A stretch of DNA of 32,000 nt from Ignicoccus hospitalis KIN4/I (GCF_000017945.1 NC_009776.1:1140001-1172000), one strand, 5' to 3'; positions 1-32,000 are shown, numbered from the stretch's first letter. Numbers and translations are program-made. Notes: generated by a model from the sequence alone, not told the origin.

Positions 1-393
1 CTGTACGCGAGCAACGAGGGCAGTTCGCTCACCCTCTTTGGCGACTTGGACAGACCGTTCCTCAAGGTGGCCGAGCTCGTAGGGCTCTTGGCCGCCGGCG
101 GGTGCGGGGAGGAGTGCATAACTGCTGCGGAGCTCACGGCGAGCGTGAGCGCCGAGGGGTTCTGCAGCTTCGGTCAGATAGAGCTGGAGAGGGTAGGGAC
201 CCTTTCGGTATCCGGGCTGGTGGCTAGGAAAGAGGGAGAAGTCGTCAGCGTCGTCCCTTTAAACGAGAACTCGTACTTAATGGTGTACACCGTCAAGGGC
301 GACTGGAACACCGTTAAATCCCGAGCGTTATCTTTACACGCCCTCTTACCCCAAACGCTTGAGGTGGTCAAGAGGTGGACTTGTCAGCAATAA
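1..393 (+). CDS. hypothetical protein, probably truncated at the 5' window edge
   Basis: Frame 1 is open from nt 1 (LYASNEGSSLTLFGD...) into the tracked ORF 46..393. No family motif recognised. Confidence 0.35.
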   Translation: MYASNEGSSLTLFGDLDRPFLKVAELVGLLAAGGCGEECITAAELTASVSAEGFCSFGQIELERVGTLSVSGLVARKEGEVVSVVPLNENSYLMVYTVKGDWNTVKSRALSLHALLPQTLEVVKRWTCQQ

Positions 394-1121
394 AGGTAAT
401 AGCAGCGGACGTGGACGGGACCTTAACCGAGGGCGTCTCGTTCTTACTCGATATAGACGCAATAAAGGCGTTGAGGGACTTAGAGAGGCACGGGCTGAAA
501 GTGATCTTGGTCTCGGGAAACAGCAGGCCAGTAACCTTAACCTTGAAGAGGTACTTGGGGACCAGCGCTCCGGTAGTGTTCGAGAACGGCTGTGGTTACG
601 GGGACTTCACGTGGGAAGAGACGGTTCCCGACAAGTCCTCTTGCCTCGTGGCGAGGGAAGCGGCAGACACGCTCTTGAAGGTTCTCTCCGTCAAGGGTTG
701 GAGGCCCTCGTGGCAGAACCCCTGGAGGAAGTGCGACTTCGCGATCAACGCTCCCGAAGGGAAGACCTCCGAAGAGGACGCCAAGAAGGCTTACAAAATA
801 TTGGAAGAGCTGGGTTACTTGAAACAAGGGCTCGCGGTCTTGGTGAGCAGACACGCCGTCCACATAATGCCCAAGGACTGTGGCAAGGGTAAAGGAGTCA
901 AGAGGGTAGTGGAGAAGATGGGTTACGACATGAGCGAAGTGTTGGCAGTTGGCGACGCAGAGAACGATCTAGAGATGATAAAGATGGCCGGCGTGGGCGT
1001 GGCGGTCGCGGACGCCCAAGAGGTGCTCAAGAGGGAAGCCGACATAGTGGCCCCGGAGCCCGCGGGCAAGGGCTTCGCTTGGATAGCGAAGAAGGTGTTG
1101 GAGGCGAAGCGCTCGTCCTAA
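375..1121 (+). CDS. HAD-IIB (Cof/SPP-type) phosphatase, phosphoglycolate-phosphatase-like
   Basis: HAD motif I IAADVDGTLTE and motif IV GDAENDLEM, with the conserved Lys region MPKDCGKGKG. At 248 aa the size is typical of archaeal PGP-like HAD enzymes. TTG start. Confidence 0.8.
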   Translation: MDLSAIKVIAADVDGTLTEGVSFLLDIDAIKALRDLERHGLKVILVSGNSRPVTLTLKRYLGTSAPVVFENGCGYGDFTWEETVPDKSSCLVAREAADTLLKVLSVKGWRPSWQNPWRKCDFAINAPEGKTSEEDAKKAYKILEELGYLKQGLAVLVSRHAVHIMPKDCGKGKGVKRVVEKMGYDMSEVLAVGDAENDLEMIKMAGVGVAVADAQEVLKREADIVAPEPAGKGFAWIAKKVLEAKRSS

Positions 1122-1603
1122 CTTACTGTACGAAGAGGAAGAGGGGGAGCCCCGGGAGGGCCTCCGAGGTCTACGCGGGGCCCGTAAGGAACTTGTTTGT
1201 TTTGGCCGAAAGGTTGGGCGCGCGGTGCTTCGTGCTCAGCGCCAAGTATGCCCTAATAGAGTGCGACGCCCGTGTAGAGCCCTACGAGCTCTACCTAGGG
1301 GAGCTGGGTCCCGAGGAGAGGGAGCGGCTAAAGAGAAGGGTAGGAGAGAGGTGCGACGAGCTCCGAGGTCCTTGGTACTTGGCGGTGGTCAACTTGAGCG
1401 GGCGGTACTCCGAGGTCTTCCCGTGCCGCGTGGAGGCGCGCTACGCTGTAGTAATAGGGAAAGTTGACGTGGTCTCGGCCGAGAAGGCCCTCAGGTTGGT
1501 GCCCAAAACTATAGGCCAGCGCAACTCGGCCTTGAAGGCCTTGGGGAGGGCGAGGAGCCTTGAGGACGTTATTCGACTTATTGAGGAGGGAACTTTCCAC
1601 TGA
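1079..1603 (+). CDS. hypothetical protein, resembles the uncharacterised DUF6884-type family
   Basis: Pattern C-T-K-R-K ... EVYAGP ... LSAKYALI ... EPYELYL resembles the CxKxK / SAKYGL / PY signature as I recall it. Overlaps the upstream gene by 43 nt, so the start is uncertain. Confidence 0.5.
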   Translation: MDSEEGVGGEALVLTYCTKRKRGSPGRASEVYAGPVRNLFVLAERLGARCFVLSAKYALIECDARVEPYELYLGELGPEERERLKRRVGERCDELRGPWYLAVVNLSGRYSEVFPCRVEARYAVVIGKVDVVSAEKALRLVPKTIGQRNSALKALGRARSLEDVIRLIEEGTFH

Positions 1604-2075
1604 AAGCTTGATTTCGATTGCATCGACCGAATGGGAGGAGGCGGTCGCCGAGTTCAGGAAGTTCGCGATGAACTGCTCGGAATCAACTAACAGGGAGGCG
1701 TGCGACGAGAGGTTGAAGGACTACAAAGAAACTTTCAAAGATCTGATAAAGCTTAGGATATACAAGATGCTGAAAACCGAAGAAGTCCCGGAGACCTCGG
1801 TTGACGAGCCTTTCCTCAGGCTAGTGCTAAAGTTGATAACAGACTTCACCAGCTCCTTGGACGAGGTAGTGGCGGACGAGAGGGGCAGGGTTTTTGTGAT
1901 AGTTAGAAAGAGGTTGGACGTGGGAGGGGTAATAGCGGAGCCCAACGAGCTAGTTATGATGAGTTTAATGGAGGCTGTCGCGCTTAGCGCCTTCGGTTAC
2001 GTGGAGCTGCTGAAGCTCCCGGTTGAGGGCTCGGAGAAGTTCTCGTGGATAACCTCAGAGCCGGTCAAGGCTTAA
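1560..2075 (+). CDS. GINS15/GINS51-like replication factor (tentative)
   Basis: N-terminal helical part (LLRRELSTESL..., KDLIKLRIYKML) is followed by a small beta-type C-terminal part (VFVIVRKRLDVGGVIAEPNELVMMSLMEAVALSAFGYVELL). This gives the A-then-B domain order of GINS51/15. Size 171 aa. Confidence 0.5.
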   Translation: MRTLFDLLRRELSTESLISIASTEWEEAVAEFRKFAMNCSESTNREACDERLKDYKETFKDLIKLRIYKMLKTEEVPETSVDEPFLRLVLKLITDFTSSLDEVVADERGRVFVIVRKRLDVGGVIAEPNELVMMSLMEAVALSAFGYVELLKLPVEGSEKFSWITSEPVKA

Positions 2076-4161
2076 CCCACTTGACCAGCCCGTAGCCCAA
2101 GCCCATCGCCTCTAAGGCCCGCTTAACGACCCCCTTACCGACCACCCTCGCAGCTAGGTCAGCCCTCTTGACGAAGTCCTCTTTAGACCTTATTCCGGCG
2201 TTCCAAAGCGCCCTGGCCCTTACCCTACCTATGTAGGGTATCTGCACTAACTCGACGAGCTCTTCGGAGACGCCGTACTTCAAGCGGAGCTCCAGCTCCG
2301 CCAGCGCCTCGGAGTGTTTGTACAGACCGACGAACTTAGCTATTTCAGAATATGCATGGACCAGCCACGCGGCCGTGTCGCTCAACACTCTGAGGTCTCC
2401 CGGGTAGAAGCCGTACTTCTTCGCTATCACCTCCTCCGGCTCCTCCTTCACCCAGCTCTCCAGGGCTAGAGCGACCTTCAACGCGCTCAACGCCGTCGAC
2501 TCGCTCACGTACTCGTCATCCCTTATCAAGAGCTCGTCGAACCTCTCCTCCGCCACCCTCCAGAGCTCCCTCACCTCCGAGCTCCTCAGCCCCCTCTTGG
2601 GCATGTCCGGGGTGACGGCGACCAAGTGCAAGTACCCCAAAGCGGTAGTCTTGCCCTTGCGGCGCTTCAGGGCCCCCAGAACTACCTTTGCCCCTAGTGG
2701 GTCCACGTACTGTTTGGCGACTACCGTTCCCAACGGCGTAGCCTTGACTCCTTCCACCAAACCAGCCCCCTTTAGGAACTCCAGCGACCTCCTCGCGTCG
2801 TCTATCGCGTTTGCTGCCCCTTCTGTAACCCCGAAGAGGGTCTCCTCTATGAACTCCACCAACTCCGCCTCGCTGTTAACTGCCTTGGAGGCTATCAGCC
2901 CTAAGAGAGATCTTCTCAACGCTCGGGCGCTGGTCAAGGCGCTCCGCACGTCCTCCGGCTGGCCCAAGACGTACCTCTCGTAGACCTCCTCCGGAGGGGC
3001 CTTCGGCCTAGCTACTAACACTGAGGTGCCCTTAACGTCCAAGCCCGGCCTGCCCGCCCTCCCGGCCATCTGCTTGTACTCTGAGACCGAGATCGGCGCC
3101 TCCCCCTCGTCCGTGTACCTCGTGTACCTCTCGATCACGACCGCTCTGGCCGGCAAGTTGACCCCAGCGGCCAGCGTGGGGGTGGCGGCGACGAACTTGA
3201 TCGCCCCGGAGCGGAAGGCCTCCTCCACGAGCAGTCGGGCCTCGTTGGTGAGCCCGGCGTGGTGGAAGGCGGCTCCCCTCTCCACCATCTTCGCCAAGAC
3301 CTCGCCGAGCTCCCCTTCTACCTCAATCCTGACCCTCTCTGCCCACTCCTTGGTAACCTTATCGGGTTTCAACAACTTCGATATCTTCTTTGCCGCGTTC
3401 TCGGCCCTCTTCCTCGTGCTAGCGAAGTAGAGCGCTTGGCCCTCCCTCATGTAGTGGAGGGCCGCGTCCAAGCCCGGGTCGCTCAAGACCTCCTTCACTT
3501 CCTCGACTCTGTCCTCGAACAACACCTCGTAGCTGGACGGGTCCATTACGCCTTCCTCCAGCTTCACGGGCCTCCAGTCGTGGGTGACGAGTTCCGCGTC
3601 CAACCAAGAGGCCAAGTCCTCCGGGTTCCCCACGGTGGCCGAGAGCGCGACTATCTGCTTTCCCATTAGCTTTAACCTAGTCACTACAACCTCCAACGTC
3701 GGGCCCCTCTCCTCGTCGCCCACGTAGTGGACCTCGTCCACCACTACAGTCCCCACTTCCTTCAACCAAGGAGAGTTGTGCCTCAGCAAGGAGTCCATCC
3801 TCTCGTACGTAGCCACTAAGACGTCCGCCTCCCCCACCTCGGGGGCGTGGTAGTCGCCGACGCTCAGCGCCACTTTCGAGTCCTTGAATATTTTCTTCAA
3901 GGAGGCGTACTTTTCGAAGGCCAAGCTCCGCAGTGGGGTTAGGTAGACGGCCTTGTAGCCGTTGTCGAGGGCGTTCTTTATAGCCATCTCGGCTACGAGC
4001 GTCTTGCCCGAGCCCGTGGGAGCGGAGACCAACAAGTTCTTGAACTCAGTCAGTCCCTTCTGGAGGGCGAGCTCTTGGACGGGGAACAGCCGCCTTATGC
4101 CCCTCTCCTCCAACCACTCCTTTAACCCTAACCTCGCTCCCTCGGGGTTCTGGGCCCTCAA
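2065..4161 (-). CDS. hel308: Hel308/Hjm Ski2-like DNA helicase
   Basis: Walker A APTGSGKT, DEVH box, LSAT motif, motif VI QMAGRAGRPG, and a long C-terminal winged-helix/ratchet/HhH-like region. 698 aa. Confidence 0.9.
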   Translation of the reverse strand: MRAQNPEGARLGLKEWLEERGIRRLFPVQELALQKGLTEFKNLLVSAPTGSGKTLVAEMAIKNALDNGYKAVYLTPLRSLAFEKYASLKKIFKDSKVALSVGDYHAPEVGEADVLVATYERMDSLLRHNSPWLKEVGTVVVDEVHYVGDEERGPTLEVVVTRLKLMGKQIVALSATVGNPEDLASWLDAELVTHDWRPVKLEEGVMDPSSYEVLFEDRVEEVKEVLSDPGLDAALHYMREGQALYFASTRKRAENAAKKISKLLKPDKVTKEWAERVRIEVEGELGEVLAKMVERGAAFHHAGLTNEARLLVEEAFRSGAIKFVAATPTLAAGVNLPARAVVIERYTRYTDEGEAPISVSEYKQMAGRAGRPGLDVKGTSVLVARPKAPPEEVYERYVLGQPEDVRSALTSARALRRSLLGLIASKAVNSEAELVEFIEETLFGVTEGAANAIDDARRSLEFLKGAGLVEGVKATPLGTVVAKQYVDPLGAKVVLGALKRRKGKTTALGYLHLVAVTPDMPKRGLRSSEVRELWRVAEERFDELLIRDDEYVSESTALSALKVALALESWVKEEPEEVIAKKYGFYPGDLRVLSDTAAWLVHAYSEIAKFVGLYKHSEALAELELRLKYGVSEELVELVQIPYIGRVRARALWNAGIRSKEDFVKRADLAARVVGKGVVKRALEAMGLGYGLVKWVKP

Positions 4162-4172
4162 GCGTTAAAGTA

Positions 4173-5504
4173 ATGCTGAATACTCCGGCACTTACGGACG
4201 GCCCTTGTGAGGGCAAGAGGAACTTGAGGGTGAGGGTAGAGCCGTCGACGCCGGAGGGCTCCGTAGAGGCGCCGCCGAGCAAGAGCTGGGCCCAGAGGGC
4301 AGCCTTCTTGGCCCTCTTGGCCGAGGGGAGGAGCTCCTTTCGGAGGGTGCCCGAGTCAGACGACGTGCTCGCCTCGCTGGAGGCGGTCCGGGCTTTCGGG
4401 GCGAAGGTGGAGGCGAAGGGAGGGGAGGTTGCGATAGAGGGAGGGGAGGTCAAGGTACCCGAGGACGTAATCAACATGAGGGGCTCCGGCACGGGGGCGC
4501 GGATAGCGATAGCCGTGGGGACTTTGGTGCCTAAAGGCTTCGGGGTAGTAGTAACGGGTAACGCCAGCCTCCGCAGGAGGCCCATGACTCCGGTCGTGGA
4601 AGTGATGAACGCCTTGGGGGCGGAGGTAGTCAGCTTGAGGGGGGGACTCCTCCCGGTCGTGAGCTTCGGGGGGCTCCCGGGCGGGGAGGCGGAGGTGGAC
4701 GGGAGCGTAACCAGCCAACACGTGACGGCGGCTCTAATAGCTTCCACCAAGAGCGAGAGGGGGGCAAAAATAACCGTTAAGAACGCCGTCTCAAGGGGCT
4801 ATATCGCCTTAACGGAGAGGGTGATGAGGCTCTTCGGGGCCAAGGTCAAGTGCGACGCGAAGTACTCTTACTGCGAAGTGGAGCCCTCGGAGCTGAAAGC
4901 CGTAAGGTCTGAAGTGCCCGGGGACTACGCGCTGGCCGCCTTCCCGGCCGCCCTGGCGGTGGTGAGCGGGGGCGAGGTGAAGGTGGGCCCCCTGCCGCCC
5001 CCGGAGAGCGGCCCGGGGGACCACAGGCTGGTAGACTACCTAAGGAAGTTCGGGGTGGAAGTCAGCTACTCCGACGGCTACTTGCGCGTAGAAGGGAGCG
5101 TGAGGCCGAAGGGGACTCGAGTAAACTTGAAGGACGAGCCGGACCTAGCCCTCCCCCTGGCGGCCGTGGCGGCCGTCAGCAAGGGAGAGAGCGTGTTGGC
5201 GGGCCTCTCTCACTTAGTATATAAGGAGTCAAACAGGATAGAGACGATATTGCAAACGCTCAAGTGTTTCGGCGTGAGCGCGCGCGTCGACGGGCCGAGC
5301 ATAAGGGTCTTGGGAACGGAGTCGCTAAGGCCTTGCAGACTTAAGTGCCCGGACGACCACCGGATAGCGATGCTCGCCGCAGTGTTGGGGTCTGCCGCGG
5401 GGGCCGTTATAGAGTCCGCGGAGTGCGTCAACAAGAGCTGGCCCGGGTTCTGGGACGCGCTGAGCTCTCTGGGGGTGAAGGTCTATGTGGAGGGTCGCCG
5501 CTAA
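4173..5504 (+). CDS. aroA: 3-phosphoshikimate 1-carboxyvinyltransferase (EPSP synthase)
   Basis: Motifs PPSKSWAQRA, LKDEPDLALPLAAVAA, YKESNRIE and PDDHRIAM. The true start may be slightly downstream, near the LRVRVEP segment. Confidence 0.9.
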   Translation: MLNTPALTDGPCEGKRNLRVRVEPSTPEGSVEAPPSKSWAQRAAFLALLAEGRSSFRRVPESDDVLASLEAVRAFGAKVEAKGGEVAIEGGEVKVPEDVINMRGSGTGARIAIAVGTLVPKGFGVVVTGNASLRRRPMTPVVEVMNALGAEVVSLRGGLLPVVSFGGLPGGEAEVDGSVTSQHVTAALIASTKSERGAKITVKNAVSRGYIALTERVMRLFGAKVKCDAKYSYCEVEPSELKAVRSEVPGDYALAAFPAALAVVSGGEVKVGPLPPPESGPGDHRLVDYLRKFGVEVSYSDGYLRVEGSVRPKGTRVNLKDEPDLALPLAAVAAVSKGESVLAGLSHLVYKESNRIETILQTLKCFGVSARVDGPSIRVLGTESLRPCRLKCPDDHRIAMLAAVLGSAAGAVIESAECVNKSWPGFWDALSSLGVKVYVEGRR

Positions 5505-5937
5505 GAGGGGGTACTTGAGCATAAGGGGAGAGGACGTGTACGCCGTGGTCGACCCCTCGGAGCTGCCGGAGGACTTAATAGACATAGACTTCGTCATTCT
5601 AACCGAGAAGCCGAAGAACAAGAGGGTGTTGAACGAAATCCTCAAGAGCAGCAAGGCGACCTTGGTCGGCTCGCCCAAGAACGTGAAACACTACGCCTCG
5701 GACCACTACGTGGAGGAGGTCAAAGGGGTCAAGGGCTTAGCTCCCGGCCTCTGGGTGGCCAACGTGAAGGGTAAGGTAGTCATTGGGATAGACGAAGCTG
5801 AGGAATACATGATACTGATCTCGGAGGAGTTCCAAAGGGAGGAGGCAGAGGACTTGGGCAAGAAGATCTACGGAACTTCGGGGAGAGTGGTAACCCTCGG
5901 CGAAGTGGTGGAGGAGACCCTAGGTGAAGAGCTTTGA
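5485..5937 (+). CDS. hypothetical protein
   Basis: 150 aa ORF overlapping the aroA stop by 20 nt, with ordinary protein-like composition. No catalytic motif recognised. Confidence 0.5.
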   Translation: MWRVAAKRGYLSIRGEDVYAVVDPSELPEDLIDIDFVILTEKPKNKRVLNEILKSSKATLVGSPKNVKHYASDHYVEEVKGVKGLAPGLWVANVKGKVVIGIDEAEEYMILISEEFQREEAEDLGKKIYGTSGRVVTLGEVVEETLGEEL

Positions 5938-6560
5938 AGAAAGAGAGACCGATAGACTTAGTGTTGGCAGACGTAATCTCGTACGTCTTCAACCCTTATG
6001 ATTTCGGCCTCGTACTCGTGCTGACGTCGTGGTTTAAGGACGGTAACTTGTTTTACGGTATACTCGCCTTGCTCTCGCTGGCCCTCCTACCCTTCCTCAA
6101 ACACTTCAGAGGGGTTCGGATGGGGGCCTTCGACTGGAATGTTAACGAATTCAAGAAGAGGACCTCCATATTGGCCCTTTCGGGCTTGGGCGGGATCTTC
6201 GGCTCGTATTTGTTGTTCGTGTTGGGAGCTAAGTACGTGGCTACGGAGACTCTGGCCTACGCGCTAACGAGCTTAGTCGCCGCCGCTTGTTCCAGAGTGG
6301 TAAAGGTGTCAATTCATGTCGCGACCGCCGTCACCAGCACGGCTGTGTTGGGGTGGGCCTTCGGGAAAGAGGTGGGCCTCGTTCTGGTCATTATAACGGT
6401 GGCAATAGCTTGGTCCCGGCTGAGGCTCAGAGCCCACACGCTGGAGGAGGTCTTGGAGGGCTACGCGGCCGCCGGCCTCGGGACCACTACGGCGTTCTTG
6501 TTAATACAAACCTTCTTACCTCTGCAGGCCCTCACGATCCTTAAACAAGATCTTATATGA
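5934..6560 (+). CDS. PAP2-like integral membrane phosphatase (tentative)
   Basis: About 6 hydrophobic helices. VSIHVA resembles PAP2 motif C2, and SRLRLRAHTLEE fits C3 (SR-x5-H-x3-[DE]). TTG start overlaps the previous stop (TTGA). Confidence 0.55.
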   Translation: MKKERPIDLVLADVISYVFNPYDFGLVLVLTSWFKDGNLFYGILALLSLALLPFLKHFRGVRMGAFDWNVNEFKKRTSILALSGLGGIFGSYLLFVLGAKYVATETLAYALTSLVAAACSRVVKVSIHVATAVTSTAVLGWAFGKEVGLVLVIITVAIAWSRLRLRAHTLEEVLEGYAAAGLGTTTAFLLIQTFLPLQALTILKQDLI

Positions 6561-6617
6561 GAAATGAGGTTGGACTCGCGTCAATCTCAAAACTAGCTGG
6601 GGAGGTGAGTTGCCCGG

Positions 6618-6694
6618 GGCCCCGTAGCTCAGCCAGGAAGAGCGCGGGCCTCCGGAGCCCGTGGTCCCGGGTTCAAGTCCCGGCGGGGCCGCCA
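6618..6694 (+). tRNA. tRNA-Arg (anticodon CCG), CCA encoded
   Basis: Hand-folded cloverleaf: acceptor GGCCCCG/CGGGGCC, D stem GCTC/GAGC, anticodon stem CGGGC/GCCCG with loop CTCCGGA, T arm CCGGG-TTCAAGT-CCCGG, discriminator G plus CCA. 77 nt. Confidence 0.9.
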
Positions 6695-6806
6695 CCCCGC
6701 GTATAAAGGGAAGGCTCCAGAGTGTGGTAACGGAGGCTCCAACGGTCCGGGGTAGGAGCGAGTGGTCCGTCCAATAAAACGGAGAGCGGCGGTCGAAACG
6801 CTATTT

Positions 6807-7040
6807 TCATCCCACCAACCCCAAGTACTTCACCAAGTTCTTATACTCCTTCAACCTCGAGGACAGCTGGCTATACACCTCCTTCCACTTGCCGTAGAAC
6901 TTGTTAAACTCCTCGTAGGCCTTGTCTATCTCTTTCGCTATGTACGCCTTTATCAACGTTTCCGCTCCCCCGACGGAGGCCATTTGGCACTTCACCTTCG
7001 CCAGCTCGTAAAGCCTCATAGGCTTTGTAGCCCTTAACAA
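6807..7040 (-). CDS. small helical hypothetical protein
   Basis: 77 aa ORF rich in K/E/Y heptad-like sequence. A more likely ATG start is at 7019 (MRLYELAK...). It is the only sizeable ORF in this interval. Confidence 0.45.
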   Translation of the reverse strand: MLRATKPMRLYELAKVKCQMASVGGAETLIKAYIAKEIDKAYEEFNKFYGKWKEVYSQLSSRLKEYKNLVKYLGLVG

Positions 7041-7043
7041 GAA

Positions 7044-7166
7044 CTACTCCACCAGCCCCAGCTTGGACTCTATAGCCTTGTAGTCAACTGAGGGCTTGCT
7101 CTCCTTCAAGGCGTCCAGCTGCTCCTTAGCCTCCCTCTTGAACGATATCAAACGCGACTGGATCAA
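7044..7166 (-). CDS. possible 40 aa small ORF with TTG start (LIQSRLISFKREAKEQLDALKESKPSVDYKAIESKLGLVE)
   Basis: Hand translation of the minus strand. It lies between an AT-rich promoter-like region and the 6807..7040 ORF and shares a YK-x5-LGLV C-terminus with it. Below the ORF-track size cutoff. Confidence 0.2.
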   Translation of the reverse strand: MIQSRLISFKREAKEQLDALKESKPSVDYKAIESKLGLVE

Positions 7167-7319
7167 CCTTCACCGACGTCGCGTAAGTTAATAGAATTAC
7201 GATATTCTCATTAATGATACTATAAGGTTACACTAGAAAGCGTCTGTCCCGACCTCTCTTCCAAAGGTGCGGCGACGGCTAGCGAACCCCAGTCAACATC
7301 CAACCATGGCTTCCCCGCA

Positions 7320-7405
7320 CTGTAGTAAACATTGTTCTAGAGGAATTAGATTGATTGAAACAATATTCCACAATATTGCCCAAATTGTTATGATTATGTT
7401 CACTC
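7320..7405 (+). promoter_or_regulatory. amt-glnK upstream control region with phased ACAAT repeats and a TATA-like TTATGATTATG
   Basis: ACAATATT at 7360..7367 and 7370..7377 (exact 10 bp phase). Inverted relatives are AACATTGTT at 7328..7336 and AATTGTT at 7383..7389. An AT-rich element sits about 35-45 nt upstream of the GTG at 7434. Confidence 0.35.
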
Positions 7406-7433
7406 GTCGTCGTAGCTCGGGTGAAACGGAAAG

Positions 7434-8657
7434 GTGAGCGGCCTTAACGCGGGCGACGTGGCTTGGGTACTGAGCGCAACCTCAATGGTCTTGTTCATGA
7501 GCGTAAGCGGCTTGGCCGCGTTTTACGGAGGCCTCGTGAGGGATAGGAACGTCCTCTCGACCATGCTACACGTCCTCCTCGCGTTCTCCACAGGGCTCAT
7601 AGCGTGGACTCTCTTCGGCTTCAGCGTAGCCTTCGGGAAGGACCTCTACGGCCTGATAGGCAACCCCCTCCAATACTTCGCCTTGCTGCCTAACTCCTTA
7701 CCAAAGGTTTGGCCCGGGACCGACATCCCCGCCTCCTTGTTCGCGGCCTTCCAAGGGATGTTCGCCTCAATAGCAGTGGCAATAATCGCCTCCGCTATAG
7801 CGGAGAGGGGCAAAGTTGAGGCGTGGATCGCCTTCAGCTTCTTGTGGACCTTATTGGTCTACAGCGTAATAGCCCACTGGGTCTGGGGAGGAGGTTGGCT
7901 CTCCTCGATGGACGCGTTGGACTTCGCCGGGGGGCTGGTAGTACACATAAGCTCCGGCTTCTCCGCACTGGTGTTGAGCCTCATAATAGGTAAAAGGAAG
8001 TTCATAAAGAGAGTGGAGCCTGTCCCCCACAACATACCGCTGGTCTTGTTGGGCGCGGGAGCCTTGTGGTTCGGCTGGTTGGGCTTTAACGCCGGGAGCG
8101 CCCTCGCCGCGAACCAAGACGCTGCCAACGCGTTACTCGTGAGCGCCTTGGCCGCCGCCGCGGGAGGTCTCGCGTGGGTTTACTTGGATCTCAGGGAGAA
8201 CGGAATATCCAGCAGCGTCGGCTTCGCGTCCGGCGTCGTGGCCGGGCTGGTCGCGATAACTCCGGCGGCCGGTTACGTGGACCCCCTAGGGGCCCTCGTC
8301 ATAGGGGCCTTGGCCTCGGTGGTCAGCTACAACGCCGTAAAGTTCAGGATAGCTAAGGGCTGGGACGAGACGTTGGATGCTTGGGCAGTTCACGGGATGA
8401 GCGGCGTCTGGGGTTCTATCGCAACCGGCATCTTCGCCAACCCCCTAGTAGGGGGCAGGGCGGGCCTGCTCTTCGGCGACCCTTACCAACTGGTAGTCCA
8501 GATACTCAGCACGGTCGTAAGCATAGCTTACTCCGTCGCCGCTACCTACGTATTAGCGACTCTGATAGACAAGGTCGTGGGCTGGAGGGTGCCGGAGGAA
8601 GTGGAGAGGATAGGCCTCGACGTGTCGGAGCTCGGAGAGGAGGCCTACGTCATCTAA
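7434..8657 (+). CDS. amt: ammonium transporter (Amt family)
   Basis: Multi-pass membrane protein with Amt signatures FQGMFASIAVAIIASAIAERG, DFAGGLVVHISSG and WAVHGMSGVWGSIATGIFA (twin-His pore residues). Followed by a PII gene. Confidence 0.95.
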   Translation: MSGLNAGDVAWVLSATSMVLFMSVSGLAAFYGGLVRDRNVLSTMLHVLLAFSTGLIAWTLFGFSVAFGKDLYGLIGNPLQYFALLPNSLPKVWPGTDIPASLFAAFQGMFASIAVAIIASAIAERGKVEAWIAFSFLWTLLVYSVIAHWVWGGGWLSSMDALDFAGGLVVHISSGFSALVLSLIIGKRKFIKRVEPVPHNIPLVLLGAGALWFGWLGFNAGSALAANQDAANALLVSALAAAAGGLAWVYLDLRENGISSSVGFASGVVAGLVAITPAAGYVDPLGALVIGALASVVSYNAVKFRIAKGWDETLDAWAVHGMSGVWGSIATGIFANPLVGGRAGLLFGDPYQLVVQILSTVVSIAYSVAATYVLATLIDKVVGWRVPEEVERIGLDVSELGEEAYVI

Positions 8658-8661
8658 GGGG

Positions 8662-9021
8662 GTGGCCGGGATGACGAAGCTAATAATTGCATTCATAAGG
8701 CCTGAGAAGTTGGAAGACGTAAAGGACGAGCTCGAGAAGGTCGGGATATACCCGATGACTATAGTGGAAGTAAAGGGGAGGGGGACGCAGAAGGGCGTCA
8801 CCCTAAACTACAGGGGAGTGCCAGTAACCGTGGAGTTCATCCCCAAGCTACAAATCGAACTAATAGTGGAGGACGAGGAAGTGGACAAGGCCGTAGAGGC
8901 GATAGCTAAGGGAGCTTACACCGGGCATCCAGGCGATGGGCGAATAGTCATCTTACCTGTTGAAAAGAACATCAAGATAAGGGACTATTACGAGAAGGTC
9001 TTAGGCGGCCGCGGAAGTTAA
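8662..9021 (+). CDS. glnK: PII nitrogen regulatory protein (GlnK type)
   Basis: KLIIAFIRPEKLEDVKDEL, T-loop GRGTQKGVTLNYRG, and C-terminal GDGRIVILPVE. The probable ATG start is at 8671. Canonical amt-glnK pairing. Confidence 0.9.
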   Translation: MAGMTKLIIAFIRPEKLEDVKDELEKVGIYPMTIVEVKGRGTQKGVTLNYRGVPVTVEFIPKLQIELIVEDEEVDKAVEAIAKGAYTGHPGDGRIVILPVEKNIKIRDYYEKVLGGRGS

Positions 9022-9028
9022 GATTAAC

Positions 9029-9050
9029 TTTTTAGCACAGTACCTTTTCT
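9029..9050 (+). terminator. oligo-T tracts downstream of glnK (possible archaeal terminator)
   Basis: TTTTT at 9029..9033 and TTTTCT at 9045..9050, directly after the glnK stop codon. Confidence 0.3.
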
Positions 9051-9480
9051 AAGACCTCCACCTCCCGTACCTCCTGTTCCTCAAACGGTTGTCGCGAGCT
9101 CGAAACCCTTTCGTATTAACCCTCTGTAAAGGTGAACGACGTCTCCCGGTCACGCGTTCGCCTTCCGCTGGCTTCGACGATAATTTAGTCTATTTTTCAC
9201 CCCATCGCTTCCAAACTTTGTTCCGACGCTCGAAGTTTCGCTCCAGAGGTCTCGAAAGGTTTTTCTTAACGGAACGTTCCACCGCTCCCTCGAGTCGCCT
9301 CTTTGGATATCGTAACCGAAAAGCGGACGCGCCCTTAAGTTCTAAAGCTCAAACTCGCTCGCCGCATACCTTTAAGGGCTCGTATTTCACATTCGAATTC
9401 CTCAAGGCGGACGCTTGAAGTCGGAGAACTTGAAGCCTCCCTCAGCGAGGAACGCTTCAAACCGCTTCCTCTGGAGCTCA

Positions 9481-9897
9481 GAGCAGCGCTCGCGTCCCTA
9501 TTATTAGATTGCTAATAGGGCGACGCGCGTCCAGACTCTTAATGTAACTCATCACTTCCAGTGCCGCTTCCTCATTCATTAAGCGTATCCTCTTGTATAA
9601 GGTAAGCAGATCGTAGATAAGCCATATGAAAAAGCCGCCTACGGTTAGGAAAAACAAGAGCTACTTCAACGGCCTTCCTAAGTACAAGTAGTGGAGACCC
9701 ACTATTGGTACGAGTAAGTACGCAAGCCACGTTTTCTTTCTCTTCTTTTTATATACTTCGCTGAACGTCTTGACGCATTCGGCGGGAAGGATTTGGAGCT
9801 CGACCCTCACTGCCGGCGGCAGCTCGTGGAGCAGTCGTCCGAGTTGCTCCTTAATCTTTACTTCCGCCGCGCCCCGCCGTAAGCCCATTAACTCCAC
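9481..9897 (-). pseudogene. TM2-domain membrane protein interrupted by an in-frame TAG at 9661..9663
   Basis: The tracked ORF ends ...WLAYLLVPIVGLHYLYLGRPLK*. The same frame continues LLFFLTVGGFFIWLIYDLLTLYKR... to a TGA at 9478..9480. Together the two halves reconstitute a TM2-type G-x-H-x-x-Y-L-G ... GG-x-x-I-W-x-x-x-D signature. Confidence 0.6.
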
Positions 9898-10117
9898 TAC
9901 GGGTTAATACGTAGCTGAGTTATTTAGGGTTATTACGATGATGATCCTCGTCAAGATTTCCTTAGAGAGGTAGAAATCGGCTGGGACGGAGGATCCTCTT
10001 CCGAGCGTTCCGAGGGCAGCGCCTCTACGTCGGCGTGGTTCAGTATCCCTAACCCTTTAGGGTCTTGAGGTAAGGTTAGGAGAGCTTTGGGAAGTGGTGT
10101 TAGGTTGTGGGTAAGTG

Positions 10118-10195
10118 TGGTGCCGCCGCCGGGATTTGAACCCGGGTCACGGGCTTGAGAGGCCCGCATACTTGGCCGGACTATACTACGGCGGC
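10118..10195 (-). tRNA. tRNA-Glu (anticodon CUC), CCA encoded
   Basis: Reverse complement folds as acceptor GCCGCCG/CGGCGGC, D region TAGTCCGGCCAA typical of archaeal tRNA-Glu, anticodon stem CGGGC/GCCCG with loop CTCTCAA, T arm CCGGG-TTCAAAT-CCCGG, then A plus CCA. 78 nt. Confidence 0.9.
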
Positions 10196-10317
10196 GCTCT
10201 CCGAGCCTCCGGAGAGGGAATTGGTTTAAAAAATTTTTCGTTATTCGCGGGAGCGAAAGTTTTGTGTATACACTGTTGGTGTAAAAACTTTCGAGAGGTA
10301 ACTAAAGGGGGAGCGGG

Positions 10318-11592
10318 GTGAGCAGCGAGCTCTTCGACGAAATATACTCGGGGGGTCACAGGGTCATAAAGAACGAGGAGCTCCTGCACCCGGACACAGT
10401 GCCCCCTAGAATGCCCCACAGGGAGGAGGAACTCAAGAAGTTGGCCTACCTCTTCATGTCCTTGGTTAAGGAACCCGGAGAGACCTTCAACTTCGCGGTT
10501 ATATCGGGGAAGCAAGGGGTAGGCAAGACCCACTCCACAATCTTCTTCTACGAGCACGGACTCGCTAAACATTTAAAAGAGAAACAAGGAAAAGAGATAA
10601 TACTGGCCCATGTGAACTGCTTCAAGAACAGCACTTTGAACTCCATCTTGGCCACGGTATTAAACAGCATGCTGAGGGTCCCTCAGCCCGCCCGGGGGCT
10701 CTCGCCCAAGGAGCAGCTGGACATAATTATGAATAGATTAGAGAGGAAGGATCGCTACATGCTCTTGGTCCTCGACGACTTCCACGTGGCCCTCCAGAGG
10801 CAAGGCGAGTCCTTGACCAACTTCTTCGTCCGCATGTACGAGGACTCCGAGTACAAGAAGAAGAGGGTCCACGTCGTTTTCATAGTTAGAGATTTTGATG
10901 TTATGGAGAGGTACTTAAGCGATCAAAAGGCTAAACTTAACTTGAAGAGTCGCCACATACACTTCGACCCCTACACGAGCTCTCAACTCTTCGACATTCT
11001 GGAAGACAGGGCGAAGCTTGCCCTCTACGAGAGCTCTTACGACGAAGAAGTACTGTGGGAGATCTCTAGGATGATAGGTTACGACGTGAACCCCACTTTG
11101 CCCGACTCCGGGAGCGCGCGGTTCGCTATAGAGATGTTATACTACGCCGCGAGGAACGCAGAAGAGCACGGGAGGAGTCAAATAACGATTGACGACGTTA
11201 GGGTCGCTTGGGGGGTCTTGAGCGAGAGGGGAGGGGACTTGATTAGGATAAGCGAGGCGTTGGAAGACCTTAACGACCACCAGCTCTTGCTGCTCCTCTC
11301 CCTGTTGAACTTGTTGAAGCTGGACCCCGAGGGGGTGCCCATAGGTAGGATAGAGGAGGAGTACAGGGAGGTGTGCGAAGTGGCGGGCGTGGAGCCTAGG
11401 AAGCACACCCAAGTCTACCAGTACGTGACGGACATGGAGAAGAAAGGCATCGTAGACAGGATCGTGGGTAAGGTGAAGAACTCAAAGGGGAGGTCCTCCA
11501 TAATAAGCGTGAGGTACCCTCCGGACGCCATGAGGAGGAGAGTCCTCGAGATACTTAAGAGGAGGGGGTACAACGTTGCGCATCTCGCGTGA
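10318..11592 (+). CDS. cdc6: Orc1/Cdc6 replication initiator
   Basis: N-terminal VPPRMPHREEELKKL, Walker A GKQGVGKT, Walker B LVLDDFH, and a C-terminal winged-helix region. 424 aa. Confidence 0.95.
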   Translation: MSSELFDEIYSGGHRVIKNEELLHPDTVPPRMPHREEELKKLAYLFMSLVKEPGETFNFAVISGKQGVGKTHSTIFFYEHGLAKHLKEKQGKEIILAHVNCFKNSTLNSILATVLNSMLRVPQPARGLSPKEQLDIIMNRLERKDRYMLLVLDDFHVALQRQGESLTNFFVRMYEDSEYKKKRVHVVFIVRDFDVMERYLSDQKAKLNLKSRHIHFDPYTSSQLFDILEDRAKLALYESSYDEEVLWEISRMIGYDVNPTLPDSGSARFAIEMLYYAARNAEEHGRSQITIDDVRVAWGVLSERGGDLIRISEALEDLNDHQLLLLLSLLNLLKLDPEGVPIGRIEEEYREVCEVAGVEPRKHTQVYQYVTDMEKKGIVDRIVGKVKNSKGRSSIISVRYPPDAMRRRVLEILKRRGYNVAHLA

Positions 11593-11800
11593 AATACTGA
11601 ATAGGCCGACTATGTTAAAGGCGCTCATAGTGTTAAAGGACAGCGGCCCGATGACCCTAAGTGCCTTGAGCCGCGCGCTCGGCACAAACAAGCGAAGGTT
11701 GAAGGTTTACTTGGAGTTCTTAGTGTCAGAGGGCTACGTAGGGGTGGAGGAGTGCTGCGGGGTTAGGACTTACTACCTCAAGGAGGAGATCGAGCTATAG
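11576..11800 (+). CDS. small winged-helix DNA-binding protein
   Basis: 74 aa. LKALIVLKDSGPMTLSALSRALGTNKRRLKVYLEFLVSEGYV is a typical wHTH layout. Overlaps the cdc6 stop by 17 nt; an alternative ATG gives MLKALIV. Confidence 0.6.
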   Translation: MRISREILNRPTMLKALIVLKDSGPMTLSALSRALGTNKRRLKVYLEFLVSEGYVGVEECCGVRTYYLKEEIEL

Positions 11801-13864
11801 CGGGGAGTAACAGGCGGTCTTGGGCTCGTATATCTCGCCTTGGTTGACCATCTGGGTCAGTATTTGCTCTATCTCTTCCTCGTTCAGACCCCTCTTCCTC
11901 GCCTCCCTGACTACCTCCTTCAAGTGCACACAAGTCCCCTTCTCCTTAAACTTCTCTTTGATTATGTCCTTCAATATCAGCCTCTTTTGGCGGTTGCTCT
12001 TGGAAACGCCCACGTATATGGTATCTATGTCTATCCTGCCGGTCTCTACGTCGACCCCAGCCGTACTTAAGAATGCGAGCATCATGCGGACAGCCTCTAT
12101 CGCGTCGGCCTCCTCCACCACGCTTCTGAGGGCCATCTTCGCGTGGGCCTCGCTCATCCTGACCAGAGCTTCCAGCTGCCTCGCTGTTATGGGGACGCCC
12201 ATCTCCGGGTTCTCGGCCGCGGTCTTCCTCAAGTCTACGAAGAAGTTCTCGATTATCCTCGCCGCGGCCTCCGAGAGCTTGGGCTTCACGCTCTTCCGCG
12301 CGTAGGCTATGTACTTCTTCAGCAAGTCCGCCGGTATCTCCGGGACTATCTTGTCGGCCTCCTTGTGTACGTTCAATATGTACCTTACTAACCTCCTATC
12401 CCTCTTCGGGTCAGGGACGTCCCTCAAGACGAATATTAGGTCGAACCTCGAGAGTATGCTCGGGGGCAAGTTTATGTTCTCCGCCACGGACCTCTCGGGC
12501 ACGTAGCGGCCGTACCGGGGGTTGCCCGCCGCGAGCACCGCGCAGCGGGCGTTGAGCTTGGCCACTATTCCCGCCTTAGCTATGGAGACCGTCTGCTGCT
12601 CCATAGCTTCGTGTATGGCCGACCGGTCCTCCTCCCTCATCTTGTCTATCTCGTCTATGACCGCCACTCCGCCGTCCGCCAACACTAAGGCGCCGGCCTC
12701 TAGGTAGTATTCGCCGGTTATGTTGTCCCTAACTACTGCAGCCGTGAGGCCCGCCGCGGTGCTCCCCTTGCCGGTCGTGTAAACGCTCCTCGGCGCTATC
12801 CTAGCTGCGTACTGCAAGAGCTGGGACTTGGCCGTGCCCGGGTCCCCTATTATCAAGACGTGGATGTCGCCCCTTATCCTAGTTCCGTCCTCCAGCTCCT
12901 TCGGTACCCCTCCGAAGAGCGCGAAGGCTATCGCCTCCTTTATGTCCCAGTGGCCGTATATAGCCGGGGCTATGCTCAAGATTATGCTCTTGTGGATCCA
13001 GGGGTCTTTCGAGAGCTCCTTTATTCTTTCGACGTCCTCCGGACTCAAGTGGACGTCTTCCAACACCTTCTGCGAAACCTCTATGTTGTTGGCTATCATC
13101 TTGAAGTCGAAAACCACCATGGAACCTCTCTTGGGCACTCTGTTGGGAACCGCCTCCAAGACGCCTATTACTGTAACCCTATCTCCGGGGCGCGCTACGT
13201 CGACGAGGTCCTTGCCCTCCACTATAACTTCTATGCTCCTAGGCATTTGTCCCGGCGGGAGCTCCTCCGGCTTCTCTTGCACCACTAGGAGCTGCCAGTC
13301 CACGTACTCGTTCTTGGGGTGGTTCTCTAACAAGGTGAAAGGGCCGGTCTTCTTAGGACACTCCGGGTTGGGACAGACGGTAGGGGCTTGGTAGTACTTT
13401 CCCCTCTGCTCGACCGGGAACACCGTCCCGCACGCCTCGCACCGGAAGTAGAGCTTCTTCGGCTTGCCCTTTACGTTGGTCGCCTTCGTAACTATCCCGT
13501 CGAACGCCACTAACTTGCCGACGTACCTCTCTCTAAGGTCTCTGAGCCTCACCTTCTCCGGCAAGTTGGTGAAGCGAACTCTCATCGGGTACTTTTTGTT
13601 TGCAAACGCGCTTGCTATTTCTGTAACTACTTGATCCAGTTTATCTAACGTTTCCAGCGGGTTCTCGACTATCTCTTCGGCCAACTCTTGGTCAAACTCT
13701 ATTACGTCGGTGAAGTCGACTACTACGCTCGCCCTCCTCTCGGCCACGGCGTTCCTTATTTCGTCCTTGTACTTCACTCTCCCGTTTACTTCGTAGGACT
13801 CCAAGAACTCTCTGAACCGCTCCTCGACCGGTAACTTCTCCTCGAGGAAGCCCGCCTCACTCAC
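11795..13864 (-). CDS. mcm: MCM replicative helicase
   Basis: C4 zinc finger CEACG...CPNPEC, Walker A GDPGTAKSQ, Walker B AVIDEIDKM, arginine finger SRFDL, and a C-terminal winged helix. 689 aa with no intein. Confidence 0.97.
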   Translation of the reverse strand: MSEAGFLEEKLPVEERFREFLESYEVNGRVKYKDEIRNAVAERRASVVVDFTDVIEFDQELAEEIVENPLETLDKLDQVVTEIASAFANKKYPMRVRFTNLPEKVRLRDLRERYVGKLVAFDGIVTKATNVKGKPKKLYFRCEACGTVFPVEQRGKYYQAPTVCPNPECPKKTGPFTLLENHPKNEYVDWQLLVVQEKPEELPPGQMPRSIEVIVEGKDLVDVARPGDRVTVIGVLEAVPNRVPKRGSMVVFDFKMIANNIEVSQKVLEDVHLSPEDVERIKELSKDPWIHKSIILSIAPAIYGHWDIKEAIAFALFGGVPKELEDGTRIRGDIHVLIIGDPGTAKSQLLQYAARIAPRSVYTTGKGSTAAGLTAAVVRDNITGEYYLEAGALVLADGGVAVIDEIDKMREEDRSAIHEAMEQQTVSIAKAGIVAKLNARCAVLAAGNPRYGRYVPERSVAENINLPPSILSRFDLIFVLRDVPDPKRDRRLVRYILNVHKEADKIVPEIPADLLKKYIAYARKSVKPKLSEAAARIIENFFVDLRKTAAENPEMGVPITARQLEALVRMSEAHAKMALRSVVEEADAIEAVRMMLAFLSTAGVDVETGRIDIDTIYVGVSKSNRQKRLILKDIIKEKFKEKGTCVHLKEVVREARKRGLNEEEIEQILTQMVNQGEIYEPKTACYSPL

Positions 13865-14429
13865 CGATCACCACCCTCTTCCACTGAGATATGTCGCCCT
13901 CCAGCTCGTCCGCGATCACTTGCTCCTCCGGCGTCAGCCTCTCCCTCAAGCTGACGGGAACTTCCCCCTCGTTTATTATCTTAGATATTATCTTCATCAA
14001 CCTCAAATCTATTAATTCCTCCAACTGCGCCTTGATCTTGGTTACCTTCAACAGCTTCTGGGCGAGCTCCTCTACGTCCTTCCCCTCGAAGACAGGGTTC
14101 TTGTACTTGTCAACAACCTCCCTAACCCTCTTGAAGAAGTCTTGAGGGAGTTGGGTCGGCAAGGGGTCGTCCTTCTTCGATTCGAGGAACCTGAACTTGG
14201 CCACTTCCTTAAGTGTCTCGTCCACACCCTTCTCTTTTACGTACTTGGCATAGTTCATGTCAACTAACTTCTTCGCCAGCCAGCGCGGGAGCTCCACCTC
14301 CATGCCCTTACCGAGCTTCAAGAAGGTCTCTCCGTCGAACAAGTCGCTCACTTCTTTCAACAGAATGACCTTGACCCTCTCCTCTAAGTAAAGGTTCCTT
14401 TCCAAACGAAGGGCTACCGTGAGCTTCAT
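13857..14429 (-). CDS. gins23: GINS23 subunit
   Basis: N-terminal beta domain with ELPRWLAKKLV, followed by a helical domain (B-then-A order). Immediately upstream of mcm and overlapping it by 8 nt, as in the Sulfolobus gins23-mcm arrangement. Confidence 0.7.
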   Translation of the reverse strand: MKLTVALRLERNLYLEERVKVILLKEVSDLFDGETFLKLGKGMEVELPRWLAKKLVDMNYAKYVKEKGVDETLKEVAKFRFLESKKDDPLPTQLPQDFFKRVREVVDKYKNPVFEGKDVEELAQKLLKVTKIKAQLEELIDLRLMKIISKIINEGEVPVSLRERLTPEEQVIADELEGDISQWKRVVIGE

Positions 14430-14551
14430 TCGCCCCCGCGGGGCCGTAGTACCGGCGCGCCTCTAATCAAGCGGCTGAGGTGTAGCACAACTTTCAGCCC
14501 TTTGACCAGTTATACTCCCGGCGCCGTCGAGAGGCTCGGGGAAAAGGCTCC

Positions 14552-15541
14552 TTGTCCGCTCCGGAAGAGTTGTTGTGGGCAGAGAAGTACAGGCCGAAGA
14601 GCTTAGACGAAATAGTGGATCAAGAGGACATAGTGAGGAGACTGAAGAAGTTCGTAGAGGAGAAGAACGTGCCGCACATGCTCTTCGCCGGCCCTCCGGG
14701 AACGGGGAAGACCACCGCGGCCCTCGCCCTCGCCCACGACCTTTATGGAGAAAAGTATAGGCAATACATCTTGGAACTTAACGCAAGCGACGAAAGAGGC
14801 ATAGACGTTATAAGGACCAAGGTGAAAGAGTTCGCGAGGTCTAGGACCCCTCCCACAGTCCCCTTCAAGTTGGTCATACTGGACGAGGCCGACAACATGA
14901 CCGCCGACGCCCAGCAAGCCCTCAGGAGGCTTATGGAGATGTACTCCACTACCACTAGGTTCATACTGTTAGCTAACTTCCCGAGCAAGATAATTGAGCC
15001 CGTGCAGTCTAGGTGCGTGTACTTCCGCTTCCGCCCCCTGCCTAAGGATAAGGTAATAGAAAGACTCAAGTACATCTGTCAGAAGGAAGGGGTCCAATGC
15101 GAGGAGGACGCTCTGGAGGAGATATACAACATCTCGGAAGGAGACATGAGGAAGGCTATAAACATCCTTCAAGCAGCAGCTGCCTTGGGCAAGGTAACTA
15201 AAGACGCGGTCTATAAGGCCATAGGCTACGTCCATCCGAGCAAGATAAAGGAGATCCTCGAGTATGCCCTCAACGGCGACTTCACCAAGTCCGCTAAGCT
15301 TCTAAGGGACGTCATGATAGAGTACGGCCTCTCCGGGCTGGACGTGCTGAAGATGTTCCAAAGGGAGTTGATGGGCGGGAGCTTCGAGCTTCCGGAAGAG
15401 CTCAAAGTGTTGCTGGCGGACTACGCGGGAGAGGTGCAGTTCAGGCTGGCAGAGGGCGCGGACGACGAGGTCCAGCTACAAGCGTTCTTGGCGAGGCTGG
15501 CCCTGTTGGGCCCTAAGTTCAAGGGAGGTGCTAAGCGTTGA
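14552..15541 (+). CDS. rfcS: replication factor C small subunit
   Basis: WAEKYRPKSLDEIV, Walker A GPPGTGKTT, Walker B ILDEADNMT, and the SRC motif (QSRC). 329 aa with no intein. Confidence 0.95.
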   Translation: MSAPEELLWAEKYRPKSLDEIVDQEDIVRRLKKFVEEKNVPHMLFAGPPGTGKTTAALALAHDLYGEKYRQYILELNASDERGIDVIRTKVKEFARSRTPPTVPFKLVILDEADNMTADAQQALRRLMEMYSTTTRFILLANFPSKIIEPVQSRCVYFRFRPLPKDKVIERLKYICQKEGVQCEEDALEEIYNISEGDMRKAINILQAAAALGKVTKDAVYKAIGYVHPSKIKEILEYALNGDFTKSAKLLRDVMIEYGLSGLDVLKMFQRELMGGSFELPEELKVLLADYAGEVQFRLAEGADDEVQLQAFLARLALLGPKFKGGAKR

Positions 15542-16968
15542 GCGCAGTACCGTGGATAATAAAGTATAGGCCAAAAAGGGTAGAGGACGTTATAGACCAA
15601 GAAAAGGCTAAGGAGGTGTTAATACCTTGGATAAAGAAGTGGCTGAGCGGCACACCTCCGGAGAAGAGGGCCGCCCTGTTGTGGGGTCCTCCGGGCGTGG
15701 GAAAGACTAGCTTGGTCGAGGCTATATGCAACGAATTCAACTTAGAAAAAATTGAGATGAACGCTAGCGACTTCAGGAGGAAAGGAGATATAGAGCGCGT
15801 AGCCATAGCCGCCGCCACCAAGAAGCCCTTGCCGCCTTGGAAGGGGCGCTTGATCTTGTTAGACGAGGTGGACGGGCTCTCGCCCAGGGGGGACGAGGGG
15901 GCCGTCGCGGCTATACTGGAATTAATAAAGAAGACGAAGAACCCTATCGTAATGACGGCCAACGACCCGTGGGGGACTCACCTAAGGCCGATAAGGGAGG
16001 AGAGCTTGTTGGTCGAGTTCAAAAGGATACCCAAGACCAAGGCCCGCGAGTTCTTACTAAAAATATGCGAAAAGGAGGGCGTTTATTGCGAGAAGGAGGC
16101 TGTGGACTACATCATAGAAAAGAACAAGGGAGACTTGAGGGCGTCGATCAACGACTTACAATCCATCGCTGAAGCCTACGGCAAGGTAACCTTAGACTTG
16201 GCGAGCGCCTTGTTGGTCGAGAGGGACAGGGTGCTAACTCCTTGGGAGATGCTGCAGAGCTTGTTCTACTCCAAGTACTCTTGGCAAGCTAGGAAGGCCG
16301 TAACGAGTACCGACTTGGACTACGACACCCTATTCTTGTGGATAGCTGAAAACGTCCCCAAGCAGTACGGCGACGACCCTTACGACTTATGGAGGGGAAT
16401 GGAAGCAGTTTCGAGGGCGGACGTGATATACGGCAGGATAAGGAGGACTATGAACTGGTCCTTGTTACCCTACTTCTTCAACGCCTTGGGCCCCGGGGTG
16501 GCGCTCGCCAAGACCAAGTACCACAAGAGGGCAAGGTGGAGCTACCCGGAGAAGATAGTGCTGTTGGCGAGGACTAAGGAAGAGAGGAGGGTCAGGGACG
16601 AGCTCGCCTCTCACTTGGCGCTCTTGACGCACTCCTCCAAATCCTACGTGAGGAGGGAAATAATACCTATGTTGCAGTTCATCGCCCAAGTGAACCCGAA
16701 CTACTTCGCGCGGCTGGCGCTGGGCCTCCGCTTGAGCGACCCTATGATAAAGTACTTAGCAAAGAGTAAGTATCAATTAGTAAAGAAGTACGTAGAAGAG
16801 TTGAAGAGTTCCAGAACGGTAAAGGCGGAAGAACAAACCAAAGCGAAGGAGGTGGTAAAGGAACTCAAGAAAGAGTACGAGAAGGGCACGAAGAAGGGGA
16901 AGGGCGAGAAGAGGCGGAAGGGCTCGGACGAGGGCTCGGGCTTGCTGAAGTGGCTCAAGAAAGATTGA
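15538..16968 (+). CDS. rfcL: replication factor C large subunit
   Basis: WIIKYRPKRVEDVIDQ, Walker A GPPGVGKTS, Walker B LLDEVDGL, a K/E-rich tail, and a PIP-box-like extreme C-terminus GLLKWLKK. Overlaps the rfcS stop by 4 nt. Confidence 0.9.
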   Translation: MSAVPWIIKYRPKRVEDVIDQEKAKEVLIPWIKKWLSGTPPEKRAALLWGPPGVGKTSLVEAICNEFNLEKIEMNASDFRRKGDIERVAIAAATKKPLPPWKGRLILLDEVDGLSPRGDEGAVAAILELIKKTKNPIVMTANDPWGTHLRPIREESLLVEFKRIPKTKAREFLLKICEKEGVYCEKEAVDYIIEKNKGDLRASINDLQSIAEAYGKVTLDLASALLVERDRVLTPWEMLQSLFYSKYSWQARKAVTSTDLDYDTLFLWIAENVPKQYGDDPYDLWRGMEAVSRADVIYGRIRRTMNWSLLPYFFNALGPGVALAKTKYHKRARWSYPEKIVLLARTKEERRVRDELASHLALLTHSSKSYVRREIIPMLQFIAQVNPNYFARLALGLRLSDPMIKYLAKSKYQLVKKYVEELKSSRTVKAEEQTKAKEVVKELKKEYEKGTKKGKGEKRRKGSDEGSGLLKWLKKD

Positions 16969-18121
16969 ACTGTTCCAAGAGCCTCTTGGTCTTCTCCTTT
17001 ACTTTGTCCACCTCTCCCCAGTCCACGGGGTGTAAGAAGAACTTGTCAGCCTTGTCCGCTAACTTCAACTTCCTCTCGTGGTGCTCTTTGAGGATCCTCA
17101 CTATGCCCTCATAAAGCTTCTTCTTACACTCGCCGCAAAGCACTTCGCCCCTCCTACAGCGCCCCTTCCACTCCTCAGCCTCCTTGGGGTCCAAGACGAA
17201 GGCTTCCAACCACTTGAAGACCACGCACCTCTCCGGGTCCCCTCCCTTCTCCCTCTGCTCCTTCACCGTGGGCTGGCCGCCCGTCAAGGCCTTCCAAATT
17301 TTCTCCTTTATCACTTTAGGTGGGTCGTCCAAGAATATCGCCGTCTCGGGCTTGCTAGCGCTCATCGGTTCCCCGGTCAGCCCCGGCAAGTACTTGCTGT
17401 GTAACGCGGCGGGCTTGGGGAGCTTCTTCCTCTCCGCTATGTCCCTGCTCAACCTTATGTAGGGATCTTGGTCGATGGCGATGGGGACTAAGGAGCGGTA
17501 CCCCTTTCTGACGGTCGGGAAGAGTATGTGCGCGGACTGGACGACGGAGTAGAAATACTTGCCGGGGTTGTCGCTGTCGGTGAAGCCGAATACTGCCTTG
17601 ACCTCGTTCAAAGTGACTTCCGTGCTGAGCTCCACGGACATCTCGTATATTTCTGGGGTTTTTGTGGAAATAAAGAAGTAAGTCTTCTTCTCGTCGAATC
17701 CCAAAGCGGCGATGTCGAGAGCGTTGTCATAGGCGTAGAACGCCGCCTCCCTCAAGCTATCTACCTTCAAGAACACGTACTTCTCGTCGTCGCTCAACGG
17801 TATGTAAGCCGGAACCTTGAAGGTCTTCTGCATCCAAGCGACGAAGTCGAAGAGCAGCATGTGGCCCAAGTGCATTACGTTGGAGGGCCCCCTCCCCGTT
17901 AAGATGGCGAACTCCTCTCCCCTCTCCCAGCCTTCAAGGACTTTGTCGAAGTCCCTGTGGGCGAAGAAGTAACCTATTTCGAACAGTTTGTGCCTCTCGG
18001 GGAGTTTGTTTAGGACCTCTTCTGACAAGGGAGTGACGCCGAACACCTTGATCAAGCGGTCATAATCGGTGCTCTTCTGGAGGTCCCCGTTCAAAGGGCT
18101 GTCCCCGGTCAGGAGGGGCAC
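16955..18121 (-). CDS. trpS: tryptophanyl-tRNA synthetase (archaeal/eukaryotic type)
   Basis: TDYDRLIKVFG, the HIGH-type motif GRGPSNVMHLGH, SDDEKY, and the KMSAS-type motif PMSAS. 388 aa. Confidence 0.9.
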   Translation of the reverse strand: MPLLTGDSPLNGDLQKSTDYDRLIKVFGVTPLSEEVLNKLPERHKLFEIGYFFAHRDFDKVLEGWERGEEFAILTGRGPSNVMHLGHMLLFDFVAWMQKTFKVPAYIPLSDDEKYVFLKVDSLREAAFYAYDNALDIAALGFDEKKTYFFISTKTPEIYEMSVELSTEVTLNEVKAVFGFTDSDNPGKYFYSVVQSAHILFPTVRKGYRSLVPIAIDQDPYIRLSRDIAERKKLPKPAALHSKYLPGLTGEPMSASKPETAIFLDDPPKVIKEKIWKALTGGQPTVKEQREKGGDPERCVVFKWLEAFVLDPKEAEEWKGRCRRGEVLCGECKKKLYEGIVRILKEHHERKLKLADKADKFFLHPVDWGEVDKVKEKTKRLLEQFNLS

Positions 18122-18188
18122 AACACTATTTTAGGCGAGCGAGGACGTAGCTCCAGAGAGCTCGACTAGTACCAGTTCCGGGGGTGAG

Positions 18189-18521
18189 GTGTCCTTGCCC
18201 AAGACCGTGAGCGACAAGGATCTTGAGAAGCTCCTAGAAGAGATAACCGATACCGAGACCGAAGATATAATGAAGAAGAACGACCCCAAGTACAAGTGGA
18301 TAAGACAGATAATGATATCCGCGAAGAAGTACCACAAGCTGTGCCCGTACTACGACAAGAGGACCGGTAAGTGCTTCTTGGAGTTCGACTACAAGTGCGA
18401 CAGAGCGGGCAAGTTCGACGGCTGCCCGGTCTTCATAAGGTACTTAGAGAAGAAGTACGACGAGTTGAAGGCCAAAGGCAAGCGCCTACCCATGGACTTC
18501 ATGGACTTGTCGCTGGTGTGA
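18189..18521 (+). CDS. hypothetical protein with a four-Cys cluster
   Basis: 110 aa with an acidic N-terminus, then C-x9-C-x8-C-x8-C (CPYYDKRTGKC...CDRAGKFDGC). No family recognised. Confidence 0.55.
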   Translation: MSLPKTVSDKDLEKLLEEITDTETEDIMKKNDPKYKWIRQIMISAKKYHKLCPYYDKRTGKCFLEFDYKCDRAGKFDGCPVFIRYLEKKYDELKAKGKRLPMDFMDLSLV

Positions 18522-18676
18522 CCTTGGACTGCGTTATCAAGGCGAGGATAGTTAAGAAGTACGGAGACCTGTTTTTGATTGAAAATGAGTTGGGCGGGAT
18601 AGCGCTCATCCCGTCCAAAGAGCTGTGCAACGCGATGAACAAGTTAGGAATATGCATAGAAGGGGTCAAGTGTTAG
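18518..18676 (+). CDS. possible 52 aa ORF (VTLDCVIKARIVKKYGDLFLIENELGGIALIPSKELCNAMNKLGICIEGVKC)
   Basis: The GTG start overlaps the preceding stop (GTGA coupling). The C-terminal half of tracked ORF 18371..18676 has protein-like composition, whereas its N-terminal half looks like an overprinted frame. Confidence 0.35.
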   Translation: MTLDCVIKARIVKKYGDLFLIENELGGIALIPSKELCNAMNKLGICIEGVKC

Positions 18677-18898
18677 TTAAGCCCCTAGCACCACCAGGCT
18701 GGAGCCCTTACACTCCGCCCTCCCCTCGCACCGCGCCACAAAGCCGGGCGCGTCTGAGTAGCCCTCCAGCTCGCACGGGGCGCTCAGCTTCACGTGGACC
18801 GCCTCCTTACAACACTCCTTCCTAACGGCCTTGCCCTCGTCGTTGATCTCGTAAAAGCAGTACTTAGTGCCGTCATAAGCGACAATAACCCTTGACAA
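18677..18898 (-). CDS. small Cys-rich hypothetical protein
   Basis: 73 aa with 7 Cys and beta-strand-like composition. The antisense ORF 18625..18825 is R/P/S-rich and less plausible. Only 19 nt separate its TTG start from the divergent gene at 18918, so one of the two starts is doubtful. Confidence 0.35.
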   Translation of the reverse strand: MSRVIVAYDGTKYCFYEINDEGKAVRKECCKEAVHVKLSAPCELEGYSDAPGFVARCEGRAECKGSSLVVLGA

Positions 18899-18917
18899 GC
18901 CCTACCCCCGGAAGGCC

Positions 18918-20228
18918 TTGAACACGCTTCTAAAATACTACAAGCTGCTCGTGACACTGCCGAGGGACGAGGTCGCCTACGCGCTGGCCGCCCTCTCGGC
19001 TTCTGCCTTGAGCCTTAGAGACCCCTTAACGCTGCTCTCCCTAATCGTCTTTTCTATTTTATTTTACGAGGAAAGGGTGCTGAACGGGAGGAGGCTCGCC
19101 TTCCTTATTGCTCTATCCTCTCTCGCTTCCCTAGCGGGGAAACGCCCCCTAGCTGCCCTCTTCGAGGGCGTCGCCGCGGCGCTGTACTCGCCTAACCCCC
19201 TCTTGATACTGCTTGCCCCCAACGTGCTGTACCTAGCCAGCCCGGAAGCAGTCATCGCCTTGATGCCCGTAATCCTAGCCGTAGTTTATGGAAAGCTCGT
19301 CGGCACGGTTGACTTCGGAATAGCGTGGCTCAGGGCGTGGATGGGCGACGACTACTGGCCCCTCGAGAGGTTCGTCCACGACCGCGGGAGGACTAAGGAG
19401 GCCAAGGAAATAAGGGTCGGACCGCTCGTCTTCACTGATGCACACTTCGGCTTGATGAGGTACTCAATGGGCTCGGTGCTGCCTCACCTAATGGCGTTAA
19501 ACGGGGCCGTGCCCCACCGCTTGTGCGGTTCGCACGAAAACAACCCGGCCTCGAGGTGGGAGGCCTACGCCTTGGTCAGGGGGCTAAAGCACGGGCGGGA
19601 GGGCAAGGCGGAGTTGACGAAGATGAAGGGGGAAGGAGTTAACGTCTACGTCTATTCGTTCGAAGGGGGGTGCGTCGCGGTAGTGGAACACCCCTCCGGC
19701 GCGGACGACTTGCCTTGCGTGGAGTGGAGGTGTGAGGTAGCTGACCCGCACAACGCCGAGGGGCCCTCGCCGTCCCCCCAGAAGCTCTTGGAGGAGCTGA
19801 GCTCTTGCGAGCCGACGGAGAGGGTAGAGTTGAAGGAACCGAAGGTCTACGAGGTCGAGTTCGAGGGGGAGGGGCTGTGCGAGCGCAAGGGCTTCTTAAT
19901 AGACTGGGGACCGTTCAAACACGCGGTGGCGTTTGGGAACAACGCCGTTAATGGAAAGAACAAGTTGGAAGGGATTGACTTAATCAGCACGGTAGACGAC
20001 CACAGTTGCGCGGGCTTCGGGAGGAGTACCTACGAGCCGTCCTCCTTCAAGGGCTTCAAGGTAATAAAGGGAAGAGCTGAACCGATACATATTGCAATTA
20101 ATAAGGTAAAGTACGTTGCAATGGGAGAATCTATGGTTAGCAAAGAAGCTGAAGAGGTCACGGTCAAGTCAGTGAAGGTGGGGATCGCGGCGGCCGCCTC
20201 CGCAATAATGATCGCGCTGCTGGCGTGA
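18918..20228 (+). CDS. hypothetical membrane protein (N-terminal TM bundle, soluble domain, C-terminal TM)
   Basis: 436 aa. Several hydrophobic helices in the first ~130 aa, a central soluble region (FTDAHFGLMRYSMG..., GSHENNP) and a terminal hydrophobic helix (IAAAASAIMIALLA). Confidence 0.65.
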   Translation: MNTLLKYYKLLVTLPRDEVAYALAALSASALSLRDPLTLLSLIVFSILFYEERVLNGRRLAFLIALSSLASLAGKRPLAALFEGVAAALYSPNPLLILLAPNVLYLASPEAVIALMPVILAVVYGKLVGTVDFGIAWLRAWMGDDYWPLERFVHDRGRTKEAKEIRVGPLVFTDAHFGLMRYSMGSVLPHLMALNGAVPHRLCGSHENNPASRWEAYALVRGLKHGREGKAELTKMKGEGVNVYVYSFEGGCVAVVEHPSGADDLPCVEWRCEVADPHNAEGPSPSPQKLLEELSSCEPTERVELKEPKVYEVEFEGEGLCERKGFLIDWGPFKHAVAFGNNAVNGKNKLEGIDLISTVDDHSCAGFGRSTYEPSSFKGFKVIKGRAEPIHIAINKVKYVAMGESMVSKEAEEVTVKSVKVGIAAAASAIMIALLA

Positions 20229-20300
20229 GCTCAGACAGCCACCGCGTCCCCATCCCTTCGGGAGTGGTCGGGATGGTCATCATCGCGCTCAAAAACGCGA

Positions 20301-22091
20301 TTAGGGACTCAAGGAGGAGAGCTTCTCCATGAACCTGGCGTACAAGTCCTCTAGCTTCTCCAGCTCCTCGTTCCTCACAGTAAACCTGCTCCTTATGAGC
20401 TCTGCGACCTCCTCCTTTACCGCCTCCCTTATTGTGGCGACGGGTACCCCGGCGTTCACCAGCTCTTTAGCCTTCCTGTAGAAGTCTATGATTATCTTCA
20501 TCATGAGGAACTGCTTCTTCGGAGAGCAGAACGCGTCTATGGGGTCGAAGGCGTTCTGCTGGAGGAAGGCCTCCTTTATGATCCTAGCCGTCTCTATTAT
20601 CAGCTTGTCGGGCTCGCTGAGGCTCTCCGGCCCTACGAGCCTCACTATCTCCTTTAGTTCGTCCTCCTTGAGGAGTATGCTCATCATTTCGTCTCTGTAC
20701 TCCTTCCACTTGGGGCTTATGTTCTCGTGCCACCACTTAGCTACGGTGTCTACGTACAAGCTGTAGGACACCAACCAGTTGATGGCCGGGTAGTGCCTCG
20801 CGTAAGCCAAGCTCGCGTCCAGCGCCCAGAAGACCCTCACGAACCTCCTGGTGTGGCTGGTGACGGGCTCGCTGAAGTCGCCTCCTGGCGGGGAGACGGC
20901 CGAGGCTATCGTGACGCTCCCCACCCTCTCCGGCCTGCCGGGGATCCTCGCCCTGCCGGCCCTCTCGTAGTACTCCGCCAACCTGGAGGCCAAGTAGGGC
21001 GGGAAGCCCTCCTCCGCGGGCATCTCCTCCATTCTGCCGGCGATGTCTCTGAGGGCCTCGGCCCACCTGGAGGTGGAGTCGGCTATCAAGAGGCTGTCAT
21101 AGCCCATGTCACGGTAGTACTCAGCCAAGGTGACGCCCACGTAGATGGAAGCTTCCCTCGCCGCTACGGGCATGTTAGAGGTGTTGGCAACCAATATAGT
21201 CCTCTCCATAAGCGGCCTGCCGCTCCACGGGTCCTTGTAGTGGGGGAAGTTTACCAAGACGTCCGTCATCTCGTTGCCCCTCTCGCCGCAGCCGACGTAA
21301 ATGACCACCTTGGCGTCGCTCCAAGCGGCTAGCGTCCTCAAGGTGACCGTTTTGCCGGAGCCGAAGGGGCCGGGTATGGCGCCGGTCCCGCCCTTGGCCA
21401 TGGGGAACAATGTATCGAGCACCCTGACGCCGGTTATCAAGGGGGTCACTGGCTCGAACTTCTCCTTGACCGGCCTAGGCCTCCTTATCGGCCACCTGTG
21501 GTACATCTTGAGCTCTATCTCCTTACCCTCGTACTCGACCACAGCTATGGTATCTTCTATGGTGTACTCGCCGGCGGGGGCCAACCACTTGAGGGTGGCC
21601 GCCTTGTCCACCGGCACTACGTTGGGGGGCACCATGACCTTGTGCTCGATCAAGGGCGTCTCCGGGACGGTGCCTAAGATATCGTCGCCGCTCACCTTGT
21701 CCCCGGGCTTGAGCTCCGGGTTGGGGCGCCACTCCCACTTCTTGGAGCGGTCGAGCGAGGGTACCTTGATGCCCCTCTTTATGAACGGGGACTTAGCGAC
21801 CTCGTGTATGCTCTCCAGAGGCCTAAGTATGCCGTCGAAGATGTGGCTGAGGAGGCCCGGCCCCAGCTCGACGCTGAAGGGCGAGCCCGTACCCACTACG
21901 GGCTCTCCGGGAGTTATGCCTGTGGTGTCCTCGTACACTTGTATGACCGCCTTGTCTCCCGTTATTCTGGTTACCTCCCCCACGAGCCCGTCCTTGCCCA
22001 CTTCCACCACTTCGTACATTTGAACCCCTTGCATGTCCTCGGCGATGACGACCGGACCACGTACTCTAAGAACCTTGCCCTTGACTGCCAT
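20301..22091 (-). CDS. atpA: A-type (A1AO) ATP synthase catalytic subunit A
   Basis: Walker [10 protein letters not shown], an insertion typical of A/V-type catalytic subunits, and strong overall family resemblance. 596 aa. Confidence 0.97.
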
Positions 22092-22163
22092 ACCTTTACC
22101 TCCTCTCTGGTGCTCTTCCCAGCGCCTTAAAACGACTTGTCCGTTGGAGGGAAGGGGGAGGGC

Positions 22164-22379
22164 TCAAGTTTCAACTCTCACTACCTTCATTCTGGACGTA
22201 TGACCCTTAACTATCTCTACTTTCTTCGCTTTGAAATACTTCTTCAAAAGTTTCAATAGTTCCCTATTGGCCTTCCCTCCCTCCGGGGGAGCGGCGACGC
22301 GCACGACCAAGCAGCCGTCCTCCTCACCCACCACTTCGCTCTTGGGAGAGTTCGGCTTCACGCATACCTTTATCAGCAT
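22164..22379 (-). CDS. DUF167 (YggU-like) protein
   Basis: 71 aa. IKVCVKPNSPKSEV...VRVAAPPEGGKANRELLKLL...IVKGHTSRMKVV matches the YggU/DUF167 pattern. Confidence 0.8.
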   Translation of the reverse strand: MLIKVCVKPNSPKSEVVGEEDGCLVVRVAAPPEGGKANRELLKLLKKYFKAKKVEIVKGHTSRMKVVRVET

Positions 22380-23370
22380 TCGACTTCTCCAAGTACGCCC
22401 TCAGGCCGGACTCGAATTTCTTTGCGTTAACTCTTAGGAACAGCTTATGCATTATCTTTTCTATGAAGCTGTAGTTCAAGTTCCCCCCGGCGGCCGCCGG
22501 ATGACCCCCGCCGGAGAACTCCTTGGCCAGCTCGCTCAAGTCGACCCTTTCGGTCCCCCTCCTCATGTGTAGACTGCCGACGTCACTGACGAAGGCTATG
22601 ACGTCGTAGGTCCTCTTCTTCCTTATTTCTTCGGCCATAAACGATACGTGGGCGACGTCCTTCAGTTTGATGGGGACCATTACGTAGCTTATCCCGTCGA
22701 CCTCCCCTTCTACGGCCTTTTTCAAGTATTTTTGCAAGCTCTCCTCCATCTCCCTGAGGGCCTCTTCGTAGGCCTCCTCCCAGTCGGCGTCCCAGCCGAC
22801 GCACTTCCACAGCTTGTCGATCAAGAACCTTCTCCACCTTCTGTTTCCAAGGGCTATGCTCATCTTCTCGCTCCTGGGATCTTTTCTAATCCATAGGTCT
22901 ATATCGCAGCTCAGTTCGACTAACTCTTCACAACAGTCACAGAGCCTCGCGCCCCTTTCCTTTGCGTACCTCGCCGCAAGCCCCGCTCCGCACGTAGACC
23001 TGTCGTAAACCAGCTCGTCCGCCAGTTCCTTGATTTTCTCTAAGGCCCTCTGGCTCCACTTGTGGTGGTCCATCCAAACGAGCTTGAACGTCCTACCCCT
23101 CAGAAGGCCCTCCAGCTCCTCCAGCTCGTGGTCGTTGGGCCCTATGTCGACTACGTAGAGCAAGTCCGGCTTTTGTCTTATAGCCTTCTTCAAGTTTTTT
23201 AATACCTTCCTCCTCGAGGTGCTTATCGAGACGAAGTCGTCTGAGCTGTGAAGCCTAAAGAGGGCCACCGCGCCCATAATGCCGTCGAAGTCGTTGTGGT
23301 GGACCACAACGACTTTCTTCCTCTTCGCCGGCCTCTTGGGCCTGCAGAGCTTACAAATCACCGACGTCAC
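22324..23370 (-). CDS. DHH/DHHA1 family phosphoesterase (NrnA/RecJ-like)
   Basis: Motif I HHNDFDG, motif II VVDIG, motif III MDHHKW (DHH), and DHHA1 GGGHPAAAG. 348 aa. The 3' end overlaps the DUF167 gene by 56 nt. Confidence 0.85.
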   Translation of the reverse strand: MTSVICKLCRPKRPAKRKKVVVVHHNDFDGIMGAVALFRLHSSDDFVSISTSRRKVLKNLKKAIRQKPDLLYVVDIGPNDHELEELEGLLRGRTFKLVWMDHHKWSQRALEKIKELADELVYDRSTCGAGLAARYAKERGARLCDCCEELVELSCDIDLWIRKDPRSEKMSIALGNRRWRRFLIDKLWKCVGWDADWEEAYEEALREMEESLQKYLKKAVEGEVDGISYVMVPIKLKDVAHVSFMAEEIRKKRTYDVIAFVSDVGSLHMRRGTERVDLSELAKEFSGGGHPAAAGGNLNYSFIEKIMHKLFLRVNAKKFESGLRAYLEKSNADKGMREAELSQERSGG

Positions 23371-24232
23371 AGCCCTTCACGCCCCGGTGAGCCCCGTGAA
23401 GGTAAATTTTGTCCCTAAGAGGCTCCCGGTAGTTACGGGCGAGTGGTTAAAGAGGCTTCTCCCCGGAGGTAGGGTGGACGAGTGGGGAGCGGTCTTAGAT
23501 GTTCAAAGCTCCGAGGGAGCGATAATAATAAATGGGCTGAGGGTTCCGACCGACGAGTTGGAGTACGTAATCAAACGCATGGGCAACACCCTCCACGCCG
23601 TGACCCCGGAGGGACTCTTGCCCTTAGTCGTGCGCTCGCGCCACTTCTACAAGCTGAGGGGTCTGGAGGAGCCCGGCCCTCCCACCCTTGAGATAGACGG
23701 AGTCCACATGCACAGGATAGCCGGCACCGACCCTTGGAAGGACGCCTTGTCCAAGGTGAGGAACGCGAGGGTGAGGAGCGGTCACAAGGTATTGGATACT
23801 TGCATGGGCTTGGGCTATACTGCAATAGCAAGCTTGAGAAGGGGAGCGACGGTAGTGACGGTGGAGAAGGACCCTAACGTGATTCAACTGGCAGAGTGGA
23901 ACCCTTGGTCTTGGGAGCTCGTTAAGGCAGAGATATACAACGACGACGTATCTACATTCATAAAGAGGGTGGAGGACGAGACGTTCGACAGGATAATCCA
24001 CGACCCGCCGGTTATCACAATGGCTGGGGAGCTGTATTCGAGGGAGTTTTACGAAGAGCTGTACAGGGTGCTGAAGCGCGGGGGAGTGCTCTTCCACTAC
24101 ACCGGCTCCCCAAAGAGGCGGAGCGGGGTGGACTTGGCCAGGGGAGTTATGGAGAGGTTGAGGGAAGCCGGTTTTGAGGAGGTTAGGAGGGCCCCGGACG
24201 CCTTGGGGGTGGTCGCGCGAAAAAGCCGATGA
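23279..24232 (+). CDS. class I SAM-dependent methyltransferase with a DPP motif
   Basis: SAM-binding VLDTCMGLGYTAI, VTVEKD, and motif IV IIHDPP. The real start is probably downstream (GTG at 23387 or 23396), because 23279..23370 overlaps the divergent DHH gene. Confidence 0.8.
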   Translation: MPSKSLWWTTTTFFLFAGLLGLQSLQITDVTALHAPVSPVKVNFVPKRLPVVTGEWLKRLLPGGRVDEWGAVLDVQSSEGAIIINGLRVPTDELEYVIKRMGNTLHAVTPEGLLPLVVRSRHFYKLRGLEEPGPPTLEIDGVHMHRIAGTDPWKDALSKVRNARVRSGHKVLDTCMGLGYTAIASLRRGATVVTVEKDPNVIQLAEWNPWSWELVKAEIYNDDVSTFIKRVEDETFDRIIHDPPVITMAGELYSREFYEELYRVLKRGGVLFHYTGSPKRRSGVDLARGVMERLREAGFEEVRRAPDALGVVARKSR

Positions 24233-24244
24233 AGACATTCCATA

Positions 24245-25162
24245 TCAATTCTTGAAGAGGGATTCTACATACACCTTGCTGCGCTCCTCGACCCTCTCGA
24301 AGAACTCCTTCACGAACGCCTCAGGCCTCTCCGACCAGCTCTCGTCGGGCAGCTTTGCCTCCGAGAATGAAAGGATGGAAGATTCTAGCAACTTGGTCTT
24401 CAACCCCCTGGGCTTTGACCCCATCGCTATCATTAACTCCTTAGTTTTCGCCACTATTTCGCCGAGTTCCTTTGGAAGGTCTATCTTCACGCCCATTTCG
24501 TCGCACGAAATCGATGAGATTCTTATACCCACCACGTTCTGGCTCTTCTTTCCCAGCTCCTTCATAGCGAACCTCTTTAGCGCCTCCTCGTCAAATTCCT
24601 TCAAAGCGTCTGTGAGTCTCCTTATCGAAAATATAACCTCAGCAACCGTCTTCGAGTGCTCGCAACTAATTATCACGTTCAAAATGGATTCCTTCAGCGC
24701 TTCTACCTCACGATAGAGCCCCTCTGCCTCTTGGCGAAGAGGCGAGTTCGGCGGCGTAGAAGTTGATATCAAACGCACCAAGGCCGCTAGCCCCGAAATT
24801 ATGCTTAATAATTGCACCATGCGTACGAACGAGCTTTCCTTCCGGCGCGACTCCTCCTTAGGCCACAAGTTGGTCAAGACGCTCTCTAGGGAATCAACGT
24901 CGACTTCGCGCAAGTTATTGGCGATCTTCTCCGCCTCGGAGTGGTTGGTCGTTGGCGGCTTGATGAACGTCTTTATTAAAGGGTATTTCGACAAATGCTT
25001 CTTTCCTATTCTCATTTGTATGTTTTCCATCCTTGGGGGGCTGCTGGTCCTCGTGAAGACGTTGGCGGCGTCGTCGGAGGCGTTAGTGGCCGAGCTCAGC
25101 GTCGTCCACCCTCGGTTTAAGGCGGAAGGATAGATTTGAGTCTTGAGAACGCGTCTGTACAC
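24245..25162 (-). CDS. hypothetical protein
   Basis: 305 aa, the longest ORF in the interval and mostly helical K/E/L-rich. The N-terminal ~45 aa are low complexity, so the start may be internal (MENIQMRIGKK). No family recognised. Confidence 0.5.
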   Translation of the reverse strand: MYRRVLKTQIYPSALNRGWTTLSSATNASDDAANVFTRTSSPPRMENIQMRIGKKHLSKYPLIKTFIKPPTTNHSEAEKIANNLREVDVDSLESVLTNLWPKEESRRKESSFVRMVQLLSIISGLAALVRLISTSTPPNSPLRQEAEGLYREVEALKESILNVIISCEHSKTVAEVIFSIRRLTDALKEFDEEALKRFAMKELGKKSQNVVGIRISSISCDEMGVKIDLPKELGEIVAKTKELMIAMGSKPRGLKTKLLESSILSFSEAKLPDESWSERPEAFVKEFFERVEERSKVYVESLFKN

Positions 25163-25199
25163 TAAGGTAGCTTAAAAAACAAAGACTAAGTGCGTTAAG

Positions 25200-25691
25200 T
25201 TAGGAGTTCCTCTGCCTCCGCTTCCTAGCCCCCAAGAGGGCGGCTGCCCCGAGGGCCGCTATCCCGGCGAACGGGATGGATAGCTTGGCGGCATACATGA
25301 CTATCTCGGCGTCTAACTCGCCGCCGTTGCTCAAGGTTATGTTAATGACGGCGGAGGCAGTCTTGTTGGGCTCGAGGAGCAGCGTGAAGTTTTGGGAGCC
25401 CGTAGCCACGTTGCCGAGGTCGTCGCTGGCCGTCACGTTTATCGAACCTACTACCTCCAAGTTGCCTATCAGCGTTGGCGTGTGGTCTATGTCTATGGTG
25501 GTAGTAAACGGCACGTTAGGAGCTTCCTTAACTCCTTGAGTGGTGAAGGAGAACGGGCCTACCGTTAAAGCCACGGTGTAGGTGTAGGTTATCACCACAC
25601 CGCCCGTCCCTGGCTTGAGGGTCAAGGCGATGTAGTTGTTTGCTAAGACTGGTAGAGCTACGAGGATCAGCGCCAATAGGCCTTTCCTCAC
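25200..25691 (-). CDS. secreted protein with a C-terminal hydrophobic anchor and basic tail
   Basis: N-terminal signal-like MRKGLLALILVALPVLA, a beta-rich T/V/N body, and C-terminus IPFAGIAALGAAALLGARKRRQRNS. A TATA-like TTTTAAAGG lies about 40 nt upstream. Confidence 0.65.
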   Translation of the reverse strand: MRKGLLALILVALPVLANNYIALTLKPGTGGVVITYTYTVALTVGPFSFTTQGVKEAPNVPFTTTIDIDHTPTLIGNLEVVGSINVTASDDLGNVATGSQNFTLLLEPNKTASAVINITLSNGGELDAEIVMYAAKLSIPFAGIAALGAAALLGARKRRQRNS

Positions 25692-25750
25692 CGCACCTCA
25701 CCGCATCAGCGGAATAGACGGTTCGAGCCTTTAAAACTAGGGTGTCTGGG

Positions 25751-26629
25751 CTACTCCACTACCTTAACGTTTAGTATAGTTTCGAGGACTTTGCCGAACA
25801 CATAGCTGCCTATAGCTGTAGCCAGCAGTAGGCTCACCGTCTCTAAGTACTCCCTCTTGAAGTCCTTCTCTTGTATTGTAGCGCTATAATAGATGAACAG
25901 CCCCATTATTAACATTGCCAATAGCAGCGACGTACCGAAGGCTATCGCGACGCTGCCTATTAAGAAGTACGGGAGAGCTAGTAGAATCACAGACAATAAG
26001 TAGCTTATCATAGTGACGGCCGCGCTGACCGGAGGCCTTACCGACGGGTCGTGCTTAGCTTGCACGTAGGCCGCGCTGCCCATCGAGAGCGAGGCCGAGA
26101 AGCCGACTATCAGGCCGGCCATTCCGGCCACTACTGGGTTGTCCGTAGCTCCCAAGAAGCCCGCGTGGACACCGGTTATCTCTACGACGGAGTCTGCGAG
26201 GCCTAGGGCCACGTACCCCACGTACTTGGCTCGTGCGTCCTCAACCATCTCCACTAACTTCTTCTCGTGTTTTAGCTCGTCTTCCAGTATCTTCTTTATC
26301 TCCTCCTTCTCTTTTGCAAATTCTTCCGACTCCAGTAAGTTCTTGTAGAACTCCGCAGACACCTCCTCGCCGCTTTCCATCTTCTTTAAGATGAAGAGAG
26401 GGCCGAACAGCCTTCTCATTACCTTCAGTAGGAATTTGTTAACCTTGACTTCGCACTCCCTCCCCAAAACGGACCTCCAGAACTCGTAGTGCCTCCTCTC
26501 GTCCTCCGCCAGTTCGCTCAATAACTTCCTAGTCCTTTCGTCCTTCTCCATTTTCGCGAGCTCTGAATATACTATCCACGCCGCCTTCTCCGCCTTACAC
26601 CCAGCCTCCGCCACCGCTTCCTTGTTCAC
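25751..26629 (-). CDS. VIT1/CCC1-family iron transporter with an N-terminal ferritin/rubrerythrin-like domain
   Basis: ExxH pairs (EDERRHYEFW, EDELKHEKKL) are followed by GLADSVVEITGV and about 5 TM helices, as in ferritin-like CCC1 proteins. Confidence 0.85.
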   Translation of the reverse strand: MNKEAVAEAGCKAEKAAWIVYSELAKMEKDERTRKLLSELAEDERRHYEFWRSVLGRECEVKVNKFLLKVMRRLFGPLFILKKMESGEEVSAEFYKNLLESEEFAKEKEEIKKILEDELKHEKKLVEMVEDARAKYVGYVALGLADSVVEITGVHAGFLGATDNPVVAGMAGLIVGFSASLSMGSAAYVQAKHDPSVRPPVSAAVTMISYLLSVILLALPYFLIGSVAIAFGTSLLLAMLIMGLFIYYSATIQEKDFKREYLETVSLLLATAIGSYVFGKVLETILNVKVVE

Positions 26630-26861
26630 AAGCCTTCACCTTCGGTCAGTGAGGGGTGTAGGTAGAAATATAGAGTGAAGGCTCTCCGCTTATGTTTCGA
26701 AACCAAACCGACGTAGGGTAGAGCTGGACCACAAAACTTAAAAAATATGTCATGACGTGAGGAGGTACCAAGCTCACGTACACACTTATTATGGTTATTG
26801 TTGCGTTTCCGAGGGGCACTGGAAGTGATAGAGGCCGACGCTTCCCAAGGAATTTCCCCCT

Positions 26862-26875
26862 GGGGGGGGGGGGGG
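26862..26875. repeat. G14 homopolymer preceded by C5-T
   Basis: Direct count: 26856..26860 CCCCC, 26861 T, then 26862..26875 is 14 consecutive G, which merges into GGTGAG just before the GTG at 26883. Confidence 0.95.
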
Positions 26876-26882
26876 TGAGAAC

Positions 26883-27446
26883 GTGAGCAGGGTTAATAGG
26901 CTGTCTACTGATAAAGTGACGGAAGAAATAATGAAGCACGAGGTTGAGATATTGAGAGAAAGTGAGAACGTGTGCTTGAGTCCCGCCCTCGTTAACGGAA
27001 TAGTAGCTGCTTACCAAATAGCCATAACCAAAGCCCTAGGGGCCGGTGCCAACGCCCTCAGTCAGATGCTCCTCCAAGAGCTGGGAGAGCTCCTAAGCGA
27101 GTACGTGGAACAAGTGGTAGGGGGCGTAGACTTCACGAAGCCCGAAGAGGCGATCTCCAAAGTTTTCGCCGAGCTAAAGCTGGCAGACGAAGTGAAGGTT
27201 AAGAGGGAAGGAGATGAGTGGCACGTTGAAATTAAGGGATCCGTCTTCAAACCGACCTACGAGATATTGAGGGAGAGGGGCGTAAAGTTCTTCACCCTAA
27301 GCCCCGAGGCCCTCATCGTGGCGTCCATAATAAGGAAGTACCTCAGAATCAAGGGCAACGGGAACGAGAGAGTGAGCGTAAAGGCGGAGGTCCCAGAAGG
27401 GGACACCTTAGTATTTAAAGTCAAAGAAGTCAAAGCGCTCAGGTGA
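26883..27446 (+). CDS. hypothetical protein (possibly V4R-like small-molecule-binding fold)
   Basis: 187 aa; an alternative ATG at 26928 gives MKHEVEIL. A helical N-terminal half is followed by an alpha/beta C-terminal half. The V4R suggestion is an impression only. Confidence 0.5.
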   Translation: MSRVNRLSTDKVTEEIMKHEVEILRESENVCLSPALVNGIVAAYQIAITKALGAGANALSQMLLQELGELLSEYVEQVVGGVDFTKPEEAISKVFAELKLADEVKVKREGDEWHVEIKGSVFKPTYEILRERGVKFFTLSPEALIVASIIRKYLRIKGNGNERVSVKAEVPEGDTLVFKVKEVKALR

Positions 27447-27449
27447 ACT

Positions 27450-28347
<898 letters not shown>

Positions 28348-28368
28348 GTCGGCTGGGCTCCCTTCTAC

Positions 28369-28385
28369 CTTATAAGTTTAATACC
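28369..28385. promoter_or_regulatory. AT-rich TATA-like element (CTTATAAGTTTAATACC) between tRNA-Ala and the divergent operon
   Basis: Centred about 28 nt upstream of the tRNA-Ala 5' end (minus strand) and about 38 nt upstream of the ATG at 28413 (plus strand). Confidence 0.4.
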
Positions 28386-28412
28386 ACGACGTTCCTCCCC
28401 TCCGGGAGGAGA

Positions 28413-28949
28413 ATGGACCCTCTAACCCTCGCCCTCCACGTTTGTCTAACGTTAAACGCCACGGTTACTTCATTTCTAGCTAAAGGAGGTCTGTACGTCA
28501 ACGCGTTCGCAAACTACTTCCACTACTACGCGTCAACATTAGAGTTCTGCGTCGCTGCCAATCATACTGCCAAACTTCTGAAAGAGATAAAGACTTTGGA
28601 CGCCCTAGCCGCGGAAGTCCTCCAGAGGCCTCCGGAAGTTCAAAAAGTACTGAAACTTACCAAGCTCGTAAAGGAAATGAAAGTCTTAATCAGTCAGCTC
28701 AACTGTACCTTGAAGGAGCTCGAGAGAGCCTCTAGCGCCCTAGAGGACTTGCCCACTGTCAAGTGCGTCGGTGAGACTAGCAACCCGTACCTCGAGGTGT
28801 TCTGCGCGCTCTCGGACGCTGTTGAAAGAATTAGGACTAACGAACCGGGGCTCGTTCAGTACTTGAAGTCCAACGCGCTCGAGGCGAGCCAGAAGGTTTC
28901 CTATTATGAGAGCGCTTTAATTGGGTGCAGGATGCCCTCCTCCGGGTAG
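28413..28949 (+). CDS. hypothetical helical protein, first gene of the Cys-rich paralog operon
   Basis: 178 aa with a GGAGG Shine-Dalgarno-like element upstream. Contains three N-x-T sequons (NAT, NHT, NCT) and 6 Cys. Its stop overlaps the next gene by 25 nt. Confidence 0.55.
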   Translation: MDPLTLALHVCLTLNATVTSFLAKGGLYVNAFANYFHYYASTLEFCVAANHTAKLLKEIKTLDALAAEVLQRPPEVQKVLKLTKLVKEMKVLISQLNCTLKELERASSALEDLPTVKCVGETSNPYLEVFCALSDAVERIRTNEPGLVQYLKSNALEASQKVSYYESALIGCRMPSSG

Positions 28950-29701
28950 GCTTTTTGCTAACGCTCTTGGCCCTCGCGGCGCTCCCCTCTTTTGCCGACA
29001 TAGCGTTCAAGATATTTAATATCAACAAAACTTACGTAATAAACGTAGTGGTCGATAACCCTTCGGAAATCAAGGTCTTAATTGTCGACGGCTGCGGGAG
29101 CTCGACGCTCGCTTCAAACGCGCTGATCCTCAACCTGTGTAAAGGCTCCAAGGCCCTCTTCGTATATGACGGGTGGAGGGGAGCGGTCAGCTGCTCGAGT
29201 AAGGGGTGCTGCGCGGCAGCGGTGAAGAGGATAGAAGAGGGCTTCTTGATCAAGGCCTTCGGACGCGGCGAGCTCTTGATTGACGGAGAGGGAGTGACCT
29301 TCCTCAAGGGCGGGGTAGAGGAGGAGTGTGTTAAGAAGAAAAACGAAGTAATTTACATACCTAAGTGTAAAAAGGTTGTGTGTGTAAAGAGCGCGCCCGT
29401 CGGTGAGCTCAAGTGCAAGACGAGGGGCGGGGAGGGATGGCTAACTAAGACTTGCGTGGCAAAGGAGGCTTGTTTGGAGTGGGGGTGCGCGAAGTGGACC
29501 AGCTACCCCGTCAGGCTAGCCTTTTGTGAAGTAACCGAAAGGAGGTTGTTCCTCCTTAACCCGACGCCCTCGTCCAGCTTCTTGTTGATAAAGTTGAACG
29601 GGGGAGCGCAAGTCCTCCTACCAGCTGAGATAAAGGAGAGGCCTTACGCCATAACGGTCTACGCGGGTGGGGAGCCTTGCGCCTCCTTCCTCTGGCGCTA
29701 A
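28925..29701 (+). CDS. secreted Cys-rich protein, paralog 1 (CLEWGCAKW motif)
   Basis: Signal-like LRVGFLLTLLALAALPSFA, 19 Cys, and the motif CLEWGCAKW at 29471..29497. No family recognised. Confidence 0.7.
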   Translation: MQDALLRVGFLLTLLALAALPSFADIAFKIFNINKTYVINVVVDNPSEIKVLIVDGCGSSTLASNALILNLCKGSKALFVYDGWRGAVSCSSKGCCAAAVKRIEEGFLIKAFGRGELLIDGEGVTFLKGGVEEECVKKKNEVIYIPKCKKVVCVKSAPVGELKCKTRGGEGWLTKTCVAKEACLEWGCAKWTSYPVRLAFCEVTERRLFLLNPTPSSSFLLIKLNGGAQVLLPAEIKERPYAITVYAGGEPCASFLWR

Positions 29702-30753
29702 CCCTACTAGCCCTAGCGGCTACCCTCGAGGGCTGCGCGACCGTGAAAACAGAGGTGGAGGGCGCTACCGTGAAGTTCCTCGTGGCCGCCCTCTGCGAGG
29801 GCGAGTACAGACTGAAGGTCGAGGTCTCCGGGGCCTCCGTGAGCGCCGCCTCGGGGTTCCGGGAAGTGGCCGGGGGCACGGCGGAGTGGGAGGGCCTCCT
29901 GCGCCCCGGCGAGGTGAAGGCACTTTACTTAACCTTGAGCCACGTAGGCCCCGAAACGGGCGTCGAGTACGAACTCTCCTACGAGGGGCGCGCAGCGGCC
30001 TCCGGCACAGTAGGCCTCGGGAGGTGCCTCTCGGCGACCGCGAGGGCCCAAGCCTTGGAGGAACAGATCAAGGGCGTCGAGAGCGGTTACGGAGAGCTTA
30101 GTCTGGCCGTCAGAAACGCTTGCGACGAGGAAGTGGAGGGGTCGGCGATAGTGAAGTTCCTTTACGCCAACCCCTCCCCTAAGGCCTACGTGGAGTACTG
30201 CTCAGAGGGGCGGACCGAGGTCTACCGGGTCCCCTCTTGTGCGGAGGCCGGCGAGGGGCCCTTGCTAGCTTGTAGGACTTGGGGGGTGGGGGAGTTCAAG
30301 GTAACGGAGCTGACGGAGAGCATCTACGTCGAAAAGGGGACCTCGAGGGCCGCGCGGCGCCTCGAGGAAGTGTTAGAAAGGGTCCCTAAGTGCTTGGAGT
30401 GGACTTGTTATAGGTGGATAAGCGTTCCGAGGACCTTTAGTTACTGTGCCGTAATGAAGAACTCAGGACTGAAGAGCGACGGACACGTCGTGGGGAAGGC
30501 CGTGGTCTTCAAGTTTAGGTTAGGGCCCCACGAGTCCAAGGTAGTTAAGACCTATTTCTCCAACGTCACGCCGGCCTTTTACCTAGGCTTCTTGGAGGAC
30601 AGAGCGAAAGTGCCTTTGGCGGTAGTTAAGGTAGGAGACGAGGAGCTGACCATACCGTGGTACGCCCCAAACGCCGCCTACCCGCTGACAGTAGCAGTTT
30701 ACGCGCTGGCGCTGGTATTAATGGTGTTAGCGTTGGTAAGGCTCTTCTCCTAA
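29677..30753 (+). CDS. Cys-rich envelope protein, paralog 2 (CLEWTCYRW motif) with a C-terminal TM anchor
   Basis: TTG start. Signal-like MRLLPLALTLLALAATLEGC (Cys after the h-region), motif at 30391..30417, shared VRNACDEEVE and LGPHESK blocks, and terminal TM PLTVAVYALALVLMVLALV. Confidence 0.7.
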   Translation: MRLLPLALTLLALAATLEGCATVKTEVEGATVKFLVAALCEGEYRLKVEVSGASVSAASGFREVAGGTAEWEGLLRPGEVKALYLTLSHVGPETGVEYELSYEGRAAASGTVGLGRCLSATARAQALEEQIKGVESGYGELSLAVRNACDEEVEGSAIVKFLYANPSPKAYVEYCSEGRTEVYRVPSCAEAGEGPLLACRTWGVGEFKVTELTESIYVEKGTSRAARRLEEVLERVPKCLEWTCYRWISVPRTFSYCAVMKNSGLKSDGHVVGKAVVFKFRLGPHESKVVKTYFSNVTPAFYLGFLEDRAKVPLAVVKVGDEELTIPWYAPNAAYPLTVAVYALALVLMVLALVRLFS

Positions 30754-31685
30754 CCCTAGCGCTCTCTACCGTCGCCCTGAGCTGCGTACAAGTTACCCGT
30801 TCGTTCGTCCAGCTCTCGGACGAGTCGGAGCTGAAGCTCCGGGTATCCGTCACTTGCCCGGGCGACGTGGAAGTCAGGATAGAGGCGGACGTGGCGCCCT
30901 ACTCCGCAACCGGCCCTCTGAAGGCCGAAGGGGGCTCTTACGTCCTCGCAACGGATAAGGAAGGGGAGCTCTGGGCGTCCTTGCGCTTCCCTGGCAATCA
31001 CCCCCACATAACGATAAAGGTGTATTACGAGTCCCAGCTGGTCGACGAAACCGTCGTTAACCCCAAGGGCTGCGTAGCAGTAACCCTTCGTCCCTCCGAG
31101 GACGGCAAGGTAGTCGGCTTGGTAGTGGAGAACTTGTGCGAGAAGGAGGTAGAAGTCCCCATAAAGGTGGTCGGAGAGGGCGCAACAGAGTCGCTGAAGA
31201 GGTCTACGTGCGTCGAGAAGGTGGCCAAGCTGGGCTACGCGCGCGAGTGCGTCGAGTGGACTTGTGCTAAGTGGCTCTACGCCAGTACATGCGCGAAGAA
31301 GAGGGTCACGTGCGTTGACGGCGAGTGCGAGGAGCGGTGCGAACTCAAGCTTACCGTACCTACCGCCTGCGAGAAGTGGGCGTGTTCCAAAACGCAAATG
31401 GTTCCGACAGTAAAGTACGAGTGTACCAAGCATGATGTAGAGGCGGTTAGGAGCTCGTGGCCCCCTTCCGGCGAGGGGACCTTCGAGGGGATTCTGAAGC
31501 TAGGGCCCAAGGAGACGAAGGCGCTTAGGTTCGTCTTCAAAGGAGGCGCGAGGAAGGCTATCGTAGGGGAGTTCGAAGCGGAGCTCCCGGGGCCCCCTCC
31601 CCCGCCTTTCGAGGTGAATTACCTGCCTATGATAATAAGCTTGGTCGTTATAGTTTTCTCCTTGTCAGTGCTCCTCACTTCTTGA
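30657..31685 (+). CDS. Cys-rich envelope protein, paralog 3 (CVEWTCAKW plus degenerate CEKWACSK) with a C-terminal TM anchor
   Basis: GTG start. Basic n-region followed by ALLLTLALSTVALSC, motif at 31248..31274, shared VENLCEKEVE and LGPKETK blocks, a PGPPPPP linker, and terminal TM MIISLVVIVFSLSVLL. Overlaps paralog 2 by 97 nt. Confidence 0.7.
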   Translation: MVRPKRRLPADSSSLRAGAGINGVSVGKALLLTLALSTVALSCVQVTRSFVQLSDESELKLRVSVTCPGDVEVRIEADVAPYSATGPLKAEGGSYVLATDKEGELWASLRFPGNHPHITIKVYYESQLVDETVVNPKGCVAVTLRPSEDGKVVGLVVENLCEKEVEVPIKVVGEGATESLKRSTCVEKVAKLGYARECVEWTCAKWLYASTCAKKRVTCVDGECEERCELKLTVPTACEKWACSKTQMVPTVKYECTKHDVEAVRSSWPPSGEGTFEGILKLGPKETKALRFVFKGGARKAIVGEFEAELPGPPPPPFEVNYLPMIISLVVIVFSLSVLLTS

Positions 31686-32000
31686 TCCTCGTCGCCTCCT
31701 TCAAGAGCGCCTCCACTTGGGCGCCTACTGCTCCCTCGTCGTAAGGGGGGTAGGGCTTGCCCTCCTCCAAGTCCAAGGGCCCGGAGCAGAACATCCCCCA
31801 GCTCACCACCCCCCTCAGCTCAGCTGGGGGGAGCAGCGCAACTGCCCTCACCTCCCCCTCCTTCACTTCACTTATGTTGGTTACGACGGTGATAGCTACC
31901 TTCCCCAAACCGGTCCTAGTCACCTTCAACTTGTCCGCGTTGGGGTGGTCCTTCACCGTCAACACTCGCCCGGAGAAGACCAAGACCGCCCTGCCCGGGC
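31675..32000 (-). CDS. tRNA-binding (OB-fold, Trbp111/PheT-N-like) domain protein, possibly continuing past the window edge
   Basis: HPNADKLKV and LRGVVSWGMFCS are hallmarks of the tRNA_bind domain. The frame stays open from 31983 to the window end. Confidence 0.75.
   Translation of the reverse strand, partial: PGRAVLVFSGRVLTVKDHPNADKLKVTRTGLGKVAITVVTNISEVKEGEVRAVALLPPAELRGVVSWGMFCSGPLDLEEGKPYPPYDEGAVGAQVEALLKEATRIKK

Follow-up and report, generated by a model that had tools for sequence, protein, structure and literature searches.

Igni_1314, Igni_1315 and Igni_1316 represent an undescribed family of cysteine-rich proteins confined to Ignicoccus-like archaea

What do four co-directional, overlapping open reading frames (ORFs) beside a tRNA-Ala gene of Ignicoccus hospitalis KIN4/I encode, and do three of them work together? 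To our knowledge, no cultivated archaeal genus other than Ignicoccus combines an energised outer membrane with a huge intermembrane compartment and dynamic endomembranes, and we know of almost no proteins that build or connect these membranes. Ignicoccus is also the host of Nanoarchaeum equitans. Analysis of the window, a 32,000-nt stretch of the I. hospitalis genome that contains the cluster, identifies Igni_1314 to Igni_1316 as an undescribed family confined to Ignicoccus-like archaea.

Gene models of the cluster

The four ORFs are Igni_1313 to Igni_1316, all on the plus strand. ORF1 (Igni_1313; 28413..28949) encodes 178 amino acids with six cysteines, five of them conserved, and has neither signal peptide nor transmembrane (TM) helix. 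ORF2 (Igni_1314; 28925..29701; 258 amino acids, 14 cysteines) encodes a signal peptide (…PSFA↓D) and a cysteine-rich beta ectodomain with no C-terminal TM helix. ORF3 (Igni_1315; 29677..30753; 358 amino acids, 10 cysteines) encodes a signal peptide at residues 1–19 followed by Cys20, a beta ectodomain and a TM helix at residues 335–357, and ORF4 (Igni_1316; 30657..31685; 342 amino acids, 14 cysteines) a long n-region, an h-region ending in ALSC (Cys43), a beta ectodomain and a TM helix at about residues 319–341.

Longest-ORF starts reproduce the co-directional layout and every coordinate quoted in the first-pass annotation, including overlaps of 25, 25 and 97 nt between ORF1/ORF2, ORF2/ORF3 and ORF3/ORF4, with sizes that hinge on the start codon picked. 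GenBank starts ORF2 at 28955, leaving zero overlap with ORF1, and RefSeq starts ORF4 at 30867. Orthologue alignments support the ORF3 start at 29677 and demand that ORF4 begin ahead of its conserved signal peptide, for which the GTG at 30657 is the sole canonical candidate; a corrected gene model for Igni_1316 is one product of this analysis. The ORF2 stop codon falls within the signal-peptide codons of ORF3, and spacing in orthologous clusters ranges from a 4-nt overlap to gaps of about 42 nt, compatible with translational coupling.

A genus-restricted family of three ancient paralogues

The first-pass annotation could place none of the ORFs in a characterised family, and database searches agree. 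ORFs 2–4 gave no match with E < 0.03, and none near a cutoff, against Pfam-A, NCBIfam, PHROGs and PADLOC profiles; no Pfam match is common to the 19 family members; the profile of the family alignment (A4) retrieved only zinc-finger noise from PDB sequences (E > 4); and no arCOG is assigned to these proteins in a published proteome table (PMC3149612 Table S1). An exhaustive HMMER search of 1.84 billion representatives returned just 10 credible relatives, whose sources are I. pacificus, I. islandicus and three MAGs or metagenome contigs of vent origin. The proposed paralogy of ORFs 2–4 is supported by mutual BLASTP E values of 1e-6, 2e-5 and 2e-3 and by three orthologous groups, A (ORF2), B (ORF3) and C (ORF4), with neighbour-joining bootstraps of 91, 100 and 100. 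The 19 family members comprise 6 A-type and 13 B- and C-type proteins. B orthologues are 26–32% identical to ORF3 (E 1e-25 to 1e-43), and C orthologues 22–27% identical to ORF4 (E 1e-13 to 1e-29).

Each genome carries A, B and C exactly once. A neighbours B in 6/6 genomes, and 4/6 retain the order A-B-C (I. hospitalis, I. pacificus, MAG GCA_054016855 and the vent metagenome L009), with C encoded elsewhere in I. islandicus and MAG GCA_013154085; flanking genes vary. The triplication is ancient, being older than the divergence of the sampled Ignicoccus genomes, so the suggested origin by tandem duplication stands as regards three paralogues but not as a recent event in this genome. Because contexts differ among genomes, neighbouring genes give no functional clue; in one MAG a ferredoxin gene overlaps C.

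Predicted fold and closest known systems

The AlphaFold (AF2) model of ORF3 is all beta (pLDDT 86.1), with helices at residues 4–14 and 335–357 that correspond to the signal peptide and C-terminal TM helix, and contains beta sandwich domains with strands of about 20 residues. With a pTM of only 0.53, the model leaves both the geometry of the hairpin tips and the arrangement of domains uncertain. Foldseek retrieved only generic tandem Ig-like adhesin or leg domains: the MSCRAMM N2-N3 domains of Staphylococcus aureus FnBPA and ClfA, streptococcal antigen I/II C-domains, integrin alpha thigh and calf domains, transglutaminase C-terminal barrels and DUF11-repeat proteins. The likeness lies in consecutive beta sandwiches of extracellular proteins (best E 1e-4 to 1e-3, probability up to 1.0), but TM-scores are about 0.2, rmsd 20–35 Å and identity 6–10%, and Pfam models of these domains have zero matches among the 19 family members. 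Unlike the adhesins, the genus-restricted Ignicoccus trio has no LPXTG, isopeptide or latch motifs and carries a dense, conserved set of predicted disulfides. The same topology of cleavable Sec signal, large ectodomain and single C-terminal TM helix occurs in crenarchaeal surface proteins whose signal is cut by signal peptidase I, for example the oligopeptide-binding proteins of Sulfolobus and Aeropyrum (PMC3387779). The trio differs from these in being all-beta and cysteine-rich; it is unrelated to them in sequence and fold, lacks a Ser/Thr-rich glycosylated stalk and does not adjoin a transporter.

The location of the cluster next to tRNA-Ala(TGC) (28271..28347, minus strand; ARAGORN, and Rfam RF00005 at 68 bits) raises the idea that it is cargo of a virus or mobile element integrated by the tRNA gene, encoding envelope or fusogen-like glycoproteins. 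Class II fusogens and the archaeal fusexin Fsx1 have an elongated, beta-rich ectodomain with many conserved disulfides, aromatic residues at hairpin tips that disulfides staple, and C-terminal anchoring by a TM helix. In its predicted form the cysteine-rich trio resembles them in these features, and its narrow distribution would suit a mobile origin. We nevertheless consider this origin very unlikely. The window contains no integrase and no tRNA-derived att repeat, tRNA-Ala fragments of at least 13 nt recurring only in the T arms of the other two tRNAs. The cluster is situated 5′ of tRNA-Ala, has a GC content (0.56–0.60) like that of the rest of the window and is neighboured by housekeeping genes (A-ATPase A subunit, RFC and an aminoacyl-tRNA synthetase); its counterparts in other genomes are surrounded by different housekeeping genes and no tRNA. 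The trio had no tblastn match in 50,697 phage and archaeal virus records, no PHROG match and only generic BFVD matches. Its ectodomain is also much smaller (about 310 amino acids) than those of class II fusogens and Fsx1, neither a trimer nor a mobile-element context was found, and none of the 17 PDB Foldseek hits with E of 1e-3 or better is a class II fusogen or fusexin. A chikungunya (alphavirus) chain, 9j6d_F, appears at Foldseek rank 46 (probability 0.20, TMq 0.12).

Signal peptides and paired cysteines

Hydropathy reveals N-terminal hydrophobic h-regions in ORFs 2–4 and single C-terminal TM segments in ORFs 3 and 4, as first described, and agrees with the SignalP, PredSi and TMD flags of Giannone 2011, including a positive SignalP call for ORF2 (PMC3149612 Table S1). 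ORF2 lacks the C-terminal TM segment that all 5 A orthologues possess. After the h-region, I. hospitalis C reads ALSC, whereas B reads LEGC, in which the Glu at −2 is atypical. The first-pass annotation had called these cysteines lipobox-like, and a Cys directly after the h-region is indeed what B and C share with bacterial and haloarchaeal lipoproteins (lipobox [LVI][ASTVI][GAS]C). However, the 11 B and C orthologues read A-L-A-C, A-S-A-C, A-F-A-C, A-H-A-C, A-N-A-C and the like, placing Ala at both −3 and −1, consistent with the signal peptidase I rule (A-x-A↓C). Cys(+1) moreover covaries with Cys40, both being present in 13/13 B and C proteins and absent in 5/6 A proteins, all five of which align at full length, and the lipobox reading is not supported. 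Nor do the sequences fit a type IV pilin-like, class III signal, in which a prepilin-peptidase site would come before the hydrophobic stretch: here the hydrophobic stretch precedes the cleavage motif, as in class I signals. The mature N terminus is polar, C-[VI]-[DSE]-V….

The family alignment contains six invariant cysteine columns and four pairs of columns whose two cysteines occur, or are missing, together, and cysteine counts are even in 18/19 proteins, Cys(+1) included. I. hospitalis A, B and C retain all six invariant cysteines, each with an even count. Because cysteines are gained and lost in pairs and totals are even, the ectodomains of ORFs 2–4 are predicted from sequence to be disulfide-stabilised, and Cys20–Cys40 and Cys117–Cys149 are predicted pairs in Igni_1315. 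Of the two kinds of stabilisation originally suggested, disulfide and metal, the data support the first and disfavour the second.

That the cysteines instead bind metal (Zn or Fe-S), or that Cys(+1) is lipid-modified, seems highly improbable. Such readings draw on the LEGC and ALSC sequences, on the ferredoxin gene overlapping C in one MAG and on a zinc-ribbon-like CxxC-x13–15-CxxC insertion in 5/7 B-type orthologues, but this insertion has been lost from I. hospitalis B, and two CxxC knuckles 10–20 residues apart are absent from all three I. hospitalis proteins. The strict pairing of cysteine columns also argues against metal, and lipidation is hard to reconcile with the A-x-A↓C sites, with anchoring of B and C by TM helices and with the reported absence of lipoproteins from crenarchaea (PMC3387779). 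The trio offers a case in which lipobox-like cysteines are better explained by signal peptidase I cleavage and a disulfide.

Two positions of a shared cysteine–tryptophan motif

The copies of C-[LV]-E-W-x-C-x-[KR]-W reported earlier, and the CEKWAC sequence of ORF4, are all present at the coordinates given for them. A scan of the window in six frames finds no further copy of the strict motif, and 300 shuffles yielded none. Alignment places the copies at two different positions, all on the plus strand. At motif II, ORF2 has CLEWGCAKW (29471..29497; A4 columns 334–342), ORF3 has CLEWTCYRW (30391..30417; Cys239, Cys244 and Trp247), which the AF2 secondary structure places at the turn linking the third and fourth long strands, and ORF4 has CEKWACSK (31368..31391). 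At motif I, ORF4 has CVEWTCAKW (31248..31274; Cys198 and Cys203), with a final Trp invariant there in all C-type orthologues; ORF3 has CAEAGEGPLLACRTW (30238..30282; Cys188…Cys199), including a B-type loop insertion; and ORF2 has the degenerate CKKVVCVKS (29366..29392; Cys148 and Cys153). The strong ORF4 copy had been equated with those of ORF2 and ORF3, but their true positional homologue is the supposedly degenerate CEKWACSK. Across the family only C-x4-C-x2-W is conserved, not E-W; the full form is largely specific to I. hospitalis. The invariant Trp is kept in complementary fashion, at motif II in A and B and at motif I in C. Two further collinear segments of ORF3 and ORF4 are found at the residues claimed: V-x-N-x-C-[DE]-x-E-V-E (145–154 in ORF3, 157–166 in ORF4) and LGP[HK]E[ST]K (282–288 in both).

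A possible envelope complex

The genes, family, paralogy, topology signals, fold class and cysteine pairing pattern are directly supported by these analyses. From them we infer location, complex and contact role, and put at roughly even odds (about 0.5) the reading that the trio forms a hetero-oligomer, specific to the genus and stapled by disulfides, in the envelope or intermembrane compartment. On this proposal, Igni_1314, Igni_1315 and Igni_1316, the I. hospitalis copies of the anciently split paralogues A, B and C, would each be exported by a Sec-type signal peptide and cleaved by signal peptidase I, in B and C at A-x-A↓C to leave Cys as residue +1. Each ectodomain would form an all-beta tandem sandwich, including a four-stranded sheet with strands about 20 residues long, stapled by five to seven disulfides. 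The C-terminal TM helix would keep B and C anchored, so that their ectodomains face the intermembrane compartment or cell surface, the anchor of I. hospitalis A having been lost. A, B and C could then assemble into a hetero-oligomer in which Trp-bearing, Cys-stapled hairpin tips (C-x4-C-x2-W) offer a surface for contact with a partner, be it protein, glycan or membrane, and the assembled trio may serve in envelope architecture, tethering or adhesion. Exported, TM-anchored and genus-restricted, with single copies of three ancient paralogues kept in a paralog-poor genome (PMC2614490), the trio is a concrete candidate for a lineage-specific envelope function. Several observations run against the hetero-oligomer: zero spectra, mutated A and C in some assemblies, C unlinked in 2/6 genomes and the anchorless I. 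hospitalis A.

The three proteins could alternatively be independent, fast-evolving surface receptors or adhesins, adjacent through shared regulation or history and forming no complex. Orthologue identity of only 22–32% with cysteines nonetheless conserved is as expected under diversifying pressure on exposed proteins, C is encoded apart in I. islandicus and MAG GCA_013154085, and Foldseek neighbours such as FnBPA, ClfA-like proteins and AgI/II are single-chain adhesins. Yet A-B adjacency in all genomes and A-B-C order in most despite differing flanks, one copy of each type per genome and complementary retention of the invariant Trp motif across types count against independent adhesins, and we regard this alternative as unlikely.

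The first-pass annotation had listed lack of expression as a result that would refute its proposal. In published whole-cell proteomics, spectral counts are zero for all four proteins, whether I. hospitalis was grown by itself or together with N. equitans, in a dataset covering >75% of the predicted proteome (PMC3149612 Table S1). Expression of the trio appears to be conditional or very low in culture. In independent assemblies of this strain, A and C are interrupted by a nonsense codon or frameshifts; if these mutations are real, the genes are dispensable in culture. Together with loss of the A anchor and of the B CxxC…CxxC insertion, these observations could mean that the cluster is silent or decaying in I. 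hospitalis, a set of lineage-specific genes without current function in this strain, and the finding would then be mere annotation of a new orphan family. We judge such decay improbable, as ORFs of 258–358 codons are intact in the reference, a MAG and a mock-community assembly, all three proteins keep the six invariant cysteines and even counts, the genome is streamlined with few paralogues and pseudogenes (PMC2614490), and shotgun proteomics easily misses single-TM, disulfide-rich proteins.

A more specific and very unlikely variant of the envelope complex is an Ignicoccus-specific intermembrane machine, with elongated, disulfide-stapled beta arms anchored in the inner membrane (or its protrusions) and Trp-rich hairpin tips engaging the outer cellular membrane or other endomembranes. 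Electron tomography has revealed a matrix of 3–6 nm tethers and filaments and sites of membrane contact and fusion in Ignicoccus (PMC5468417). Were this variant true, the trio would be a component of that matrix or those sites, and an archaeal complex of a new kind, membrane-tethering or fusogen-like.

ORF1 and the divergent tRNA-Ala gene

ORF1 is probably a soluble, helical, cysteine-containing protein. A hydropathy scan found no hydrophobic segment, no curated family matched, and similarities to helical bundles and prefoldin are at noise level; three N-x-S/T sequons are present, where three N-x-T sequons had been noted. Its single homologue lies in MAG GCA_013154085 (35% identity, E 4e-33). 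Membership of ORF1 in the unit is only partly supported, since it is linked to the cluster, and co-oriented with it, in only 2/6 genomes; it may be an accessory factor of the trio.

The AT-rich, TATA-like element noted earlier beside tRNA-Ala is present as TTATAAGTTTAATAC (28370..28384) in the 65-nt spacer between the tRNA and the ORF1 ATG. Judged by its distance from the two genes, about 22–27 nt to the 5′ end of the tRNA and about 40 nt to the ATG, it is a probable bidirectional promoter core for both genes. The divergent pair of tRNA-Ala and ORF1 homologue recurs in MAG GCA_013154085 (L014, 3532–3608 and 3668–4201), where the core (T/A)ATAAGTTT is kept in an otherwise diverged spacer.

An Ignicoccus-restricted protein family

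Three adjacent genes of Ignicoccus hospitalis KIN4/I encode members of a previously undescribed protein family that is restricted to Ignicoccus. Its proteins are exported, stapled by disulfides, built of beta sandwiches and anchored at the C-terminus, and their genes are kept as an A-B(-C) cluster. The locus comprises four co-directional ORFs on the plus strand, ORF1 (28413-28949), ORF2 (28925-29701), ORF3 (29677-30753) and ORF4 (30657-31685), the last three being the paralogues A, B and C. ORF3 matches ABU82491/WP_012123455 of the 1,297,538-bp I. hospitalis KIN4/I chromosome at 100% identity, and exact look-up assigned ORF1 to ABU82489, ORF2 to ABU82490, ORF3 to ABU82491 and ORF4 to ABU82492; as the last carries the label Igni_1316, ORFs 1-4 correspond to Igni_1313, Igni_1314, Igni_1315 and Igni_1316. 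The first-pass annotation, made from sequence alone, had described a translationally coupled operon with three Cys-rich envelope paralogues; its observations are confirmed and its interpretation is partly supported. Given the longest ORFs, overlaps of 25, 25 and 97 nt were found as described, together with tRNA-Ala(TGC) beside ORF1 (28271-28347, minus strand), an AT-rich element at 28370-28384, three sequons in ORF1 and two motifs collinear between ORF3 and ORF4 (V-x-N-x-C-[DE]-x-E-V-E at aa 145-154 and 157-166; L-G-P-[HK]-E-[ST]-K at aa 282-288 in both). We found no mention of the four locus tags or accessions in the literature, and no entry for the four genes in the genome-paper supplements.

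Overlap sizes vary with the choice of start codon: the GenBank start of ORF2 is 28955, and in RefSeq ORF4 begins at 30867. The resulting RefSeq model of Igni_1316 (WP_052570371, 272 aa) is without the signal peptide and Cys43, and the alignment shows the h-region and Cys43 kept in all C-type orthologues. The sole canonical start codon 5′ of the ORF4 h-region is GTG at 30657, with GAGGAG 11 nt before it. The RefSeq model therefore loses a conserved signal peptide, and the GenBank 342-aa model, which fits the family, is preferred. The TTG start of ORF3 at 29677 agrees with the 'MR…' N-termini of its orthologues. A 225-aa ATG-initiated ORF antisense to ORF4 (30756-31433, minus strand), absent from every annotation, is probably a side effect of the high GC content of the coding sequence.

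ORFs 2-4 gave no match to Pfam, NCBIfam, PHROGs or PADLOC profiles, in line with the initial failure to place them in a known family. Their proposed paralogy is borne out by a common tree and by weak mutual matches (ORF3 to ORF4, E 1e-6 across 267 aa; ORF2 to ORF3, E 2e-5; ORF2 to ORF4, E 2e-3). Word-indexed searches with ORF3, ORF4 and a 13-sequence profile returned self matches or one relative only, so that exhaustive HMMER was required to recover the family. A profile of the three ectodomains searched against 1.84 billion representatives (E ≤ 1e-3) returned 14 proteins. Three are the queries and 10 are credible relatives of 321-396 aa (E 1e-18 to 1e-3); the last, a repeat protein (P0025, 1,077 aa), is discounted as spurious, since it matches in six short stretches and lacks the Cys pattern. 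The credible relatives include I. pacificus IPA_06445, I. islandicus EYM_06000 and EYM_07165 and a protein of a vent 'Crenarchaeota/Thermoproteota' MAG, and the others come from vent metagenomes or MAGs; close relatives were not found in a metagenome scan with ORF3. Looking at genomic neighbours added further members absent from the search list, giving an alignment of 19 sequences. A neighbour-joining (NJ) tree of these sequences resolves three orthologous groups (bootstrap 91/100/100) of similar internal topology, in which ORF2 is A-type, ORF3 B-type and ORF4 C-type. Each of six genomes holds one A, one B and one C, and no more; the triplication is therefore older than the split of these Ignicoccus-like lineages. 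The tandem-duplication origin first proposed is modified to this extent: the triplication is ancient, not a recent event of the I. hospitalis genome.

Gene order and neighbouring genes

The genes form an A-B-C tandem in I. hospitalis, I. pacificus (locus L011; 332, 396 and 338 aa), MAG GCA_054016855 (L008; 354, 396 and 337 aa) and a vent metagenome (L009; 390, 384 and 347 aa). I. islandicus (L012 and L013) and MAG GCA_013154085 (L014 and L006) have A and B in tandem and C elsewhere. Conserved synteny, which the first-pass annotation had suggested looking for, thus holds for A-B in 6/6 genomes and for A-B-C in 4/6, but C stands apart in the other two and the genes flanking the cluster vary from genome to genome. 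Orthologue identity is only 22-32%, and the compared loci have no other gene in common with the window. The constant adjacency of A and B despite changing flanks is the main argument from which we infer an A-B(-C) partnership, physical or functional; independent adhesin-like paralogues are a live alternative. That the cluster originated in a mobile element is unlikely, as no integrase or att repeat was found in the window, GC content is normal, housekeeping genes adjoin, and neither PHROGs nor tblastn against phage records gave a viral match.

ORF1 has one detectable homologue (35% identity, E 4e-33), in MAG GCA_013154085, where, as in the window, it lies upstream of A-B and points away from tRNA-Ala(TGC), the tRNA being identical in both. 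It is absent beside the cluster in the other four of the six genomes, and scanning GTDB genomes for a pattern from the ORF1 pair brought up no copy beyond this MAG. The tRNA/ORF1 spacer has diverged between window and MAG save for (T/A)ATAAGTTT, the retention of which supports the earlier proposal of a TATA-like element common to tRNA-Ala and ORF1. Between the ORF1 homologue and A, the MAG encodes a 277-aa P-loop protein (L014 4191-5024) with the Walker A sequence GPPASGKT and weak AAA_16 and PADLOC mad8 matches; I. hospitalis encodes no equivalent, and its beta-propeller-like Igni_1312 is not homologous.

A 188-aa protein encoded 37 nt upstream of gene A in I. islandicus (L012 4372-4938), not homologous to ORF1, has a signal peptide and a C-terminal TM helix and also carries a CxxCH haem-c motif and a weak Reeler-like beta domain (Pfam E 0.011). 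The unlinked C-type gene of MAG GCA_013154085 (L006 8001-8966) overlaps by 4 nt a gene for a 76-aa 2x[4Fe-4S] ferredoxin (7774-8004), and a type I-A-like CRISPR-Cas cluster (Csa5, Cas7/DevR, Cas3, HD) lies ~2 kb upstream of it.

Architecture and predicted fold

Hydropathy, published SignalP/PredSi/TMD flags and an AF2 model concur that A, B and C each begin with a signal peptide and that B and C end in a TM helix, upholding the first reading of ORFs 2-4. All five A orthologues from other genomes (L008 418-1482, L009 6786-7958, L011 5823-6821, L012 4975-5994 and L014 5066-6004) also have a C-terminal TM helix. I. hospitalis A (Igni_1314) ends '…VYAGGEPCASFLWR' without one (29650-29701), and its stop codon falls within the codons for the signal peptide of B; it has lost its anchor, as though through deletion of the segment encoding it.

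The structure model is of ORF3 only. An alignment of the three paralogues alone gave a pLDDT of 41, and the 13-sequence alignment gave a mean pLDDT of 86.1 and a pTM of 0.53. The latter model comprises a beta sandwich (aa 21-126), four strands of ~20 residues (aa 169-188, 197-218, 225-244 and 247-266), more strands up to aa 332 and a TM helix (aa 335-357). Foldseek searches of PDB and BFVD matched only generic tandem Ig-like modules, among them integrin alpha legs, transglutaminase C-terminal barrels, FnBPA, clumping factor, antigen I/II and a DUF11 protein, with E 1e-4 to 1e-3 yet TM-scores of ~0.2 and rmsd of 20-35 Å, and a profile search of PDB sequences was empty. The fold class is the one seen in extracellular proteins with sandwich domains, neither Foldseek nor the PDB sequences gave a specific relative, and the view that these proteins fall outside characterised families is upheld.

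Paired cysteines and signal peptide cleavage

Six cysteines are invariant in 19/19 proteins (ORF3 C175, C188, C199, C239, C244 and C257). Alignment columns 46 and 83 (ORF3 C20 and C40) are both filled in 13/13 B and C proteins and both missing in 5/6 A proteins, columns 166 and 213 (ORF3 C117 and C149) co-occur, columns 277 and 324 are found in A and C and never in B, and in most B orthologues a CxxC-x13-15-CxxC insertion accounts for columns 291/308 and 294/311. The total is 10, 12 or 14 cysteines in 18 of the 19 proteins. Such gain and loss in pairs, with even counts, is the signature of structural disulfides, which the conserved cysteines are predicted to form. For Igni_1315 the predicted bonds are C20-C40 and C117-C149, with three more among the six invariant cysteines. 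The insertion is zinc-ribbon-like, lies between long strands 2 and 3 and occurs in 5/7 B-type proteins (L011 6806-7996, L008 1487-2677, L014 6001-7140, L012 6001-7176 and the HMMER match P0017), the exceptions being I. hospitalis B and the vent-metagenome B. Metal could be bound by this insertion in other B orthologues but not in the I. hospitalis proteins that lack it; of the two modes of stabilisation first suggested, disulfide or metal, the disulfide is thus the one favoured here.

The cysteines that end the h-regions (LEGC, ALSC) had been called lipobox-like, a reading that the orthologues do not support. There, A-x-A precedes this Cys, in accord with the −3/−1 rule of signal peptidase I. 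Since the Cys also covaries with Cys40, Cys(+1) is most simply read as the mature N-terminal residue, with a predicted disulfide to Cys40. Crenarchaea appear to be without lipoproteins and often combine a signal peptidase I signal with a C-terminal TM helix (review, PMC3387779).

Two motif sites at hairpin turns

The strict C[LV]EWxCx[KR]W motif is present once each in ORF2 (CLEWGCAKW, 29471-29497), ORF3 (CLEWTCYRW, 30391-30417) and ORF4 (CVEWTCAKW, 31248-31274), with an additional CEKWAC copy in ORF4; 300 shuffles contained none. Across the family E-W varies (CYQSVCSKW, CLQSECSSW, CFETRCAKW) and the core is C-x4-C-[AS]-[KR]-W. Two sites of this kind occur in every protein, motif I at the turn of long strands 1/2 and motif II at the turn of strands 3/4, and profiles of the two regions align across 17 columns (hhalign probability 61%, E 8e-5). 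The idea of one motif common to ORFs 2-4 survives in part: the CLEWxC copies of ORF2 and ORF3 are both motif II, but in the alignment CVEWTCAKW of ORF4 falls at motif I, whereas the 'degenerate' CEKWACSK of the same protein is homologous to motif II. The terminal Trp is invariant in motif II of A and B and in motif I of C. An antiparallel 1-2-3-4 sheet puts both turns at one end, and the modelled secondary structure suggests that the two Trp-bearing, Cys-stapled tips would be displayed together. A CVEWRC at 19716-19733 is judged to be a chance occurrence within an unrelated DUF2070 membrane protein (ORF 18918-20228, plus strand).

Expression and working model

Whole-cell proteomics covering >75% of predicted proteins (Giannone et al. 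2011, PMC3149612) recorded zero spectral counts for Iho_1313 to Iho_1316 in I. hospitalis grown alone as well as together with N. equitans, and lists no arCOG for any of them (Table S1). Compared with the window, independent assemblies of the I. hospitalis locus carry changes only within A and C, and B is identical in every assembly compared. In L003 (Logan ERR9765778), the sole differences over 8.4 kb are two 1-nt deletions, one in codon 232 of A (29620) and one in codon 319 of C (31613), which frameshift the 3′ ends of both genes; L005 (ENA ERZ926311) has GAG→TAG at C codon 187 (31215) and one synonymous change (31253). These variants may be assembly errors or else real inactivating changes in laboratory stocks, in which case A and C would be dispensable there. 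Silent, decaying genes are a live alternative reading of the cluster.

We consider it most likely, at a probability of about 0.5, that A, B and C assemble into a hetero-oligomer located in the envelope or the intermembrane compartment, for which the Trp-rich hairpin tips would provide the contact surface and which would be expressed conditionally. The structural part of this model is well supported; the complex and its role we infer. The Ignicoccus intermembrane compartment contains a tether and filament matrix whose components are unidentified (PMC5468417); given the zero spectral counts, a link of A, B and C to that matrix is improbable.

Elsewhere in the window, the gene for the catalytic A subunit of an A/V-type ATPase (20301-22091, minus strand) has no ATPase subunit genes adjoining among the ORFs scanned, and its isolation is in keeping with published evidence that operons are fragmented in the I. 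hospitalis genome (PMC2614490).
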